64,000 nt of DNA from a virus, in the IMG/VR virus record IMGVR_UViG_3300032242_001694; one strand, 5' to 3'. A program made the translations under genes and the position numbers. The notes beneath the pieces are model-generated. The model ran no database searches and was not told the origin of the DNA. It worked only from the letters and a program-made list of their open reading frames with translations. Shown in pieces: positions 1 through 64,000 of the stretch (its first letter is position 1; each line of letters opens with the position of its first letter).

Positions 1-649
1 AGAGATTGTCAGGCTGGTTTGTGTACTTAGAAACAATAATGGTCTGAGGTTCTACTCTGATGAAGTAGCCCTTCTTAAAGATAACACCAGTAGTGGTGGT
101 GAAAGCATAACCGGTACCAGTAGAGTTTGCTACGGTAGCAACAGTTACGTTTCCAACCAGCACTCCGCCTGAAGTCTTAATTTGTAGATTTTCATTATTA
201 GCAAAAGCAGTTTGAGGGTCACCGTTTGCGAATCTTGCAACGTCACTCTCACCGCCTAGATACTTGATATAGAGAGTGTTGAGATCCGGATCTTGAGACT
301 GGTAACCAAACTCAGTATTTACAATTAGAGCTCTAAGACCGTTGTCGTTAGTAATATATCTACCGGCAAAGTCTGAGATAGTAAAAGCAGAGCCGTTTGC
401 AAAGTTATCATTGATCTTTACAAAGCGATAGTCATTATCAAAAGTGAAAGAGCAGCCCTCAACAACAGAACCTTCTTTGAATACAAATCTACCAAACTTG
501 TTAATCTGGTCTTGCATAATTGTCTGCATCTGGTTAAGCTCTCTAGTCTGAAGAGCTACGCCTGGGCGATACAAGACTTTATAGAAGTTCTTATTTACGT
601 CATAGTCGTCATAGTACGGACTGCGTGATAGATCTGTTTGAAGAGCCAT
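1..649 (-). CDS. Large virion structural protein, DUF4815/VrlC-like (N-terminal part; runs off the window)
   Basis: Not in ORF track. ATG at 649 after GAGG SD; reads MALQTDLSRSPYYDDYDVNKNFYKVLYRPGVALQTRELNQMQTIMQDQINKFGR, the typical N-terminus of this family, which follows gp8 in T4-like phages. Confidence 0.8.
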   Translation of the reverse strand, partial: MALQTDLSRSPYYDDYDVNKNFYKVLYRPGVALQTRELNQMQTIMQDQINKFGRFVFKEGSVVEGCSFTFDNDYRFVKINDNFANGSAFTISDFAGRYITNDNGLRALIVNTEFGYQSQDPDLNTLYIKYLGGESDVARFANGDPQTAFANNENLQIKTSGGVLVGNVTVATVANSTGTGYAFTTTTGVIFKKGYFIRVEPQTIIVSKYTNQPDNL

Positions 650-657
650 ATTTTCCT

Positions 658-3600
658 CTAAAACTTAATAACGATTTGAACTGTCTCTTTCGAGGTGTTC
701 GATAATTGGAACGGAGAAGTGATATTCTCAAGATAAGTAACTTCTCCAGTATTTATTACTAGATCTGGATGTAAGATAACGCTATCTGTAATCAAGCACT
801 TGCCGGTCGATCCAGAAATACTTCCAGTAACATTTCCGCTTAGAGTTCCGGAGCTAAATAGCCCGCTTCCTCCGATGTTACTTAATACAAGAACATTATA
901 AGCGTTTGAGATAGATGCGCTTACATTTAAGTTATTTATAATAGTTTCCCCAGTTCTAAACAGTCCATTGACTGATGTTATTCTGAGATACGTGTTGTTA
1001 GCATACGTTAAGATACCAGTCGCAGTAAGACCTGAGTCATGAACAACGTCACCCGCTGAAAAACCAGGAGTACTTGAGATAGCTACGTCTTGCTCGTTAT
1101 TATTACTGATAATCATTCCGCTAGCGTTTGAGTACTCTTGAGTTACTCTCTCAAACTGTTGGAACGGAGCTGAGTTACCAGTTAGAGGGAATCTAACAGT
1201 CTGGTTAAACTTCTTAGCAAAGACGCTGCTGACGTCGATCTTACCATTGGCAACATAGATAGAAGCCACGTTTGCATAAGCATTCGTAACTGGATCATAC
1301 ATGGTATCGCCGACTGTAAACTTACCATAGACATCTGTAAGAAGAACTTGCGTGTTAGTCGGGGTAGATAAGATAAGAGCATTGGCACCCGAGCTAATTT
1401 CGCTAACAGTCTCAACGCCCGTACCAGTAGTGAAGTATATTACATTAGAGATCGCCACATTAGCTTTGGTGTTAGAAGTCAATCCGATAACGTTATCATT
1501 GGCAGCAGACCCATTCGCAAACTTTAGATTTGCAGAGAAAGTACCTTTAATAGCTTTTAGCTCAATGTGTGAGCTGTTAGCATAGACAACTTTACCAACA
1601 GCGCCAGAGTTTGACTGTAAGACATACTCATTGGTGCTAAATCCATCTCCAACTGCAGTGTTTACAGTAAGTCTAACACGGTCAAACGTGTTTAAGTTTA
1701 CAGTAACGTTATTGAAGAGTGGGTTCTTAATAAGACCAATTCTGCGATAAGTTCCATAGACTGGATAGTGATAGCTTTCTGAAACACCGTTTGCAAAAGT
1801 TGTAGTGATACCTGCGTATCTTGCACCAAGCTCTGCATAAGCGTCATAGCCGTGACCTGCAACTGGAGCAACTACTCCATAAGCTTTTGCGCTAGACCCT
1901 GAGTTTGACACGATAGTAACATTTGCGTATGTATAGTTTAGACCGGTATTTAGAACAATAATTTTTGATACAGGCCCACGCGATGCTAGAGAATTATCAA
2001 CTATCGAGTAAGCCAATGCATTAGATCCATCGCCAACGATATTAACAGTTGGTGATATAACATACTCGGTCAGTTGGTTTGGAATAATATAGTACGATAA
2101 GACATTCGCAGAGCCCAAGATATTCTTGTCGGTATCGCGTGTATTAACTGGAATGCCAGGAATATAAGTGCCAAGAGGATCTTTAATCGTGATATTTGGA
2201 TAGCTATCGATGACGTTGATCTTACCTCTTTGGAGACTTGACTCGCCTCTTAAGTAAGAGTTTGCACCACCGGTAAGAGTAGTGCTGAAAGATCCACCAG
2301 TAACACCGGTAAGAACAACCGTTGTGGTGTTTGCATAAGACACGATACCATAAACGCTTTGCGTGGTGTTACTGACATCAACCATGTCAACTTTTTCACC
2401 AACTGTAAAGTTAATAGCGAGATTGGTCTTTTCTGTATAGCCAATCTTAATGCCATAGATATTTGTGTTTGATATAACTCCAGTAGCAGATGTAAGAGTT
2501 ATCGAAGAAGGCTCAAAGGCATAAGGCATGTCATAGATAGTGTTTGCGATAACCCCAGCGCTTAGAGGAGTATCAACTATAACCACAGTGCTGTTAACTG
2601 AGGTAACTCTGCGAATGTTGTTGTTAGAGTTTTCACCTATGCGAATATATGAGTTATTTGCAAAGTCAGTTGTAAAAGACGTCTGAGCCGTGTTAGTTGA
2701 GTAGATGTAGGTGTTGCCGGTATTATTAGAACTAACTATAGTAACTGTTGCGTTTGAAGAAGAAGTGTTGCCCTTAACGGAGTTGGCAGTAGAATTAGTC
2801 ACGAAAGATCCAGTAACTCTACCAACCGTGATCTTAGAACTATTTGCAGCGACAACGATACCATTTGCGGTATTGGCAGAGCCAACTTTCTGGTAGATCC
2901 ACTCACCAATGGTAAATGCACCGGTATTAGAAGAGATTGACAATTCTGTAAACGGAGTTACCGTAGCTTTTCCACCTTTAAGAGTTCCACCTTGGGAAGT
3001 GTTATAGACTGGAAGACTTAACGAAAACGCATTAGATCCAGGTGATCTTGTAACTTTAAAGACAGTGCTGTTAGCGATAAGAATAGTTGCAACGGCTCCA
3101 GTATCAGACTGCACAACGCTGTCATTGATCTGAAAGATGCCTTTAGAGTACAGTGTTGCAAGACTGTCAACATTCTGTGTAAGAATATTTCCAGCTACAA
3201 AGCTGTCTGGAGCTGTAATGTTCGTAATGTTGAAAGTTATAAAGTTATCAAACGCGCGATCAACAGTTAAAATTTTGTTAAGACCATCATACTTAACAAT
3301 CTTTCTTATCTGGCCAGAACCATAACCAGCTTGAAGATAGATCGAGCTGTCTGTATAGTAGTCATTGCTATAACTTGCGCTTTGATCAAGTACTAGAGAC
3401 TTGTTGTTTGCACTTGCAACTAGATAGCCGGTATAGTAAGGGTAGTTATTTCCGCCATTTGTAATTCTAATAGCGTCAATAGTTCCAGACACAGCATTTG
3501 CAATTACCGAGTTGTTTGCTTTTACCGGTATAAAGTTTGCGGTAGTAAAGAGTGCGTTGGCATTTGTGTCTACTTTATACATGTACTTCCAGATGTAGCC

Positions 3601-4053
3601 ATCTGAAGTCATAAAAGTCCCACTCTGAGTTGTAAGAGTTGGCTTGATCGTACAAGCGCTTCCATTATTATTATCAATAACTTTGTACACTTCCATGTTG
3701 TCAGTAACTACATAGAATTGCTTAGAGAGAAGGTCTGGATCAAACTGGTCATACTGGTCATAGTATGTGTTGCTTGTCCAGTTAATTCTTGGGATCAAGT
3801 ACTCGATCATCTCTGGTGTTATGATCTTACCAAAGATAGCGTCGTGATAGATGCTCGACTCGTGCTGATAAACAGAAGAGTTTGCTGACTGGTAAGTGGT
3901 GATATTATTAGAGCTGTCGTCGTTTTGACCAGCAGGATTTAGCCATGGATCCGGCTTTCCAGCAAATAGATAGTAAGAATTCTTAGACGTCTCAACATCA
4001 TTGATGAACGATTTAATAATGTCTAAGTAATGATGAATTGTTAAAACGGCCAT
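658..4053 (-). CDS. gp8: Baseplate wedge subunit gp8-like, greatly extended (1131 aa)
   Basis: IPRINWTSNTYYDQYD, FYVVTDNMEVYKVIDNNNG, SDGYIWKYMY, YRRIGLIKNP and C-terminal GEVTYLEN...KETVQIVIKF motifs; position after gp6/gp7. Confidence 0.8.
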   Translation of the reverse strand: MAVLTIHHYLDIIKSFINDVETSKNSYYLFAGKPDPWLNPAGQNDDSSNNITTYQSANSSVYQHESSIYHDAIFGKIITPEMIEYLIPRINWTSNTYYDQYDQFDPDLLSKQFYVVTDNMEVYKVIDNNNGSACTIKPTLTTQSGTFMTSDGYIWKYMYKVDTNANALFTTANFIPVKANNSVIANAVSGTIDAIRITNGGNNYPYYTGYLVASANNKSLVLDQSASYSNDYYTDSSIYLQAGYGSGQIRKIVKYDGLNKILTVDRAFDNFITFNITNITAPDSFVAGNILTQNVDSLATLYSKGIFQINDSVVQSDTGAVATILIANSTVFKVTRSPGSNAFSLSLPVYNTSQGGTLKGGKATVTPFTELSISSNTGAFTIGEWIYQKVGSANTANGIVVAANSSKITVGRVTGSFVTNSTANSVKGNTSSSNATVTIVSSNNTGNTYIYSTNTAQTSFTTDFANNSYIRIGENSNNNIRRVTSVNSTVVIVDTPLSAGVIANTIYDMPYAFEPSSITLTSATGVISNTNIYGIKIGYTEKTNLAINFTVGEKVDMVDVSNTTQSVYGIVSYANTTTVVLTGVTGGSFSTTLTGGANSYLRGESSLQRGKINVIDSYPNITIKDPLGTYIPGIPVNTRDTDKNILGSANVLSYYIIPNQLTEYVISPTVNIVGDGSNALAYSIVDNSLASRGPVSKIIVLNTGLNYTYANVTIVSNSGSSAKAYGVVAPVAGHGYDAYAELGARYAGITTTFANGVSESYHYPVYGTYRRIGLIKNPLFNNVTVNLNTFDRVRLTVNTAVGDGFSTNEYVLQSNSGAVGKVVYANSSHIELKAIKGTFSANLKFANGSAANDNVIGLTSNTKANVAISNVIYFTTGTGVETVSEISSGANALILSTPTNTQVLLTDVYGKFTVGDTMYDPVTNAYANVASIYVANGKIDVSSVFAKKFNQTVRFPLTGNSAPFQQFERVTQEYSNASGMIISNNNEQDVAISSTPGFSAGDVVHDSGLTATGILTYANNTYLRITSVNGLFRTGETIINNLNVSASISNAYNVLVLSNIGGSGLFSSGTLSGNVTGSISGSTGKCLITDSVILHPDLVINTGEVTYLENITSPFQLSNTSKETVQIVIKF

Positions 4054-4083
4054 TATACTATCCGAAGTTGTTTCTTTTATTTA

Positions 4084-6120
4084 TTAGTTCTGTGTAGCGC
4101 TTATATACACCGGCTGTGAGTCTTGGTTAGTTAATTCACTCTTAAATGAATATCTACCGTATAAAGCAATACCAGTTGGATGAATTAGATCTTCAACGAG
4201 TTTTCTATAAGTATCTATCATTCTAGAAGCTACAATCTCGTACGAGAACATCTGGTAGAAAGAGCTGTCTTGCAAGAACTCAGTGTCACTTAAGAATCCG
4301 CTGTTGTTCAAGAATGATCCCTGTCCTACGCCGTGAGTTTCTACAATTGAAATACCATAAACGCTTGTAGGATTATCTCTTCCACTCAAGATGTTTGTCT
4401 CGTTTTGGCCGTATCCGTAACCTGAGTCTACGATCTTGACTGCTGTAACGATGCCGCTAGCAGTACCCGCAGTCGCGACAACTTCTGCGTCATGTCCCCA
4501 GTATCCACCTCTATCGTCTAAGATACCAAGAGCATAGATATCCGGCTCAGTGATAGTGACTGTTGGATTTTGAGAATAACGCGTACCCGGATTAATATTT
4601 TTCAAGTAAGTTATGGTACCAATTTCTAGAACTTTAATATTTAGTGCCACGTTCAACTGAGTGTCTAAGTTAGTTATGGTACCAGCCGCTGGGAATCCAC
4701 CCCAGTCGGTAGTTCTAGTAACTGAAGTTACAGTAGCAGTTGCACCTGTATTAGCATTTGTTATAATACTTCCTGGAATAAAGTATCCGATATTTGAAGT
4801 TGGATTATACACAACTTTCACTGTAGTATTAGATGCGTCAGCATTAATCATGCCATTAGAAGTCACTGTAATTTTTGGCCAAGTTGAGTTAACTTTAACA
4901 ATAGAATTTGTAACATTACTGATTAATGTAACGCCGGGAACCAAGTTAGCATTTGTTATGTCAGCGTCCGCGCCCGTAATGTAGAGAACCGCGTGATCTG
5001 AGTTATAAACAGTAATGCCCGTGATGCCAAGAGAAGTATTTGATATAGACTCACCGGAAGCAATATAACCACTTAGGTACTTCACGTCTAGGTGTCTAGC
5101 ATTAGCTGAAGAAGTTACAATATTGTTTGCGTTAAAAGAGCCTGATACTGAGTTCACCCCAAGCTGCATCGTCTGTGTTGAGTACTCAAGAACAGTATCT
5201 TTCAACCCATCGATAACGTCAGTGATTAAAGAGAATGTCTGCTTGTTCGTGATGCCGCCGACACTTGCAGAAGCTCCAGATCCATACCCGCCAGTAACTG
5301 AGACAATAGCGTTTACAGTATATCCAGACCCACCATTCTTGAGATAAAAAGAAACTTTACCGTTCTGGTTAGTCGTACTGACAACTTGGGCGATGGCGGC
5401 TTTACCGCTACCCTGAACGTCAAGCAGGTCGCCAACTTTATAGTTTGCTCCACCTGAAGTGACGCTAATCGTTGAGAGAGATCCGATAATTAATGGCGCA
5501 TTATCTTCTGTAATTGATGGAACGTCAAGACATAGAACTTTCTGTCCACTCTTAAACTCACCATCAATACTCGAGATATAGATGATGTTGACAGTCTTGC
5601 CTTGAATAACTTTCTTAAAAGTAGATTCAACGACTGCGGTTCCACCGTTATTGGTATAGATCTTCTTTCCAATTAACAAAGGAATGTTTGTGTTTTCAGT
5701 CACTTCAATGTATGTTGGAACATACCAGGTTGAGTCTGAAGACTTTATAAGGTGCTGACCCGGAATATAGATGTCAATATCTTCATTAAACAATAGTCTA
5801 AACAGAAGCTTGTATCCGCGATCGGTGCCTTTAGCATTGTATAGATCTGTGATATGCTTAAGCAGGAGTCTCTTGTTGGCTACGATATTCTCGGGAAGAG
5901 AGTTAATATACTTATTCTTAAAGTACTTTACAAAGCCGTCTAGAGTTGTGTCAATGTCTTTGTAATCGAGCATCTCGCGCGAGACTTTTATAACCTGACC
6001 GCTCTGCTCCATCCACTCATAGTATGACGTAACAAACGCAATAAAGTCCGGACCCTCGTCTCTATAAAACTGAGGGAACTGATAAGCAATAAGCGGAGAT
6101 ACTAACTTCTCAATCTGCAT
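4084..6120 (-). CDS. Baseplate wedge subunit (gp7-like)
   Basis: QFPQFYRDEGPDFIAFVTSYYEWME, LYNAKGT..YKLLFRLLFNED, LQDSSFYQMFSYEI, LIHPTG motifs; lies between gp6 and gp8. Confidence 0.7.
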   Translation of the reverse strand: MQIEKLVSPLIAYQFPQFYRDEGPDFIAFVTSYYEWMEQSGQVIKVSREMLDYKDIDTTLDGFVKYFKNKYINSLPENIVANKRLLLKHITDLYNAKGTDRGYKLLFRLLFNEDIDIYIPGQHLIKSSDSTWYVPTYIEVTENTNIPLLIGKKIYTNNGGTAVVESTFKKVIQGKTVNIIYISSIDGEFKSGQKVLCLDVPSITEDNAPLIIGSLSTISVTSGGANYKVGDLLDVQGSGKAAIAQVVSTTNQNGKVSFYLKNGGSGYTVNAIVSVTGGYGSGASASVGGITNKQTFSLITDVIDGLKDTVLEYSTQTMQLGVNSVSGSFNANNIVTSSANARHLDVKYLSGYIASGESISNTSLGITGITVYNSDHAVLYITGADADITNANLVPGVTLISNVTNSIVKVNSTWPKITVTSNGMINADASNTTVKVVYNPTSNIGYFIPGSIITNANTGATATVTSVTRTTDWGGFPAAGTITNLDTQLNVALNIKVLEIGTITYLKNINPGTRYSQNPTVTITEPDIYALGILDDRGGYWGHDAEVVATAGTASGIVTAVKIVDSGYGYGQNETNILSGRDNPTSVYGISIVETHGVGQGSFLNNSGFLSDTEFLQDSSFYQMFSYEIVASRMIDTYRKLVEDLIHPTGIALYGRYSFKSELTNQDSQPVYISATQN

Positions 6121-7949
6121 CAGTTGACTGCCATAACATTAACAACCATGCTTCCAATGTCAAGCTCAATTACGTTGTTGTAGTAAGCAGTAATGTCATC
6201 TGAGTATGTAATTGCAAAGAACTGTATGCCGATATTACCTAAGAAATCTACAACATAGATATTACCAACTGAGATCTTACCTGTCATGTAGTCTACACTG
6301 CCGATGACCGTGTAGTACTCGGTGTTATTGCTTGAGATATACTTTAAGTAGAGAACCGGATTGGTGTTTTGTACATCAAACACATTTCCCGTTCCACCTC
6401 TTACGAATGAGTTAACATTAGGGTTATAGTCAGTGATCTGGTAAGTGTTGCCATCTGACAGCAAGAAATTAGAGCTGTAGACAGTTCCCGGAATCAAGCG
6501 ATTATTAAAGATCGTTGAGATAGAGCTTGACAATCCAAGTGGTGGCTGGACAACTTTATACGCTTGAGTGGTAATCTGGTTGCCAACGATACTCGAATCA
6601 GTCGAGTCAATTGTCTCGGTAAACTTTGAAAATCTAAAAGTAGTATTGAACATCTCTAGATAATCATTGTTAAACTTAGTTGCAGATGCCACTACTTTTG
6701 TTGAGATCTGAGCAGGTGAGAGAGTTGTATTATTAAAGTTGACATTAACATTAATTGTTGGTATAATGTAGATATATTCCGGATCAATAACAATATTTTG
6801 AATATTCAAGATCTTCTTATTATCGAGGAAGTAAACGAGATCTGTTTTTCTCTGGTTGGTTAAAGGCGCGCCTGAGTACGTACTCGGTGAGATAAACACC
6901 TTACCATACTGTACACTATCAGCTATTGTCTCACCGCCATAGACATGTACGTCTTTAACTTCATTAAAATTATCAATGATCAAGTTGCGATAGTCACTAG
7001 CTGTGACAGCTCGTCCTAGAGTCTGAAAAGCTCTTGGAGCTCTGAATCTAATAGACTCGATACTTTCTCTCTCAGCACCATTAGAAGATTTAGAAACTGT
7101 GGTTATCGTAGTTCCAGTTACTGCTCCACCATTTACAGGTCCTAGATCTTTATCAATAAAGAAAGTATCAATGCCGCTGCCACCAGATCCCGCACTAACG
7201 CGATATGATATGACTACTGTAGATGCATTTTGCGGAATACGGCCAAATACTCCATCTCCAAACATAATCTCATATGTTCCTCTAGATGCAGCTTGTAAGA
7301 AGTAAATATTTGAAGTAGGTTTTAAGTCATACAAGAAACTTTCTTGAGTGAAACTTGTAACATCCATTCCGTTGTTTTCATAGACATCAACTGTCATACT
7401 GTCTGTGTCTACTAAATAATTAGTTACTAAAAACTTTTGATTTGGATTAGTGTAATCTACAATGTAGACTTCGCTTATGTAAGTTCCTTCATAAATTGGA
7501 AGGTTAGAAAATGTAAAATTACCAGAAGTAGAGAGCGCTGTATGATTACGGTCTGTGGTAAAGACAAATGCACCATTAGCGTTGGTGCCGGAGAACTGAG
7601 TACCTTTTGGAATTAGAAAAGTTGTACCGATACCATTGGTCTTAAAAGTAACGTCAATCAGAGCTTCTGGCGACTTTCTAGAAGCTGGCAAATAATTGAT
7701 TTGCTTTGCATGAGACACAACTGAGTCTCTAACTTGAGCGCTATCGAGAAACATCTCAGAGATAGCCATGTTAGTGTAGAAAGAGTTGATATATGTGTTA
7801 TAGGCCATCACGTCAAGCAGCACATTAATGTTTGATCCCTCAAAGTCATAGTCTTTGAAGGTGGACTGCGACTTCATAAAAGTCCTTAAGTTAGACTTAA
7901 GGGTATCAAAGTCCAGTGAAGTTATATTAAGTGCACTATTAGCTGCCAT
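6120..7949 (-). CDS. gp6: Baseplate wedge subunit gp6
   Basis: LDFDTLKSNL..FKDYDFEGSNINVLLDVMAYNT, EMFLDSA, FGDGVFG, RAVTASDY motifs. Confidence 0.92.
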   Translation of the reverse strand: MAANSALNITSLDFDTLKSNLRTFMKSQSTFKDYDFEGSNINVLLDVMAYNTYINSFYTNMAISEMFLDSAQVRDSVVSHAKQINYLPASRKSPEALIDVTFKTNGIGTTFLIPKGTQFSGTNANGAFVFTTDRNHTALSTSGNFTFSNLPIYEGTYISEVYIVDYTNPNQKFLVTNYLVDTDSMTVDVYENNGMDVTSFTQESFLYDLKPTSNIYFLQAASRGTYEIMFGDGVFGRIPQNASTVVISYRVSAGSGGSGIDTFFIDKDLGPVNGGAVTGTTITTVSKSSNGAERESIESIRFRAPRAFQTLGRAVTASDYRNLIIDNFNEVKDVHVYGGETIADSVQYGKVFISPSTYSGAPLTNQRKTDLVYFLDNKKILNIQNIVIDPEYIYIIPTINVNVNFNNTTLSPAQISTKVVASATKFNNDYLEMFNTTFRFSKFTETIDSTDSSIVGNQITTQAYKVVQPPLGLSSSISTIFNNRLIPGTVYSSNFLLSDGNTYQITDYNPNVNSFVRGGTGNVFDVQNTNPVLYLKYISSNNTEYYTVIGSVDYMTGKISVGNIYVVDFLGNIGIQFFAITYSDDITAYYNNVIELDIGSMVVNVMAVN

Positions 7950-8372
7950 TTATCTTACTCTCTTGAGCGTAACATCCATTGATACTGGAGTATTATTATT
8001 TATTAAAGAAAAAACAATGTTCACAACAACGGTGTTATAGTCAGAAGACTCGCGAACATCTACTCCTAGAAGCTTTGCTCTTGGCTCGTTGTGGTTTATA
8101 GTAAGGGCTATAGAGTCTGATATATCTTTAGCTGTTAGAGTATTCATCGGTTCGAATAAATGTCTAAGAATATCAGAGCCAACTTGAGGCTGGAACATTC
8201 TCTCTCCGTAATTGGTAAGAACTAGATTTTTAATAGACTGTCTTACCGCATTAACGTTAGTGGTCTTCGCGAGAGTTCCAGTTATCGGATGTACAGAGAA
8301 GCTATTTAGAAAGTCGCTAAAGACTTCCGACTGTCCAGCTAGCTGGGTAAATTTATCTGCTCTCGTTGACAT
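7950..8372 (-). CDS. gp25: Baseplate wedge subunit gp25
   Basis: AVRQSIKNLVLTNYGERMFQPQVGS..LFEP, NEPRA; directly upstream of gp6. Confidence 0.92.
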   Translation of the reverse strand: MSTRADKFTQLAGQSEVFSDFLNSFSVHPITGTLAKTTNVNAVRQSIKNLVLTNYGERMFQPQVGSDILRHLFEPMNTLTAKDISDSIALTINHNEPRAKLLGVDVRESSDYNTVVVNIVFSLINNNTPVSMDVTLKRVR

Positions 8373-8382
8373 AGACTCTGCC

Positions 8383-9240
8383 TTACCTTGTTGGTATTAC
8401 TTGCCCGCCTGGAGGTACCGTGCTTGTCTCAAGCAGTGTTCCCTTAGCCGACTTGATCTTATTGCTCTTGCCCGAGACAATAACTTCATTGTTGATAGAC
8501 AAGATGCCTGATTTACCAGAACCATAGTTAACAATCGCGATATTTTCACTTCCGGTTGCGTAGATATTAATAAATCCTTTGTGCTGGATACCAATACCAT
8601 TCTTGTTGATATTGATATAGTTGTCTCCAACTCTCAGCTCAATCTCATCACTAGCTTCAATCTTGATCTTACCTTTATCAAGTGTTAAGTCAAAGTTGCC
8701 TTTTTGGACATGAATCCCATATTCACCAGATACCATCTCAATCTTGTTACCAGTGATCTGAGATATATCATTACCCATGATATTATGATGGACATCACCA
8801 GTATGGTCAGTAACGATGTTCCCCTCAGTAGTATGAAATCCATCTCCACCCGCAGAAGTATTTATCTGAGAATCATTTGTTCCAGATATGCTGGCACCGC
8901 CACCTGCAGAAGATTGATTCCCACCGGTCTCAGAGTGGCTTCCGCCTTCTGTGGTAGATCTACTCGTCCCACTAACTTTTGAGTCTGAGTGGCCATCTGC
9001 TGTGGAAGAAACACCATCTGCATTATAGCTGTGGCTCTTGCCAGTCTGGACACTTACGTGCTGACCATCAGGCCCAACACCGCTATAGCTTCCATCTGGG
9101 TGAATAATGAATGAAGCTTCATTCCCAGGTTCAATGCTTCTAATCTCTTGACTTCCATCTGGACGCGTAGTTACCAGAAGATTAGGATAAGTTCCCTTGT
9201 ATGGAATCTTTGGATGAGCTTGATTTGGATCGTATGCCAT
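8383..9240 (-). CDS. gp5 C-terminal-like beta-helix spike protein (separate ORF)
   Basis: YPNLLVT..HPDGSY start followed by short Gly/Asn/Thr repeats typical of the gp5 beta-helix; between gp5-N and gp25. Confidence 0.6.
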   Translation of the reverse strand: MAYDPNQAHPKIPYKGTYPNLLVTTRPDGSQEIRSIEPGNEASFIIHPDGSYSGVGPDGQHVSVQTGKSHSYNADGVSSTADGHSDSKVSGTSRSTTEGGSHSETGGNQSSAGGGASISGTNDSQINTSAGGDGFHTTEGNIVTDHTGDVHHNIMGNDISQITGNKIEMVSGEYGIHVQKGNFDLTLDKGKIKIEASDEIELRVGDNYININKNGIGIQHKGFINIYATGSENIAIVNYGSGKSGILSINNEVIVSGKSNKIKSAKGTLLETSTVPPGGQVIPTR

Positions 9241-9241
9241 A

Positions 9242-10876
9242 TTATACCTTACTTACAGTTGCACCGGTGGCGGTGTAAGTTACTTTTTGACCATTAATAA
9301 TCTCAGAAGTACCAGTAATGTTCTTAGCATTCTCAGATGCAGCCAGCTTCTTCTGTGCCGCTGCTAACTGGGAATCGATGTCGGGCTTTAAAGCTGTGTT
9401 CATTCCAGCTTTTTTCTGAGCTAGAAGAGCTTGATTCTTAGTAAAGTCACTCATTGCAGGACCAACTTTACCAACATTCAATGCTGACTTTGGCAAGTTT
9501 CCACTTACCATACTCTGGATATTTCCAGAAATATTTGGAATAAGCTTGCCTGCCATCGATACCATATTTAATGGATTCATACCATGCCCTAAAATTGATG
9601 CAATTCCCATAGTTGTCACGTTGCCTAAACCGCCGGTAATAGCTTTACTAATATCGCTAATAGCATTTCCCTTGCCAAGTAATACGTCAGCAGCTTTTCC
9701 AACAACCGCCGCGCCGATTGCTACTTCTAGAATAGTAGCAGTGTTGTGCTGAATATGGTCTTGCGCATTTGAGAAGTGGTACTCATTGTTATTTCTTCTT
9801 CTATAAAGTATAGCTCCAGTCTGCACGTCTTTGTACTGAATATATCCTGGATATGGTTCTTGATCTAACTCGTAGTACTGCTGCACATGTGTTGGTGGAA
9901 TAACAGTAGCTATGAGGGCAAGAGCTGGAATACCAATAAGTGGATTTACTTTTGGAACTACTAAAGGAGTTCTCTGTTGTGGTACTTTACCTTGATTAGA
10001 AGCAGCGCTTAAAGCTACTCCTACCATCGCTAACTTAAGGGCATCTTTGGCAATACCATCCAGTGTTCCAGACTCTAGTACTTTACCCATAATACCAATT
10101 GCAGCGCCTGCGCCAATCAAGCCAGCGATGTTGCCTAAGCTTTTTCCTAAGCTACCTGCTAGCATCTTCGTTAAGCCAACTGGGCTTGTAAGATTAATGA
10201 TATTCCTAACACTGTTAAATCCATCAACTGCGTTAGGTAGAGCTCTACTTTTCTTTTCGGGATCTACTTGCTTGACTAGATCAAGAACATCAGTCTTTGA
10301 AGTCTTATCAGCAGACGCGGTTGTTGGCTTTTCTGGCTCTTTAAGCTTTTTATCAACTTCTTTCTTATTAACAATACCGGTACTGATAGTGAACTTACCA
10401 ATGGTAGGATCAGCACCTTGATTATTGATCTTATTGATGTCAATGCGGTCTGGATAAAGCTTGCTAAATGCGTTGTATTCTACAGGATCACTTTGGTTAA
10501 CCGAAGCCGAAGGAATAGATCCAGTCTTAATGTCGATTGATTCAGCTCCATCCGTAGAAGATCCAGGCTTAGGATCTCCTGCTTTACCAAAGCTTCCCAT
10601 GATGATTGGATACTGCTGGTCAGAGTCTGCCCAGAAGCCTACAACTTTTGAGTCTTTAACTAACCCAAGTGGTGCTGTTCCAATCTTACCAATCGCAGCT
10701 GAAGTAACCGGTTGCAGCGGCATCGCCCAAGGAAGATCGTTGTCTGGAATATTCTTGGTATCATCATGTTTACCAAAGATGCGAACTTGTACGCGACCAG
10801 ATTGGTCTGGATCTTTAACATTTACTACTTTGGCTATCCACCAAGAGAATGATGAACCTAAACTTGCCTCAGTCAT
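9242..10876 (-). CDS. gp5: Baseplate hub protein gp5, N-terminal OB-fold; no recognisable lysozyme domain
   Basis: WWIAKVVNVKDPDQSGRVQVRIFGKH..LPWAMPLQP..VVGFWAD..QYPIIMGS. Confidence 0.82.
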   Translation of the reverse strand: MTEASLGSSFSWWIAKVVNVKDPDQSGRVQVRIFGKHDDTKNIPDNDLPWAMPLQPVTSAAIGKIGTAPLGLVKDSKVVGFWADSDQQYPIIMGSFGKAGDPKPGSSTDGAESIDIKTGSIPSASVNQSDPVEYNAFSKLYPDRIDINKINNQGADPTIGKFTISTGIVNKKEVDKKLKEPEKPTTASADKTSKTDVLDLVKQVDPEKKSRALPNAVDGFNSVRNIINLTSPVGLTKMLAGSLGKSLGNIAGLIGAGAAIGIMGKVLESGTLDGIAKDALKLAMVGVALSAASNQGKVPQQRTPLVVPKVNPLIGIPALALIATVIPPTHVQQYYELDQEPYPGYIQYKDVQTGAILYRRRNNNEYHFSNAQDHIQHNTATILEVAIGAAVVGKAADVLLGKGNAISDISKAITGGLGNVTTMGIASILGHGMNPLNMVSMAGKLIPNISGNIQSMVSGNLPKSALNVGKVGPAMSDFTKNQALLAQKKAGMNTALKPDIDSQLAAAQKKLAASENAKNITGTSEIINGQKVTYTATGATVSKV

Positions 10877-12114
10877 TTAGCAGACTCCGGATTACCTTTT
10901 AACAACTCAATCACGCAAGTATATCTAGGCTTCTCTTCAGGCTTACCAATGTCGTGGTGGATGCGAGAGATCAAGAACTTACCTGACAAAGAGGGATCAT
11001 TCTGTGTATTATCAGTTGTACCTTTTCTAGTAGGTAGATTAGCTGTAATAACATCTCCAGCTTTCAGCTTAAGATCTCCAGGAACTCTTAACTTGACAGT
11101 TCCCTGCATAAGAGTAGAAGCAAAGTTTTGTTTATCAGCAATATAAGTTGGAATGCTGGTCTTTGCTCTTTGAGATGTATCAACTGGTACTAATAGAAGT
11201 CTAGGTTTAGCTTGACCTTGTGATTCTCTATATTCTTGTGTAAATTTATTGGTATTGAGATCTCCACCACCGCCCGTTTTATAATCTTTACTATTTTTGG
11301 TAATAGTATTTGTAGTATACTCCCATGTTCTAAAATTGAAAGTAGCCACTTTAACTTGACCGCCGACAGCGATTCTATCTACCGCATTAAATTGATTAGG
11401 AGTTTCAACACCAAAGATCTGGTCATCAGTCTTATTGTTTATACTTGAGTTAATCGAGTCTGACTGCTTAAAAGTTTTAACTGAGCTTCCCTTAAACAAC
11501 TTCTCAATTGTCGTGAATTTAAAGATCTGCTCAGACCCAGATCTGGTTTCAAAGAAAACAAATAGAGATGACTTGTTCTCATTAGAAACAGCTCTCTTCA
11601 TTGCAATCTCAATTGCTTCATAAGGATTCTTATGAGAGATCTTTATGTCTTGTTTACCTTTGGTTTCTTCAACCTCAATCTTCTTTTTGCTTTGAAGATA
11701 GTCTTTATGAATAGTCTTAATGATGTCTGAGATCTGTGCGCTAAAAGTTTTCTCAACATAGTTATTCTTAGCTTTGAGTGCTTCAATCGAGACTGTGCTA
11801 ATCTTATAAGTCTTATGCTTGAGAGACGAAGTCGTACCTTTAACTTCACCTAAGTTGCTTATGCCTAGCTTATATGTTGCAGTAGATCCACCTGGAACCG
11901 AGAAAGTAATATCAACTTTTTCGTCGCCGCTGATTTTAAGTTGACCGATCTGATCGTCTGTGTCTAGAACCTCGATGTCAATGATAATTCCCGGTGTGAA
12001 GATACTTTCATAGATAGAAGCCGATACAAACGACTTAGCCAGATCAAGAGAACCTCGATCCGAAGAAATCGTAAATTTCTTTACGTTAATATCGCCGGGT
12101 GAAAAACCTGTCAT
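10873..12114 (-). CDS. Baseplate hub protein (gp27/late control D-like)
   Basis: IYESIF, FVFFET, VPGDLKLKAGDVI, LSGKFLISRIHH motifs; between gp53 and gp5. Confidence 0.65.
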   Translation of the reverse strand: MTGFSPGDINVKKFTISSDRGSLDLAKSFVSASIYESIFTPGIIIDIEVLDTDDQIGQLKISGDEKVDITFSVPGGSTATYKLGISNLGEVKGTTSSLKHKTYKISTVSIEALKAKNNYVEKTFSAQISDIIKTIHKDYLQSKKKIEVEETKGKQDIKISHKNPYEAIEIAMKRAVSNENKSSLFVFFETRSGSEQIFKFTTIEKLFKGSSVKTFKQSDSINSSINNKTDDQIFGVETPNQFNAVDRIAVGGQVKVATFNFRTWEYTTNTITKNSKDYKTGGGGDLNTNKFTQEYRESQGQAKPRLLLVPVDTSQRAKTSIPTYIADKQNFASTLMQGTVKLRVPGDLKLKAGDVITANLPTRKGTTDNTQNDPSLSGKFLISRIHHDIGKPEEKPRYTCVIELLKGNPESAK

Positions 12115-12115
12115 A

Positions 12116-12997
12116 TTACTGTGCCATTATCTCCGTTAAGCGGCTAGATAATCCACCGCTTACACCATTATCTAAAACTCTAATAGATTTTCTACTTTCA
12201 TTTTTTTCATTCTCAAGATCATATATCGTTACTGGCTCCCAGTAAATCTCTTCACCAACTACTATATTATTTGCAATAGACTTCGTTGCTGTAAATGCAA
12301 CGTTTGATCCGCTCTCCGTTCCAAACACATAGCTATTTCCAGTAATTGATACAGATCCATTTGTATATAGCGTTCCAGAAATATGCTGGAGAATTAAAGT
12401 GCTATTGTTGGAATAAGACACTTGTCCTCTTCCAATGTGAGAGTTATCAAAGTGAACATAAACTACTTCATTGTTGGTAAATGAGTTAGCAGAACATGTT
12501 ACACTAGTTAATCCATTAGTATTAATAGTCCAATCAGCCGGTGTTCTAACGTAACTCAATAGCTCACCTGTATCATTATTAATAAATGGTTGATAGTATC
12601 TGTGATGATTTGAAGGCAAAGCGTTATAATCAGATACGCTTATACGACCGCCATTATACCAGTTATTTCTATATAAACTTATCTTATTCTGTAAGTTTGA
12701 GATCTGGTTACCATACTTAGATGTTAAGTATGAATTAAACTTATCGCTCGGGAGATACCATTGATAGTATGGATCGATGATTCCATTAGAAAGATAAAGA
12801 ATCCAGTCCATGTACTGATCATTGTAGTAGTCATCGGCTATCTCGTCAGCTCTCTGGCCGCTTGATATATCATACGAGTAATATATAAATGGATTTGTTG
12901 GGACAGACGAAGTTATCGCTGCTCTCACGGTTAGGTCTACGGCGAATGTATTCGCGTAAGCTACTCCCGGAAATTTTCTAAAATAATTCTCGGCCAT
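12116..12997 (-). CDS. gp53: Baseplate wedge subunit gp53 (LysM-like)
   Basis: YFRKFP, GQRADEIADDYY..WILYLSNGIIDPYYQW, ENEKNESRKSIRVL. Confidence 0.85.
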   Translation of the reverse strand: MAENYFRKFPGVAYANTFAVDLTVRAAITSSVPTNPFIYYSYDISSGQRADEIADDYYNDQYMDWILYLSNGIIDPYYQWYLPSDKFNSYLTSKYGNQISNLQNKISLYRNNWYNGGRISVSDYNALPSNHHRYYQPFINNDTGELLSYVRTPADWTINTNGLTSVTCSANSFTNNEVVYVHFDNSHIGRGQVSYSNNSTLILQHISGTLYTNGSVSITGNSYVFGTESGSNVAFTATKSIANNIVVGEEIYWEPVTIYDLENEKNESRKSIRVLDNGVSGGLSSRLTEIMAQ

Positions 12998-13006
12998 TTA
13001 CTTCTC

Positions 13007-14116
13007 TTACTGTGGGTTACTGCCTGGATCAGCATAAACGTTAGGATAATTTTGATTATCTTGTTTAATTGTATTATTAGTGTCTTTTATAGAATCAAAA
13101 GCTTTTCCAGCTAATCCAGCCGCTGCATCGAATAATGCAGACTTATAATTTCCAGCGCCACCGCCATCAGTCATAGATTCTTTAGTCCACATCTCAATTT
13201 CTTGAAACTCAACGCCTAAGCTGATATGCGTTGGAGCAAATGTATCTTTAAAGAATGATGGGCCATTCGGAGCGTAGTCAGCAGTAACTGACTTTACAGC
13301 GCAGGGCTTGAACTTATACAAGTAAGCGTTTGTTGGATATAGTTGAATGTCAGCTATATTTGGATAGCTAAAGAACGTTCCTGCAGAGCCGCCGCCTGAG
13401 AGTCCAGGAAGCATGTTAAACTTAAATGACTGGATAATTGCAGCGATCATTGCAGACTCTTGCGGATTTCTAGGAGCAAAGACCCAGCTGAATGAATGTG
13501 ACTTAAAGTTTGGGCTTTGGAACAACATAGTCATAAATGGATTTGCGGCGAGACCTGCTAGTTGAAGCGCTTGAGCACCAGCTCCACCTAAAGCGCCAGA
13601 AATAGTGGCAGCACCATAAGCACCGGCCCCGGCTGCTAAAGCTCCAGTTAGTGAACCATCAGCTCCTGAATTTTTAAGAGAATTCAAAGCGCTTTCAGCA
13701 AAATTTCGTGATGCCGCGCCGCTGCCTCCAAACTCATTAGTTTTACTTGGTGCTATTAGTTGTTCAATACCGGCTCCAACCGCTGCGCTTTTTGCATCAG
13801 CTTGTGATGCATTCCAATTTACAGATGTCGCGTCGTTGAGACTTCCAGGAAGTGGGAGTGTAATCCCACCGCGAGCTCTTAAGAAAGGAGCAGCAAAAAT
13901 CGATCGTCTTTCATAAGACTTAAACTTGATACTAATATAGGCATTTCTACCGATGTCGGCATTAACTAGATCGCTTGGATAAACAAAGTTACCCATGAAG
14001 TATTTTGCGCCAGCTGAATTGTTAGGATCATTGCCGCTTTGATTATACGCAGTTAATCCGGCTTCAGCTACGGCTCCCCACTTAAAAGTTTGGCCAATGA
14101 AGTTAGTAAGGTCCAT
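13007..14116 (-). CDS. gp48: Baseplate tail tube cap gp48
   Basis: ITLPLP, NPFMTMLFQSPNFKSHSFSWVFAPRNPQES, YKFKPCAVKSVTADYAPNG, FQEIE. Confidence 0.82.
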   Translation of the reverse strand: MDLTNFIGQTFKWGAVAEAGLTAYNQSGNDPNNSAGAKYFMGNFVYPSDLVNADIGRNAYISIKFKSYERRSIFAAPFLRARGGITLPLPGSLNDATSVNWNASQADAKSAAVGAGIEQLIAPSKTNEFGGSGAASRNFAESALNSLKNSGADGSLTGALAAGAGAYGAATISGALGGAGAQALQLAGLAANPFMTMLFQSPNFKSHSFSWVFAPRNPQESAMIAAIIQSFKFNMLPGLSGGGSAGTFFSYPNIADIQLYPTNAYLYKFKPCAVKSVTADYAPNGPSFFKDTFAPTHISLGVEFQEIEMWTKESMTDGGGAGNYKSALFDAAAGLAGKAFDSIKDTNNTIKQDNQNYPNVYADPGSNPQ

Positions 14117-14125
14117 GAAAGTTCC

Positions 14126-14151
14126 TATAAATATATTTACTTCTTATTTAT
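14126..14151. promoter_or_regulatory. Divergent T4-type late promoters (TATAAATA on + for gp4; ATAAATA on - for gp48)
   Basis: TATAAATA at 14126-14133 (+) and ATAAATA at 14145-14151 (-) in the divergent gap; another TATAAATA at 14506-14513 upstream of gp2. Confidence 0.6.
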
Positions 14152-14164
14152 TATAGAGACACAT

Positions 14165-14605
14165 ATGTCCTACAAAGGTTACTTCAAACCAAAAAATCCT
14201 GGCAAATACAAAGGTAATCCAACTAACATTATTTATAGGTCTAGTTGGGAACTTAAGCTGATGTCTTACTTAGACACTCACCAAGACGTGATTCAATGGA
14301 GCTCTGAAGAGTTCTGTATCCCATATCGCTCACCAGTTGACAATAGAATTCACAGATACTTTCCAGACTTCTATGTTAAGAAGAAGAACAAAGATGGAAC
14401 TATCGAGGTAGTAGTTATCGAGGTTAAGCCTTTGGCACAGACACAAGAGCCAAAGAAGCCGTCTAAAGTAACCAAGCGCTACATCAACGAGGTTTACACT
14501 TGGGGTATAAATAGTGCTAAGTGGAAGGCTGCTAAAGAGTTTTGCGAAGATCGCAAGTGGTCATTCCAGATATTCACCGAAAAAGAACTGCAGATCAAAT
14601 TTTAA
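14165..14605 (+). CDS. gp4: Head completion nuclease gp4 (TnsA-like)
   Basis: MSYKGYFKPKNPGKYKGNPTNIIYRSSWE, WSSEE, HRYFPDF, IEVKP, NSAKWKAA; start reset to ATG 14165. Confidence 0.92.
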   Translation: MSYKGYFKPKNPGKYKGNPTNIIYRSSWELKLMSYLDTHQDVIQWSSEEFCIPYRSPVDNRIHRYFPDFYVKKKNKDGTIEVVVIEVKPLAQTQEPKKPSKVTKRYINEVYTWGINSAKWKAAKEFCEDRKWSFQIFTEKELQIKF

Positions 14606-15135
14606 TGGCAAACGAACCGACCACAAAAGAGTCAGTTAACTGGTTTCGCGAGACAGCTCAAGGCTTGTCTGGAAACTATAACAAGCTGATGAATGATCCA
14701 AAAAACGTTGCCGGAGGCTTAACCATAGACTCTATTGGCAGAATGTACATGTTCTTCTACGATCCCAAGCATGGCGAGACTCTTGTAAAATACGATACGT
14801 TTCCTCTTGTGTTTCCAATTAACTTCTACAGCGATGGATTCTTAGGACTTAACCTGCACTATCTTCCTCCAGGTGCTCGCGTCGGTCTTCTAAATGCCAT
14901 GAAAGATACTATAACTAATGATAAATATGATGATAGTACTAAGTTAAATATATCTTATAGAATATTGAATAATATTGCGTCCCGCACGGGATTCAAAGAT
15001 TGCGTTAAGAGATACTTGTATGGATTTGTGCAAAGTAGATACTTATACATAGAGCCTAAAAATTGGGAATTTGCTCTTAATCTACCCACTGAAAGCTTTG
15101 TTACTAAATCACAGAACATACGCGCCGGGAGATAA
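14605..15135 (+). CDS. gp2: DNA end protector protein gp2
   Basis: GRMYMFFYDPKH..YDTFPLV, GFLGLNLHYLPP, CVKRYL; ATG overlaps the gp4 stop. Confidence 0.9.
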   Translation: MANEPTTKESVNWFRETAQGLSGNYNKLMNDPKNVAGGLTIDSIGRMYMFFYDPKHGETLVKYDTFPLVFPINFYSDGFLGLNLHYLPPGARVGLLNAMKDTITNDKYDDSTKLNISYRILNNIASRTGFKDCVKRYLYGFVQSRYLYIEPKNWEFALNLPTESFVTKSQNIRAGR

Positions 15136-15137
15136 TA

Positions 15138-15947
15138 GTGGCATATAACATATCAGAATTTAAGTCAAACATTGGTAGGTACGGTATCCAGCCGACCAAC
15201 AAGTTCATGACTATTATGACAGCCCCGCTTTCAATTAACTTAAGCAGCTTCACTGTTATCGCTGATACTTTCAACACTTTAAGCGCTGAGAGAATGATCT
15301 ATCTAAGATCTGAACAAGTCAAGATTCCAGGCGTCACTATTGCAGGAAGTGACAACAAAAGATATGGCGTTGGGGTAGCTCAGAAGATGCCTCACAACGT
15401 CCAGTTTAGTGACATCTCGATGACTTTTGTAGCAGACCAAGAAGGTATTATCTATAGATACTTCTATTCTTGGATTAATCAGATCGTTGACTTTAATGGA
15501 TCTGTCAACTACGCGGGTAGATCTTCATACATGGTTGGATATAAAGATAACTATGTAACTGACATATACATCTTTGTATATGATAACTATGGAAATATAT
15601 CTAAGACGATTACTCTGTACGACGCGTTCCCAATCAGCATGAATGAGATCAGCTTAGATTGGAACCAGACAAACACAGTCATGAAGATCAACGTTAACTT
15701 TTCATATAAAGAATGGTCAATCGATAACGTTAGCACTGCTTTTGGAAGTACACTTGATCTTATACTTGGAGCGTTTGGTGGAAACTTGGGCGACTTTACA
15801 AATGGAATTAGTTTCAATAGCTTTAACACTGGTCCATCTCTCTTTAGTTCATCTTTTGGATCAGGCAGTCCACAGACTAGCACCGAAAACCCTACTGCAA
15901 CCGCTGACACTACAACTGGATCGCCGTCTAATCTAGGTGGCATTTAA
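15138..15947 (+). CDS. Tail tube initiator gp54-like (gp19 fold)
   Basis: FSDISMTF, FYSWINQI, YKDNY, LYDAFPISMNEISLDW, VNFSYKEW; upstream of gp26. Confidence 0.7.
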   Translation: MAYNISEFKSNIGRYGIQPTNKFMTIMTAPLSINLSSFTVIADTFNTLSAERMIYLRSEQVKIPGVTIAGSDNKRYGVGVAQKMPHNVQFSDISMTFVADQEGIIYRYFYSWINQIVDFNGSVNYAGRSSYMVGYKDNYVTDIYIFVYDNYGNISKTITLYDAFPISMNEISLDWNQTNTVMKINVNFSYKEWSIDNVSTAFGSTLDLILGAFGGNLGDFTNGISFNSFNTGPSLFSSSFGSGSPQTSTENPTATADTTTGSPSNLGGI

Positions 15948-15967
15948 TTAAATAATTGGAGTTTATT

Positions 15968-16675
15968 ATGTCTCTACCAAAGATAACTTATCCGCAAATT
16001 ATACTTACAATTCCATCTTCTAAGAAGAAAGTTACTTTTCGTCCTTTCTTAGTAAAAGAAGAAAAGATTCTCTTGATGGCCAAGCTAAGTGATGAAGAGA
16101 GTGACATCTTGATTGCAATTAAGCAGGTAGTCAATAACTGCGCGATTGATGAGTTCGACGTAAATGCTATCTCACTCTTTGATCTTGAGTATATCTTCAT
16201 TCAGCTCAGAGCAGCTTCAGTCAATGATACCGTTGAAGTGTCTTATAAAGACAACGAAGACGAAAAGATCTATGATTTTGAAGTAAAGCTAAAAGATATT
16301 AAAGTTAACTTTCCAGAAAAAATTGACAATAAGATCCGGATCACTGACACAACTGGTATTGTTATGAAGTATCCTAACTCTTCACTTTATGAAGACAAAG
16401 AGTTTCTTGAATCGGGTGACGACTCTTTCTTTCAACTTATCCTTAGATGCGTTGATAAAGTATATGATGAGAATGAAGTGTATGAGACATCTGCTTACTC
16501 TAAAAAAGAACTTGAAGAGTATGTTGAGAATCTAGACATCAAAACTTTTGAGAAAATCCAAGATTTCATGATCAACCAGCCTAAGCTCTCATACGTGATC
16601 AAGTACAAGAACTCGCTTGGCAACGACAGAGAGATTGAGCTGACGACTCTATCTGATTTTTTTACCTTACGCTGA
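15968..16675 (+). CDS. gp26: Baseplate hub assembly protein gp26
   Basis: MSLPKI, FRPFLVKEEKILLMA, FDLEYIFIQLRAASV, MKYP, ends LSDFF. Confidence 0.9.
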   Translation: MSLPKITYPQIILTIPSSKKKVTFRPFLVKEEKILLMAKLSDEESDILIAIKQVVNNCAIDEFDVNAISLFDLEYIFIQLRAASVNDTVEVSYKDNEDEKIYDFEVKLKDIKVNFPEKIDNKIRITDTTGIVMKYPNSSLYEDKEFLESGDDSFFQLILRCVDKVYDENEVYETSAYSKKELEEYVENLDIKTFEKIQDFMINQPKLSYVIKYKNSLGNDREIELTTLSDFFTLR

Positions 16676-16848
16676 ACCATAACAACCTTGAGAACTATTA
16701 CATAACAATATTCTCACTGGTTCAGCATCATAAATACTCTATTAGTGAAGTTGAGAACCTTATACCATTTGAGCGTGATCTCTATGTTGAGATGTTAATG
16801 AACTATCTCAGAGAATTAGAAGAACAGAGAAAGCAAAATAATGGCTAA
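16672..16848 (+). CDS. gp51: Baseplate hub assembly catalyst gp51; no canonical start, probably reached by -1 frameshift from gp26
   Basis: Not in ORF track. Reads LNHNNLENYYITIFSLVQHHKYSISEVENLIPFERDLYVEMLMNYLRELEEQRKQNNG*, matching the gp51 QHHKYS..ENxIPxERDxY motif. Confidence 0.8.
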   Translation: MNHNNLENYYITIFSLVQHHKYSISEVENLIPFERDLYVEMLMNYLRELEEQRKQNNG

Positions 16849-17266
16849 GTTTGCGAAACCGACCGATGATGACGCACCGCTTCCTGTACCACCGGTCGCT
16901 GTAGAAACTGTTGTTCCTCCTCCAAGATCACAGTCAAGTGAGTCGGTTAACTTTACGCAGAATTCAATCGACTCATCGATCTATAATCACCAACTTGACA
17001 AAGAAGACGAGCACTGGGTAAAAGCTTACTGGCGTCCCGTGATGGGTTGGCTATACATGTTGATCTGCTTTATGGACTTTATAGGGTTTCCAATCTTTGC
17101 AATGTTTTTACCAGTGATTTATAAGAGCGATGGGATGTCGGTTGCTTACATAGCGTGGCAGCCGATCACGCTTGCAAACGGCGGTCTAATTCATCTGGCA
17201 TTTGGTGCCATTCTAGGCGTAGCAGCTTATAGCCGCGGTCAAGAAAAGTTAGCAAAGATTAACTAA
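16841..17266 (+). CDS. Holin-like membrane protein (3-TM GTA-holin family)
   Basis: WVKAYWRPVMGWLY..hydrophobic helices..HLAFGAILGVAAYSRGQEK. Confidence 0.7.
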   Translation: MAKFAKPTDDDAPLPVPPVAVETVVPPPRSQSSESVNFTQNSIDSSIYNHQLDKEDEHWVKAYWRPVMGWLYMLICFMDFIGFPIFAMFLPVIYKSDGMSVAYIAWQPITLANGGLIHLAFGAILGVAAYSRGQEKLAKIN

Positions 17267-19044
17267 TGGCCGACAACGATAAGCTTGATATTAACTTTAA
17301 AGACTTAGCTAGAAGTGCATCTCAGTATGTCTTCAGTTCTACTTTTCCGTCTCTGGAAAGAATGCTTAAGACTGTTCAAACAACTGGCGAAGAGAATAAG
17401 CAAGAAGTTGAAGACTTAAGCTCTACGATTAGTTCAGTTAATATACGGCTAAATGATATTAACGTTGGTCTTAGAAAACTAAATGATGCGATGTCAAAGT
17501 CGCTGGGTATTCTTGGAAAGATACTTAAGGCCCAAGATAGCTCTAGTGGAGCAGATAGCAATAATACACTTCCAGGAGGCGGTCTTAATAATATAAGCAA
17601 AGCGGCTGGTGCCACACTAGGCGCTGGCGCGATGATGTCTGTTATTGAGAATCAGCACAGCGCTCCAGGACCAGAAACTTCAGCGCAAGGCGGCGATCAA
17701 GGAGCCAAGCCATCTACACCAATCGCTGGCGGTTCTACTTCAAGTCTTAATACTCCAAATGCTACAAAAGCAGCGTCACCAACTGGATCAGCTCCATCTA
17801 CTCCAGCTCCTCAACCTGAGAAAAAAGATGCATCAGCTGCAGGAGGCGGTAAAACACTTCTGATAAAAGCTTCAACTATTATATTTGAAGCTGGTCAAAT
17901 TATGTTTACCAGTGGAAGCATTGCTGGAAGTAGCAGTGGTGGTACTGTACCAACTTCAGTATCTTCTAGTGGTGGAAGTAACAGTGGTGGAACAGGACCA
18001 ACTTCAGTATCTTCTAGTGGCGGAAGTAGAAGCAGTGGACCGTCTGCTTCATTGGGTGCTTCACCTGCAAATGCACCAATGAATATGCCAGCTGAAGAAA
18101 ACCAACAGCAACCACAGGGCGGTGCCAGTGGAGCTCCTGGAAGCTTTGAAAGCGCAGTAGCAGGTCAATCTGGAGGAATGACTACTCTTAAGACTAAAAG
18201 AGGAAAATCTTATCAAGTAGCATCTCAAGACGCTAAGAAGTTTCATGGCTTTGTCGATGAGCTAGAAAGATCTGGCTATCAGATTAATCAGATTGGTGGT
18301 TATCGCCAAAGCGCTATGTGGCATGGAAAGGGTATGGCAATCGACATCAACCCTGACCAGAACCCAATGCTTGAGAATAAAAATGGAAGAATCATCAATC
18401 GAATAACAGGCCAAGAAGCTAGCGAATTAAAAAATCCTAGATATCCATTTGGTTATGGAAAAGATAACTTTGGTTCTATCGATGTAAGTAATATGGCAAA
18501 GAAGCATGGTCTCGGATGGGGTGGCAACTGGAAGTCATCAACAGACACCATGCATTTCTCCTCTGGTCCTAACGAGATGACTGAACCAACGCCTCAAGCA
18601 ATTGCAGCTAGAGGTGGAGGTGGTGGCGAGCAACAACAGACCGCTGCGGCTTCTCCGGCCCCTGCAGCGACTCCGGTGTCAAAGCCCGAGGTTGCTTCGG
18701 CTAGTTCTTCAGGCGGTCCATCTGCTCCATTAGGAGCTTCGCCGGCAGATAAGAAACCACCGGCTGCTTCGATGCAAGTAGCAAGTATTCCTACTAAAGG
18801 TGCAGAGCTTAATAGCGAATCAACTTCAAGTGAAGTTGGAAGTATTACTCCACCTGCAAGAGCATCTATGAATAGTATTGGCGCAGGTGGCGGTCAGCAA
18901 AAAGAATCGGATGTTCCTCCAAATCCAAAAATAACAAATGCAAATAAAGCTGGTAATGTTGAACCAGATGATGCAGCTCAAAGATATGAATCGCTATTTG
19001 GAATGAAGCCCAAAGTACCAACAGGTTCAGGGGCTAGAGTGTAA
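17266..19044 (+). CDS. Tail/tape-measure-region protein with M15 peptidase (peptidoglycan hydrolase) domain
   Basis: N-terminal coiled coil, Ser/Gly/Pro low-complexity linkers, GGYR..HGKGMAIDIN..GLGWGGNW..DTMHF (Zn ligands H,D,H). Confidence 0.7.
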   Translation: MADNDKLDINFKDLARSASQYVFSSTFPSLERMLKTVQTTGEENKQEVEDLSSTISSVNIRLNDINVGLRKLNDAMSKSLGILGKILKAQDSSSGADSNNTLPGGGLNNISKAAGATLGAGAMMSVIENQHSAPGPETSAQGGDQGAKPSTPIAGGSTSSLNTPNATKAASPTGSAPSTPAPQPEKKDASAAGGGKTLLIKASTIIFEAGQIMFTSGSIAGSSSGGTVPTSVSSSGGSNSGGTGPTSVSSSGGSRSSGPSASLGASPANAPMNMPAEENQQQPQGGASGAPGSFESAVAGQSGGMTTLKTKRGKSYQVASQDAKKFHGFVDELERSGYQINQIGGYRQSAMWHGKGMAIDINPDQNPMLENKNGRIINRITGQEASELKNPRYPFGYGKDNFGSIDVSNMAKKHGLGWGGNWKSSTDTMHFSSGPNEMTEPTPQAIAARGGGGGEQQQTAAASPAPAATPVSKPEVASASSSGGPSAPLGASPADKKPPAASMQVASIPTKGAELNSESTSSEVGSITPPARASMNSIGAGGGQQKESDVPPNPKITNANKAGNVEPDDAAQRYESLFGMKPKVPTGSGARV

Positions 19045-19046
19045 CA

Positions 19047-20837
19047 ATGGCTGAACCCAACTTAAGAGCACTAGCAAAGCAGAGCTGGGACGCAATATTC
19101 GCCCAAGCTTATCCAAAGCTAGGCGCAATGATTCGCTCCATCAATGAAGAGATGGAAAGAACTCTCGAAGACTCAAGGAGAGAGATTAAAAGTACAACTC
19201 TAGCACTTGAAGATATTGATCAGAAGCTAGTAAGTACAAAAAGTAATATCAGTAATTTAGTTGATTCACAAGATAAGATAAATTCATATCTTTCTAGAAT
19301 CGAGTGGAATCCTTCGACAACAAAAAGCGGAGGTGGTTTTGATCTTACTATGCCAGATCTTAGTAAGCTAAAAGATAAGAAGAATACTAAAGCTGAAGAG
19401 AAGAATAAAGGTAAAGGTCAAGAAGAAGTCAAAAAGAGTACAGCAGATAAGCTTAAGACTGGTACTTGGTCATTTGCAGGCAAGTTAGTCAATATAGCTT
19501 TTCTAGGCAGTTTGGCTTATGAAACATACATGTACATCTATAATCTAGACCCAAGAGATCCGGATTATGCTGAAAAAGCATCAGTTAAAATTTCACAGGC
19601 AGTTGCTCTAGTTGGATTCATTGAGTTTGCTGCTGCTATATCAGCTTGTATTGGTTCTGCGATCGCTCCAGGAGTTGGTACAATCATCGGAGCGCTCGGC
19701 GGTTTAGCTGCTGGATGGTTTTTTAAAGATGAAGTAGATGAGTTAACCGAGTACGTAGTCAAGAAGATATTCGAGTACAAGAAAAAGTTAGCAGGTGAAA
19801 GTTCAAGCGCTTCAGCAGTCGGTCCTTCCGGAGATATTTCTGGAGGAGCGCTCTCATCTATGTCTTCTACTGATAGTATCAGGTTTGTTGCAGATAAAAT
19901 CATCTTTAAGTCAAGTCAAAGAAGCCAACAATCCCAAAGTTCATCTACTAGTAGTTCTGGTGGAAGTGGAGAGATGACAGCGTCTAGGCAGCCTAGCATT
20001 GATACAACACCACCGGCCGGGTCTGGGTTTGGACAAAGCAGCGGGCAGGCTAGTAAGTCAAGTAGATCTTTGAGTGGTATGTCTTCAATGGGAAGTTCAT
20101 CAGGACCAACAAGTTCAGATCAAAGTGAAAACACGCCACAAGATGAATCTCAAGACGCAACAACAGCCCCTGCTACAGAGACAAAAGAAAAGCCAAAAAA
20201 TGTAGCTACTCAAGGAGCAGACGCTTCTAAAGTAGATCCAAATCTTTTATCTTCTTTCTATAAAGCTGCAGAAGAATTTGGACAACCGGTTACCATAACT
20301 TCTGGTTTTAGAAGTGACGAGAAGCAAGCTGAACTTTATGCTAGATGGATGGCCGGTGAACCTAACATATATATGCCCTCTAAGCCAGTTAAAGCTGCAA
20401 CTGTAACTATTAGAGGAAAAGCTTATAACGTTCCAGGCGGTGGTTCTGGAAGTAACCATTCTAAAGGTACGGCTATTGACTCTCCACAAGCAGAAGCGAT
20501 GGATAGAGCTGGCTTATTGAAGAAATATGGTTTAGTAAGACCGAACGCTGGAGATCCAGTGCATATTCAGCTTGCTAATGGTGGAGAAGCTACGGAAGAG
20601 ACGCAGCAGGCTGGTTCTCAAGTTTCTTCAAAACCAACTACTGGAGCAGCAGTCAATAAAGCATCAGTAGATAAAAAAGTTGAAACTGAAAAGCAGCAAC
20701 AGGCTGCTTCGCTTGAAGTTAATAACTTGGTGTCACAGAGTCCATCTTCTCAGACCCCAGACCAGCCACAAGAAACTTCTAGAAACAGTGAAGTTGGAGT
20801 CAATAATAGACTCGGCCGCCTGATAGCACAAGCATAA
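19047..20837 (+). CDS. Tail/tape-measure-region protein with hydrophobic segment and VanY-like M15 peptidase domain
   Basis: ITSGFRSDEKQAELY, SNHSKGTAID, DPVHIQL; APGVGTIIGALGGLAAGW hydrophobic segment. Confidence 0.7.
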   Translation: MAEPNLRALAKQSWDAIFAQAYPKLGAMIRSINEEMERTLEDSRREIKSTTLALEDIDQKLVSTKSNISNLVDSQDKINSYLSRIEWNPSTTKSGGGFDLTMPDLSKLKDKKNTKAEEKNKGKGQEEVKKSTADKLKTGTWSFAGKLVNIAFLGSLAYETYMYIYNLDPRDPDYAEKASVKISQAVALVGFIEFAAAISACIGSAIAPGVGTIIGALGGLAAGWFFKDEVDELTEYVVKKIFEYKKKLAGESSSASAVGPSGDISGGALSSMSSTDSIRFVADKIIFKSSQRSQQSQSSSTSSSGGSGEMTASRQPSIDTTPPAGSGFGQSSGQASKSSRSLSGMSSMGSSSGPTSSDQSENTPQDESQDATTAPATETKEKPKNVATQGADASKVDPNLLSSFYKAAEEFGQPVTITSGFRSDEKQAELYARWMAGEPNIYMPSKPVKAATVTIRGKAYNVPGGGSGSNHSKGTAIDSPQAEAMDRAGLLKKYGLVRPNAGDPVHIQLANGGEATEETQQAGSQVSSKPTTGAAVNKASVDKKVETEKQQQAASLEVNNLVSQSPSSQTPDQPQETSRNSEVGVNNRLGRLIAQA

Positions 20838-20860
20838 AAAAAGAGGGCCGAAGCCCTCTT
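20836..20860. terminator. Intrinsic terminator between convergent tail genes and gp32
   Basis: AAGAGGGC-CGAA-GCCCTCTT hairpin at 20841-20860 (TTCG loop on -), with an A-run at 20836-20842 giving the U-tract on the - strand. Confidence 0.85.
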
Positions 20861-20863
20861 AAA

Positions 20864-21790
20864 TTACTTTGCTAATTTCTTGAAGAACTCAAGACCGTCG
20901 TCATCGTCATCCATAGGGATTGCCGACTTAGTCTTGAAAGACGGAGCCGGAGCTTCTTCAGCCCACGGAGCGGCATCCTCGGTAGCCTTAGCGACAACCG
21001 CATGAGCGTCGTTACGCATGGTCTGTGCGAGACCAGCCTTGTCCAAGCCGAGTACCTTATTCAGCTTAGCCTTAAGCTCGTCGTATGACTTGAACTTGCC
21101 CGGAGCAATAAACTCCTGCAGCGAGTGCTGCTTCTTCCATACAGCTTCCATCTCGTCATCGTCGTTAAAGAGTGCGCCTGCCTTGGCAAACTCAGACTTG
21201 TCGTAGTTGCGATAGCCTTCGACGTTGCGAATCTTAAGCTTGAAGTTAGCACCTTCCCAGAAGTCGAATGGGTTCAGAGCGTCTTCGTCGGCAAACTCAG
21301 GATTCATAGCCTCGTTGAGCTTGTCGAAGATCTTCTTGCCGTACTTGAATAAGAATACCTTACCCTCATTCTCGGGATTCTGTTGGTCGGTAATGACGTA
21401 GACGTTGCTGATGAAGTGAAGCTTGCGCTTCTGCTTGCGAGCAATTTCTTTGTCTGAGTCAAGACCGGTATTCCACAGAGTTGAGTTGAGCTCAGAAACC
21501 GGATCCTGCTTACCAATAGTGGTCAGCGAGTTCTCGATGTACCAAGAACCGGTCGGACCTTGGAAGCCATGCTCAAAGATACGAACGAAAGGAGTATCTT
21601 CATTTGGAGGAGGTGGAAGGAAGCGGATAACCGCGTAGCCGTTGCCAGCCTTGTCTACGTTGGGATACCAGAACCGATCGTCCTTCTTGTTATCGGTCTG
21701 TCCGCCACCCACGAGCTTGTTGAGCTCTGAGGTGAGTTTGTCCAGCGATGATTTGCCAGAGTTCTTCTTAAGTTGTGAAAAGTCAACCAT
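20864..21790 (-). CDS. gp32: Single-stranded DNA-binding protein gp32
   Basis: DDRFW..DKAGNGYAVIRFLP, HGFQGPTGSWYIENSLTTIG, FDFWEGANFKLKIR, YRNYDKSEF, acidic C-tail. Confidence 0.97.
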   Translation of the reverse strand: MVDFSQLKKNSGKSSLDKLTSELNKLVGGGQTDNKKDDRFWYPNVDKAGNGYAVIRFLPPPPNEDTPFVRIFEHGFQGPTGSWYIENSLTTIGKQDPVSELNSTLWNTGLDSDKEIARKQKRKLHFISNVYVITDQQNPENEGKVFLFKYGKKIFDKLNEAMNPEFADEDALNPFDFWEGANFKLKIRNVEGYRNYDKSEFAKAGALFNDDDEMEAVWKKQHSLQEFIAPGKFKSYDELKAKLNKVLGLDKAGLAQTMRNDAHAVVAKATEDAAPWAEEAPAPSFKTKSAIPMDDDDDGLEFFKKLAK

Positions 21791-21860
21791 TGTATTCTCC
21801 GTATTGTTGTATTGATCGTATTGTTGTATAGAGCAGTATGGCGCTCTATTATTATTTATA
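21791..21860 (-). promoter_or_regulatory. gp32 leader: late promoter, hairpin and unstructured CAATAC repeats (putative autogenous operator)
   Basis: TATAAATA at 21853-21860 (-); ATAGAGC-GCCATACT-GCTCTAT hairpin; ACAACAATACGATCAATACAACAATACGGAGAATACA-ATG. Confidence 0.55.
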
Positions 21861-21883
21861 TCACACTAGATGATATAAGTAAA

Positions 21884-22108
21884 CTAAAAAGGTAGCTTGG
21901 CAGTCTTCTTGACGATGTTCATGTCCTCAGCCTCGATCTGAAGCTTTGACTTGAGAACTGGATCTTTCTTGATAATAGAGGCCGCGTACTCTACTTCGAC
22001 GCCATTCTTCTCACACCAAGACACGATAGCGTCTACGTACTCAAGGTGTCCGTGGCGTCTCATGGACTCGATGTCTGTTGCGAACTGGTTTGCACTGATA
22101 AGTTTCAT
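21884..22108 (-). CDS. gp33: Late promoter transcription co-activator gp33
   Basis: F..DIE, YVDAIVSWCEKNGVEVE, LKSKLQIEAEDMN..TAKLPF; next to gp32. Confidence 0.88.
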   Translation of the reverse strand: MKLISANQFATDIESMRRHGHLEYVDAIVSWCEKNGVEVEYAASIIKKDPVLKSKLQIEAEDMNIVKKTAKLPF

Positions 22109-22290
22109 GTGTATCTCAAGACCTCTTTATCTTTCTTTAAAGTTATAGCGGCGTGTTGCCACTTGAGTTTCTCGTAGTAGTGAAACTCTAAAAAGTTAAA
22201 GAACTTCTCAGCTGAGGGCTGGTCATCAAAAAACTTGCGTTCAAAGAGCTTGCGGCTCTTCCCACGAACTTCAACTTTATAGGGTTTCAT
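22105..22290 (-). CDS. Hypothetical protein (61 aa)
   Basis: MKPYKVEVRGK...; the ORF-track N-terminal extension only reads through tRNA sequence. Confidence 0.5.
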   Translation of the reverse strand: MKPYKVEVRGKSRKLFERKFFDDQPSAEKFFNFLEFHYYEKLKWQHAAITLKKDKEVLRYT

Positions 22291-22320
22291 GTTATACTCA
22301 ATTTCCTGTTTTGGGTATAA

Positions 22321-22358
22321 TGGTGGGAGCGGTGTGACTCGAACACACACTAAGACCC
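22321..22358 (-). pseudogene. 3' half of an interrupted tRNA (variable loop, T arm, acceptor 3' strand, CCA)
   Basis: GGGTC TTAGT GTGTG-TTCGAGT-CACAC CGCTCCC A CCA. Confidence 0.75.
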
Positions 22359-22367
22359 ATTGTTTAG

Positions 22368-22444
22368 TGGTGCCCCCACCAGGACTCGAACCTGGAACAA
22401 ATCCGTTATGAGCGAATGGCACTAACCAATTGTGCTATAGGGGC
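22368..22444 (-). tRNA. tRNA with CAT anticodon, probably tRNA-Ile2 (elongator Met not excluded)
   Basis: GCCCCTATAGCACAATTGGTTAGTGCCATTCGCT-CAT-AACGGATTTGTTCCAGGTTCGAGTCCTGGTGGGGGCACCA; G1:C72 rules out initiator; C4:G69/C5:G68 as in Ile2. Confidence 0.9.
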
Positions 22445-22489
22445 TTATTCTTTTTTCTAAGCCAAGCTTCTTTAACTGCTTTCCTCCAA

Positions 22490-22513
22490 GCTTCACCTTT
22501 AAGCTACGCTCCC
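22490..22513 (-). pseudogene. 5' half of an interrupted tRNA (acceptor 5' strand and D arm)
   Basis: GGGAGCG TA GCTT-AAAGGTG-AAGC; GGGAGCG pairs 7/7 with CGCTCCC at 22325-22331. Confidence 0.7.
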
Positions 22514-22532
22514 AATACTTGATTATATAGTT

Positions 22533-22561
22533 ATTATATATTATTTTTCTGGAAATGTCAA
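22533..22561 (-). promoter_or_regulatory. Perfect sigma70-type promoter for the tRNA locus
   Basis: TTGACA-17 nt-TATAAT. Confidence 0.85.
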
Positions 22562-22568
22562 CTAAAAA

Positions 22569-23561
22569 TTAGAAGCAGGTGATGATTACTAAGCCGGGAC
22601 CACCGTTTCCGCCACTGCCAGCTACTGATCCTGAACTATTAAAACAACCACCGCCGCCGCCGCCACCGCCGCCATAACCACCAGTACCACCTGCTCCACC
22701 TGTAGAACCAGCTGCTGCAGCGCCACCGCTTGAACCACCACCCGCTCCGCCGTAGTAATAATTTAGATTTGGAATAGCTTTATAACCACTGGGCCCTGGA
22801 AATCCAGAACCACCAGTTGAACCAGCTAATGGCCCACCGACATGGGCAGGAAATACTCCACCTGCCGGCACAATTAAACCACCCCCTGTAAATCCGGTGC
22901 TTCCAGACGTGCCAACTCCAGCACCGCCGCCGCCACCTGTAACAACTAACCCAGTTACAGGTAAATTTAATGAGAGGCCAGGACCACCAACTCCTGAACC
23001 GCCATTATTACCACCTTGACCAGCTAAAGTTATATTACCAACAGCAACAGCGGTCAAACTCATTCCTAATCCAGCTAATGGTGCGGCTGCTAAAGTATTT
23101 ACTGCAGCAGTTAGTCCACCAGTACCAGCAGTCCCGGCCAATCCACCCGTGCCACCTTGGGTAACTCCGCCGCCAGAAGCAATACCTAAAAGATGATTTA
23201 CAGTAATATCTGGATAGATTGAAGCATAAGTTGCTATACCTACAGCGCCTGCTGTGCTAGGAGCTCCGCCCGTTCCGCCAATACCAACAGAAAAATAGAG
23301 AACATCTGGCAATAGAGCTGCTGGAAATAGAAAGTTATACTGGTTGCCAGAAGCACCACCGCCTCCACCCGCATTGATACTAGCAGCTCCAGTTACTCCG
23401 CCACCACCGCCACTACCACCACCAAGCATAAAGATATTGATCATATTCGTGCCAGTTGGCTTTTGCCATTCATACCAACTAGCACCAGCAGTAGTAGAGT
23501 TGCCAACAAATATCTGCTGATCTAATCTTCTATTAGGCTGTGATATATGAGAAAAATCCAT
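22569..23561 (-). CDS. Glycine-rich fibre-tip/adhesin-like protein, paralog 1
   Basis: Poly-Gly runs; WYEW.KP..NMINIFMLGGG and C-terminal GGPGLVIITCF shared with the two neighbours. Confidence 0.65.
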   Translation of the reverse strand: MDFSHISQPNRRLDQQIFVGNSTTAGASWYEWQKPTGTNMINIFMLGGGSGGGGGVTGAASINAGGGGGASGNQYNFLFPAALLPDVLYFSVGIGGTGGAPSTAGAVGIATYASIYPDITVNHLLGIASGGGVTQGGTGGLAGTAGTGGLTAAVNTLAAAPLAGLGMSLTAVAVGNITLAGQGGNNGGSGVGGPGLSLNLPVTGLVVTGGGGGAGVGTSGSTGFTGGGLIVPAGGVFPAHVGGPLAGSTGGSGFPGPSGYKAIPNLNYYYGGAGGGSSGGAAAAGSTGGAGGTGGYGGGGGGGGGCFNSSGSVAGSGGNGGPGLVIITCF

Positions 23562-23570
23562 TTTACTTCC

Positions 23571-24527
23571 TCAAAAACAAGTTACTATAACTAGACCTGG
23601 ACCACCGGAGCCGCCCAGCCCGCCGGCTCCACTAGTACCTGCACCTGCACCACCACCGCCGCCCCCACAACCATAATAACCATCACCACCTCTACCGCCT
23701 ACTCCGAACGGAAGCGCGCCAGAACTACCGCCACCACCGCCACCCGTGCCTCCATAAAAATAATTTAGACCTGGTAATTTTATTCCATTACTACCGCTAC
23801 TAGCGTTAACGCTTCCCGCTGAGTTTATACCACCGACACCACCGACTAATGTTGGAAAAGTACCAGTAACCGTTGACGGTATTGATGCTGAGTTTGCACC
23901 ACTGGCAGCAGCGGTAGCAGCGCTGTTGCCCCCGCCACTTCCGCCGGTAACGATCAAGCCAGTTACTGGTAAAGCAAAAGTAGTAGCACCACCAGCAGTT
24001 CCAGCTTGACCAGTTAAAGATATATTACCAACTGCTGCAGCGCATAAATTCATGCCTAAACCAGCTAATGGAGCTGCTGTTATGTTATCAGCAGCAGTAG
24101 CTGTACCACCAGTATAAGTTGAGAATCCAGAGCCGCCACCCCCGCCTGAAGCAATTCCTAGAAGATGACTTGCAGTAGTGGTAGGATAAATTGAGGCATA
24201 AGATGCTACTCCAGACGAGGCAGCGCCAGCAGATGCAGGAGGAGATCCGCCAATTCCAACAGAAAAATATAGAACATCTGGTATAGAAGAAGCTAAAAAT
24301 AGAAAGTTATACTGGTTACCAGAAGCTCCACCGCCTCCAGCGCCAGGCTGAGTGCCATTTGGACCATTACCTGCACCTCCACCGCCACCAAGCATAAAGA
24401 TATTGATCATGTTTATACCGCGTGGCTTTATCCACTCGTACCACCTGCTGCCGGCAGAATCAGAATTGCCATAAAATATCTGCTGATCTGATCTAACATT
24501 GTTTGGTAAGTTAAAAAAATCTAACAT
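23571..24527 (-). CDS. Glycine-rich fibre-tip/adhesin-like protein, paralog 2
   Basis: Same architecture as paralog 1. Confidence 0.65.
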   Translation of the reverse strand: MLDFFNLPNNVRSDQQIFYGNSDSAGSRWYEWIKPRGINMINIFMLGGGGGAGNGPNGTQPGAGGGGASGNQYNFLFLASSIPDVLYFSVGIGGSPPASAGAASSGVASYASIYPTTTASHLLGIASGGGGGSGFSTYTGGTATAADNITAAPLAGLGMNLCAAAVGNISLTGQAGTAGGATTFALPVTGLIVTGGSGGGNSAATAAASGANSASIPSTVTGTFPTLVGGVGGINSAGSVNASSGSNGIKLPGLNYFYGGTGGGGGGSSGALPFGVGGRGGDGYYGCGGGGGGAGAGTSGAGGLGGSGGPGLVIVTCF

Positions 24528-24536
24528 TCAATTTCC

Positions 24537-25472
24537 TTAAAAACAAGTTACTATGACTAGACCTGAACCACCCGCTCCACCCAAACCAGCAGCACCGTTA
24601 GGTTGAGCAGACGATCCGCCTCCTCCTCCACCACCGCAACCATAAGAACCATCGCCGCCATTACCCGCGCGTGCACCATTGCCACCTGCAGACGCGATGC
24701 CACTTCCACCAGCACCAGCTCCACCAAGAAAAAAACGTAATCTAGGAAGTAAAGATATTCCATTAGATCCATTATCAGAAGGACCGCTAACAGTGCCAGC
24801 ACTTCCAGAAATTGCAGGAAAAAATGGAGCAGATGCAGTTCGGCTAGACCCAGAGCCCCCGCCACTTGGCCCTGTTCCACCACCGCCAGCTCCGCCACTC
24901 ATGCCACCTGTCACTACTAGCCCTGTCGTTGGTAGTAAATTCACTTGACCGGCTTGTCCTGTTAGAGATATATTACCAGCAGCTGCAGTGCACAAACTTA
25001 TACCTAAAGAAGCTAATGGAGCTGCTGCTATAAGATCTGCAGCAGCAACAGTACCAGCAGTTCCTACAGTTTGAGAAGAAGAACCACCACCTCCTGCGTT
25101 GCCACCAGAAGCAATACCAAGAAGATAATTTGCAGTAGTGGCTGGATAAATTGAAGCATATGTTGCTATGCCAGCTAAAACAGTCCTTCCTACACCAACA
25201 GAAAAATAGAGAACATCTGGCAATAGAGCTGCTGGAAATAGAAAGTTATACTGGTTGCCAGAAGCGCCACCACCGCCGCCACCACCGCCGCCAGAAATTG
25301 CTAGACCATTACCGCCACCGCCACCGCCACCAAGCATGAATATGTTGATCATGTTTATACCGCGTGGCTTTATCCACTCGTACCAGCTGCTTCCAGCACT
25401 AGTAGAGTTACCAACAAATATCTGCTGATCGAAACCTTTTCGGTTAGTTGGCAGATTAAAGAAGTCAAGCAT
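24537..25472 (-). CDS. Glycine-rich fibre-tip/adhesin-like protein, paralog 3
   Basis: Same architecture as paralog 1. Confidence 0.65.
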   Translation of the reverse strand: MLDFFNLPTNRKGFDQQIFVGNSTSAGSSWYEWIKPRGINMINIFMLGGGGGGGNGLAISGGGGGGGGGASGNQYNFLFPAALLPDVLYFSVGVGRTVLAGIATYASIYPATTANYLLGIASGGNAGGGGSSSQTVGTAGTVAAADLIAAAPLASLGISLCTAAAGNISLTGQAGQVNLLPTTGLVVTGGMSGGAGGGGTGPSGGGSGSSRTASAPFFPAISGSAGTVSGPSDNGSNGISLLPRLRFFLGGAGAGGSGIASAGGNGARAGNGGDGSYGCGGGGGGGSSAQPNGAAGLGGAGGSGLVIVTCF

Positions 25473-26302
25473 TAGTATTTACCAGCTACAGCCGTCACTA
25501 TGTATCCGTTGGCAGTCGTAGTGCCGATACCGGCAACCAGTTTAGCTCCAGGAGGAAATGCAATATTAAGAGGATAATCAATATCTACGACTGCAGCTGT
25601 AGCGATACCACTTACCGCAGGCAGTGAGATTTCTCCGATAAGCGTAGTATTCAATGTTAGTGAAGTATTCGCGATAGTCGCGCCACTAGAGTACGGGCCA
25701 AGAAAACCACCGATAATACTAGCGTTTGCAGAACTTGGTCCATTGAAGTATGAGTTGGTCTGAGTGTATGAAGTACCAGAAACGTTGGCGATATAGAATT
25801 GTTGAGAGTTAGTAGAGCCAACCCCAATAATCAATCGATATGAAGATATGCCAGAAGTTGTTGTAGCTGGAGCAGACCAACCCCAAGTTATGTTATTTCC
25901 AGTTGCAGGAACTGTATTTGAGATTTCTGTTGAGAATGCTCCAGGCTGACCAAAAGCATCAATCGCTTGAACTTTGGCATAATATACCCCAGGAAACATC
26001 GTTCCTGCAGTAGCAGAAACCACTCCGGTTAGAGTTTGTGGAGCCGTGGTATTAGCAGTCAAATGACCCACGCCACCCTGCGTCATCCAGAGTCTTAATA
26101 CGTTTGCTGGATTAGTGCTGTTAAATTTTACACGCACGCGCTGGACAAACCCGCCGTTTGTTGCGTCTGCCTGATAGATGGTGTATGTATTTGCGTCTGC
26201 TCCCGTGTAACCTGTAGTTGTAGTGGCTACTGGGCTAATCATTAACACAGAACCCTGTACATCACCTACACGTGAAAAGATTGGCGATTGATTACCTGCC
26301 AT
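25472..26302 (-). CDS. Fibre-associated beta-rich structural protein (adaptor-like, FN3-like insert)
   Basis: Coupled between the long fibre and the Gly-rich genes; YYAKVQAID..FSTEIS..ITWGWSAP..SSYRL is FN3/Ig-like. Confidence 0.5.
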   Translation of the reverse strand: MAGNQSPIFSRVGDVQGSVLMISPVATTTTGYTGADANTYTIYQADATNGGFVQRVRVKFNSTNPANVLRLWMTQGGVGHLTANTTAPQTLTGVVSATAGTMFPGVYYAKVQAIDAFGQPGAFSTEISNTVPATGNNITWGWSAPATTTSGISSYRLIIGVGSTNSQQFYIANVSGTSYTQTNSYFNGPSSANASIIGGFLGPYSSGATIANTSLTLNTTLIGEISLPAVSGIATAAVVDIDYPLNIAFPPGAKLVAGIGTTTANGYIVTAVAGKY

Positions 26303-26312
26303 TATTAAACTC

Positions 26313-29300
26313 CTATATTAAATTGAATCCTGCTGCTGTAGCATAAACTTGTCCTGCTGTTATAGTAGTTCCCCAGTAAGTATTGGCAGCGGTACCCGAT
26401 GTGAATAATATCTGACCAGCTGAACCTGCGCTTCCATTTGCGATGATAACTCCATTAACTGCAAGATTCGCGGTAACTGTCAACTGCGAAGAATTAGCAA
26501 TGATGTTAGTTCCAACGTTTGCCGACGTAGTAACGTATAATGTAGCAGTATTAGTTTGATTAACGATATTTATAGCAATCGCATTAACTAAACTAGAATT
26601 TGCAGTAAAAGCAGTCCCAACGTTTGCCGACGTAGTAACGTATAGAGTTGTTGTATTAGTCTGACCTGTTATATTTATGGCCGCAGTATTAACTAGCGTT
26701 GCGTTAGCCGTAAACGTAGTGCCGACTGTGTGAGATGCTGCGTTGACTATACCTGTGTAAACTCCAGTTGTATTTGCAATCGTAACAGCATTAACATTTA
26801 GACCAATAGTATTTAAGTACGCATTAACTGTGTTGTTACCAACAAACAGAGTGGTAACGTTTGCGATAAGTCCTCCGGTTCCAGTACCTGTAGTTCCAGT
26901 GGTGTAAGAAACTGCATTTATCGAACCGCTGAATAGAGCGCCAGTAAGTAGTGCATAGTTGGCAAGATTTGTTGAGAGCTGGTTAGTGTTTACATATGAC
27001 TTACCATCAACATACGACGTAGCATTGCTGTAAGCGGTGGCTGCATTACTCGTTATCGCAGTGTTGACTGTACCAATTCTAGTGTCGGTGTATGTTGTAG
27101 CATTACTGTAAGCAGTAGCAGCATTGCTGGTTATTGCCGTGTTGACTGTACCAATTCTGGTGTCTGTATAAGTTGTAGCATTGCTATAAGCTGTTGCAGC
27201 ATTACTCGTTATCGCAGTGTTGACTGTACCAATTCTAGTGTCGGTGTATGTTGTAGCATTACTGTAAGCAGTTGCAGCATTGCTCGTGATAGCAGTATTA
27301 ACGGTGATGATTCTAGTGTCAACGTATGTCGTGGCATTACTGTAAGCTGTAGCAGCGTTACTCGTGATAGCGCTGTTAACTGTAGCAATTCTGGTATCAA
27401 CATAGGTAACAGCATTAGAATAAGCTGTCGCTGCATTGCTCGTGATAGCAGTATTAACTGTAGCGATCTTTGTATCAACGTATGAAGTAGCGTTACTGTA
27501 CGCAGTAGCCACATTTGCAGTCATTAGAGCAGTGTTGCTGTATAGAGAGAGGTTGCTTGATAGCTGGGCGTTTGAGACAACGTTTGCAGCTGAGACGCTT
27601 CCAACAAAGCTTGTATTGTTAGACGTTGCGTTGAAAAACGTAGAGTTTATAGTTGAGTATACAGTAGTGTTGCCAACATAGATTGTGTTTGCTTGGAAAT
27701 TAGCAATATGAAATGTTGTGTTTGTCTTGTCAATGTAAGGAGATGCATCCGGCTCTGGAAGATAGTTGTCAAAGACTTTAAAAGTACCATCGCTTGCATC
27801 TCTAAAGAAACCGGCGTGGTGGTAAGTACCGTCGTTATAGTTACCTGCAAAACCAAGATCTGGATTTGCCACGTCACTGTTGCTGTTAAGATAGATCATG
27901 TTATCTTTAACAGACAAGCTTTGAACGTTAAGAGTAACAAGGTTACCGCTAACTGTTAAGTTTCCTTGAATCGTTACATTACCGCTTACTGTTAAGTTAC
28001 GGCCGACTAACAAATCATTTATAGTATTTGCATTATTTGCTGAAACATTGCCGGTGAAAGAATTAATTCCGTTTGAAAGCAAAGCATAATTGGCAAGATT
28101 AGACGATAGCTGACTCGTATTAACAAATGATCTGCCATCAACGTATGAAGTTGCGTTAGAATAAGCAGTTGCTGCATTTCCCGTGATAGCCGTATTTACA
28201 GTGCTAATGCGCGTGTCGGTGTAACTAGCAGCGTTAGAATAAGCAGTTGCGGCGTTGCTCGTGATAGCGCTGTTAGCTGTAGCAATTCTAGTATCTGTGT
28301 ATGAAGTGGCATTGCTATAAGCAGTGGCTGCATTACTTGTTATAGCCGTGTTAACGGTGATGATTCTAGTATCAACGTATGTTGTAGCATTGCTATAAGC
28401 AGTAGCAGCATTAGAAGTTATAGCTGTATTAACAGTACCAATCTTTGTATCAGTGTAAGTTACAGAGTTACTGTATGCGGTAGCTGCATTAGAAGTTATA
28501 GCGGTATTAACGGTAATAATTCTAGTATCAACGTATGTTGTGGCATTACTGTATGCGGTAGCAGCGTTAGAAGTTATAGCCGTGTTAACAGTACCAATTC
28601 TAGTGTCAGTATATGTTGTAGCATTACTGTATGAAGTTGCAGCTTTGGTATCTGCGTATGAAGTAGCGTTGGAATAAGCAGTCGCCGCATTACTTGTTAT
28701 TGCGGTGTTAACTGTACCAATTTTTGTATCAACGTATGAAGTTGCATTACTATATGCCGTAGCAGCGTTGCTTGTTATAGCTGTATTGACCGTACCAATC
28801 TTAGTGTCTGTGTAAGAAGTAGCGTTGCTGTAAGCAGTAGCTGCAGCAGTATTTGCAAATAATGTAGCATTAGAATATGCATTGGCTGCTTTTATATCAG
28901 CGTAAGAAGTAGCGTTACTATATGCCGTAGCAGCATTACTTGTTATAGCAGTGTTAACAGTTCCGATCTTTGTGTCAACATATGAAACTGCGTTGCTGTA
29001 AGCAGTCGCTGCATTAGATGTTATAGCAGTGTTGACTGTACCAATCTTGGTATCAACATATGAAACTGCGTTGCTGTAAGCAGTCGCTGCATTAGATGTT
29101 ATAGCAGTGTTAACAGTTCCGATCTTTGTATCAGTGTAAGAAGTAGCATTTGAATATGCGGTAGCGGCATTAGATGTTATAGCAGTGTTGACTGTACCAA
29201 TCTTGGTATCAACATAAGAAGTAGCATTTGAGTAAGCATTAGAAGCTTTATCGTCAGCATATGTTTTTAAAGCATAGCTAGAAGCAGCAGTTCCTCCTAG

Positions 29301-31328
29301 ATTTGTAGAATCATTAGCAGTGAGCGTTGCAACATTAGATGACAAGCCAGCTGTAGTCTGGTAATTAGACAAGTTACCAGACAACTGGGCATTAGAGACT
29401 ACATTAGCAGCGGAAACACTTCCAACGAAAGAAGTGTTATTAGCAGTCAGTGTAGCTACATTGCTAGACAGTCCGGCTGTAGTTTGGTAGCTTGACAAGT
29501 TACCTGTTAGCTGAGCATTAGAAACAACATTAGTAGCTGAAACACTTCCAACAAAAGAAGTGTTGTTAGCAGTGAGCGTTGCAACATTGCTTGATAGTCC
29601 AGCCGTGGTTTGGTAGTTACTAAGGTTACCAGATAACTGGGCATTAGATACTACATTAGCAGCGGACACCGATCCAACAAAGCTTGTATTATTGGAAGTT
29701 AAAGTAGCTACATTAGAAGATAATCCAGCAGTAGTCTGGTAGTTACTAAGGTTGCTAGACAGCTGAGCATTTGACACAACATTAGCTGCAGAAACTGAAC
29801 CAACAAAAGAAGTGTTGTTAGCAGTGAGCGTTGCAACATTAGATAACAAGCCAGCTGTAGTCTGGTAATTAGACAAGTTACCAGACAGCTGTGCATTAGA
29901 CACAACGTTAGACGCATCAATCGATCCAACAAATGAAGTATTGTTGGATGTTGCATTGAAAAAAGTGGTGTTTATAGTCGAGTAAACTGTAGTATTGCCA
30001 ATATAGATCGTGTTGGCTTGGAAATTAGCGATATGGAATGTAGTGTTTGTCTGATCAATATACTGAGACGCATCAGGCTCTGGCAGATAGTTGTCGAAAA
30101 CTTTCCAAGTTCCAGAAGCGTGATCTCTAAAGAACCCAGCATGGTGGTAAGTGCCATCATTATAGTTAGCTGCAAAACCAAGATCGGGATTTGAAAATGT
30201 AGAATTAGAATTCAGATAAATCATGTTATCTGAGATTGATAGATTATTTGCCCCAATAACTTCTACGTTGCCGGTGATAATAAGGCTCTTCACTGAAACG
30301 TTGCCGGTGAACGTGGCAGTTGTTGCTGTTACAGACGTTGCATTTACTGTTCCGCTGTAGTTTGGAAGATAAGATGCGATGTTTGCATTTAATCCAGCAG
30401 TAGTCTGGTAATTAGATAAGTTAGAAGAAAGCTGACTTGTGTTTACGTATGACTTGCCATCGACGTATGAAGTTGCATTGCTGTAGGCCGTGGCGGCATT
30501 TGAAGTTATAGCGGTGTTAACGGTAACTATTCTACCGTCGGTGTAGGCAGCTGCATTGCTATAAGCGGTAGCAGCGTTAGAAGTTATAGCCGTGTTGACT
30601 GTACCAATTCTAGTATCGGTGTATGCAGTAGCGTTGCTGTAAGCAGTAGCTGCATTAGATGTTATAGCGCCATTGACTGTGCTGATCTTAATATCAACGT
30701 ATGAAGTTGCATTGCTATACGCGGTTGCAGCATTACTGGTTATAGCAGTGTTGACTGTACCAATTCTAGTATCTGTATAAGCAGTAGCGTTGGAATATGC
30801 CGTAGCAACATTTCCAGTCATCAATGTCGTATTGCTGTACAGAGAAAGATTACTAGAGAGCTGAGCATTAGAAACGACATTAGCAGCCGAAACGCTCCCG
30901 ACAAACAGGGCGTTATTGGCTCTTCCGGTGTATGCCGTTGAGTTGATTGTAGCGTTGACGGTGCTATTGCCGTATGTTACCGTGTTGGTAAACGTATGGG
31001 TATTTGTCCAAGTGTATCTCGCAGCCGAGTTAACGCTGCCGCCACCGCCGCCACTTACCGCAAGCCAAGAACCATTTGCGTTTAAGAAATAACTGTCAGC
31101 TGCCTGTTGGTCTGCGGTTGGAGCTGCAAATGAATATGTTACCGTAGAATTTGCAAGAGACAGTGAAGTTGAATTAATCGTCGCATTGACGGTTGAGTTG
31201 CCAGTAAATATCGTATTGCTTAAGCCAATCGTAGGAGTATTAGATGTGGTTACAGTTTCTCCGGCATCAGTGTTTCCACTTGCCTGCAAAACCATATTAT
31301 TGTCGTCTAAGAAAAGAATACCCTGCAT
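26313..31328 (-). CDS. Long repetitive tail fibre/appendage (1671 aa)
   Basis: More than 20 copies of a 26-aa repeat (TKIGTVNTAITSNAATAYSNATSYVD), tandem 42-aa repeats, two copies of a DNMIYLNSNS..GFAxNYNDGTYHHAGFFRD domain. Confidence 0.75.
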   Translation of the reverse strand: MQGILFLDDNNMVLQASGNTDAGETVTTSNTPTIGLSNTIFTGNSTVNATINSTSLSLANSTVTYSFAAPTADQQAADSYFLNANGSWLAVSGGGGGSVNSAARYTWTNTHTFTNTVTYGNSTVNATINSTAYTGRANNALFVGSVSAANVVSNAQLSSNLSLYSNTTLMTGNVATAYSNATAYTDTRIGTVNTAITSNAATAYSNATSYVDIKISTVNGAITSNAATAYSNATAYTDTRIGTVNTAITSNAATAYSNAAAYTDGRIVTVNTAITSNAATAYSNATSYVDGKSYVNTSQLSSNLSNYQTTAGLNANIASYLPNYSGTVNATSVTATTATFTGNVSVKSLIITGNVEVIGANNLSISDNMIYLNSNSTFSNPDLGFAANYNDGTYHHAGFFRDHASGTWKVFDNYLPEPDASQYIDQTNTTFHIANFQANTIYIGNTTVYSTINTTFFNATSNNTSFVGSIDASNVVSNAQLSGNLSNYQTTAGLLSNVATLTANNTSFVGSVSAANVVSNAQLSSNLSNYQTTAGLSSNVATLTSNNTSFVGSVSAANVVSNAQLSGNLSNYQTTAGLSSNVATLTANNTSFVGSVSATNVVSNAQLTGNLSSYQTTAGLSSNVATLTANNTSFVGSVSAANVVSNAQLSGNLSNYQTTAGLSSNVATLTANDSTNLGGTAASSYALKTYADDKASNAYSNATSYVDTKIGTVNTAITSNAATAYSNATSYTDTKIGTVNTAITSNAATAYSNAVSYVDTKIGTVNTAITSNAATAYSNAVSYVDTKIGTVNTAITSNAATAYSNATSYADIKAANAYSNATLFANTAAATAYSNATSYTDTKIGTVNTAITSNAATAYSNATSYVDTKIGTVNTAITSNAATAYSNATSYADTKAATSYSNATTYTDTRIGTVNTAITSNAATAYSNATTYVDTRIITVNTAITSNAATAYSNSVTYTDTKIGTVNTAITSNAATAYSNATTYVDTRIITVNTAITSNAATAYSNATSYTDTRIATANSAITSNAATAYSNAASYTDTRISTVNTAITGNAATAYSNATSYVDGRSFVNTSQLSSNLANYALLSNGINSFTGNVSANNANTINDLLVGRNLTVSGNVTIQGNLTVSGNLVTLNVQSLSVKDNMIYLNSNSDVANPDLGFAGNYNDGTYHHAGFFRDASDGTFKVFDNYLPEPDASPYIDKTNTTFHIANFQANTIYVGNTTVYSTINSTFFNATSNNTSFVGSVSAANVVSNAQLSSNLSLYSNTALMTANVATAYSNATSYVDTKIATVNTAITSNAATAYSNAVTYVDTRIATVNSAITSNAATAYSNATTYVDTRIITVNTAITSNAATAYSNATTYTDTRIGTVNTAITSNAATAYSNATTYTDTRIGTVNTAITSNAATAYSNATTYTDTRIGTVNTAITSNAATAYSNATSYVDGKSYVNTNQLSTNLANYALLTGALFSGSINAVSYTTGTTGTGTGGLIANVTTLFVGNNTVNAYLNTIGLNVNAVTIANTTGVYTGIVNAASHTVGTTFTANATLVNTAAINITGQTNTTTLYVTTSANVGTAFTANSSLVNAIAINIVNQTNTATLYVTTSANVGTNIIANSSQLTVTANLAVNGVIIANGSAGSAGQILFTSGTAANTYWGTTITAGQVYATAAGFNLI
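26990..30820. repeat. Intragenic tandem repeats: 78-bp units (three blocks) and 126-bp units (about 29310-29940)
   Basis: Near-exact 78-nt duplications around 28970-29220; AGTGAGCGTTGCAACATT recurs at 29571 and 29823 (2 x 126 nt). Confidence 0.85.
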
Positions 31329-31346
31329 CTAAAATCCTAAAAAAAT

Positions 31347-31423
31347 TGGCGACCCCTGCACGACTCGAACGTGCGGCCTACAGATTAGAAGTCTGTTGCT
31401 CTATCCAGCTGAGCTAAGGGGCC
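31347..31423 (-). tRNA. tRNA-Arg(TCT)
   Basis: GGCCCCTTAGCTCAGCTGGATAGAGCAACAGACT-TCT-AATCTGTAGGCCGCACGTTCGAGTCGTGCAGGGGTCGCCA, complete cloverleaf with CCA. Confidence 0.96.
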
Positions 31424-31483
31424 TATTCTTTGGATCAATCCGTAATATATATCAGCTTCAAAATGTCATATTAAAAAGAACTT

Positions 31484-31521
31484 GTGGGGAGATTCTGTTT
31501 CTAAGCTCTCCCCGAGCTCAT
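31484..31521 (-). repeat. Duplicate of the tmRNA 3' pseudoknot (37/38 nt identical to 31762-31799)
   Basis: ATGAGCTCGGGGAGAGCTT(A/G)GAAACAGAATCTCCCCAC. Confidence 0.9.
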
Positions 31522-31526
31522 ATTAC

Positions 31527-31727
31527 TTATTTCTTTTCGGCAAATGCCTTGATGGCTTCAGCCAAAGCAAAGATCTCTTCTTCATCTGGATATGCGGGAT
31601 ACACTCCAGCGAACCCATCTTCTTTTCTAATTACTGCTTCATTGAATTTAGCGTGGTAGCCATTCTGCAGTTGCTCGCGCGCAGCCATGTAATATTGAAA
31701 GCGCATTTCGTAAGGTGTAGCTGTCAT
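31527..31727 (-). CDS. Small phage protein (66 aa) downstream of the tmRNA
   Basis: MTATPYEMRFQYYMAAREQL..YPDEEEIFALAEAIKAFAEKK; AAGGA SD after an AC-rich leader. Confidence 0.75.
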   Translation of the reverse strand: MTATPYEMRFQYYMAAREQLQNGYHAKFNEAVIRKEDGFAGVYPAYPDEEEIFALAEAIKAFAEKK

Positions 31728-31759
31728 AGTTAGTTCCTTTCTGTGTGTGTTGTGTGTAG

Positions 31760-32056
31760 TAGTGGGGAGATTCTGTTTCCAAGCTCTCCCCGAGCTCATT
31801 CTTAGGCAGCTAGTGCATAAGAGATAGGTGCATTATCGTTTGCATCTGTAACGTTTGCCATGATCTCAGTAGTACCTTTATCACACCTGTCGATCCTATT
31901 TCGCCCCCATCAAAGATACACGCGTTTGGATTCGAACCATGTTCTAGTCTTCTCGATCTGCGCTTCCCACAGTGCTGACCCGTGTATCCGTGGTGGAGGC
32001 GGCGGGTACTGCCCCCGCGTCCAGTGTGCCTATGCCGTATACGTCAACGACCATTG
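31760..32056 (-). ncRNA. ssrA: Two-piece (circularly permuted) tmRNA, alphaproteobacterial type
   Basis: Acceptor piece ends GCGGG-GGCAGTA-CCCGC CGCCTCC ACCA at 31991; coding piece starts GGGGGCGAAATAGGATCGAC at 31908 (G3:U70 Ala pair); tag ANDNAPISYALAA* at 31843-31802; terminal pseudoknot. Confidence 0.93.
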
Positions 32057-32062
32057 CAATTC

Positions 32063-32093
32063 TATTTATATCATGTCTTAAGCATTTTGTCAA
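32063..32093 (-). promoter_or_regulatory. Composite early/late promoter of the tmRNA
   Basis: TTGACA-17-TATAAA, with the -10 extending to the late consensus TATAAATA. Confidence 0.75.
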
Positions 32094-33203
32094 CTATAAA
32101 ACTCGCAGCAGGATAGTGTTCTCGTTGAGTCGAGCCGTAAAGCCATTCTCTTTTAAAGTAGCAATCACCTTCTTTAGGTTCATCTTGCCCGCTTTTGCCA
32201 CTTCGTCAACAATTTTTGCAGTCTGTCGCCCTGTTTTATAGGATTTTGACTGATTTTCATCAAATTTGTCGATAGAAGTGCCCTTAACTGACAATCCGCC
32301 GCGGTCTAGGGCCACAAAGTGTGTCAAAAACCCATATTTTGTGTTAAAAGTCCACAATTCTTGGGCTCCGATGACTTTTGAAGGCGGAATTGAGGCCAAC
32401 TTGTAGTCTTTAGCCTCTTTTTGGAACTTGAAGCCCTTGAGAAGCTTGTCAACCGACACGGTCTTGGGCTTACGGACTGCCCGAGTCTTCTTGGCTACCC
32501 CTGCGTAGCGCTCACAGTCGTCGATAAGTCGGGCAATATACTCCATCCGAGCCTTGAGCTGACGAGCCGTGTAGTTCTTATAGCCCTCGAGCACGGCTTT
32601 GTCGCCATAGACACCCAGGGCTAGCTCTTCGAGGTATGGCTTGTAGTACGCAGCGACTTTTAACGCATGGGCCGGAGGCATCTCGATCTTTTGGAGGTAG
32701 GAGTACATGTTGACCTCCTCTTCTCCATCGATCATGGCCTCAACGTCGCCGATGATGTCGCTGACTTTGTCCTTGACGCGGTCTTGAATAGAAGGTTTCT
32801 CAGCCTTCTTGAGCTCTTCCTTGATCGGAGTGATGTGGACCAAGGCGTTGGTCAAGGCCCGCTCGACGTGGTCTTTCCAGACAGGGGCAGATGGGTGCTC
32901 GGGATCAAGCATCGACAGTCGCGCTGCCCAGCCGGCGTACATAGGCCACCACACGTCGGGAATGCGGTTGAGCTTCTTAGCCACTTCTTTGCGGCCGGTA
33001 GCCTCGAGATACGCCTTGACATAGTCCTTGGAGTCGTTGCGATCGCACATGGCGCTGTACCAAGTGAGAGCCTTCATCTCACTGGCGCGAATCTCCTTCT
33101 GCGTCGGCTCATCACCCATGTACTTGTAGTTGATGATGTATGTCTCAGAGCGAGACTTCTGTGCCTTCTTTTTTGTCTTTAATTGTAGGAGACTCTTTGC
33201 CAT
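32094..33203 (-). CDS. Conserved T4-like hypothetical protein (369 aa)
   Basis: LASIPPSKVIGAQELWTFNTKY, GLSVKGTSI, RLNENTILLR motifs recurrent in T4-like phages; function unknown. Confidence 0.7.
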   Translation of the reverse strand: MAKSLLQLKTKKKAQKSRSETYIINYKYMGDEPTQKEIRASEMKALTWYSAMCDRNDSKDYVKAYLEATGRKEVAKKLNRIPDVWWPMYAGWAARLSMLDPEHPSAPVWKDHVERALTNALVHITPIKEELKKAEKPSIQDRVKDKVSDIIGDVEAMIDGEEEVNMYSYLQKIEMPPAHALKVAAYYKPYLEELALGVYGDKAVLEGYKNYTARQLKARMEYIARLIDDCERYAGVAKKTRAVRKPKTVSVDKLLKGFKFQKEAKDYKLASIPPSKVIGAQELWTFNTKYGFLTHFVALDRGGLSVKGTSIDKFDENQSKSYKTGRQTAKIVDEVAKAGKMNLKKVIATLKENGFTARLNENTILLRVL

Positions 33204-33350
33204 TATACGTATCCTTGATAAATGGATTCTTAAACTTCTCTGTGCCGATAAGCAGGATCATGCATACCGGCCAGAGGGTCATCATTGCCGCAAATACACC
33301 GGTCCAGAAGATACTATCCGCTGCACCGGTGCATGCCTGTCCTAGAGGGC

Positions 33351-34310
33351 TCAAGCTGCCTCAGCCATCTCGATAGCTGTCTCGAGAGCCTTGGACTTGA
33401 GGTTACGGTTGCCGCCGTACCAAGAAGAAGTCAGGCGGTTGTCGGCGTTGCGCCCCATGACGTGGTCTGTCATGTAGGTCACTGCGTTGAAAGCCTGCCA
33501 CCAAGAGCCTGGAGCGAACTCAGTGCCGGGTTGGTTCATGAGAACGTCAACCGCGGTCAGTGCGTTGCGAGAGACTTCTTTCTTCTTGTTCTCGTGGCTG
33601 CCAGAGACTGGGAAGATGCGCTTGAAGTAGTCAACCACACTCTCGTCAGTGTAGCGCTTGGAGCCCAAGAAAGCAGCCGCCTCCTTGTACTGAGCCAGGC
33701 GATCGTGAGCCACGCCGAGGACAGACTTGACCTCGTCGCCGTTGAAGGCTTTACGGTGAGAGATCTTCACCATGTTCTGAACTTTCTCGCTCAGCGCAGC
33801 CGTCACCGTGTTGTTGCACACCGCGCGAACTGAGGTGAAGCGTACGTCGGTGGAGAAGCCGTACTTGTGGAAGTTAGTGAAGAGCAGGTAGCCGTCGACG
33901 CGATCACCGCCAAAGAGCTCGAAGGTGTCGTTGACCTTGGCCAAGCCCCAGACGATCTGACCGTCGCGGAGCGAGCCGGCTGTCTCCATGGACATGTCGC
34001 CTGCACCGATGAAGTCGTTAAAGAACTCGAATGCATCGGAGTTCTGGATTGGATTCCAGTCGTCGGAGACCACGTCGAGCATCGAGCTGTCACTTGAGCG
34101 AACCAGCGCAGACCGACCAACCGGTACCTGCACGCCGTTGATCTCAGCAAAAGCCGGAACCTTGCTGACAGACCAGTTGAGACCAGCAGCCTCAAGCATC
34201 TGGTCAGGCGTCAAGTCAGCCGGAACCAGTGTACCCAGACCATGCCACGGCACCTCGCCGGTGTACGCCATCTGAGCCTTACCATTAACCATTTCAATCA
34301 TATGAGCCAT
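33351..34310 (-). CDS. DUF932 / TIGR03299 phage-plasmid family protein
   Basis: MAYTGEVPWHGLG, AGLNWSV, IQNSDAFEFF, METAGSLRDG, VRAVCNNT, WQAFNAVT. Confidence 0.85.
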   Translation of the reverse strand: MAHMIEMVNGKAQMAYTGEVPWHGLGTLVPADLTPDQMLEAAGLNWSVSKVPAFAEINGVQVPVGRSALVRSSDSSMLDVVSDDWNPIQNSDAFEFFNDFIGAGDMSMETAGSLRDGQIVWGLAKVNDTFELFGGDRVDGYLLFTNFHKYGFSTDVRFTSVRAVCNNTVTAALSEKVQNMVKISHRKAFNGDEVKSVLGVAHDRLAQYKEAAAFLGSKRYTDESVVDYFKRIFPVSGSHENKKKEVSRNALTAVDVLMNQPGTEFAPGSWWQAFNAVTYMTDHVMGRNADNRLTSSWYGGNRNLKSKALETAIEMAEAA

Positions 34311-34345
34311 GTTTTTTCCCTTTCATCAACTCAGCTTATATTCTT

Positions 34346-34374
34346 ATAATAACCAATATGGGAATAAATGTCAA
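34346..34374 (-). promoter_or_regulatory. Early sigma70-like promoter
   Basis: TTGACA-17-TATTAT. Confidence 0.75.
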
Positions 34375-34384
34375 CTACTTTTTT

Positions 34385-34753
34385 TCACAGAGACCATCTA
34401 GTCTTTACGGGGCTCTCGTAGCCGACGATGTGATCATCCATCTCGTTGTACTCACGCATCTTGCGGTACAGGTTGATCACGTTAACGAAGTACGCCTTGG
34501 GATTAGACCAGCGGCGATCCATTAGGATGTACTCGTCGCGCTGAGCCTTGTACCGCTCGATCTCACCCGCCACTGCCAGAGAAGCAGCCTTCATGCACTG
34601 CTTGCCAGACCAGTGGGGATTAATAAGGTGGTAGTACGCGGCTATCTCGTCGTGCACCATCATAGCCATCCGAGCGTTATCTGCCGGTGCCTCGTGTACC
34701 TCGAGTACCACGTGTTTCCTTGCTTTCTTTACATCAATTGCCACTGCAGTCAT
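34385..34753 (-). CDS. Hypothetical protein
   Basis: MTAVAIDVKK...; start reset to lie downstream of the promoter at 34775-34802. Confidence 0.55.
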   Translation of the reverse strand: MTAVAIDVKKARKHVVLEVHEAPADNARMAMMVHDEIAAYYHLINPHWSGKQCMKAASLAVAGEIERYKAQRDEYILMDRRWSNPKAYFVNVINLYRKMREYNEMDDHIVGYESPVKTRWSL

Positions 34754-34774
34754 CCTGTTACCGTTGATATATCT

Positions 34775-34802
34775 ATTATACATAGAATCTAGATAATGTC
34801 AA
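34775..34802 (-). promoter_or_regulatory. Early sigma70-like promoter
   Basis: TTGACA-16-TATAAT. Confidence 0.75.
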
Positions 34803-34916
34803 CAACATTGTTTAGTGTAAAAGAAAAAGGACTGCGACCAGCACAACAGCCAGCAACAGTCCTTGAATGATCTCTTTAATGTCCATGATAGCCTCCCTTG
34901 TTTAGGCTATTTAGGA

Positions 34917-35075
34917 CTATGGTAAGATAGTGGCTATGAGCATCCCGGCAGCTGCAAACAGCAGCGACATGGTGAATATCTTCGGACCATCTGGTCCAAA
35001 GAAGTAGTAGAGTCCACCGAAGATCGGTATGATTAGTAGCCCCACCAATCCGCCGACTAATAATCTAGTCTTCAC
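34917..35075 (-). CDS. Small two-helix membrane protein (52 aa)
   Basis: Not in track; GTG overlaps the upstream stop; MKTRLLVGGLVGLLIIPIFGGLYYFFGPDGPKIFTMSLLFAAAGMLIATILP. Confidence 0.5.
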   Translation of the reverse strand: MKTRLLVGGLVGLLIIPIFGGLYYFFGPDGPKIFTMSLLFAAAGMLIATILP

Positions 35076-35494
35076 TGCGTATCCTTCACAATCTGCTTAT
35101 AGCCGGCTCCTGTAGGATGGATGCCGTCTGAACTGAGTCCCTTGATCTCTACCACGGTGTCACCCTTGGTCTTGGCGATCTTTCTAATCATCTCTCGGAT
35201 GGTCTCGATGTCGACGTTGCTGGCCTTGAGGTTACCAGCGGGAAGGATCCAGTACACCTTGGCGTCGTCGTGGATGCGACCTCGAACCTTGAGCAGCTCT
35301 TGGTTGGTCTTGACATACTGGTGGTCGTTGCTGCCTAGAGATATAATAACTTTCTTGGCATTGAGCAGGTCGGTGTTATACATAGTGTTGAACTGCCAAG
35401 TATTGATACCGCCTTTGCCAACCAATACACACTCAGGCCGAGAGTTGTGTGTTCCAACGGCGATGCTGTCGCCGATAATCATGCAATCAATCAT
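35072..35494 (-). CDS. SGNH/GDSL hydrolase
   Basis: IIGDSIAVG, ISLGSND, DGIHPT catalytic blocks. Confidence 0.8.
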   Translation of the reverse strand: MIDCMIIGDSIAVGTHNSRPECVLVGKGGINTWQFNTMYNTDLLNAKKVIISLGSNDHQYVKTNQELLKVRGRIHDDAKVYWILPAGNLKASNVDIETIREMIRKIAKTKGDTVVEIKGLSSDGIHPTGAGYKQIVKDTQ

Positions 35495-35747
35495 CTTCAC
35501 TCGTCTTATTGCTGTTGAGGTCAAAGTCATTGCTTATATGCATGCCACCTGCCAAGTAGAGCGGTACGTAGGCCTCAGGACCAAATCCTAGGCGGTCGTA
35601 TATAAGGTAGCGAAACGTGCCACCCTCTCGTCCGTGGTCGACTATCTTCCTAATCACAAATGCAGCCGCAGCCAGCCTAGACTCGAGATCGAGGCTGTTC
35701 CAGATCTCTTCGTCGCGAATCGCGTCTTCGTCACCCTCAGTAGTCAT
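35487..35747 (-). CDS. Hypothetical protein
   Basis: Coupled ORF, GGTFRYLIYDRLGFGPEAY. Confidence 0.6.
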   Translation of the reverse strand: MTTEGDEDAIRDEEIWNSLDLESRLAAAAFVIRKIVDHGREGGTFRYLIYDRLGFGPEAYVPLYLAGGMHISNDFDLNSNKTSEDD

Positions 35748-35970
35748 CTACGCTTCCTATCTCACCTAAGTCTACTACTCGAACCAGCCTGTCATTAATG
35801 AAGTAGCTCAGAGTCTTGGCCTGCTCTGCTGAGAGCATGATAGACTCGTCTTCTGTCTCAATGAACACCTTATCCCCGATGATATTCACCGTGGCCGCAG
35901 GCACGAACTGGTCGGCTGACTTAAGCGTGATAAAGTTAAAATCGTAGTCGTCGTGTGCTTTCTTTTTCAT
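35737..35970 (-). CDS. Hypothetical protein
   Basis: Overlapping-coupled ORF. Confidence 0.55.
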   Translation of the reverse strand: MKKKAHDDYDFNFITLKSADQFVPAATVNIIGDKVFIETEDESIMLSAEQAKTLSYFINDRLVRVVDLGEIGSVDDY

Positions 35971-36242
35971 TCCGCGTTAATCCATGATCTTTCCATGAGA
36001 CGATGATTGTCGTCCAGCTTCTTTTCCATAGCCTCGTCGCTGAGTTCCTCGTACCAGTCGACCACCTGCTTGGCCAGCATAATGTACCCGGTTGGTGAAG
36101 CCATACGGTAGCCGCAAATCTCGTGAATAGCCTTTTTGTAGATCTGCAGACGCCTGTTTTCTCGCTTCAGCTGTTCAGTCTCTTCTGCTGCATCACCGAC
36201 ATGCTTTAGAGCAATGTCAACCATCCTATCAAAGCTACTCAT
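35967..36242 (-). CDS. Hypothetical protein
   Basis: Overlapping-coupled ORF. Confidence 0.55.
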   Translation of the reverse strand: MSSFDRMVDIALKHVGDAAEETEQLKRENRRLQIYKKAIHEICGYRMASPTGYIMLAKQVVDWYEELSDEAMEKKLDDNHRLMERSWINAE

Positions 36243-36495
36243 CGTACCAGTCTCCCACCTGCTCGTACACTTTGTCTATCACGTCGTGAATAGTTTTACA
36301 TGCTTCATGGAACTTATTATAGTCTTCCTCTGAGATCTCCACGACCTTTGGCTTGTAATCTCTGCCGTAGCTGCAGTCTTCCCAGTTGGTGTCTTTGACT
36401 AGATCCCACGGAATTAGGTTGGTGCAGGATCCGATGCCGGGTGGAACATGATCATCGCCACCCATTGCGTTGTATTCGTCTACGTACACTTTCAT
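36235..36495 (-). CDS. Hypothetical protein
   Basis: Overlapping-coupled ORF. Confidence 0.55.
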   Translation of the reverse strand: MKVYVDEYNAMGGDDHVPPGIGSCTNLIPWDLVKDTNWEDCSYGRDYKPKVVEISEEDYNKFHEACKTIHDVIDKVYEQVGDWYDE

Positions 36496-36515
36496 CTTAC
36501 GAACCCCAATAGTGT

Positions 36516-36722
36516 CTAGTCATCACTCTTTATCCTCTGGTCCATAGATACATTCTTCTGTAGCTTTACCTTGGTATTAGGCCAAGTCCAGCACTCACCG
36601 GTGTCGTCGGTAAAGCAGACCCACAGCAGGTGGTGCTCCTGACCGTAGTCGATCAGGAAGTGGGCCTTAGCCGGTCCCTTCGGCGTGTCCAATGGGATTG
36701 TTGGGTTTAGTTGGATAATCAA
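36516..36722 (-). CDS. Hypothetical phage protein
   Basis: IQLNPTIPLDTPKG..LIDYGQEHHLLWVCF..TGECWTWPN; GGAG SD. Confidence 0.65.
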   Translation of the reverse strand: MIIQLNPTIPLDTPKGPAKAHFLIDYGQEHHLLWVCFTDDTGECWTWPNTKVKLQKNVSMDQRIKSDD

Positions 36723-37035
36723 TTGCTCTCCAATCCGTGCTTTCTGGCATCAACTCGACCATACCCGGTGCCTGCTCACTCAGCGAGTTATAGATGTCAA
36801 ACGACGTGGCGTTGAACCCATACATCTCGGGGCGGCACCAGTACTCCGAGCCGGAATGGCCGTGGAACACGAGATGCTTCTCGTCCCGCCAGTCGACCCT
36901 CTCTTCCACTCGAATGATCCCACTATTTAGCCGCCACGAGCTGCCATCGCGATACCCGCCCGTCCAGCCGCCGAGCACCTTGTATCCCAATGGCAGCTTG
37001 AGCACGACCCATCGATCTGGACTGTAGTAGCTCAC
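36667..37035 (-). CDS. Conserved hypothetical phage protein
   Basis: PDRWVVLK..YKVLGGWTGGY..SWRLNSGI..FHGHSGSEYWC; start reset to GTG 37035. Confidence 0.65.
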   Translation of the reverse strand: MSYYSPDRWVVLKLPLGYKVLGGWTGGYRDGSSWRLNSGIIRVEERVDWRDEKHLVFHGHSGSEYWCRPEMYGFNATSFDIYNSLSEQAPGMVELMPESTDWRAIDYPTKPNNPIGHAEGTG

Positions 37036-37190
37036 TGTATCCCCATCTCTTCGCATTCCAACGGAAATTTTTCTAATGCCTCCGCTACAATCAATCGCAA
37101 GCGCTCGCGGAAACCTGGGATCTCCAGAATCTCCGCGATGCATACCATTTCTTCCACGTAGTCGCTAAACTTCCAATCACTGCGTTTCAT
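37032..37190 (-). CDS. Hypothetical protein (52 aa)
   Basis: Not in track; AGGAGAG SD just downstream of a promoter; MKRSDWKFSDYVEEMVCIAEILEIPGF... Confidence 0.55.
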   Translation of the reverse strand: MKRSDWKFSDYVEEMVCIAEILEIPGFRERLRLIVAEALEKFPLECEEMGIQ

Positions 37191-37209
37191 GATGCTCTCC
37201 TATAATCAG

Positions 37210-37238
37210 ATAGTACCACTAATCGCCAATTATGTCAA
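37210..37238 (-). promoter_or_regulatory. Early sigma70-like promoter
   Basis: TTGACA-17-TACTAT. Confidence 0.7.
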
Positions 37239-37490
37239 CTAGACAGCTGGATCAGCGTTGTCCACTTTCGTGGGATCAATGATAGTGGTGTCGGTAAAGG
37301 TGGTGCCGAAGTCCTTGGTGTCCAGCTCGGCGCGCTCCTCGGGTGTGAAGTCGCCTGCCTCGCAGTAGTAACCCAACGCACCGCACTCCGCACAGGGCTT
37401 CCGCTTTACCTTGCCGGTACCCTTGCATGGCTCGCAGGAGATGGTGGTCTTGTTGACGCGACCAAACGCGTCCATATAGAATTCTGTCAT
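37239..37490 (-). CDS. Small protein with DnaJ-type zinc finger
   Basis: CEPCKGTG..CAECGALG; AGGAGG SD. Confidence 0.65.
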   Translation of the reverse strand: MTEFYMDAFGRVNKTTISCEPCKGTGKVKRKPCAECGALGYYCEAGDFTPEERAELDTKDFGTTFTDTTIIDPTKVDNADPAV

Positions 37491-37519
37491 GTCATGTCCT
37501 CCTATTGACCTACTACTTA

Positions 37520-37771
37520 TCAGAGTTCTCTAAGCGTCCCAAAGTTGCGGGTACAGCCCGGAGTAGACTGCTGGCGAAGCCTCTCCGTGAGTACCTCATG
37601 CGCCTTCTTGGGGCTGTCGAAGTAGCCCTTCTCGGTGAGCTCCTCCACCACGACTTCCTTGGTCTGTACGACCTTCATGGTCATGGAGTAGTACCTACCC
37701 TTGAAGACGTTCTTCTTGAGTGCGTTGATGAGTGGGCCGTTCCATAGACCCTCCATGTGCGCCCTGTTCAT
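37520..37771 (-). CDS. Hypothetical protein
   Basis: Coupled ORF. Confidence 0.5.
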   Translation of the reverse strand: MNRAHMEGLWNGPLINALKKNVFKGRYYSMTMKVVQTKEVVVEELTEKGYFDSPKKAHEVLTERLRQQSTPGCTRNFGTLREL

Positions 37772-38244
37772 CTCAGGTCGAAATCCTTCTTGATGGCCTT
37801 CTCGATGTCCTCACAGACAGCGACCATCCAGCGCTTGCCCTCGCCTACAGTCAGGGGGTCGTTCTTGATCTTGGTGACAATCCCGAGGCATGAGCGAGCA
37901 GTCTGCTTCTCGACGAGTGGCTGGTTGTCGAAGAGCCACCTAATATCAGCATACGCTGCCTCCATCTGTCCGGCTCGCTCCATCCAGAACTCTTTGTCTT
38001 TCTTAAGCTCTTCGATCTCACGCTGCTTGTTGAAGATCAGCTTGTCCGTGATCTGGCATCTGTCGAAGAGGCCATGGCCGCTCTCTAGGGCAGAGAGCCT
38101 ATCGTCGATCGATCGAGTACGCTGGACAAAGTACTGCATCAGGTGGTCGATCCGCTTGTTTGGATCCACGCCGATACCCACCCCACCGCCGATGGGAGTA
38201 GCCCCCATGCCAGCGCCGCTTCCATAGAAACCATCCTTATTCAT
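37768..38244 (-). CDS. Hypothetical coiled-coil protein
   Basis: 158-aa ORF, coupled to next gene. Confidence 0.55.
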   Translation of the reverse strand: MNKDGFYGSGAGMGATPIGGGVGIGVDPNKRIDHLMQYFVQRTRSIDDRLSALESGHGLFDRCQITDKLIFNKQREIEELKKDKEFWMERAGQMEAAYADIRWLFDNQPLVEKQTARSCLGIVTKIKNDPLTVGEGKRWMVAVCEDIEKAIKKDFDLR

Positions 38245-38245
38245 G

Positions 38246-38368
38246 TCAATACCCCCTAGTTAGTAACTTGTATATAGTAAACGCTAAAATAGCCATGATG
38301 GCAACCCCGGCTGCGTCGCCGGAAACGTCGTGGATAGCCTTCGTCAGGTTAGGCCCGATCTCAAGCAT
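38246..38368 (-). CDS. Small membrane peptide (40 aa)
   Basis: Not in track; GGAGG SD; MLEIGPNL..GVAIMAILAFTIYKLLTRGY. Confidence 0.45.
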   Translation of the reverse strand: MLEIGPNLTKAIHDVSGDAAGVAIMAILAFTIYKLLTRGY

Positions 38369-38369
38369 T

Positions 38370-38522
38370 CTATTGCGCCTCCCTGTACATCTCGTCTACC
38401 CACTTATCTAGCTCCGCCACCTGCTGGTCGTACTCGTCCTCTGCTATAAGGGCGTTCATGAGCTCGTGGTCCAGCTTGTCCATGGTCCGCTCGTAGATCT
38501 TTTCAATCTCGTTCTCAGTCAT
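38370..38522 (-). CDS. Small acidic protein (50 aa)
   Basis: Not in track; MTENEIEKIYERTMDKLDHELMNALIAEDEYDQQVAELDKWVDEMYREAQ. Confidence 0.55.
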   Translation of the reverse strand: MTENEIEKIYERTMDKLDHELMNALIAEDEYDQQVAELDKWVDEMYREAQ

Positions 38523-38737
38523 CACTTCTCATCCTTACTCAGCTTCACCAAGGGCTCAAAGAAGGTGCCGACCAGCATGTAGATCAACACCGCCTGACCG
38601 TAGCCCACCGTATGGACGCCGTCTACCGCCCCCACCAGACCGTCGTTCCAGAACCACATGATCAACACCGCGTTGATCAGAGTCGTCACTATCTGAACAA
38701 CCATCTGACCGATAACTTCAATCACTTTTTCACTCAT
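38522..38737 (-). CDS. Small membrane protein
   Basis: Two hydrophobic helices, LIMWFWN motif. Confidence 0.6.
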   Translation of the reverse strand: MSEKVIEVIGQMVVQIVTTLINAVLIMWFWNDGLVGAVDGVHTVGYGQAVLIYMLVGTFFEPLVKLSKDEK

Positions 38738-38925
38738 TTGCGGTAACCTTTTCTCACTAGTGTCAGCTCCTCAGTGGGGCGACTTTCATACACATACACG
38801 ACATTAGGCGACTGGCCACGACTGACTCGGATGGCCTTGATCTCGTTCTCGAGGGCTTCGATCCGACTGTTGGCCTCTCTACGGATGGCCCATATCTCAG
38901 CGGTGATCTCTCTGATGCCTCTCAT
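38734..38925 (-). CDS. Hypothetical coiled-coil protein
   Basis: Coupled ORF. Confidence 0.5.
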   Translation of the reverse strand: MRGIREITAEIWAIRREANSRIEALENEIKAIRVSRGQSPNVVYVYESRPTEELTLVRKGYRK

Positions 38926-38928
38926 GGC

Positions 38929-39180
38929 TCACTCCGGGGTTACGTCAAATGTGAAGGTGGATACGTCCGTGGCCAAGATGCCGTAGTCGTAGGCGTCGTG
39001 GCGGTGCTGGAACCACCGGTCGTTGGACACCTCAAGGCACCAGCAGCCACCGAATTCAGCCACCATGTCCTTGGTGAAGTCCTCAATGGCGCCGATCTCT
39101 TCTTCTTCGAGACCATCCATCTCGCCATAGTTCAAGGCAGTGGCCCAGTGGGTAGGCAGTACATAGGTCTTGGTAATCAT
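38929..39180 (-). CDS. Hypothetical phage protein
   Basis: LPTHWATALNYGEMDGLEEEE motif. Confidence 0.6.
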   Translation of the reverse strand: MITKTYVLPTHWATALNYGEMDGLEEEEIGAIEDFTKDMVAEFGGCWCLEVSNDRWFQHRHDAYDYGILATDVSTFTFDVTPE

Positions 39181-39389
39181 ACGCGGAACCCCTCAAAGTA
39201 GCGGACGTCTGACTCGGTGGTGTAGGGATCCTCAGAGCAGATCCGAGCCACAATGGCGTCCTGATAGGCATCGATCTTGACGGAGAGCATATCCGCCATC
39301 GAGTACTCACCGTGACCCATCAGGGAGGCGTAGTTGGCTTCCAGCCACTCGAGGCCCTTGCGCATTTCAACCAAAGTCAGCTTTTCCAT
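39177..39389 (-). CDS. Hypothetical protein
   Basis: Start reset to MEKLTL (GGAG SD, downstream of promoter 39419-39447). Confidence 0.55.
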   Translation of the reverse strand: MEKLTLVEMRKGLEWLEANYASLMGHGEYSMADMLSVKIDAYQDAIVARICSEDPYTTESDVRYFEGFRV

Positions 39390-39418
39390 AGCAATCTCCA
39401 TTCCTTGACTATAATAAG

Positions 39419-39447
39419 ATTCTATCATAGAAACGGAATTATGTCAA
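39419..39447 (-). promoter_or_regulatory. Early promoter, near-identical to 40022-40050
   Basis: TTGACA-17-TAGAAT. Confidence 0.8.
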
Positions 39448-39473
39448 CCCACTTTGTACAAAAAAGACGGCTA

Positions 39474-39719
39474 TTAAACCGTCTTGTAGTGCCTCTGCCA
39501 CTGACTCGTAGGAACCCCATAGCCGGTACCAGCCATGTAGCTGTTCCACATGATCCGCATGACCTCTCTGGCCGTCCTAGCCTTGCTGATGTCGTACTTG
39601 AGGCGGTTCAGCCTAGTGGGCTTGGTGGCAGGATCCAGCATGGCCACCGCCCTAGAGCGCGCCTCCTCTAGTGGAAACGTCTCTAGGGCATTCAATTCCG
39701 CTACATCCATCTGTTTCAT
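39474..39719 (-). CDS. Hypothetical protein
   Basis: Start reset to MKQMDVAEL, which overlaps the upstream stop. Confidence 0.55.
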   Translation of the reverse strand: MKQMDVAELNALETFPLEEARSRAVAMLDPATKPTRLNRLKYDISKARTAREVMRIMWNSYMAGTGYGVPTSQWQRHYKTV

Positions 39720-39991
39720 CTTGCAGTCACCAGAGAGGGCGACACGCGGTACCTGCCCAGAGCGGTCTTGACGTCGATGGACTTGACGTTGATCTTCTCG
39801 ATGGTACCTATCACGCTGCCGCGAACCTTGGTCTGGATGATCACGCTCTGGCCGGTACGGAACTGCATGCCGGCGAGGCACTGGACCGTGTTATGGCGAG
39901 CCTTGATGATCTGCCCGACCGCGTTCAACTCGGCCACCGTATCGAGGGTGTCGATGAGTTTCTGGATCTGCTTCAATGTAGAGATAGCCAT
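39716..39991 (-). CDS. Small SH3/KOW-like protein
   Basis: FRTGQSVII..GTIEKINVKSIDV..YRVSPSLV; GAGG SD. Confidence 0.6.
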   Translation of the reverse strand: MAISTLKQIQKLIDTLDTVAELNAVGQIIKARHNTVQCLAGMQFRTGQSVIIQTKVRGSVIGTIEKINVKSIDVKTALGRYRVSPSLVTAR

Positions 39992-40021
39992 GGTGTTTTC
40001 CTCTGTTCCGATCATATTAAG

Positions 40022-40050
40022 ATTCTATCATAGAAACAGAATAATGTCAA
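40022..40050 (-). promoter_or_regulatory. Early promoter
   Basis: TTGACA-17-TAGAAT. Confidence 0.8.
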
Positions 40051-40280
40051 CCCCAGTCCTTGAAGTTGCCGGCATCTTGGTTCTCTTTGTAGCCGTCCAT
40101 GTACTCGTCGTAGCCCTCCTCGCCCTCCTTTAGGGGGATGTAGAAGCCGTGTCCGGTACCATTTGGCCACCAGTGGGGATCTATAGGGCGACCGTAGTAG
40201 CTGTCTGCAGAACCCCTGTCGTAGGGCCCACCGTGGCGGGAACGGTCCTTCAGGTCAATCTCATCATCAAAGTCAGTCAT
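40047..40280 (-). CDS. Conserved small phage protein
   Basis: RHGGPYDRGSADSYYGR..YMDGY..FKDWG. Confidence 0.7.
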   Translation of the reverse strand: MTDFDDEIDLKDRSRHGGPYDRGSADSYYGRPIDPHWWPNGTGHGFYIPLKEGEEGYDEYMDGYKENQDAGNFKDWG

Positions 40281-40603
40281 TACGCTACATCCTTCTTGTA
40301 CTGCTGCATCCGCTCGTCTTCGATGACGTACCAGCCCTTGCTCCGGGCCTTACGGTTGGCTGCGATGATCTTCTTGTTGGCCTCTACCATCTGTCTGCCG
40401 AGGTAGTCCAGCATGTCGCGGGTGACGGAGCCGGCGTCTGTCTTGACGGCCACCAGCTCGAGGGCGCGGAGTGCCATCATGTCCTTGGTGGCAGCTTCCT
40501 TCTTCTGGAAGTGGACGGCTGCCTCGAAGGACTCGACCCAGACGGTCTTACCATAGTACTGGGTGGTGGTCCAGCCGGCGAAGTGATTCATTGTGGTTGA
40601 CAT
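40280..40603 (-). CDS. Hypothetical protein
   Basis: AAGGAGAG SD downstream of a promoter. Confidence 0.6.
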   Translation of the reverse strand: MSTTMNHFAGWTTTQYYGKTVWVESFEAAVHFQKKEAATKDMMALRALELVAVKTDAGSVTRDMLDYLGRQMVEANKKIIAANRKARSKGWYVIEDERMQQYKKDVA

Positions 40604-40628
40604 TTATTCTCTCCTTGTTTATATTATA

Positions 40629-40657
40629 ACTATACGACATGCAGGGAATTATGTCAA
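40629..40657 (-). promoter_or_regulatory. Early promoter
   Basis: TTGACA-17-TATAGT followed by TATAAT. Confidence 0.8.
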
Positions 40658-40683
40658 CCACTTTGAGTGAAATAAACCAAAAA

Positions 40684-41229
40684 TTATGCGGCTTCTTGGT
40701 TTAATTTTGCGGTGACAGCCTTCATCGTGGCCAGGTTCTTGGCCTTGATCTCGGCAGCGCGCATGATCTGAGCTGCACTCTGGGGCTTCGACACCTTGGC
40801 GATTGCCTTGTTGACGCTGTCCCGAGCCTTCTGGATGGGATCCTTAGGGGCCTTAGGGGCTTTAGTAGAACCCTTCGGGGGCTTGCCGGTGGTGGCTGGA
40901 ACAGCGCCTTCAACGATCTTGATGACGTTGATGAATTCAGCCATGACCTCCGCGGTGATGACGGTGGAGGCCAGAGGGATCGCGAAGATGGACCAGCCCT
41001 TGGCCCGCTTGATCAGGGTGTAGCGGAGGTTAACCTCTGCGGTGATGGCTTCGAGGTGCTTGGAGCCCGAGCCGACAATGAAGGTGCCGGACTTGACGTT
41101 GAGCTCTACCTTGCCGGTACCCTTGGTGGAGGGCTTGACGTAGAAGATGTTGTCGGAGTAGGGCTGTGGGAGGTAGCCGGCTTCAGTGACGGCGGCGGAG
41201 AAGGTGGCGAAGGTGGGGGCGAATTTCAT
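40684..41229 (-). CDS. Hypothetical protein with Lys/Ala/Pro-rich basic tail
   Basis: AAGGAGA SD; KPPKGSTKAPKAPK. Confidence 0.65.
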   Translation of the reverse strand: MKFAPTFATFSAAVTEAGYLPQPYSDNIFYVKPSTKGTGKVELNVKSGTFIVGSGSKHLEAITAEVNLRYTLIKRAKGWSIFAIPLASTVITAEVMAEFINVIKIVEGAVPATTGKPPKGSTKAPKAPKDPIQKARDSVNKAIAKVSKPQSAAQIMRAAEIKAKNLATMKAVTAKLNQEAA

Positions 41230-41259
41230 GGTAGTCTCCTTGTTTCAATTCCTATTATA

Positions 41260-41288
41260 ACTATACCCTGTTCGGGGAATAATGTCAA
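41260..41288 (-). promoter_or_regulatory. Early promoter
   Basis: TTGACA-17-TATAGT-TATAATAGGAA. Confidence 0.8.
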
Positions 41289-41488
41289 CCGTATATTTTG
41301 CCAATTTCATAGGCAGTGATACGGTAGAAGATGCCGGCATCCAGATCGTCTTCAGTCAGGCGACCTTCCAACACGTTACGGGCCATCTCGGCGAGGCCCT
41401 CAGCCTCAAAGATACCCACGATAGAGTGGAAGTTTGCGGTCTGGTCGACCATCTCCACCACGTACACGTTCTTGAATCCGTCAGTCAT
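41285..41488 (-). CDS. Hypothetical protein
   Basis: Coupled ORF with GGAG SD. Confidence 0.55.
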   Translation of the reverse strand: MTDGFKNVYVVEMVDQTANFHSIVGIFEAEGLAEMARNVLEGRLTEDDLDAGIFYRITAYEIGKIYG

Positions 41489-41580
41489 TAGAGTACTCCG
41501 TCAGCCTTGAGGCAGATGAAACCGGCCAGCAGCATGACTGGGCCGAGGGCGATGAGGGCGAATAGGGTGTCTGGGTGCAT
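41488..41580 (-). CDS. Membrane micro-peptide (30 aa)
   Basis: Not in track; GGAG SD; MHPDTLFALIALGPVMLLAGFICLKADGVL. Confidence 0.5.
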   Translation of the reverse strand: MHPDTLFALIALGPVMLLAGFICLKADGVL

Positions 41581-41593
41581 CGATCAATCTCCG

Positions 41594-41854
41594 TTAGTTC
41601 CTATTATAACTATACCCCGTCCATGGATTAATGTCAACCTTTTTTTCCACGTTTTGTGAAATTATTTTCGGAACAATTCCACCCACTGGCCTGCGGGGCT
41701 GGCCTCCGACGACCTCCACGTGGAAGTCAGAACCCAGCTGGTCGGCAATCGACCGACACGCTGCCCAAGCCCTATCGTCAGATGGGAACTTGAGCTCCTG
41801 GACTATCTTGGCAGTCCTAGCCTTGAGCTGTACCACTACGACCTTGACACTCAT
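41594..41854 (-). CDS. Hypothetical protein
   Basis: Coupled ORF; its 3' end runs through the next promoter. Confidence 0.5.
   Translation of the reverse strand: MSVKVVVVQLKARTAKIVQELKFPSDDRAWAACRSIADQLGSDFHVEVVGGQPRRPVGGIVPKIISQNVEKKVDINPWTGYSYNRN
41609..41637 (-). promoter_or_regulatory. Early promoter
   Basis: TTGACA-17-TATAGT-TATAATAGGAA. Confidence 0.8.
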
Positions 41855-42078
41855 ATCTGGTAGGACTCCACGTCGCTGTCGCCACAGTACTCCATAAGGA
41901 AGTTCTCGGCCAGCACGTAGTGGTCGAACTGGATGAAGAGGGTAGGATTACCAGCAAAGCCATTGGCGATAAAGGACTCGATCCGGCCGTCGTGCTTCTG
42001 GACCATGGTCAGCACCTCGCCTATCTGGGTGTCGTAGGCCACGTCGATCTCGATGATGATCTTTTCAATGTCAGTCAT
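41851..42078 (-). CDS. Small acidic hypothetical protein
   Basis: AAGGA SD downstream of a promoter. Confidence 0.6.
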   Translation of the reverse strand: MTDIEKIIIEIDVAYDTQIGEVLTMVQKHDGRIESFIANGFAGNPTLFIQFDHYVLAENFLMEYCGDSDVESYQI

Positions 42079-42107
42079 TTAGAATTCCTTTCCTATTTCC
42101 TATTATA

Positions 42108-42136
42108 ACTATACGACGTTCCCCGATTAATGTCAA
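42108..42136 (-). promoter_or_regulatory. Early promoter
   Basis: TTGACA-17-TATAGT-TATAATAGGAA. Confidence 0.8.
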
Positions 42137-42137
42137 C

Positions 42138-42180
42138 AAAAAAAGAGGCCGGGAGCAAAATTAATTGCATCACCGGCCTC
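42138..42180 (-). terminator. Intrinsic terminator
   Basis: GAGGCCGG...CCGGCCTC stem followed by a T-run on the - strand; a second hairpin (CGGCTAGG/CCTAGCCG) lies just upstream. Confidence 0.65.
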
Positions 42181-42222
42181 CAGGAGCGGCTAGGGAAAAT
42201 GACCTAAACCTAGCCGAGGAGC

Positions 42223-42543
42223 TTAAAGAGACTTGGTCCAGTCACGGTAATACTCATGCACGTACACGTCTACATGCTGGGCATGCTCTGGCCGGATAGT
42301 CAAGCTGGAGTATCTCCACAGCTTTCCACCACGGCGATACAGTGGAGCGTTAGGGTTGTCCTTGCCGAGCCGGCCCTTGAGAGCCACCCGAAGACGAGGC
42401 TGAGCCTTACCGGTCTCGAGTTCCTTGACGCGGAGCTTGGCGTTCGCGATCTTGACGTCAGCCCTGAGAGCCTCGAGCAGCTTGTTGTCTGTCACCTGAG
42501 GAACCGTAAAGCGATAAGCCGAGGTGCGAGTGCGATTGGTCAT
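42223..42543 (-). CDS. Basic hypothetical protein
   Basis: AGGAGA SD; LRVALKGRLGKDNPNA. Confidence 0.65.
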   Translation of the reverse strand: MTNRTRTSAYRFTVPQVTDNKLLEALRADVKIANAKLRVKELETGKAQPRLRVALKGRLGKDNPNAPLYRRGGKLWRYSSLTIRPEHAQHVDVYVHEYYRDWTKSL

Positions 42544-42574
42544 TTAGTATCTCCTGTTTTCATCCTATAGACTA

Positions 42575-42603
42575 ATTATACCGACATTTTGAATTAATGT
42601 CAA
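42575..42603 (-). promoter_or_regulatory. Early promoter
   Basis: TTGACA-17-TATAAT. Confidence 0.85.
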
Positions 42604-42612
42604 CAATTATTT

Positions 42613-42858
42613 TTAGCAGTACTGGAGCTCCACCATGTCAGCCAGCAGGGCCAGAGCCTCATCGAGAGTCCGATCCTCGGCTCTGAGGTAGTGAGCCCCG
42701 TTGACGTCCAGCATGGCGATGTTCGAGCCATAGTACTGGTCGACCAGCCGAGCCGTGTACTGGCCTGTGGTAGAGCTGAACTCGATGGTCAGGCGTACGT
42801 CTTTTTCTTCCTTAGCCTGTGCCTCGATGAAGGCTTCGATCTTGTTGAAGATGGTCAT
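42613..42858 (-). CDS. Hypothetical protein
   Basis: GGAGA SD downstream of a promoter. Confidence 0.6.
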   Translation of the reverse strand: MTIFNKIEAFIEAQAKEEKDVRLTIEFSSTTGQYTARLVDQYYGSNIAMLDVNGAHYLRAEDRTLDEALALLADMVELQYC

Positions 42859-42888
42859 TTTCTGTTCTCCGTTTCAATTCCTATTATT

Positions 42889-42917
42889 AATATATCCCAT
42901 ATAGGAAATAATGTCAA
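42889..42917 (-). promoter_or_regulatory. Early promoter
   Basis: TTGACA-17-TATATT. Confidence 0.75.
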
Positions 42918-42920
42918 CAA

Positions 42921-43181
42921 TTAATTTGATAAATTTTCGATAATTTCAGATAAAATTTGTTGTGGGTCGATATTTCCGTCGCAGTAAAAAGCCCCAGCGT
43001 TTTGGTATTGGCCAGAGATTTCGACAAGTGTATATGAAGTAGTGTGCCAGACGTTTACAGTATCCCCGTCGAGCTCGGCAGGTAAGGGGAGCGAATACGT
43101 GGGCTGAGTAGTAGTATAGGCAGTAACCAGCTCGGATGGGTTGGCGGATACTGGGAATTCGAATTCCACGAAATTTGTCAT
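42921..43181 (-). CDS. Acidic hypothetical protein
   Basis: AAGGA SD downstream of a promoter. Confidence 0.6.
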   Translation of the reverse strand: MTNFVEFEFPVSANPSELVTAYTTTQPTYSLPLPAELDGDTVNVWHTTSYTLVEISGQYQNAGAFYCDGNIDPQQILSEIIENLSN

Positions 43182-43213
43182 TTGGTTTTCCTTTGTTTTC
43201 AGATTATATTATT

Positions 43214-43314
43214 AATATAATCCATAAAGGAAATAATGTCAACAAAAAAACACGGAAACTAAAAATAATTTCTGACAGAAAGTCGTTGACATAATTGAAA
43301 AAGTGGTGTTTAAT
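43214..43314. promoter_or_regulatory. Back-to-back divergent promoters in an AT-rich non-coding gap
   Basis: - strand TTGACA-17-TATATT (43214-43242); + strand TTGACA-17-TTTAAT (43286-43314). Confidence 0.6.
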
Positions 43315-43444
43315 GGATAATTGAGTCGAGTCGGACGGAATTTGAAATGGGTTTTCGGAAATTGAAATGCGGAAACACAGTCGGACTTTGATTAAATTTA
43401 ATGGCATTTTAATCGAATATAAATAACTGCTTTTTATTCGGCAG

Positions 43445-43705
43445 TTATCGGTAAGATTTACTAATAGCTCGGTGAGTATTGGTAAGACTTACCTCTGTAT
43501 TACTGGCATTGGTGTTGTCTCTATCTATTAGAGTCGTTGTACCGGTATCTGGCGATACTGTCTCGGGAAATACTGATAGTGGTGGGTACTCAGTTATAAC
43601 AGTATTGGACTCTTCTATAGTCTCTAGTCTATTGAGTATCTGGTCAATCTTCTTGGCCAGCTCTTTAATATCTAGTCGTATGTTGTGGAGATCTTTAGGT
43701 GTCAT
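43445..43705 (-). CDS. Hypothetical coiled-coil protein (start uncertain)
   Basis: MTPKDLHNIRLDIKELAKKIDQILNRLE. Confidence 0.4.
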   Translation of the reverse strand: MTPKDLHNIRLDIKELAKKIDQILNRLETIEESNTVITEYPPLSVFPETVSPDTGTTTLIDRDNTNASNTEVSLTNTHRAISKSYR

Positions 43706-43807
43706 ATCGCAGGTCTCAATTTCCAGGTCTATGCATTCTGGTAGGTCTAGCTTTTTAGGTCGCCCCGATCTGGTAGGTCTCAATTTCCAGGTCTCAATAT
43801 TCTGGTC
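43697..43807. repeat. Phased AGGTC array with a 20-bp exact direct repeat
   Basis: AGGTC at 43711, 43725, 43743, 43757, 43775, 43789; AGGTCTCAATTTCCAGGTCT at 43711 and 43775. Confidence 0.75.
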
Positions 43808-43810
43808 GGG

Positions 43811-44218
43811 TTATCCACCAATCTTATAGTCGTCCCAGCTGGTGTGGTAGCTTCCGGTGTATGATGGCTCGAATCTATTGGAGTCTACACTTGGATATTT
43901 CAGCGCGTCGCGGTAAGCTTGGGCAGTGAGCGTGATGCTCTTCTCTTTTTCCAGGTCTTGTCTAAGCTCTGCGCACTCGGCTTGCAGGTCTTGTATGACC
44001 AGGTCGCTCTCCCTGAGCTCTTCTCTCAGGTCTATGATCTGAGTCTCGTAGTGTAGGGAGTCGAGCGTGTTGTCGATCAGCATCTCGTTCTGCTTCTGGA
44101 GCTTCTCGTTCTGGTTGGTCAGCATGTCCTTGATCTTGCGGATGTGGTCGAGTTCCCTACACTTCTCGTGATACGCATTGAGTAGGTCTTTAAGTGAGAA
44201 TGTAGTCGCGTCTTTCAT
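43811..44218 (-). CDS. Coiled-coil hypothetical protein
   Basis: AGGAGA SD; heptad-rich. Confidence 0.6.
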   Translation of the reverse strand: MKDATTFSLKDLLNAYHEKCRELDHIRKIKDMLTNQNEKLQKQNEMLIDNTLDSLHYETQIIDLREELRESDLVIQDLQAECAELRQDLEKEKSITLTAQAYRDALKYPSVDSNRFEPSYTGSYHTSWDDYKIGG

Positions 44219-44233
44219 GGTATAGTTCTCCTG

Positions 44234-44455
44234 TTAGGAAGCTGATGCCAGGTCTTCAGTCTTCATGTACTTGATCGTGTACCAGACGTCTCCTTCTGGT
44301 GGAGTCTCTAGCCCTACTACCGTGTGTCCCTGCTTGTCTTGGATGAAGTTGATCATGACTCTGGCCCCACCCTCGCTCATGCATCGAGCCTCGTACACTC
44401 TCGGCTCCTCGGGAATCGCTACTGCTGGTGTCTTGGTCTTAGTCTTCTTAGCCAT
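44234..44455 (-). CDS. Hypothetical protein
   Basis: 73-aa ORF with SD. Confidence 0.55.
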   Translation of the reverse strand: MAKKTKTKTPAVAIPEEPRVYEARCMSEGGARVMINFIQDKQGHTVVGLETPPEGDVWYTIKYMKTEDLASAS

Positions 44456-44459
44456 TTTA

Positions 44460-44888
44460 CTACCTTCTGGTATTTCTAGGTACTCTATTTAGCCATTCTT
44501 CTACCAGTACTCTCTCGAGCTCGTAAGCCTCTGACTCCCACGGGCGGTCTACGTACTTAGTATTAGAAGAATAGATCTTCCCGTCGTAGCGGTGCTTGCC
44601 ATCCTGGTACAGCTTGAGCTTGCCGGTGGCGTACTGCCACACGTGCACCATCTCATGCGCCAAAGTGGTCAGCAGGGCTAGCTCGTCGAGTGTCTTCTCG
44701 AGCTGGATGGTGAACTCACGGGGTCGGTGGTCGTCGTCTTCCACGAAGCACCAGCCGTCGGCTCCTATGTCTCGCTTGACCTCTACGTCGATATACGTGT
44801 TCATGGCCAGGCGATACTGTTTCTGGAACAGGAAATCCCTGAAGAAGTTCATCGCCTGGTTGATCTGTGCCTTATTGACTCTGTTCAT
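44460..44888 (-). CDS. Zincin metallopeptidase (HExxH)
   Basis: TLAHEMVHVWQY..PWESEAY. Confidence 0.8.
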   Translation of the reverse strand: MNRVNKAQINQAMNFFRDFLFQKQYRLAMNTYIDVEVKRDIGADGWCFVEDDDHRPREFTIQLEKTLDELALLTTLAHEMVHVWQYATGKLKLYQDGKHRYDGKIYSSNTKYVDRPWESEAYELERVLVEEWLNRVPRNTRR

Positions 44889-44894
44889 TATCAG

Positions 44895-44923
44895 ATTATA
44901 TCACGGCTGGATAATAATGTCAA
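44895..44923 (-). promoter_or_regulatory. Early promoter, probably giving a leaderless mRNA
   Basis: TTGACA-17-TATAAT, ATG 6 nt after the -10. Confidence 0.8.
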
Positions 44924-45624
44924 CCATTAATCTCGAACGGGCTGGTGCCGTCGAAGATGGTGAGCATCGCGTCCATGTAGAAAGCTTTCTGCTTGACAAA
45001 CACCTGAGGTAGCTCGTTGTCCACTGCGATTACGATCGCGATTTGGGGAATCTTTTGGCCTGTAAGCTCCTCAGCCATGGTGGCGTAGCACGTAGCTTGG
45101 ATGAAGTAGCTCTGGATATACGACTCCTGCTTGAGTCTCAGGCTGGTCTTGAAGTCTACAACTGACATCACTCCGTCGAACATGGCGATACAGTCAGTCT
45201 GGCCTGCGGTGTGTAGTCTGGCTGAGTAGAGTGGAGCCTCGATGGCGTGGATGACTCCGACTCTCTCGTCTAGGACTGGCCTGATGCTGTCAAACGTCAT
45301 CTTGTTGACAGGCATAGTCTTGGCTGGATAGTTCTCCTCGTTGAGCAGGTAAGCTTCTGCGATCGCGTGGATAGCTGTGCCGCGATTCCCAGCCTGAACT
45401 CTTATGCGCTCAGCCTTCTCAGCTCCCACTGAGTTCTGCCACTTTACTAGGCCAGACTTGTCAGTGCGAGCTCCCAGTATCGTGGTGACTGACGGGTATG
45501 GAACTCCGTCAGCCCCGATGTAGTGTCTGTTCCCGTCAATCTCAGTTCTTACTAGAGGCTGGAAGGTCCAGAAGTCGTGCTCGAAGTTCCGGCTACGCGG
45601 TAATCTTGAGTCTTGTCTTAGCAA
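44920..45624 (-). CDS. PD-(D/E)xK exonuclease (RecB/Cas4-like); start uncertain
   Basis: YPSVTTIL, RGTAIH, AGQTDCIA, VVDFKTS, YFIQATCYA. Confidence 0.88.
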   Translation of the reverse strand: MLRQDSRLPRSRNFEHDFWTFQPLVRTEIDGNRHYIGADGVPYPSVTTILGARTDKSGLVKWQNSVGAEKAERIRVQAGNRGTAIHAIAEAYLLNEENYPAKTMPVNKMTFDSIRPVLDERVGVIHAIEAPLYSARLHTAGQTDCIAMFDGVMSVVDFKTSLRLKQESYIQSYFIQATCYATMAEELTGQKIPQIAIVIAVDNELPQVFVKQKAFYMDAMLTIFDGTSPFEING

Positions 45625-46336
45625 TAATATATTCCTTCACCATTGCAGAGCGAACTATGTCGTTCTCATCAAATTCTATATGCTCGAACGTCTTCATGCG
45701 ATTCAGGATCTTCATGAAGTCTATTAGGCCAGACTTCTCGTGATCTTTAGTGAAGTCAGACTGCCTGAAGTCACCACAGAACACGATCTTACAGTTCTTA
45801 CCCACGCGAGTGATGACTGAGTCAAGCTCGTGCAGGGTCATGTTGGCTATCTCGTCTACCACAACGATGCTATCATTAAGAGTAATACCTCGTATGAAAG
45901 AAGTACTGATGAATTCCACAATTCCTCGCTGCTTGAGATACTCATAAGCATCTCCTCGTCCAAATAGTTCTGTAAAGATTGCTTGATATGGAGCTTCATA
46001 GACCTTGGTCTTCTCTTTGTTGTTGCCTGGTAGGAATCCCATGTCGCGCGTGGGTACCACGCTTCTAACGATTACGAGCTTCTTGTACCTGTTATCTCCA
46101 TCGAGTAGCTGCTTCATGGCTAGGTAGCATGAGATAAAGCTCTTGCCTGTACCGGCGATGCCGTGCAGCATCAGGTTCTTATCTCTTGCGTAGTACTCGA
46201 ACGTGATGGTCTGGTTCTGAGTTAGTGGCTCGATGTTCTTGAGCTTAAAGTTAATCTTTACGCCGTTGTCTTCGCTTCCTCTTTCCTGCTGTTGAGTTCT
46301 CTTTTGTTTTCTCGTTAGACGCTTGGTTGGTTCCAT
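45593..46336 (-). CDS. phoH: PhoH-family ATPase
   Basis: GIAGTGKS Walker A, MGFLPG, STSFIRGITL, VVDE, CGDFRQSD, DIVRS. Confidence 0.95.
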   Translation of the reverse strand: MEPTKRLTRKQKRTQQQERGSEDNGVKINFKLKNIEPLTQNQTITFEYYARDKNLMLHGIAGTGKSFISCYLAMKQLLDGDNRYKKLVIVRSVVPTRDMGFLPGNNKEKTKVYEAPYQAIFTELFGRGDAYEYLKQRGIVEFISTSFIRGITLNDSIVVVDEIANMTLHELDSVITRVGKNCKIVFCGDFRQSDFTKDHEKSGLIDFMKILNRMKTFEHIEFDENDIVRSAMVKEYIIAKTRLKITA

Positions 46337-46360
46337 GCTTATCTTTCTTATGCGTAGTGG

Positions 46361-46600
46361 TTAGAACGTATTAATAGTAGAGCGTGAAACACCACGCTGG
46401 TTACTCCTCTTAATACTCTTGAGTAGATCTCTAAATCCATTGTCGGGCTTTTGTGGTCGACCCGACACGATCATTGGAGATCCGGTGAGAAGCTGCTCAA
46501 GGTGTGGATTCTCCTTGAGATAGTCGTCAACCGCCGAGATGCTCATGAACTCTGAGAACTCTTCGTTGGTCTTCTTATTTAGAAAATTGTACGTCGGCAT
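46361..46600 (-). CDS. Conserved small T4-like protein (FmdB-like, lacking Cys)
   Basis: MPTYNF..MSIS..YLKENPHLEQ..GFRDLLKSIK; usual neighbour of phoH. Confidence 0.7.
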   Translation of the reverse strand: MPTYNFLNKKTNEEFSEFMSISAVDDYLKENPHLEQLLTGSPMIVSGRPQKPDNGFRDLLKSIKRSNQRGVSRSTINTF

Positions 46601-46805
46601 TTTGCAAATCCATTAGTTCTTCTTCAATCATGTAGTCAAAGTAGTCTGGATCCATTCCATCTTCGACTGTGAGCTCTTCAACGTCGCCGACGCGTAGAGC
46701 GCGCTCGATCCTGCGCTCTAGCTTCTTGTTCTTTGTCTCCTGACGTGATTCATAATCGCCATCATAATAATCGCGTTCATTGTTTCTACGTCTCGTCTTA
46801 CTCAT
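46575..46805 (-). CDS. Small charged hypothetical protein
   Basis: Coupled ORF. Confidence 0.55.
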   Translation of the reverse strand: MSKTRRRNNERDYYDGDYESRQETKNKKLERRIERALRVGDVEELTVEDGMDPDYFDYMIEEELMDLQNADVQFSK

Positions 46806-47239
46806 TTGATCTGTGACTCCAGTGGTAGCAGGTCTGGAAATGCAGCGCGGACTAAGTCAGCGTCGATGCCCTTGACCGGTGGTTTCTTATCCTTGATAGC
46901 GCACAGCATGAGAGCGTCTGCAGGCGTGCAGTTCTCAAGCAGTGCAATGAACATCATCTCGCGCTGAGCCTGTGTCTTCACGGGAGCTCCACCCTCAACG
47001 TAGTAGCTCAGCTTCTTGACTTCGCGAAGCAGGACTGACTCCTGGTCCTGCAGCTCATTAGCCTTGAACGGAGGCTGGCCTTCAGGAAGCAGCCACTTGA
47101 TCCGTGGATCGAATGCTCCTTGCAAGATAGTTCTAAGCTCAAAGCTGTTGTTAGCCTGTAGAGCTGCGATCTTCTCATCACGCTTTTTCAATTTAGAGAC
47201 TGCCTCTAAAAACTCGGCCATGCCGATTACTGTAGCCAT
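46802..47239 (-). CDS. Conserved T4-like hypothetical protein
   Basis: FDPRIKWLLPEG.PPF, REMMFIALLE, AFPDLL; follows rnh. Confidence 0.7.
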   Translation of the reverse strand: MATVIGMAEFLEAVSKLKKRDEKIAALQANNSFELRTILQGAFDPRIKWLLPEGQPPFKANELQDQESVLLREVKKLSYYVEGGAPVKTQAQREMMFIALLENCTPADALMLCAIKDKKPPVKGIDADLVRAAFPDLLPLESQIK

Positions 47240-47241
47240 TA

Positions 47242-48096
47242 TTAAAACTCCTGAATATGTTCTGTTAGATGTTTAAGCTTGTTATTGATGAAGTAGTTCC
47301 AAAGCTTGTCGCGACCCTTGGACTCAAACTTATTGTACTCGTCCAAGATCTTTTCCTCAACTGACTGAGGAATAGAGCTGAGATCGATAAGCTTGATGTT
47401 GCGCTGGTAGTTGCGAAGAGTCGTGGTGTCGACGTGAGCTGAGAGATTGCCAAAGATGTCAAGCATCGCGTCAATCTTTTTCTGAGTCAGAGGCTTCTGA
47501 CGCTTGTTAGGAGTGACGAATGTGTCGTCGTCGGAGAGTACGTTGGGCACGCCATCGCCTGTATCGCCGCGAAGGATATGCTCGCGCTTGTACTGCTTGG
47601 GATTGGCGTGACTGATCCACTTCTTGCGTACTGGATCGTACTGCTTGACGTTGGCGTGAGTGTGGAGCTGGATGAAGTCTTTGTCGCCGGAGAGGATCAA
47701 GATGTCCTCGTACTCGTTGTGCTTGCAGAGCGTAGCGATGATGTCGTCGGCCTCGCATGAGTCTACATCGACAACTTTGTAGGGAAAGAACTCCTTGAGC
47801 TCAGCGCGAATCTTATTCATGCACTCAAAGATAGCAGCCCAGTCAAGCTCGGAAGCTTCCTGTGACTTCTTGCGATTAGCTTTATAGTAGGGAAATACCT
47901 GCTTGCGCCAGTAGTTCTTGTTGTCGCACGCAATAACCAGCTCGCCAAACTCAGCGGAGAACTTATTGCGATACGAGCGGAGAGAGTTGAGAACCATGTG
48001 GCGTACCATGTTCTCCTCAACCTCAGCGTTGGTGTGATTGCCCAACTGCATCATTAGATTAGATAGCATAACTTGTGAAAGATCCACAATGATCAT
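47242..48096 (-). CDS. rnh: T4-type RNase H / 5'-3' exonuclease
   Basis: IIVDLSQ, WRKQVFPYYKANRK, EADDIIA, SGDKDFIQL, GDTGDGVPN. Confidence 0.93.
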   Translation of the reverse strand: MIIVDLSQVMLSNLMMQLGNHTNAEVEENMVRHMVLNSLRSYRNKFSAEFGELVIACDNKNYWRKQVFPYYKANRKKSQEASELDWAAIFECMNKIRAELKEFFPYKVVDVDSCEADDIIATLCKHNEYEDILILSGDKDFIQLHTHANVKQYDPVRKKWISHANPKQYKREHILRGDTGDGVPNVLSDDDTFVTPNKRQKPLTQKKIDAMLDIFGNLSAHVDTTTLRNYQRNIKLIDLSSIPQSVEEKILDEYNKFESKGRDKLWNYFINNKLKHLTEHIQEF

Positions 48097-48108
48097 GATG
48101 TTACAGCC

Positions 48109-48498
48109 TCAGCTGTTTCCTTTCTCTGGGTTTCTAAACTTTAAGTCGATGGAGTCAACTACTCGTAGTGTACCGATCTCAGCACCTTCATCGGTGAATA
48201 CGCTATTGGCCAGCTCGGTGAATGGATGCTCCATGCCGTGATACTTACAAAGAAGAGCCCTCACCGCCTCAACGATGAAAGCTCCGTCTTTAATGTATGC
48301 GTCTTCCTGATCTTCCTCGATGCCGAAGTCAAAGGCTGCTGCCTCGAGTTGAGTGAATAGCTGTGGAATCACGTTGGCCAATGTCTCGTTGATGTGATAG
48401 TGCTTGAGGAACGACATGCGGTCGTCGACTTCAGACTCGTCTAACGGGATAAACTTAGTGTTTGAGTTACTCTTTGGAAACTTTATGACGTTGTCCAT
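48109..48498 (-). CDS. Hypothetical protein
   Basis: MDNVIKFP start; promoter TTGACA-17-TAATAT at 48514-48542. Confidence 0.65.
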   Translation of the reverse strand: MDNVIKFPKSNSNTKFIPLDESEVDDRMSFLKHYHINETLANVIPQLFTQLEAAAFDFGIEEDQEDAYIKDGAFIVEAVRALLCKYHGMEHPFTELANSVFTDEGAEIGTLRVVDSIDLKFRNPEKGNS

Positions 48499-48551
48499 TT
48501 GGTTCCTATTATGATATTAAACTAGCTACTCATTATTGTCAACTAGTTTAT

Positions 48552-49544
48552 TTATGCGTTGTCGCTTGCCAGAACGGTAGAGCCCTCGGTGGTGAACTTA
48601 AAGTCGTACACCTTGCACTGTGTATTGCACTCTAGATCGTTGATTAGTCCTGCTCTTTTGTCCTGTGGTACGTAGAACACGAAGAACCCGCCACCACCTG
48701 CACCGAGAAGCTTACCACCTAGAGCTCCAGCTTTCATTGCGCAAGTATAGACTTCGTCGAAGTAGTCGCTGGTGATCTCCTTGACGATACTCTTCTTATC
48801 CATCCACGCATCGTTGAGCAGGGCACCGAATGAATCTACGTCGCGATCGATCAGGTGACCCAGCGCAATGTAAGCCTTATCGCGACTTCTCTTCACAAGA
48901 TTTAACTTATCTTTATCACTCATCGCAGCGCTCTGCTTCTGCAGGATGCTGTTGGCCGAACGACCGATCCCGCTGTACACGAGTAGCAGGTTGTTCTCGA
49001 GTAGCTTCAGCGTGAACGGATCAATCTTGGATGTGTCGTACAGTATTACCTGATCTTTAGCGAACTGGAACAGGTTGACTCCACCCCAAGCAGCTGCGTA
49101 CTGGTCCTGCTTACCAACGGGATACCCACACTTCTCCATCTCAATCATGCACGCGCACTCGGCGAGCTGACTCTTGTTTGGCCTGATGCCCGAGTAGCTC
49201 GAGAGCGCGTTGACGAGTCCGACTGTAAATGCAGATGAAGACCCCAGTCCCGATCCCTTGGACAAGATGTCCGAGATGGATGAGACAGTGATCTCCTTGT
49301 TGATCTGAAAGTACTTGAGCGTCTCGCTCGTGATACCGCTCTGCATTGTCTCTACGTCCGGAAACTCCTCGATCTGGTCATACATGACCTTGACACCCAT
49401 GTGCTTGGTCTTATGCAGCATAACGTAGATGTACTTGTCGATCGTGACTGACAGGGCAGCACCGAGATCATCTTTATAAAACGACGGCATGTCACTGCCG
49501 CCGGAGAAGAAGCTGATGCGAACTGGTGTGCGGGTGATGATCAT
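48552..49544 (-). CDS. hddA: D-glycero-alpha-D-manno-heptose-7-phosphate kinase (GHMP family)
   Basis: RTPVRISFFSGGSD, GSGLGSSSAF, GKQDQYAAAWGG, GGKLLGAGGGGF. Confidence 0.85.
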   Translation of the reverse strand: MIITRTPVRISFFSGGSDMPSFYKDDLGAALSVTIDKYIYVMLHKTKHMGVKVMYDQIEEFPDVETMQSGITSETLKYFQINKEITVSSISDILSKGSGLGSSSAFTVGLVNALSSYSGIRPNKSQLAECACMIEMEKCGYPVGKQDQYAAAWGGVNLFQFAKDQVILYDTSKIDPFTLKLLENNLLLVYSGIGRSANSILQKQSAAMSDKDKLNLVKRSRDKAYIALGHLIDRDVDSFGALLNDAWMDKKSIVKEITSDYFDEVYTCAMKAGALGGKLLGAGGGGFFVFYVPQDKRAGLINDLECNTQCKVYDFKFTTEGSTVLASDNA

Positions 49545-50542
49545 GTCTTATACCTAAACATCTCTACTGGTTTCTTGCGCGACTCTACGTCTGGATAATT
49601 TTTGAGCATAGAGCTGAGTAGAGTCTCCCACTTAGACTTGATGCGATCGATGTTGTAGCGACTATCCACGAAGAACTTATTGAACCGGATAACTTCCTCA
49701 CTCTTCTTAGTCTCTACCATATGGATCGCTGCTTCGAGGTGACGAGCAAAGATGTTGGCGTGCTCGTTCTTGTTGTTAAAGTCACCCTGATACATGATGT
49801 TGAGAGCTCCTGAAGTCTCAGGAAGTGCGCCAAAGTTAGGATGCACGCACAACAAGCCAGCAGACATAGCCTCAAGCATTGCGCGACAGCTGGTCTCTAG
49901 CCAGATGCTGGGATACGCGTGGATGTGAGCTGTGTTAAGGTAAGACTTGAGATCGTCGTTGGGTACGAACCCGTGATAAGTCATCTGAGGATGACTGCGA
50001 ATCTCGTCGTAGAGTGGCTCGAACTGTTCATCAGCTTGATCCCAGCCATAGATCTTAAAGCTTGAGAACACGTCGAGATGAATGTTGGGATACTTCTCAG
50101 CCAGATGCTTGAACACTGGCACCAGCAGCTCCAGCCCACGCTGCGGAGTAGACGTATAGCAGATGTGGATCTTACCGTCGTAGTCTTTCTGCAGACAGCT
50201 ATTAGGAGCTGGCTCGATACCAGACTCAAGGATGATAGACTTATTGTCGTAAGGCAAGCCGTGAACTAGCTGGTAGCGCTGGTACTGCCAGTCAGAAATG
50301 AACACGAACTTGTGGATGCTGTCGATAAAGTTCTTATCTTGAAACTTCTTGCTCTCCGGATCTTCAGGTAGATCGTGACACCAGAATAGCCTGATCTTAT
50401 CTTCTTCAAACTCGCGATGGCGAGACGAGATGATCTGGAAGTTCTCGAGTAACTTCGGGTCAATGATCTGTGCTAGCTTTCTCTTCGCAATCTCCGTACC
50501 GCCGAACGCGTTCTTGGAGATCTCATTCTCTTCAAAACTCAT
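49541..50542 (-). CDS. Glycosyltransferase, GT4/GT-B fold
   Basis: GGTE, WCHD, YTSTPQRGL, YPSIWLETSC..LEAMSAG..GALPET. Confidence 0.85.
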   Translation of the reverse strand: MSFEENEISKNAFGGTEIAKRKLAQIIDPKLLENFQIISSRHREFEEDKIRLFWCHDLPEDPESKKFQDKNFIDSIHKFVFISDWQYQRYQLVHGLPYDNKSIILESGIEPAPNSCLQKDYDGKIHICYTSTPQRGLELLVPVFKHLAEKYPNIHLDVFSSFKIYGWDQADEQFEPLYDEIRSHPQMTYHGFVPNDDLKSYLNTAHIHAYPSIWLETSCRAMLEAMSAGLLCVHPNFGALPETSGALNIMYQGDFNNKNEHANIFARHLEAAIHMVETKKSEEVIRFNKFFVDSRYNIDRIKSKWETLLSSMLKNYPDVESRKKPVEMFRYKT

Positions 50543-51273
50543 ATTGTAAATCCACTCTTGGTTGCATCATTGAAGAACATCTTACACGTATCGAGAGAGA
50601 ACTCATTCAAGTCTTTGCCGAGTATGTCAAGCTTCTTGATCAAGTCTGGAGTCATCGTGATGATGTCTGCTCCAACCCTCTCTGCCTGAATATAATTATA
50701 TGATTCACGAGGTGATGCCCAGAGTAACTCAACATTGTAAAGCATGTCCGAGTCGTGCTGCAACAAGCGATAAGCTTTAGCATCTTCAAACACTTCGATA
50801 GGATCTACACCAGCGTCTGCAATGCGACCGGCAAAGATTGAGATGATTGATGGTACTTTTGGATTTAAGTTGGCGAGTGTAGTGATTACTTGAGCAACTG
50901 TGAACACAGCCGTTACGTTGAGCTTGACGCCTTCATGACTGAGATGCTTAATGACTTGACTCGTGTAAAGCCCATTAGTGAACATGATTGGGATCTTTAC
51001 ATAGATCGGGTAATTGTACTTACTGGACCACTCATGTATCTTGAGAGCCTGATCTACCATTCCGTAGTGGTCGTCTGCAAAGACCTCAAAGCTAATACAC
51101 GTATCAGGTCGAGTAGTTGACAAAAAGTCCAGCACTTTGTGTGCGAACTCACCATAGTCAGTCACTCCTGCTTGTCGCATCAAAGTTGGGTTGGTAGTAA
51201 ATCCCGTGATTTGTGAGTTTTGAGATGCTTTAACAATACCGTCAAAGTCTGCGCCATCAGCGAACAGCTTCAT
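50539..51273 (-). CDS. tal: Transaldolase (short TalC/FSA type)
   Basis: LFADGA, GFTTNPTLM, ISFEV, YVKIP, LNVTAVF, SIFAGRIAD, LWASPRE; start reset to ATG 51273. Confidence 0.9.
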   Translation of the reverse strand: MKLFADGADFDGIVKASQNSQITGFTTNPTLMRQAGVTDYGEFAHKVLDFLSTTRPDTCISFEVFADDHYGMVDQALKIHEWSSKYNYPIYVKIPIMFTNGLYTSQVIKHLSHEGVKLNVTAVFTVAQVITTLANLNPKVPSIISIFAGRIADAGVDPIEVFEDAKAYRLLQHDSDMLYNVELLWASPRESYNYIQAERVGADIITMTPDLIKKLDILGKDLNEFSLDTCKMFFNDATKSGFTI

Positions 51274-51781
51274 TATATAACTCCTTAATGATTTCACATG
51301 CGTGTAGTATATTAGCAGCGTAGTAGTCTGGCTCTTTATCAAGAGGCTGGCCACCGATGTAGATAGTCTTTACACCAGCAGCTCTACCAGCCTCAATGTC
51401 TTTCCATGAATCGCCGATCATAAAGCTCTTACTCTTATCGACTGAGTAGTAGTTGGTGAGCTCGTTAATCATACCTGGATTAGGCTTGTAAAGCTCAGAA
51501 CCTCTGCGACAAGCGCAGAGGTAATCGTCGATCTTTAGATCTCTCTTGATCTTTAGCATGATCTTAGACAAGTCGTCAAATGTCATCTTAAAGTCAAGAG
51601 CGTCTGGCTGATTTGTGACTATAAAAGTATTATATCCAAGTTCTTTAACTATGTCAATAGCTTTGTTGACGTCCGGTAGATACTCAAACTCTTCAAGCTT
51701 CCAAGGAGGTAGCTTAACACCATCCCTGTCAATCATCTTGTTGATGACGCCGTCGCGATCAAAGAATATAGCTTTTACCAT
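51257..51781 (-). CDS. gmhB: D,D-heptose-1,7-bisphosphate phosphatase (HAD)
   Basis: FFDRDGVIN, IVTNQPD, KPNPGM, MIGDSWKDIEAG. Confidence 0.88.
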   Translation of the reverse strand: MVKAIFFDRDGVINKMIDRDGVKLPPWKLEEFEYLPDVNKAIDIVKELGYNTFIVTNQPDALDFKMTFDDLSKIMLKIKRDLKIDDYLCACRRGSELYKPNPGMINELTNYYSVDKSKSFMIGDSWKDIEAGRAAGVKTIYIGGQPLDKEPDYYAANILHACEIIKELYNEAVR

Positions 51782-52362
51782 TTTGTCTTCTTGATCTGGA
51801 GCTTAGGATGAGATACTACGCAGTGCCACACTACTGCTTGAAAAGCTTCGCTGTGTGGAGTAACTCTTTTAGGTGACAGCTCAGGAACTACCACTGCGAC
51901 GTCAGAGTGTAAAGCAGCGTAGCCGTTCTTCTTGCCAACGATACAAACTACTGTGCCGTCCATTTCACGAGCTTCTTTAATAGCTTCAATTAAGTTAACA
52001 GACACATTCTTCTGTTCGTCACCACCACCCACTGACAAGATAAAGATGGCGTCATTGTGACGAAACTTGCTTACGTTTAGATACTCTCGGAAGACTGTGT
52101 CAAAGCCTTCATCGTTTGTGCGAGCAGTGAGTTCGCTAACATTATCTGTGGGAGCATAAGCCTCAATCCCACAGAGCTTGCGTAGATCATTGACGAGATG
52201 GGAAGCATTGCCAGCTGAACCGCCGACACCAAGTACAAACACTCGGCCGTCGGTAACGTCTCGGACTTTGACAAGTGCATTGACCAGTTCCTCTACTTTG
52301 TTTTTGTCGATAGCATTAGCAATATCAATTACTTCGTTGAAGTACTCATTAGCAAAACTCAT
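51775..52362 (-). CDS. gmhA: Phosphoheptose isomerase (SIS domain)
   Basis: GVGGSAGNASHLVND, TARTNDEG, LSVGGG, EAFQ; clustered with gmhB and hddA. Confidence 0.85.
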   Translation of the reverse strand: MSFANEYFNEVIDIANAIDKNKVEELVNALVKVRDVTDGRVFVLGVGGSAGNASHLVNDLRKLCGIEAYAPTDNVSELTARTNDEGFDTVFREYLNVSKFRHNDAIFILSVGGGDEQKNVSVNLIEAIKEAREMDGTVVCIVGKKNGYAALHSDVAVVVPELSPKRVTPHSEAFQAVVWHCVVSHPKLQIKKTKW

Positions 52363-52760
52363 TTCAATCGTCCTCTCAGTTCACTCGAGCTATAACTATG
52401 CGCGCGATGGTTGAATACTATATTTATGCCGCGGATGTCGCAGATGGATTGTCCGGTAATCTTATCATTAAAGTGATCGGCACCAACAAACCGTGTATTG
52501 ATCTCAAGAGTTCCCATCATATTTACGAGATCTTTCTCGGTATCGTATGGGATGATCTCATCTACAAACTTGCAGGCGTTGAGCTGCATCCATCTTTCAT
52601 AGATCGTTTGAATAGGCTTATTCTTCTCTGGCCTGTCGATAGTTGGGTCGCTGTGTAGTCCAACTATTAGATAATCACATTCTTTCTTACACTCAGCAAG
52701 CATTGCAAGATGACCTGGATGTAGTAGGTCAAAAGCCCCGCATGTAAATCCCACGTTCAT
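52359..52760 (-). CDS. HIGH-motif nucleotidyltransferase (TagD / RfaE domain II-like)
   Basis: GAFDLLHPGH, LIVGLHSD, KPIQ..ER, VGADH, YSSSELR. Confidence 0.85.
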   Translation of the reverse strand: MNVGFTCGAFDLLHPGHLAMLAECKKECDYLIVGLHSDPTIDRPEKNKPIQTIYERWMQLNACKFVDEIIPYDTEKDLVNMMGTLEINTRFVGADHFNDKITGQSICDIRGINIVFNHRAHSYSSSELRGRLK

Positions 52761-53317
52761 TACTTAATCCTAAATGTTCTAGCCTCACCGTGTCGACGTC
52801 CTAAAAGCTCTACCTCAAAGCCGGTATCATTGAGGAACTCGAGAAAAGCCTTGAACTCATGATTCTCATAACCAGGATAGTCCATGAACTCGTCGAATGC
52901 AATTACAGTTCCAGAGCGAATACGCTTCTTAAGCTTCTGCAAGATACAAGCAGCTGCTGAGTAGATATCTACATCGATATGGATGAAAGACACTGGGCCT
53001 TTATTAGCTTTTAGAAAGCCATCAATTGTATCTTCGATGAGACCGACTACCAAGACTACATTGTCTTTTACAGTTGGCACCTCACACTTGAAAGATCCTT
53101 TGCCGATGCTAGGTCGCCAATCTTCAGGTAATCCTTCAAACGAGTCAAAACCATAGACCTTGTCTGTTGTATGCTCAGCAATTTCATTGATAGTTCTACC
53201 ACTGGCAACTCCAAACTCAATGATCATACCTTTAGCTTTGCAGAACTGAAGCATCTGCTCAAAGCCGTGAGGATCATAGTTGGAGTTGGCTAGAGCGTAG
53301 AGTTCTTCAGACGTCAT
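52760..53317 (-). CDS. SAM-dependent O-methyltransferase (TylF/MycF-like)
   Basis: IEFGVASG, GFDSFEGLPEDW, FIHIDVDIYS, IAFDE. Confidence 0.85.
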   Translation of the reverse strand: MTSEELYALANSNYDPHGFEQMLQFCKAKGMIIEFGVASGRTINEIAEHTTDKVYGFDSFEGLPEDWRPSIGKGSFKCEVPTVKDNVVLVVGLIEDTIDGFLKANKGPVSFIHIDVDIYSAAACILQKLKKRIRSGTVIAFDEFMDYPGYENHEFKAFLEFLNDTGFEVELLGRRHGEARTFRIK

Positions 53318-54132
53318 TTGATCACCATGTAAGTGTTCTTGCCATCGGCAACAGTTTCGTTGTGCAAGAAGAACTCTGGATTGCGATCGGCAAACTTCTC
53401 TTTAAAGTAGTCTTCGTTGTTGATCGTGCCAAAGATCTTAGCCTGATACATAAGCAGCCAGTTAGTAGAGTCGACGATGCGTTCCATGATTGTCTCACGG
53501 AAGTCAATCGGGATCTCACTGAGTGACCAAGTAGCGATTACCAGATCTGCTTTCTCAAGCTCTGACGGCTCAGTTGCGAAGTTACATGCGATGTCTTGCT
53601 TCTCCAGATAGTAGCGCTGGACGTTCTGTACTTCTGGGAAGTCGTAGATCGTGTACTTGCCGGTGAAGCCCATGTCATGAACTACCGAGCACATGTCACC
53701 GTAGCCTCCACCGATCTCAACGATGCTCTTGTATCCCTGCAGCATCTCAGGAGTAAATCCGCAGATGGCAAGGTGAGCTACGTTTTGAACGCGCTGCATG
53801 CTTGTGTCGAAGTCGTCTGCTACTTTAAGAAATCCATTCTGAGACTCAGGAATACCGATCCAGTTCTCGCGAAGCGCGTAGGCTACCTTCTCATCCTTCA
53901 TCGCTGCGTCGAATGCAGCACCAAGGAAACGAGCTACTCGGCCAGTAGTTACAAGCGGTACGTTGTGAACTGATGCCCAGAGGCGGAAGCGAGAGAGTGG
54001 CAAGGTGGCTGTGTCGTGCTCGAACACCTTGCGCATGGTTGGCCAGTACTCTGGTCCATTTACCTGTTTAGCCTTGATCTGCGTCTGAGACATCTCTGAC
54101 TCATGATTAAAGTCGGACCAAATATAATTCAT
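53314..54132 (-). CDS. Putative sugar O-methyltransferase
   Basis: IVEIGGGYG, YTIYDFPEV..QRYYL, DLVIATWSLSE; start reset to ATG 54132 (GGAG SD). Confidence 0.78.
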   Translation of the reverse strand: MNYIWSDFNHESEMSQTQIKAKQVNGPEYWPTMRKVFEHDTATLPLSRFRLWASVHNVPLVTTGRVARFLGAAFDAAMKDEKVAYALRENWIGIPESQNGFLKVADDFDTSMQRVQNVAHLAICGFTPEMLQGYKSIVEIGGGYGDMCSVVHDMGFTGKYTIYDFPEVQNVQRYYLEKQDIACNFATEPSELEKADLVIATWSLSEIPIDFRETIMERIVDSTNWLLMYQAKIFGTINNEDYFKEKFADRNPEFFLHNETVADGKNTYMVIK

Positions 54133-54147
54133 AACAAAAGTCTCCAA

Positions 54148-54516
54148 TTATTGCGGGCTAGGAGCTTGGCGCTCTAGGAATGCAGTGTTGTAAGTCGTTG
54201 CCTTGAAGTGCTTCTGAACAAGACTGATAACAGTCTCAGGATCAAAAGTCTTACAGGAAAACACGTCGAGATAGACATGGTCATGCTCGTTAACGAAGTG
54301 AGCGCAGATGTTACTGGTCTCGATAAGCTGTACTAGGGTGTACCCAGCCTTATTACCACTACCAAAATTTACAATTTGTGGTTCGCCATAAGCAACCATG
54401 TCGATCTCAACGACAAGTTCTTTGACAAACGCATAGATGGTGTCATAGCTGGTGATCGCTTCGTGATCACAGCCGCCGGAATCGAGAATTAAGTGATAGC
54501 CCCAGTAGTCGCTCAT
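54148..54516 (-). CDS. speD: S-adenosylmethionine decarboxylase proenzyme
   Basis: WGYHLILD, GYTLVQLIETSNICAHF, YLDVFSCK. Confidence 0.85.
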   Translation of the reverse strand: MSDYWGYHLILDSGGCDHEAITSYDTIYAFVKELVVEIDMVAYGEPQIVNFGSGNKAGYTLVQLIETSNICAHFVNEHDHVYLDVFSCKTFDPETVISLVQKHFKATTYNTAFLERQAPSPQ

Positions 54517-54556
54517 TTCATGTATGCTCCTTTAGCGTTGAACGGTGTGTTATTTA

Positions 54557-54832
54557 TTAGAATCCATCAACGATTTCTGCGTACTCAACTGAGTCAACGC
54601 GGAACGACCGCCAAGCATTCTTTTGGAGATCCCACACTGCGATAGTCTCTTGGTTCTCAGGACGCTTGTGTGCTTCCTCAAGAGCTACTTTGTTTGTCTG
54701 TGGTGGGAGGTTCTCAGGAAGGAGCGTGCAGATCATCTCACGCTTTTCTCCATTGACTTTTGTAAAGTGGATCTTACAAGTGTGGAGCTTTAGATCTTGC
54801 AGAAGGGTATCTCGGTTCACATAAGTTTGCAT
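54557..54832 (-). CDS. WYL_2/DUF2693-like SH3 barrel protein
   Basis: IHFTKVNGEKREMICTL, VWDLQKNAWRSFRVDSV. Confidence 0.8.
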   Translation of the reverse strand: MQTYVNRDTLLQDLKLHTCKIHFTKVNGEKREMICTLLPENLPPQTNKVALEEAHKRPENQETIAVWDLQKNAWRSFRVDSVEYAEIVDGF

Positions 54833-54845
54833 AATATAGTTCCTA

Positions 54846-55124
54846 TTAGATGATGATGGATGACTCGTTAAGTAGTACAGCAGAAGACTGTGTCTGTGAG
54901 TTAACTCGCTCAGCTAGCTGAGTATAGCCTCCGATATGGAAGCCATCAACGACTACGACTGGATAAGACTTGGCATTAGGATACTTGGAGAGTAAGATCT
55001 CGCGAGTGAAGTCGCGATCTAGTTTTTGCTCGTTGAACGCGATGTTCATAGTATTTAGCAACTGCTTTGCGCGGCTGCAGTACGGACAATTGTCCTTGGT
55101 GTATATTTCCACATGTCCAATCAT
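54846..55124 (-). CDS. nrdC: Glutaredoxin
   Basis: IYTKDNCPYC, SYPVVV, IGGYTQL; start reset to ATG 55124. Confidence 0.9.
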   Translation of the reverse strand: MIGHVEIYTKDNCPYCSRAKQLLNTMNIAFNEQKLDRDFTREILLSKYPNAKSYPVVVVDGFHIGGYTQLAERVNSQTQSSAVLLNESSIII

Positions 55125-55131
55125 AGTCCTA

Positions 55132-55230
55132 TTATAACCTCTCTTGCCAATATTTGTCAACATCTATTTTAGATTCCGGATCATATCCGTGCATTACCAT
55201 ATCAATGCTTATCAAATGTTCTAGTAACAT
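55132..55230 (-). CDS. Micro-protein (32 aa) overlapping the nrdC promoter
   Basis: Not in track; GAGGTG SD; MLLEHLISIDMVMHGYDPESKIDVDKYWQERL; contains TTGACA-18-TATAAT (55131-55160). Confidence 0.55.
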   Translation of the reverse strand: MLLEHLISIDMVMHGYDPESKIDVDKYWQERL

Positions 55231-55232
55231 AT

Positions 55233-56432
55233 TCACCTCAAGCTAAGTTGCTGGTCCTTCAGACCTTTTTCATATTTATTAAGCTTATCTAAGTAGCCTC
55301 TATTGCGAAGCTCTTTGAATATCAGGTTCTCAAACGAGAACTCGCCGCCGCGAGCAATCGCGCCAGCTCTCATGTCTGACATCTTTCTCTTGAGATCTTT
55401 AACGGTCTTCTCATCCATCTTATTCTTGATGATGTCGTCGATCATCTTCTTATAGAACAATACCTTGCGCTTTAAGTTGATGTCGTTCGTAAAATCGTAA
55501 CCGCCGTGTTCTGGACGCTGGATCCACTCGTCTCTCTTGAGAGAGTACACTCCTTGGCCTTGCTGATAGGGTTGATCTGTTCCCTGAGCGTATGGTTCGA
55601 GTGAGTAACCGTAGATGGATACCTTGTGTGTGAGGGTCCATAAGGTCTTCTTAGACTGGAGATATTCATCTACTAAAGCTCTGTCTGGATTGATCTTGTT
55701 TCTGTCGAGTACCAAGTGTACGTCGATGTCTGAGTTGGGAGTGTAGTTAAAGTTGCAGTTACCACCAATCATGATAATGTCTTGCACGATGTCCATTGGC
55801 AGTCTAGCAAAGTCTCCCCAGCTCTTGGCGAACTCGATCAGCTTGTCTCTAACTTCAGGCTTAAGCTGCCAGTTGTTCCACAGCTTTGGATTAAGCTCAT
55901 TGTGGTACTCAAGACTGATCTTGGTTTCTTGAAGACTCTCCATCTTCATGGCAAGTCTGTCTGAGCCCTTCTCGTCTTTATACGGAGTTAGATCTAAGTC
56001 GGAAGGTGTCTTTTTTAACTTTTCATGTTCAATATGCTTTATGAACGGCTTCAGATAGTCTTGGTATGAAGCGTAGTCGATGCCGGCTTTGGTAACTGCC
56101 TGATGCTCAAAGTGCATGGCAATCTTATTGGCTATCTGGTAGTGATAGTTGTAGAGGTCAATTAAAGACTTCTCTACGATCTCATGTAGCTTGAGAAAGC
56201 GCGTTAGGTCGATGCCCTTGTACTTGGGATCAAAGTCGCGATCGCAGTAGATCTTTTTAGCATCTTTGCTATAACCACAGAGGAATGGAATGTCGAACCC
56301 GCGATCTACTGGTGTTGAGTGGATCTTAGCAATTCTAGCTTTAAACTTAGGATTAACCTGAAGAGTCTGAGCAATATCAGACTCTCTCTTTGTAAGCTTT
56401 GGAACTGATCTAAGTCTGCCGAACTTTGCCAT
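55233..56432 (-). CDS. Pol-beta-superfamily nucleotidyltransferase with an extra N-terminal domain
   Basis: IIMIGGNCNFNYTPNSDIDVHLV (hG[GS]..DxD), EPYAQ, GEFSFENLIFKELRN; N-terminal HEIVE motif. Confidence 0.72.
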   Translation of the reverse strand: MAKFGRLRSVPKLTKRESDIAQTLQVNPKFKARIAKIHSTPVDRGFDIPFLCGYSKDAKKIYCDRDFDPKYKGIDLTRFLKLHEIVEKSLIDLYNYHYQIANKIAMHFEHQAVTKAGIDYASYQDYLKPFIKHIEHEKLKKTPSDLDLTPYKDEKGSDRLAMKMESLQETKISLEYHNELNPKLWNNWQLKPEVRDKLIEFAKSWGDFARLPMDIVQDIIMIGGNCNFNYTPNSDIDVHLVLDRNKINPDRALVDEYLQSKKTLWTLTHKVSIYGYSLEPYAQGTDQPYQQGQGVYSLKRDEWIQRPEHGGYDFTNDINLKRKVLFYKKMIDDIIKNKMDEKTVKDLKRKMSDMRAGAIARGGEFSFENLIFKELRNRGYLDKLNKYEKGLKDQQLSLR

Positions 56433-56484
56433 TTAACAACCCATCTATTTGATTTTGTATATTTATGGCGTAATCTTGCTTACA

Positions 56485-57153
56485 TTATCGCTTGTATAGA
56501 TCTTCTGTGTGGCTTACCAGCTCAGCGTCTTCTACGCTCTGGAAGTTATAGCGATCGTATGGATCTACGTTAGTCTTACCGACTGGCATAACGTTGAAAG
56601 CAATTACAGTTCTTGGATCTTCGTTCCTGTTTCTATCAGTGGTGTGCTCAAGCCAACCAGGAAACATCAGCAGCGATCCTTCTTCAAACGGAATCATGAA
56701 GTCGTTGTAGAATTTAGTAGCGCTGTTGTCGATTCTAGCTGGACTAATAACCCTGTGATAGTTATGAGGTGAGTAAAACCTAGTACCTGACGAGTTATCG
56801 TTGCCGTCTAGGTAGTACACCCCAGCCAAGAACGTATTGAAGTGCATGTGGCGGTGATGGTTGCCGCCTTTAGGCTGTCTGGTCGACCACATAGAAGTGA
56901 TCTCAAAGCTAGGAACAAATCCCATATCCACAAAAGCCTCGGATATCTTCAAGTTAAAGAAGCTAACAAGTGGGTTGAACAGATCTTCTTTATGGAGATT
57001 AGGATGGCTGAGCTGGAGTACCTGCGGGTTTCTACTATTCTTAGAATAGATCTCTTCCCTCTTACAGAACTCCAGCAAAGCTTCTTTATACTCGGCGTGC
57101 TCTTCAAAGTTATCTCTGTAGACCGGAACGCCAAATAGTTCTCTGTTCATCAT
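56485..57153 (-). CDS. 2OG-Fe(II) oxygenase (TIGR02466-like)
   Basis: LFGVPV, SMW..HHRHMH..LAGVYY, EGSLLMFPGWLEH, RTVIAFN. Confidence 0.85.
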   Translation of the reverse strand: MMNRELFGVPVYRDNFEEHAEYKEALLEFCKREEIYSKNSRNPQVLQLSHPNLHKEDLFNPLVSFFNLKISEAFVDMGFVPSFEITSMWSTRQPKGGNHHRHMHFNTFLAGVYYLDGNDNSSGTRFYSPHNYHRVISPARIDNSATKFYNDFMIPFEEGSLLMFPGWLEHTTDRNRNEDPRTVIAFNVMPVGKTNVDPYDRYNFQSVEDAELVSHTEDLYKR

Positions 57154-57163
57154 GGTGTATACC

Positions 57164-57637
57164 TCAAGCTGCTAGGATGTCTTTTAATCTGTCTGCTGCG
57201 TATGAAGCAGCGAATGCGTTAGGCTTAATAAGTGGAATGACGTTACACATGCCGCGTACGTAGCCAACTGCCTGAGTAGCCACGCAAGAAGAGCCGTGCA
57301 TAACGTCTGGATTGATGTCGAGATGAACTTCAAAGTGGCGATCACCAACGCAGTCAGCCAAGTCGAGATACAGCTGAGCAGCCTTCATCACTTCGTTCAT
57401 GAGACGCATGGATGGCCTGTCTTTTTTCTGGTCATAGTCGCGCTCTGTGACTACCTCGCCAAAGACCTTGCAACCACGGCACCCGTCGTGATGAATCACC
57501 ACCGCGACTGTGTAGTCGGCGTACCACAGGCCTTTGCGGTTGTGGCGCTCGGAGTCTGCTCCGATGTAGATTCTAGTAGTTTCGCTGGTATTTCTAATGA
57601 AGTTCTTAACTTCTTCTAAGTCCATCTGCTTATGCAT
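57164..57637 (-). CDS. RNase H-like YkuK/DUF458 family protein
   Basis: IYIGADS, RLMNEV, EVHLDIN, KPNAFAASYAAD. Confidence 0.82.
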   Translation of the reverse strand: MHKQMDLEEVKNFIRNTSETTRIYIGADSERHNRKGLWYADYTVAVVIHHDGCRGCKVFGEVVTERDYDQKKDRPSMRLMNEVMKAAQLYLDLADCVGDRHFEVHLDINPDVMHGSSCVATQAVGYVRGMCNVIPLIKPNAFAASYAADRLKDILAA

Positions 57638-57644
57638 AGTATTC

Positions 57645-58055
57645 TCACTTAGGTAGGTGTGATCGCTGTACCTTTACGCTGATCCATTGGTTATAATAAT
57701 CATCTCGGTGCAAAATGTCAACCGCAAACTGGGCGTGTGCTTCATAGTAACTACACTCACCCTTCTTGGTACAGAATCGCGTAATCTCTCTCTTAAAGTT
57801 GTATACCCCTTGAGAGGCAACGTCTTCAGCCAGTTCTCTATTGGAACCGTAATAATCTTTCCAGTCTGATTCAACGAGTGATCTCTTCTTTTTGCCCTTG
57901 ACCACTTTGGTCTTGGTTCTCTTGAGAAGTTTCTTGCCAATATATTTCTTATTATTAGTGAGGTTCGTGATTAGATACACGAACCCCAAGTAGTTCTCTA
58001 ATACTTCAGAATCGACAACCTGCCCGTTATAGAGCCAGGGATTGTCGTATGACAT
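57645..58055 (-). CDS. GIY-YIG endonuclease (endonuclease II-like)
   Basis: GFVYLITN..KKYIGKK, ESDWKDYYGS, YYNQWI. Confidence 0.85.
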   Translation of the reverse strand: MSYDNPWLYNGQVVDSEVLENYLGFVYLITNLTNNKKYIGKKLLKRTKTKVVKGKKKRSLVESDWKDYYGSNRELAEDVASQGVYNFKREITRFCTKKGECSYYEAHAQFAVDILHRDDYYNQWISVKVQRSHLPK

Positions 58056-58321
58056 TACTCGTCCTCTTCTTCAATATCTTCTTCGTCTTCGTCGATCCAC
58101 TCATCTTCTTCCTCTTCTTCAACCTCAAAGTTGATGTCATCGAGGGCAGCGTCAAATGCTGAGTCTTCTCCGTAGCACTCATCAAGCGAGTCACAGTCTC
58201 TATCTTGAAAAGCTTCGATGAGAACTGAGTATACTTCTTCTCTGATAAGATCATCGTGAATTCTGTCTTTGAGCTCATCGATGATGTCGCTCATTAAACT
58301 GGATCCTATTTTCCAACTCAT
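58055..58321 (-). CDS. Highly acidic small protein
   Basis: Asp/Glu-dominated; tail EEEEEDEWIDEDEEDIEEEDE. Confidence 0.65.
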   Translation of the reverse strand: MSWKIGSSLMSDIIDELKDRIHDDLIREEVYSVLIEAFQDRDCDSLDECYGEDSAFDAALDDINFEVEEEEEDEWIDEDEEDIEEEDE

Positions 58322-58324
58322 GTC

Positions 58325-59137
58325 TTACTCCTTACATTGCTTCTTTTTATCGGCCGCGATTGTTTTAAGATCAGCCGCTGGTACTGGATTCTTAGCTGTC
58401 TTTGAATCCGGTACAGGGAATGTAATACCACTTGCTTTTTCAACATCTGCGACAGTTACTTGATATTTAGTAAAGTCTGAGTCAAGACCATCCCTGTGTG
58501 GGAATAAAAATGCATAAGTCTTCTTGGTGGTGTTATCAGTCACGATCTTGAATAGGGCATCAGGCACCACTACTTTGTCTTCTCCAATGGTTTTAGAACT
58601 AGACGAGTAGACGTTGCCGGCATAGATCGTATGAGCATGCTTAGTCTGGTAGACCCAAGCTCTTGCAGCTGACTCAAGATTCTTCCAAGTACCGCGATTG
58701 ACTGATGGGAGCTGTGGACTCATGTTTGACATGTAGAACGACTCGTGTTCTACCTGATCATCCCACGACATATCAGCGTCGTTTGCTAGATGGCCTTGAT
58801 CGTATCCAGAATGGGCGTAATCATTGGGTGTTGACCTAGCGGCTGCAGGAAGTGATTGATCAGTAGCAAAAGCATTAGTACGAGCGACACAACCAATAGC
58901 GTGATCGGGAGTAAGAGTCCAAGCCACCCAGTTAGGAATCTTGGCCACAGGATCGTGCTCAAGTATGTAAGCACTGCGACAGATAACAGGATGGTTAGCA
59001 ATGGTTGTTGGAGTTCCATATGGCACCTGAATTAAGCACGAAGCTACTGGCTTTGGTGGTTGCTGTTCTGCAGCAAATACTGTAGTTGTTAGTAATAGAC
59101 TATAGAGTAAAACCCTTAAACGACTCATCGGATACAT
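58325..59137 (-). CDS. DNA/RNA non-specific endonuclease (NucA/EndoG family) with signal peptide
   Basis: GYDQGHL, FYMSNMSPQ..VNRGTWKNLE, VVVP..LFKI; N-terminal RLRVLLYSLLLTTTVFA. Confidence 0.88.
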   Translation of the reverse strand: MYPMSRLRVLLYSLLLTTTVFAAEQQPPKPVASCLIQVPYGTPTTIANHPVICRSAYILEHDPVAKIPNWVAWTLTPDHAIGCVARTNAFATDQSLPAAARSTPNDYAHSGYDQGHLANDADMSWDDQVEHESFYMSNMSPQLPSVNRGTWKNLESAARAWVYQTKHAHTIYAGNVYSSSSKTIGEDKVVVPDALFKIVTDNTTKKTYAFLFPHRDGLDSDFTKYQVTVADVEKASGITFPVPDSKTAKNPVPAADLKTIAADKKKQCKE

Positions 59138-60194
59138 CCTTCTTTACACCACCAATAATGTAGCTGGTGATCTCGGTTTCTTGTGGAGCAACCTGAACCT
59201 CCGCGCCGCTGATCCATTTCTGAGTCCATGGCAGAGGGTTTGATCCATTCTTATATATAGGAGTCAATCCAACTGCAGTCATACGCTTGTTGCAGATCCA
59301 CTCTACGTACTCGTTGAGAAGTGTCTCGTTGAGACCAATCATCGATCCATCTTTAAACAAGTAGTGAGCCCAAGCCTTTTCCTGCTCAGCTGCATCCTTA
59401 AACATCTTGATGCACTCGTCTTTGGTCTCTTCGCGAATCTTAGCGAAGTCAGGATCGTCAGTTACGAGTACTTTAAGCAGCTGCTGAGTACCAGCGAGAT
59501 GCAGGTTCTCATCACGTGCGATCAACTTAATGATTTTAGCGTTGCCTTCCATCTTCTTCAACTCAGCGAATGCCCAAGAGCAAGCAAAGCTGACGTAGAA
59601 GCGAACGCCTTCAAGAATGTTGACCGACATGAGCGTAAGCCACAATAGCTTCTTATGTTCGTATTCATCATAGAGAATACGAACGTTTTGTTCTCTCTTG
59701 TTGTTAAGAGAAATCAACTCATCGTAGTATTTGCTAATATCACCAGCACAGTCTACGATTTCTTGCATATCCAAGATTCCATCAAAGACTTCCGATGGAT
59801 TTGCATATATGTTTCGTATGATATGCGTGTACGATCTACTATGAATGCTTTCTGAGAATGCCCAAGTGAGGATCCAGTTCTCGAGTTCAGGAAGCGAACA
59901 AATAGGTCCAAATGCCACGGTTGGGGCTCGACCTTGCACAGAGTCAAGAAGGATTTGACGCTTAAGGTTTGATGTGAAGATGTGCTGCTCATGCTCCGTC
60001 AATCCCTTGAAGTCTTTAGCGTCGCGATAGATGTCGATCTCTTCTGGACGCCAGAAGAACCCGAGCTGCTGAGTTGTCAGCTTCTCAAGGAACGGGTACT
60101 TCTGCTTGTCGTAGCGAGCAATGGTTGGCGGATCATCAAAGAATGCATGCACCTTCGTTGGATCTTTACGGTTAGTTGAATCAAATACACTCAC
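59100..60194 (-). CDS. nrdB: Ribonucleotide reductase class Ia beta subunit
   Basis: FFWRPEE, QILLDSVQGR, ESIHSRSY, LEGVRFYVSF, RDENLH, APQETEITSY. Confidence 0.97.
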   Translation of the reverse strand: MSVFDSTNRKDPTKVHAFFDDPPTIARYDKQKYPFLEKLTTQQLGFFWRPEEIDIYRDAKDFKGLTEHEQHIFTSNLKRQILLDSVQGRAPTVAFGPICSLPELENWILTWAFSESIHSRSYTHIIRNIYANPSEVFDGILDMQEIVDCAGDISKYYDELISLNNKREQNVRILYDEYEHKKLLWLTLMSVNILEGVRFYVSFACSWAFAELKKMEGNAKIIKLIARDENLHLAGTQQLLKVLVTDDPDFAKIREETKDECIKMFKDAAEQEKAWAHYLFKDGSMIGLNETLLNEYVEWICNKRMTAVGLTPIYKNGSNPLPWTQKWISGAEVQVAPQETEITSYIIGGVKKDVSDESFKGFTL

Positions 60195-60481
60195 AGCACA
60201 CTTCTTTCTTTTAGTTCATCTACTTCTGTATAGAGTTCCATTGGTACAATCCATTTGTACCAGTCTTTAATCGGCTTATCTTTATCCCTGACCATCACTG
60301 CTAGCAGTGGCTGAAACGTTTCCATGTTTACTGTGCGACCCCAAGTGATAATATCTTCGGGAGCTACACCTCTAAAAGCGTTTTCAGCTTCTTCTTTGTT
60401 TTGACAATAATGAAAGATTGCGTCGTCAACATACGACGTCGACATTGGTCGCTCAATAATTTTCATGCAGCTTTTCTCCAC
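60191..60481 (-). CDS. Hypothetical protein between nrdA and nrdB
   Basis: Coupled ORF. Confidence 0.5.
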   Translation of the reverse strand: MEKSCMKIIERPMSTSYVDDAIFHYCQNKEEAENAFRGVAPEDIITWGRTVNMETFQPLLAVMVRDKDKPIKDWYKWIVPMELYTEVDELKERSVL

Positions 60482-60657
60482 AGGTGTTTCTTTTCATAAT
60501 CAATATAGCCTTCAGGTACGTTATAAAGCTTTTTAGTCTCACACTCATATAGAGCTGGAGTAAGGTCCGGCTTTACGTGTACAATAATGTAGTCATCCAA
60601 ACGGTTAATCCTATCAAACAATTGCTCGTGTGTTAGCATCGGGTTTAGATCTTGCAT
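60463..60657 (-). CDS. Hypothetical protein between nrdA and nrdB
   Basis: Coupled ORF. Confidence 0.5.
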   Translation of the reverse strand: MQDLNPMLTHEQLFDRINRLDDYIIVHVKPDLTPALYECETKKLYNVPEGYIDYEKKHLWRKAA

Positions 60658-62936
60658 GCTTCGCAGTCCTCGTCGTCTGTTTCACCAATGGCGAGTGGAG
60701 TACCAACTTCCAACTCACCGGCTCCGTCGTTCGTGTTAAAGTAGTAAAGTTGCTTACCTCCATACTTATAGAACATTAACAGGTGTTGAAGCATAGTCGA
60801 CAGGGGGATCTGTTCTTCTGGATAGAACTTAGGATTGTAGCTGGTGTTTACCGAGATACCCTGATCGATAAACTTCTGCAGGACTGCGCAGATCTTGAGA
60901 TAGCCCTCGGGCGACTTTTGGTCCCAAAGTAGATCGTACTTCTTCTTAAGCTTTCTGACTTCTGGAACAACCTGCTTGAGAACGCCGTCTTTACTCTGCT
61001 TAACAGAGACCAGAGATCTCGGAGGCTCAATGCCATTGGTTGAGTTACTGATCTGAGCAGAGGTTTCCGCTGGCATGAGAGCCATAAGCGTGGAATTACG
61101 GGTGCCATAAGTCTGAGCCTTTGTTCTAAGTGACTCCCAATCCATCTTATAGACTGGAGCTACGAGCTCGTCTACTTCTTTCTTATAGGTGTCGATCGGG
61201 AACTGACCGTGGTAGTACTTGGTCTCATTGGCTTTCGAGATCATGCCCTTCTCTTCTGCCAAGTCGATCGATGCCTTGATAAGGTAGTACGACCATGCCT
61301 CGGCATACTCATGTAGTTTTACTAGTCCATCATGATCAATTGACTGATAGCTAATATCATTGCGAGCCAACCAATAAGCGAGGTTAATAATACCGACACC
61401 AAGAGGTCTTCTGGCCATAGTGGAGTTTCTGGCAGCAAGAACTGGATAATCTTGATAATCAAGTAACTCGTCCAAAGCACGAACAATAAGAGTACAAGGC
61501 TTTGCAAAGTCATTAGGATCACGGATCTTACCCCAGTTAATAGCAGCCAGAGTGCAGAGCGAGATCTCTCCGTCTGGATCATGCAGGTCGTTGAGTGGCT
61601 TGGTTGGTAGGTCAATTTCAGAGCATAGGTTAGACTGGCGAATAGGAGCCAACTCTTTAACAAAGGCTCCATGGTCATTCGCATGGTCAACGTTCATCAG
61701 ATAGATTCGACCAGTATTCTTTCTCTCTTCCATGAAAGCAGAGAAGACGTCTATCGCGGGAAGCGACTTCTTGCGGATTTTTGTAGAGCGCTCAGCTTTT
61801 TCGTAAAGCTCACGGAACTTATCTGTGTTGGTGAAAAACGACTCATACAAGTCAGGAACATCTGACGGCGAGAAAAGTGTAATCTGTCCGCCAGAAAGCA
61901 ACCTTTCGTACATAACTTTATTGAATTGGACTCCATAGTCAAGGTGTCTGACACGATTATCCTCCGTTCCTTTATTATTCTTTAATACCAAAAGCTCTTC
62001 TACTTCGAGGTGCCAAATAGGATAGTAAAGAGTCGCCGCGCCTCCGCGTACTCCTCCTTGAGAGCAGCTTTTAACGGCAGACTGGAAATGCTTATAGAAC
62101 GGAACAACGCCGGTATGAGACGCATCACCGCTCCTGATAGGAGAACCAATAGCGCGAATGGACCCAGCACCAATCCCAATACCAGCTTTTTGGCTAACGT
62201 ACTTAACGATTGCGGAGCTAGTTGCATTGATTGAGTCAAGCGAGTCTGCAGTCTCAATAAGAACACATGAACTGAACTGCTTTTGAGGAGTACGTAGACC
62301 TGCCATGATAGGAGTTGGAAGCGAAATTTCGAAATTAGATACTGCATCGTAAAAGTCTTTTACCCACTTTAGTCTGTCTTCTTTATAGTTTCTAAACAAC
62401 ACCATCGCGATAAGCATAAAAGCCATCTGGGGTGTCTCATAGTACTTATTAGCTACTCTATTCTTTACAAGATACTTGCCCCGAAACTGTTCCATCCCAG
62501 CATAAGTAAGGTTAAAATCGCGTTTATGGTCCAGAGAACTATTAAGATATTCAAGAGATTGATCATCGTACCAGACAAGAATGTTCGGGTCGTAGTATCC
62601 TGCTGATACGACTTTTCTAATATGATTACCAAGAGAATCAGGATTAAAATTTCCATATACTTCTTTCCTCAGATTATAATTGATAAGATTACCAGCAACA
62701 TACTGATAATTAGGAGTATCTTCGCCGATAAGCTCAGCGGCAGCCTTGATAAGGGTCTCTTGGATCTCGGTAGTCTTAATACCGTTGTAGAACTGTATGT
62801 GAGAGTTTAGCTCAATCTGAGACTCAGAAACACCGTTGATATTCTCACATGCCCATGCGACGACTTTATGAAACTTATTGAGGTTTAGTAACTCTTTTGA
62901 ACCATCCCTCTTTACTACCTGAATCGTCGCCATCAT
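60645..62936 (-). CDS. nrdA: Ribonucleotide reductase class Ia alpha subunit with ATP cone
   Basis: VVKRDG ATP cone, QFSSCVL, QGGVRGG, SNLCSEI, MPAETS, C-terminal CEAC. Confidence 0.98.
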   Translation of the reverse strand: MMATIQVVKRDGSKELLNLNKFHKVVAWACENINGVSESQIELNSHIQFYNGIKTTEIQETLIKAAAELIGEDTPNYQYVAGNLINYNLRKEVYGNFNPDSLGNHIRKVVSAGYYDPNILVWYDDQSLEYLNSSLDHKRDFNLTYAGMEQFRGKYLVKNRVANKYYETPQMAFMLIAMVLFRNYKEDRLKWVKDFYDAVSNFEISLPTPIMAGLRTPQKQFSSCVLIETADSLDSINATSSAIVKYVSQKAGIGIGAGSIRAIGSPIRSGDASHTGVVPFYKHFQSAVKSCSQGGVRGGAATLYYPIWHLEVEELLVLKNNKGTEDNRVRHLDYGVQFNKVMYERLLSGGQITLFSPSDVPDLYESFFTNTDKFRELYEKAERSTKIRKKSLPAIDVFSAFMEERKNTGRIYLMNVDHANDHGAFVKELAPIRQSNLCSEIDLPTKPLNDLHDPDGEISLCTLAAINWGKIRDPNDFAKPCTLIVRALDELLDYQDYPVLAARNSTMARRPLGVGIINLAYWLARNDISYQSIDHDGLVKLHEYAEAWSYYLIKASIDLAEEKGMISKANETKYYHGQFPIDTYKKEVDELVAPVYKMDWESLRTKAQTYGTRNSTLMALMPAETSAQISNSTNGIEPPRSLVSVKQSKDGVLKQVVPEVRKLKKKYDLLWDQKSPEGYLKICAVLQKFIDQGISVNTSYNPKFYPEEQIPLSTMLQHLLMFYKYGGKQLYYFNTNDGAGELEVGTPLAIGETDDEDCEACKI

Positions 62937-63948
62937 TCTTTTCTACTCCTACCATATTTTCTTTAAATGTTTTCCAAACGGCTACCCATGAATACCTATC
63001 TATAGTATACAAAAAACAAGCATTTCTGTCAACCGTTAAAGAATTCTTAATAGCAACATTTAGATCTTCGTGGATGTAACCGTTAACTCCGTTTACAATA
63101 ATATCAATTGGTCCAGTTACAGGATACGCAGCGACCGGAGTTCCCATCGTTTGAGCTTCTATGTTTACCACTCCAAACGTATCATTCTTGCTTGGAAATA
63201 CAAAACAGTCTGCCGCAGCATATTCCGCCGCAAGCTCTTTACCTACGAGAGCTCCAGTGAATCTTACTTTTGGATACTTTAACTTTAATTCTTTTAAGTA
63301 CGGGCCATCACCGACCACAGTAAGATTATATAGGTAAGATGACAGCTGGCAAAAGGCGTCTAGATTCTTTTCTTTGCTAATTCTATTAACTGTCAACAAG
63401 TTTCTTGGCGAGATGAATATGTTTTTATTAGAAGTTAATCTCGGCGGACCAAAGATACTGGTGTCTACTCCTCGAGACCAGCTAATGTGTGTCTTGCCGA
63501 TTTTGTGGTCATTCAAATAATCTATCATAGATTGAGAAGTGCAGAAGACGATCTTGTTCTTGTGGAATCTTCTCAGCCAAGAGTTTGTCCAGCTTACCGG
63601 AACGTGTAAGATGCTCTGTAGAAACTCTCCCCACTTGGTATGAAAAGCGGTGGTAAAGTTTAGATTTCTCTTGCTGCAGTAGAACAGAGCTGCGATTCCC
63701 AACACGCCTTCTGTGGCTATGTGGATGAAGTCGGGCTTGAAGTTGTCTATGATCTTGTTAAAGCCGAGTGGTATCGAGATCTTTACGTCTGGATATATCC
63801 AAGAGCTAAAATTGCGAAAGAGAGAAGGCTCCACGATAAGTACCTCGTACCCATCTCTCTCAGCTTCTTTCTTTATGTTCTTAAGCGTGGTTACTACGCC
63901 GTTGATTGATGGCTCGTAACAGTCTGTAACTATGAGGATCTTTTGCAT
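62875..63948 (-). CDS. Glycosyltransferase GT4
   Basis: ILIVTD..INGVVTT, IHIATEG.LG, RGVD, RISKEKN, FVFPSKNDTFG..EA..GTPVAAYP. Confidence 0.88.
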   Translation of the reverse strand: MQKILIVTDCYEPSINGVVTTLKNIKKEAERDGYEVLIVEPSLFRNFSSWIYPDVKISIPLGFNKIIDNFKPDFIHIATEGVLGIAALFYCSKRNLNFTTAFHTKWGEFLQSILHVPVSWTNSWLRRFHKNKIVFCTSQSMIDYLNDHKIGKTHISWSRGVDTSIFGPPRLTSNKNIFISPRNLLTVNRISKEKNLDAFCQLSSYLYNLTVVGDGPYLKELKLKYPKVRFTGALVGKELAAEYAAADCFVFPSKNDTFGVVNIEAQTMGTPVAAYPVTGPIDIIVNGVNGYIHEDLNVAIKNSLTVDRNACFLYTIDRYSWVAVWKTFKENMVGVEKNDGDDSGSKEGWFKRVTKPQ

Positions 63949-64000
63949 TCGGACACAACTTTAAATCTATCAAACTTCAGCTGGTATTCCATAGAGCTCT

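Follow-up and report, generated by a model that had tools for sequence, protein, structure and literature searches.

Organization of the locus

The window, a stretch of 64,000 nucleotides, comes from an uncultured T4-like phage, and the operon considered here is also found in dozens of relatives. A sequence-only reading had described nine closely coupled genes of named families. The nine ORFs are indeed present on the minus strand, family searches return the named families, and from MT1 through hddA start and stop codons overlap by 1 to 17 nt, so the description of the genes as closely coupled holds. In transcription order, the features are:

54550..54557, minus strand: late-promoter-like motif AATAAATA (NATAAATA type), 41 nt upstream of speD
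54148..54516, minus strand: speD-like S-adenosylmethionine decarboxylase homologue (AdoMet_dc 7e-22; below the NCBIfam cut-off)
53314..54132, minus strand: MT1, class I SAM methyltransferase, accessory (TIGR04371, NanM-like, 8e-9; Methyltransf_2 0.0015)
52760..53317, minus strand: MT2, TylF/Methyltransf_24 methyltransferase, accessory (Pfam match; phrog_6608 1e-45)
52359..52760, minus strand: HIGH-motif nucleotidyltransferase (NTase), cytidylyltransferase-like, HldC/TagD/ECT superfamily (CTP_transf_like 5e-15; phrog_7878 2e-33)
51775..52362, minus strand: gmhA-like SIS-domain ketose-phosphate isomerase, 'cassette' subtype (solved relatives, best 2.5e-11)
51257..51781, minus strand: gmhB-like HAD-IIIA sugar-bisphosphate phosphatase (GmhB models 3e-22, below cut-off)
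50539..51273, minus strand: transaldolase (tal), TIGR02134 ('Staphylococcus/Coxiella') type (2e-81)
49541..50542, minus strand: GT4-family retaining GT-B glycosyltransferase, conserved locus anchor (Glycos_transf_1 5e-12)
48552..49544, minus strand: hddA-like GHMP sugar-phosphate 1-kinase (NF049969 HddA 1e-45, below cut-off)

Two start codons were set aside: TTG 54147 for MT1, where ATG 54132 behind GGAG is the likely start, and GTG 51354 for the transaldolase, whose real start is ATG 51273 behind AAGGAG. The motif had been read as a late-type ATAAATA at 54551-54557; it is present, but the actual reading is AATAAATA, which overlaps the stop codon of the upstream WYL_2 ORF and matches the T4 consensus TATAAATA at 7 of 8 positions. 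Relatives carry a perfect TATAAATA at the matching site in 5 of 27 distinct intergenic sequences and ATAAATA in 11 of the 27; across the whole window, this 7-mer is not enriched (21 observed vs 15.9 +/- 3.9 expected).

Conservation among phages

Conservation was assessed from 360 viral relatives of GT4, with 40 loci spanning the site compared. GT4 is present in all 40 and is adjoined by the hddA-like gene in 38; the five genes NTase, gmhA, gmhB, tal and hddA occur together in 37, while two loci lack every pathway gene and one lacks the NTase alone (NTase present in 37/40). Co-occurrence in relatives had been set beforehand as a test of the sequence-only reading, and with the unit conserved in 37 loci a refutation by absent co-occurrence fails. 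In dozens of divergent relatives the genes keep one order and their reading frames overlap. Nevertheless, that tal and the heptose genes are present together or absent together within phages reflects one event, and this counts against the proposed module.

The functional unit is composed of six genes: the NTase, gmhA-like, gmhB-like, transaldolase, GT4 and hddA-like genes. speD, which had been counted as an operon member, is kept beside GT4 in pathway-less loci (L046, L053, L067) and displaced to another place in relative L013, and is therefore a neighbour rather than a member of the sugar unit. Likewise, the two methylation steps first placed within the operon belong to optional accessories, MT1 being found in 21 and MT2 in 10 of the 40 loci. 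A search for solved structural relatives returned none for speD or MT1; a match to TIGR04371 over 48 aa (8e-9) weakly suggests that MT1 could be a sugar O-methyltransferase. MT2 has CalS11, a TDP-rhamnose 3'-O-methyltransferase, as its best solved relative (4e-7) and probably O-methylates a sugar or NDP-sugar.

Sequence comparison shows GT4 to be a long-established gene in this phage group that evolves slowly, seated between nrdC/WYL_2 and rnh: relatives share 67-75% identity in GT4 but 36-47% in gmhB and 47-59% in tal. The search found 1963 homologues, and orthologues occur in DLP6, Cr30 and phiM12, that of phiM12 at the matching syntenic site (nrdC, DUF2693, GT, ..., rnh, phoH) and that of Cr30 adjoining hddA. 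The EX7E motif (E216...E224) is invariant, and the model (pLDDT 81) matches the folds of TarM, SdgB, GtfA, PimA and BshA.

A cellular cassette around a phage glycosyltransferase

The transaldolase scores 272.9 bits against TIGR02134 (cut-off 282). Its catalytic residues are all retained: D6, E63, K93, N119, T121, S145, F147 and R150 do not vary among 8 phage homologues and can be aligned with the Thermotoga transaldolase. In trees, the phage tal copies form one clade, and so do the phage hddA copies. Among the 80 best cellular tal homologues, drawn from many phyla of Bacteria and Archaea but biased because they were picked by likeness to the phage gene, a gmhA-like gene lies within 10 kb in 71, a gmhB-like gene in 66 and an hddA-like gene in 44, usually in the order gmhA-gmhB-tal. 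This adjacency makes gmhA-gmhB-tal a widespread cellular cassette, and its neighbours (epimerase/dehydratase, GFO/IDH/MocA, NTP_transferase, GT2, GtrA and ABC-2 transporter genes) place it in surface-glycan loci. The phage lineage acquired this cassette once, and it was built around the older GT4; the core of the operon is thus captured from cells and not phage-made.

The proposal that the transaldolase feeds a sugar pathway gains support from the gmhA-like gene adjoining 71 of its 80 closest cellular homologues. It had also been set apart from the carbon-flux gene of cyanophages, and this distinction stands: both are short transaldolases of the TAL_FSA family in T4-like aquatic phages, but the enzyme of this operon shares only 35% identity with cyanophage talC, falls in a different subfamily (TIGR02134) and always lies between gmhB and GT4.

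Predicted pathway and rival sugars

All 13 solved relatives of the gmhA-like protein are phosphoheptose isomerases (best 2.5e-11), and it is 42-61% identical to the tal-adjoining isomerase in 71 of the 80 cellular loci. It carries E65->D, Q172->E and a modified Ser/Thr phosphate loop, and may therefore act on a different ketose phosphate. E. coli GmhB is the best solved relative of the gmhB-like protein (1.5e-12), WcbL (6e-40) and C. jejuni HddA (4e-36) those of the hddA-like kinase. The NTase, whose solved relatives are ECT, BpHldC and TagD, matches the rfaE domain II model at 7e-20 (71 bits; cut-off 181) and is presumably the sugar-1-phosphate activating enzyme. It had been assigned the completion of NDP-heptose; the HIGH-motif family assignment stands, but its substrate is uncertain because NTases 50-55% identical to it stand alone in Vibrio and Acinetobacter phages, with no gmhA or gmhB homologue around them.

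From gene families and context, we propose that the six-gene module produces and transfers a nucleotide-activated higher-carbon sugar, NDP-D-glycero-D-manno-heptose being the likeliest (probability roughly 60%). The transaldolase would convert fructose-6-P and erythrose-4-P to sedoheptulose-7-P, the GmhA-like isomerase would turn this into heptose-7-P, the GHMP kinase would add a phosphate at C1, the GmhB-like phosphatase would remove the 7-phosphate and the NTase would form the NDP-sugar, which the retaining GT4 would transfer to its acceptor. MT2, and less surely MT1, may O-methylate the sugar where present. Counting against this reading, an NCBIfam search places none of the enzymes at equivalog cut-off, and an HddA-type kinase (alpha route) with an HldC-like NTase (beta route) is no known pair.

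Heptose, as had been claimed, is the likeliest product given the enzyme families, but a route to an octose shares their logic. An NDP-octose, or another non-heptose higher sugar, would arise if the transaldolase were the committed step, moving C3 from F6P or S7P onto ribose-5-P to give octulose-8-P, with the GmhA-, HddA- and GmhB-like enzymes and the NTase acting on C8 intermediates. The set parallels LmbR (transaldolase), LmbN (isomerase), LmbP (kinase), LmbK (phosphatase) and LmbO (nucleotidyltransferase) of the lincosamide pathway (PMC4351081, PMC5854111). The isomerase subtype is also divergent and its substrate loop altered, and a dedicated transaldolase is kept in cells expected to own a full pentose-phosphate pathway (cyanobacteria, alphaproteobacteria). 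Furthermore, the epimerase, UDPG-dehydrogenase-family and GFO/IDH/MocA enzymes of the cassette may parallel LmbM, LmbL and LmbZ, the latter two presumably being of those families. Yet octoses are rare in known bacterial glycans, in which D,D-heptoses and their derivatives are common; precursor-supply genes are often found in sugar clusters, and every solved relative of the isomerase, the kinase or the phosphatase is a heptose enzyme. We consider an octose improbable. Far less probable still is the view that auxiliary metabolic genes came together here by chance and share no pathway, speD and tal being carbon or polyamine genes: speD, talC, phoH and 2OG-Fe(II) oxygenase are common stand-alone genes of aquatic T4-like phages and all lie in the region, but fixed order, overlapping frames and the gmhA-gmhB-tal triad in 66-71 of 80 cellular loci contradict this for tal, leaving speD alone as a fit.

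Candidate acceptors

The fold matches of GT4 are generic and none points to an acceptor, in line with the earlier view that sequence cannot fix it. Its slow evolution and its orthologues at the matching site in phiM12, Cr30 and DLP6 suggest that the acceptor is conserved, and our best guess, a tentative one, is a conserved phage component, for example a virion protein. Transfer onto a host envelope precursor (LPS core, O-unit or capsule), masking receptors and excluding other phages, ranks second and is somewhat doubtful. The cellular cassettes lie in surface-glycan loci with GT2, GtrA and ABC-2 genes, LPS and capsule building is common among GT4 enzymes, and the same role was proposed for glycosyltransferases of related marine myophages, the pelagimyophages and cyanophages (PMC7029224). 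In contrast, few genes of the region evolve as slowly as GT4, its N-terminal acceptor half included, GT4 orthologues occur in phages whose hosts have unlike surface glycans (Sinorhizobium, Caulobacter, Stenotrophomonas), and the operon contains no membrane segment, flippase or ligase. DNA, another of the acceptors first suggested, ranks lower and seems unlikely. Glycosylated hydroxymethylcytosine (hmC) could counter restriction, as with the glucosyl-hmC of T4 or the arabinosyl-5-hydroxycytosine of RB69 and DLP3, whose route logic is shared (SIS isomerase, kinase, HAD phosphatase, NTase, GT4-like DNA transferases; PMC13326640), and in one complete relative (G002) a ThyA-like enzyme bearing N177D and L143D is encoded beside a dCMP deaminase, Nmad1 and a MazG-like protein. 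However, two relatives (G001, G003) carry the full operon and conserved flanks of the hmC site with 0 of 7 cluster ORFs and no ThyA-family match; phiM12 and Cr30 combine the GT4 orthologue with an ordinary high-scoring ThyA, and DLP6 lacks ThyA. Besides, GT4 is acidic (pI 6.0; N-domain 5.4), and the hmC cluster brings ORFs of its own without assigned function.

Comparison with known systems

Heptose genes in phages are already known. Among cultured T4-like phages, Caulobacter phage Cr30 (gp006-gp010, gp178) and Synechococcus phages Bellamy and SynMITS9220M01 carry such sets. Cr30 has an orthologous glycosyltransferase (41.5%) directly adjoining an HddA-like kinase (40%), as well as GmhA, an epimerase and an NTase of 46% identity near rnh; it differs in lacking gmhB and tal, and its GmhA is of the ordinary type (32%, 2e-7). 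The Bellamy and SynMITS9220M01 clusters are larger, with other enzymes and a class II aldolase instead of a transaldolase.

The GDP-D-glycero-alpha-D-manno-heptose pathway (GmhA, HddA, GmhB, HddC) of Aneurinibacillus thermoaerophilus, Campylobacter jejuni and Burkholderia pseudomallei (WcbL) uses an isomerase, GHMP kinase and HAD phosphatase of the same families, its enzymes are the best solved relatives, and a retaining GT4 suits an alpha-linked donor. The phage operon nevertheless has a HIGH-motif NTase in place of an HddC-type NTP_transferase, embeds a transaldolase, and its enzymes score far under equivalog cut-offs. The lincosamide pathway is the only described one we found with a dedicated transaldolase beside GmhA-, HddA- and GmhB-like enzymes and an NTase; compared by published enzyme descriptions, it is a Streptomyces antibiotic pathway with a GDP-octose product and an NTP_transferase-type NTase. 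In RB69 and DLP3, which are T4-like phages, phage genes likewise encode every step that leads from a ketose of the pentose-phosphate pathway to GT4-like transferases, namely an isomerase, a kinase, a HAD phosphatase and an NTase; a ThyA homologue is needed there for the hydroxylated base, whereas the present operon occurs without one (PMC13326640).

The viral NDP-heptose enzymes of Tang et al. (Science 2024; summarised in PMC11573728) comprise a four-step relay from sedoheptulose-7-P and single-domain nucleotidyltransferases in viruses, both resembling the predicted phage route. In contrast to that system, the phage kinase is of GHMP type where the beta-route uses a PfkB kinase, the phage NTase has RAHSYSSS in place of the (F/L)XXGRSTT motif, and a transaldolase and a transferase belong to the phage unit.

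Gene structure and setting of the operon

The window, from an uncultured T4-like myovirus, encodes baseplate wedge and hub proteins along with nrdA/nrdB, rnh and phoH; the nearest cultured phage is Caulobacter phage Cr30, whose gp6 is only 36% identical to the window's, and megablast of the operon against cultured phages gave no match. Upstream of the operon lie nrdC (glutaredoxin) and a WYL_2/DUF2693 gene; downstream come a gene for a 129-aa protein, then rnh, DUF6433 and phoH. The nine open reading frames that the sequence-only reading had listed are all present, with the families it had named: in transcription order on the minus strand, speD, two methyltransferases (MT1 and MT2), a nucleotidyltransferase (NTase), gmhA-like, gmhB-like, tal (transaldolase), a GT4 glycosyltransferase and hddA-like. 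From MT1 through hddA, every start overlaps or abuts the preceding stop; MT1 probably starts at ATG 54132, and tal starts at ATG 51273, preceded by AAGGAG, the upstream GTG not being its start. The operon proteins are all acidic and none has a membrane segment. Catalytic motifs are intact: the NTase shows HIGH as GAFDLLHPGH, the kinase GSGLGSSSA, the phosphatase both DRDG and KPNPGM, and the GT4 EX7E. All pathway enzymes score below the NCBIfam equivalog cut-offs, and their names hold at family level only. MT2 resembles CalS11, an NDP-sugar methylating enzyme, and MT1 has a weak link to sugar.

Features in and around the operon
55131-55161, minus strand: perfect sigma-70-type promoter match (GTTGACA, 18 nt, TATAAT) inside the long glutaredoxin ORF
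54148-54516, minus strand: speD homologue with Thr-Ser (IETSNI) at the Glu-Ser self-cleavage site of class 1 AdoMet decarboxylases; NCBIfam score below cut-off, no solved relative
51629-51657, minus strand: second 12/12 sigma-70-type promoter match, inside gmhB, about 355 nt before the tal start
48109-48498, minus strand: acidic 129-aa protein without family match, directly before rnh in 38 of 40 relatives; own motifs are an early-like GTTGACA at 48543 and NATAAATA at 48555

A late-type motif had been noted ahead of speD. The motif is indeed there, reading AATAAATA and overlapping the WYL_2 stop codon, and a late promoter is plausible because the corresponding site is a perfect TATAAATA in 5 of 27 distinct relatives and because other minus-strand NATAAATA copies between 43 and 64 kb of the window likewise lie 34-116 nt before gene starts. 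However, the late-type 7-mer is not enriched across the window overall, and early-type GTTGACA promoters lie nearby. As to the sigma-70-type matches, the true nrdC start is probably the ATG a few bases past the -10 box (MIGHVEIY...), so that the mRNA would have a very short leader or none, and the match inside gmhB might provide separate drive for tal-GT4-hddA. By its position, the 129-aa protein could be a T4 gp33/DsbA-like factor.

Conservation of the sugar unit in phages

The window's proteins were compared with 82 viral loci, 40 of which span the full site from WYL_2/nrdC to rnh; these loci are not independent samples. That the genes form a conserved unit, as had been suggested, is borne out across these relatives: NTase, gmhA, gmhB, tal and hddA are all found in 37 of the 40 spanning loci, while two loci have none of the five and one lacks the NTase alone. 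The order NTase-gmhA-gmhB-tal-GT4-hddA is fixed, and GT4 itself is present in all 40. The unit is nevertheless smaller than first drawn. In particular, speD (39 loci) is a neighbour only, because it still adjoins GT4 in the pathway-less loci, which have GT4 and none of the five pathway genes, and lies elsewhere in one relative (L013). The two methyltransferases of the window are optional (MT1 in 21 loci, MT2 in 10) and shift or drop out. On the GT4 tree the pathway-less loci group in a single clade, so that the shared lack of tal and the heptose genes within phages counts as one event.

Two further genes occupy this region in relatives. Pathway-less relatives (L046:739-1320 and L053:7121-7702) carry a 193-aa Redoxin/AhpC-TSA gene that separates speD from GT4, and a conserved 92-aa ORF (MKK(L/I)VMVD...) follows the WYL_2 gene and precedes speD in L009 (6544-6822) and, at the equivalent site, in about 15 other loci; it is absent from the window and has only a faint AbiGii_2 match.

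A transaldolase from a cellular sugar cassette

Phage transaldolases are textbook "carbon-flux" auxiliary genes. The window's enzyme belongs to the TIGR02134 type (272.9 bits for a cut-off of 282); residues D6, E63, K93, N119, T121, S145, F147 and R150, which line up with the Thermotoga transaldolase, do not vary among 8 phage sequences, and the signature that separates transaldolases from fructose-6-P aldolases is present (Schiff-base Lys, catalytic Asp and Glu, Phe rather than Tyr). Its identity to cyanophage talC is only 35% (measured over 85% of the protein), and whereas talC stands alone, tal of the window's type always sits between gmhB and GT4.

With one genome scanned for each prokaryotic species, at least 546 tal relatives were found; the best 80 of them (46-52% identity), chosen by likeness to the phage enzyme, were examined. 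These come from Alphaproteobacteria, Solirubrobacterales, Acidobacteriota, Legionellales/Coxiellaceae, Cyanobacteria, Spirochaetes, Planctomycetes, Patescibacteria, Micrarchaeota and methanogens. Among these best 80 loci, 71 have a gmhA-like gene within 10 kb of tal, 66 a gmhB-like gene and 44 an hddA-like gene, usually in the order gmhA, gmhB, tal. The cassette isomerases are 42-61% identical to the phage's gmhA-like protein, which is far nearer to them than to any canonical GmhA. By ORF clustering and Pfam, a typical cassette holds gmhA-gmhB-tal, an NAD epimerase/dehydratase, hddA, a GFO/IDH/MocA oxidoreductase and an NTP_transferase (HddC-type in 28 loci), frequently with a UDP-glucose-dehydrogenase-family enzyme, an SDR, methyltransferases, GT2, GtrA and an ABC-2 transporter. 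In a second variant, a fused cytidylyltransferase-like and PfkB protein takes the place of hddA and the NTP_transferase.

Examples of cellular cassettes
L105:5246-12389, cellular cassette
L150:5288-12999, cellular cassette
L104:8800-13700, cellular cassette
L142:12753-14309 and 15 other loci, fusion variant: 518 aa, N-terminal cytidylyltransferase-like domain and C-terminal PfkB kinase, in reversed order compared with HldE

The cassettes lie in surface-glycan loci, so that the triad recurs in such loci of many bacterial and archaeal phyla; our literature searches for HddA, GmhA and transaldolase together, and for Coxiella with heptose and transaldolase, found no description of it. The sequence-only reading had assigned the transaldolase to sugar synthesis rather than to carbon flux of the cyanophage type, and the gmhA-like gene beside tal in 71 of the best 80 cellular loci supports this. 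A transaldolase subtype distinct from the textbook phage one thus belongs to a sugar-nucleotide pathway, which gives the subfamily a testable role. The proposed origin of the module has to be revised: the triad exists as a cellular cassette and, because tal sequences from phages group in a single clade apart from those of cells, was taken up once by the phage lineage. Overall, the earlier interpretation was right on the two testable points, unit conservation and the role of the transaldolase, and has to be cut back in what it says of speD, the methyltransferases, the promoter and the module's origin.

Which sugar is made

Every solved relative of the isomerase, the kinase or the phosphatase is a heptose enzyme. 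For the gmhA-like protein all 13 are GmhA (best 2.5e-11; 52 bits against NCBIfam cut-offs of 209-320); of the catalytic/zinc residues (E. coli numbering), H61 and H180 are kept, E65 is replaced by D and Q172 by E, and a 6-residue insert changes the Ser/Thr loop. The hddA-like protein has HddA as its best family (1e-45; 156 bits against a cut-off of 600) and WcbL (6e-40) and C. jejuni HddA (4e-36) as its best structures, with the GHMP motif in place. The gmhB-like protein has E. coli GmhB as its best solved relative (1.5e-12) and scores 79 bits against a cut-off of 178. Given these relatives and because heptoses are common in bacterial glycans, NDP-D-glycero-D-manno-heptose is the likeliest product, for which tal would supply sedoheptulose-7-P. 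Compared with the GDP-D-glycero-alpha-D-manno-heptose pathway, the operon lacks the HddC-type guanylyltransferase (NTP_transferase, PF00483) and has a PF01467 enzyme. No PfkB domain, as in a PfkB-family heptose-7-P kinase, occurs among the nine ORFs; it is found only in the L142-type cassette variant.

Alternatively, the module might make an NDP-octose by the logic of lincosamide biosynthesis, in which LmbR adds a C3 unit to ribose-5-P and LmbN, LmbP, LmbK and LmbO follow (PMC4351081, PMC5854111). The phage does have the corresponding gene set, in which a dedicated transaldolase gene sits together with those for isomerase, GHMP kinase, HAD phosphatase and NTase, and the cellular loci share this clustering in 66-71 of the best 80 (Lmb roles as in PMC4351081). 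The cassette isomerase is moreover a divergent subtype with a changed substrate loop, and tal persists in cells expected to have a full pentose-phosphate pathway. Against this stand the heptose enzymes among the solved relatives, and we regard an octose product as unlikely. A broader version, equally improbable to us, would make the triad a widespread pathway of Bacteria and Archaea with tal as the committed step, forming octulose-8-P (as LmbR does) or another unusual ketose, phages attaching an NDP-octose-type sugar, optionally O-methylated, to their own virion or DNA. Cr30 HddA is a long, unplaced branch on the tree and so does not decide whether the Cr30 kinase is orthologous and its sugar the same. 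In Synechococcus phage Bellamy, the "aldolase" beside the isomerase is a class II aldolase and not a transaldolase.

For the preferred NDP-heptose product, the NTase is the weakest link in the pathway: what places it there is its position, beside gmhA in 37 of 40 loci. Related enzymes of solved structure are ethanolamine-phosphate cytidylyltransferase (ECT, 1e-22), BpHldC (8.5e-9) and TagD (2e-8); the rfaE_dom_II model (HldE domain II/HldC) gives 71 bits against a cut-off of 181, and TagD 49 bits. Vibrio and Acinetobacter phages have stand-alone homologues, 50-55% identical, among unknown genes, and no gmhA or gmhB homologues were found in these phages; the annotation of those in Ab1-TPeters and pv27 as "bifunctional heptose kinase/adenylyltransferase" is doubtful.

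Stand-alone NTases
L092:5983-6456, Acinetobacter phage Ab1-TPeters
L093:5989-6453, Vibrio phage pv27

The glycosyltransferase and its acceptor

The GT4 has 1963 database homologues, the best 120 being 66-89% identical and several lying on 130-170 kb contigs, and 360 relatives in IMG/VR. Across relatives its identity is 67-75%, compared with 36-47% for gmhB and 31-48% for the 129-aa neighbour; the N-terminal half is likewise rich in invariant residues. The protein fits the GT-B fold with an EX7E motif (E216 and E224 invariant; model pLDDT 81, pTM 0.81), with TarM, SdgB, GtfA, PimA, BshA and MshA as top folds. Fold searches among solved and viral structures returned only generic retaining GT4 relatives, of every acceptor class, and so gave no hint of the acceptor. 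Orthologues occur in Stenotrophomonas phage DLP6 (43%), in Cr30 (41.5%) and in Sinorhizobium phages phiM12 and phiN3 (38%). In Cr30 the orthologue directly adjoins hddA, with gmhA, an epimerase and an NTase close by, whereas phiM12 has the glycosyltransferase at the equivalent site (nrdC, DUF2693, GT, two unknowns, rnh, phoH) without heptose genes there. S218A and L223I, found in the EX7E motif of pathway-less GT4s, were considered as a mark of the donor site and are not diagnostic: phiM12 and DLP6 are also pathway-less and keep S218.

The GT4 is thus older than the surrounding pathway genes. Since it predates them and serves phages whose hosts differ widely in their surfaces, its acceptor is more probably a conserved one, be it a component of the phage or a host molecule of universal occurrence, than an O-antigen specific to one host. 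Phage DNA is one candidate acceptor, and the arabinosyl-5-hydroxycytosine system of RB69 and DLP3 is a close analogue in logic (PMC13326640). One complete relative (G002, 167.8 kb) encodes a ThyA homologue of the hydroxymethylase type that keeps D169. Yet two other relatives, G001 and G003, hold the full operon with none of the seven ORFs of the hydroxymethylcytosine-type cluster and no ThyA-family match, so that the operon can do without a hydroxylated base; ThyA is also ordinary in phiM12 and Cr30 and absent in DLP6, all three with a GT4 orthologue. For this particular phage we think it improbable that the sugar goes onto DNA. The G002 cluster (95.2-101.1 kb; L181:15260-20000 and L182:1-1101; L088) comprises MazG-like, Nmad1, ThyA-like (N177D, L143D) and dCMP deaminase genes as well as three unknown ORFs; G001 and G003 keep the flanks but not the cluster, an insertion/deletion difference.

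Comparison with known systems

Phage heptose genes, viral NDP-heptose enzymes (PMC11573728) and glycosyltransferase proposals for marine myophages (PMC7029224) have already been published. What we believe to be new is, in the first place, the cassette-type transaldolase triad and its wide cellular distribution. We also believe the pairing of kinase and nucleotidyltransferase to be new: the phage's GHMP kinase and stand-alone HIGH-motif NTase match neither cellular cassette variant, and an alpha-route kinase paired with a HIGH-motif nucleotidyltransferase would be unusual enzymology. Finally, we believe it to be new that the pathway is anchored on a phage GT4 that is both ancient and conserved. 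Hundreds of uncultured T4-like phages share the module, and its GT4 is common to phiM12, Cr30 and DLP6, which points to a conserved glycosylation target; Cr30 on Caulobacter offers a cultured system in which that target can be sought.
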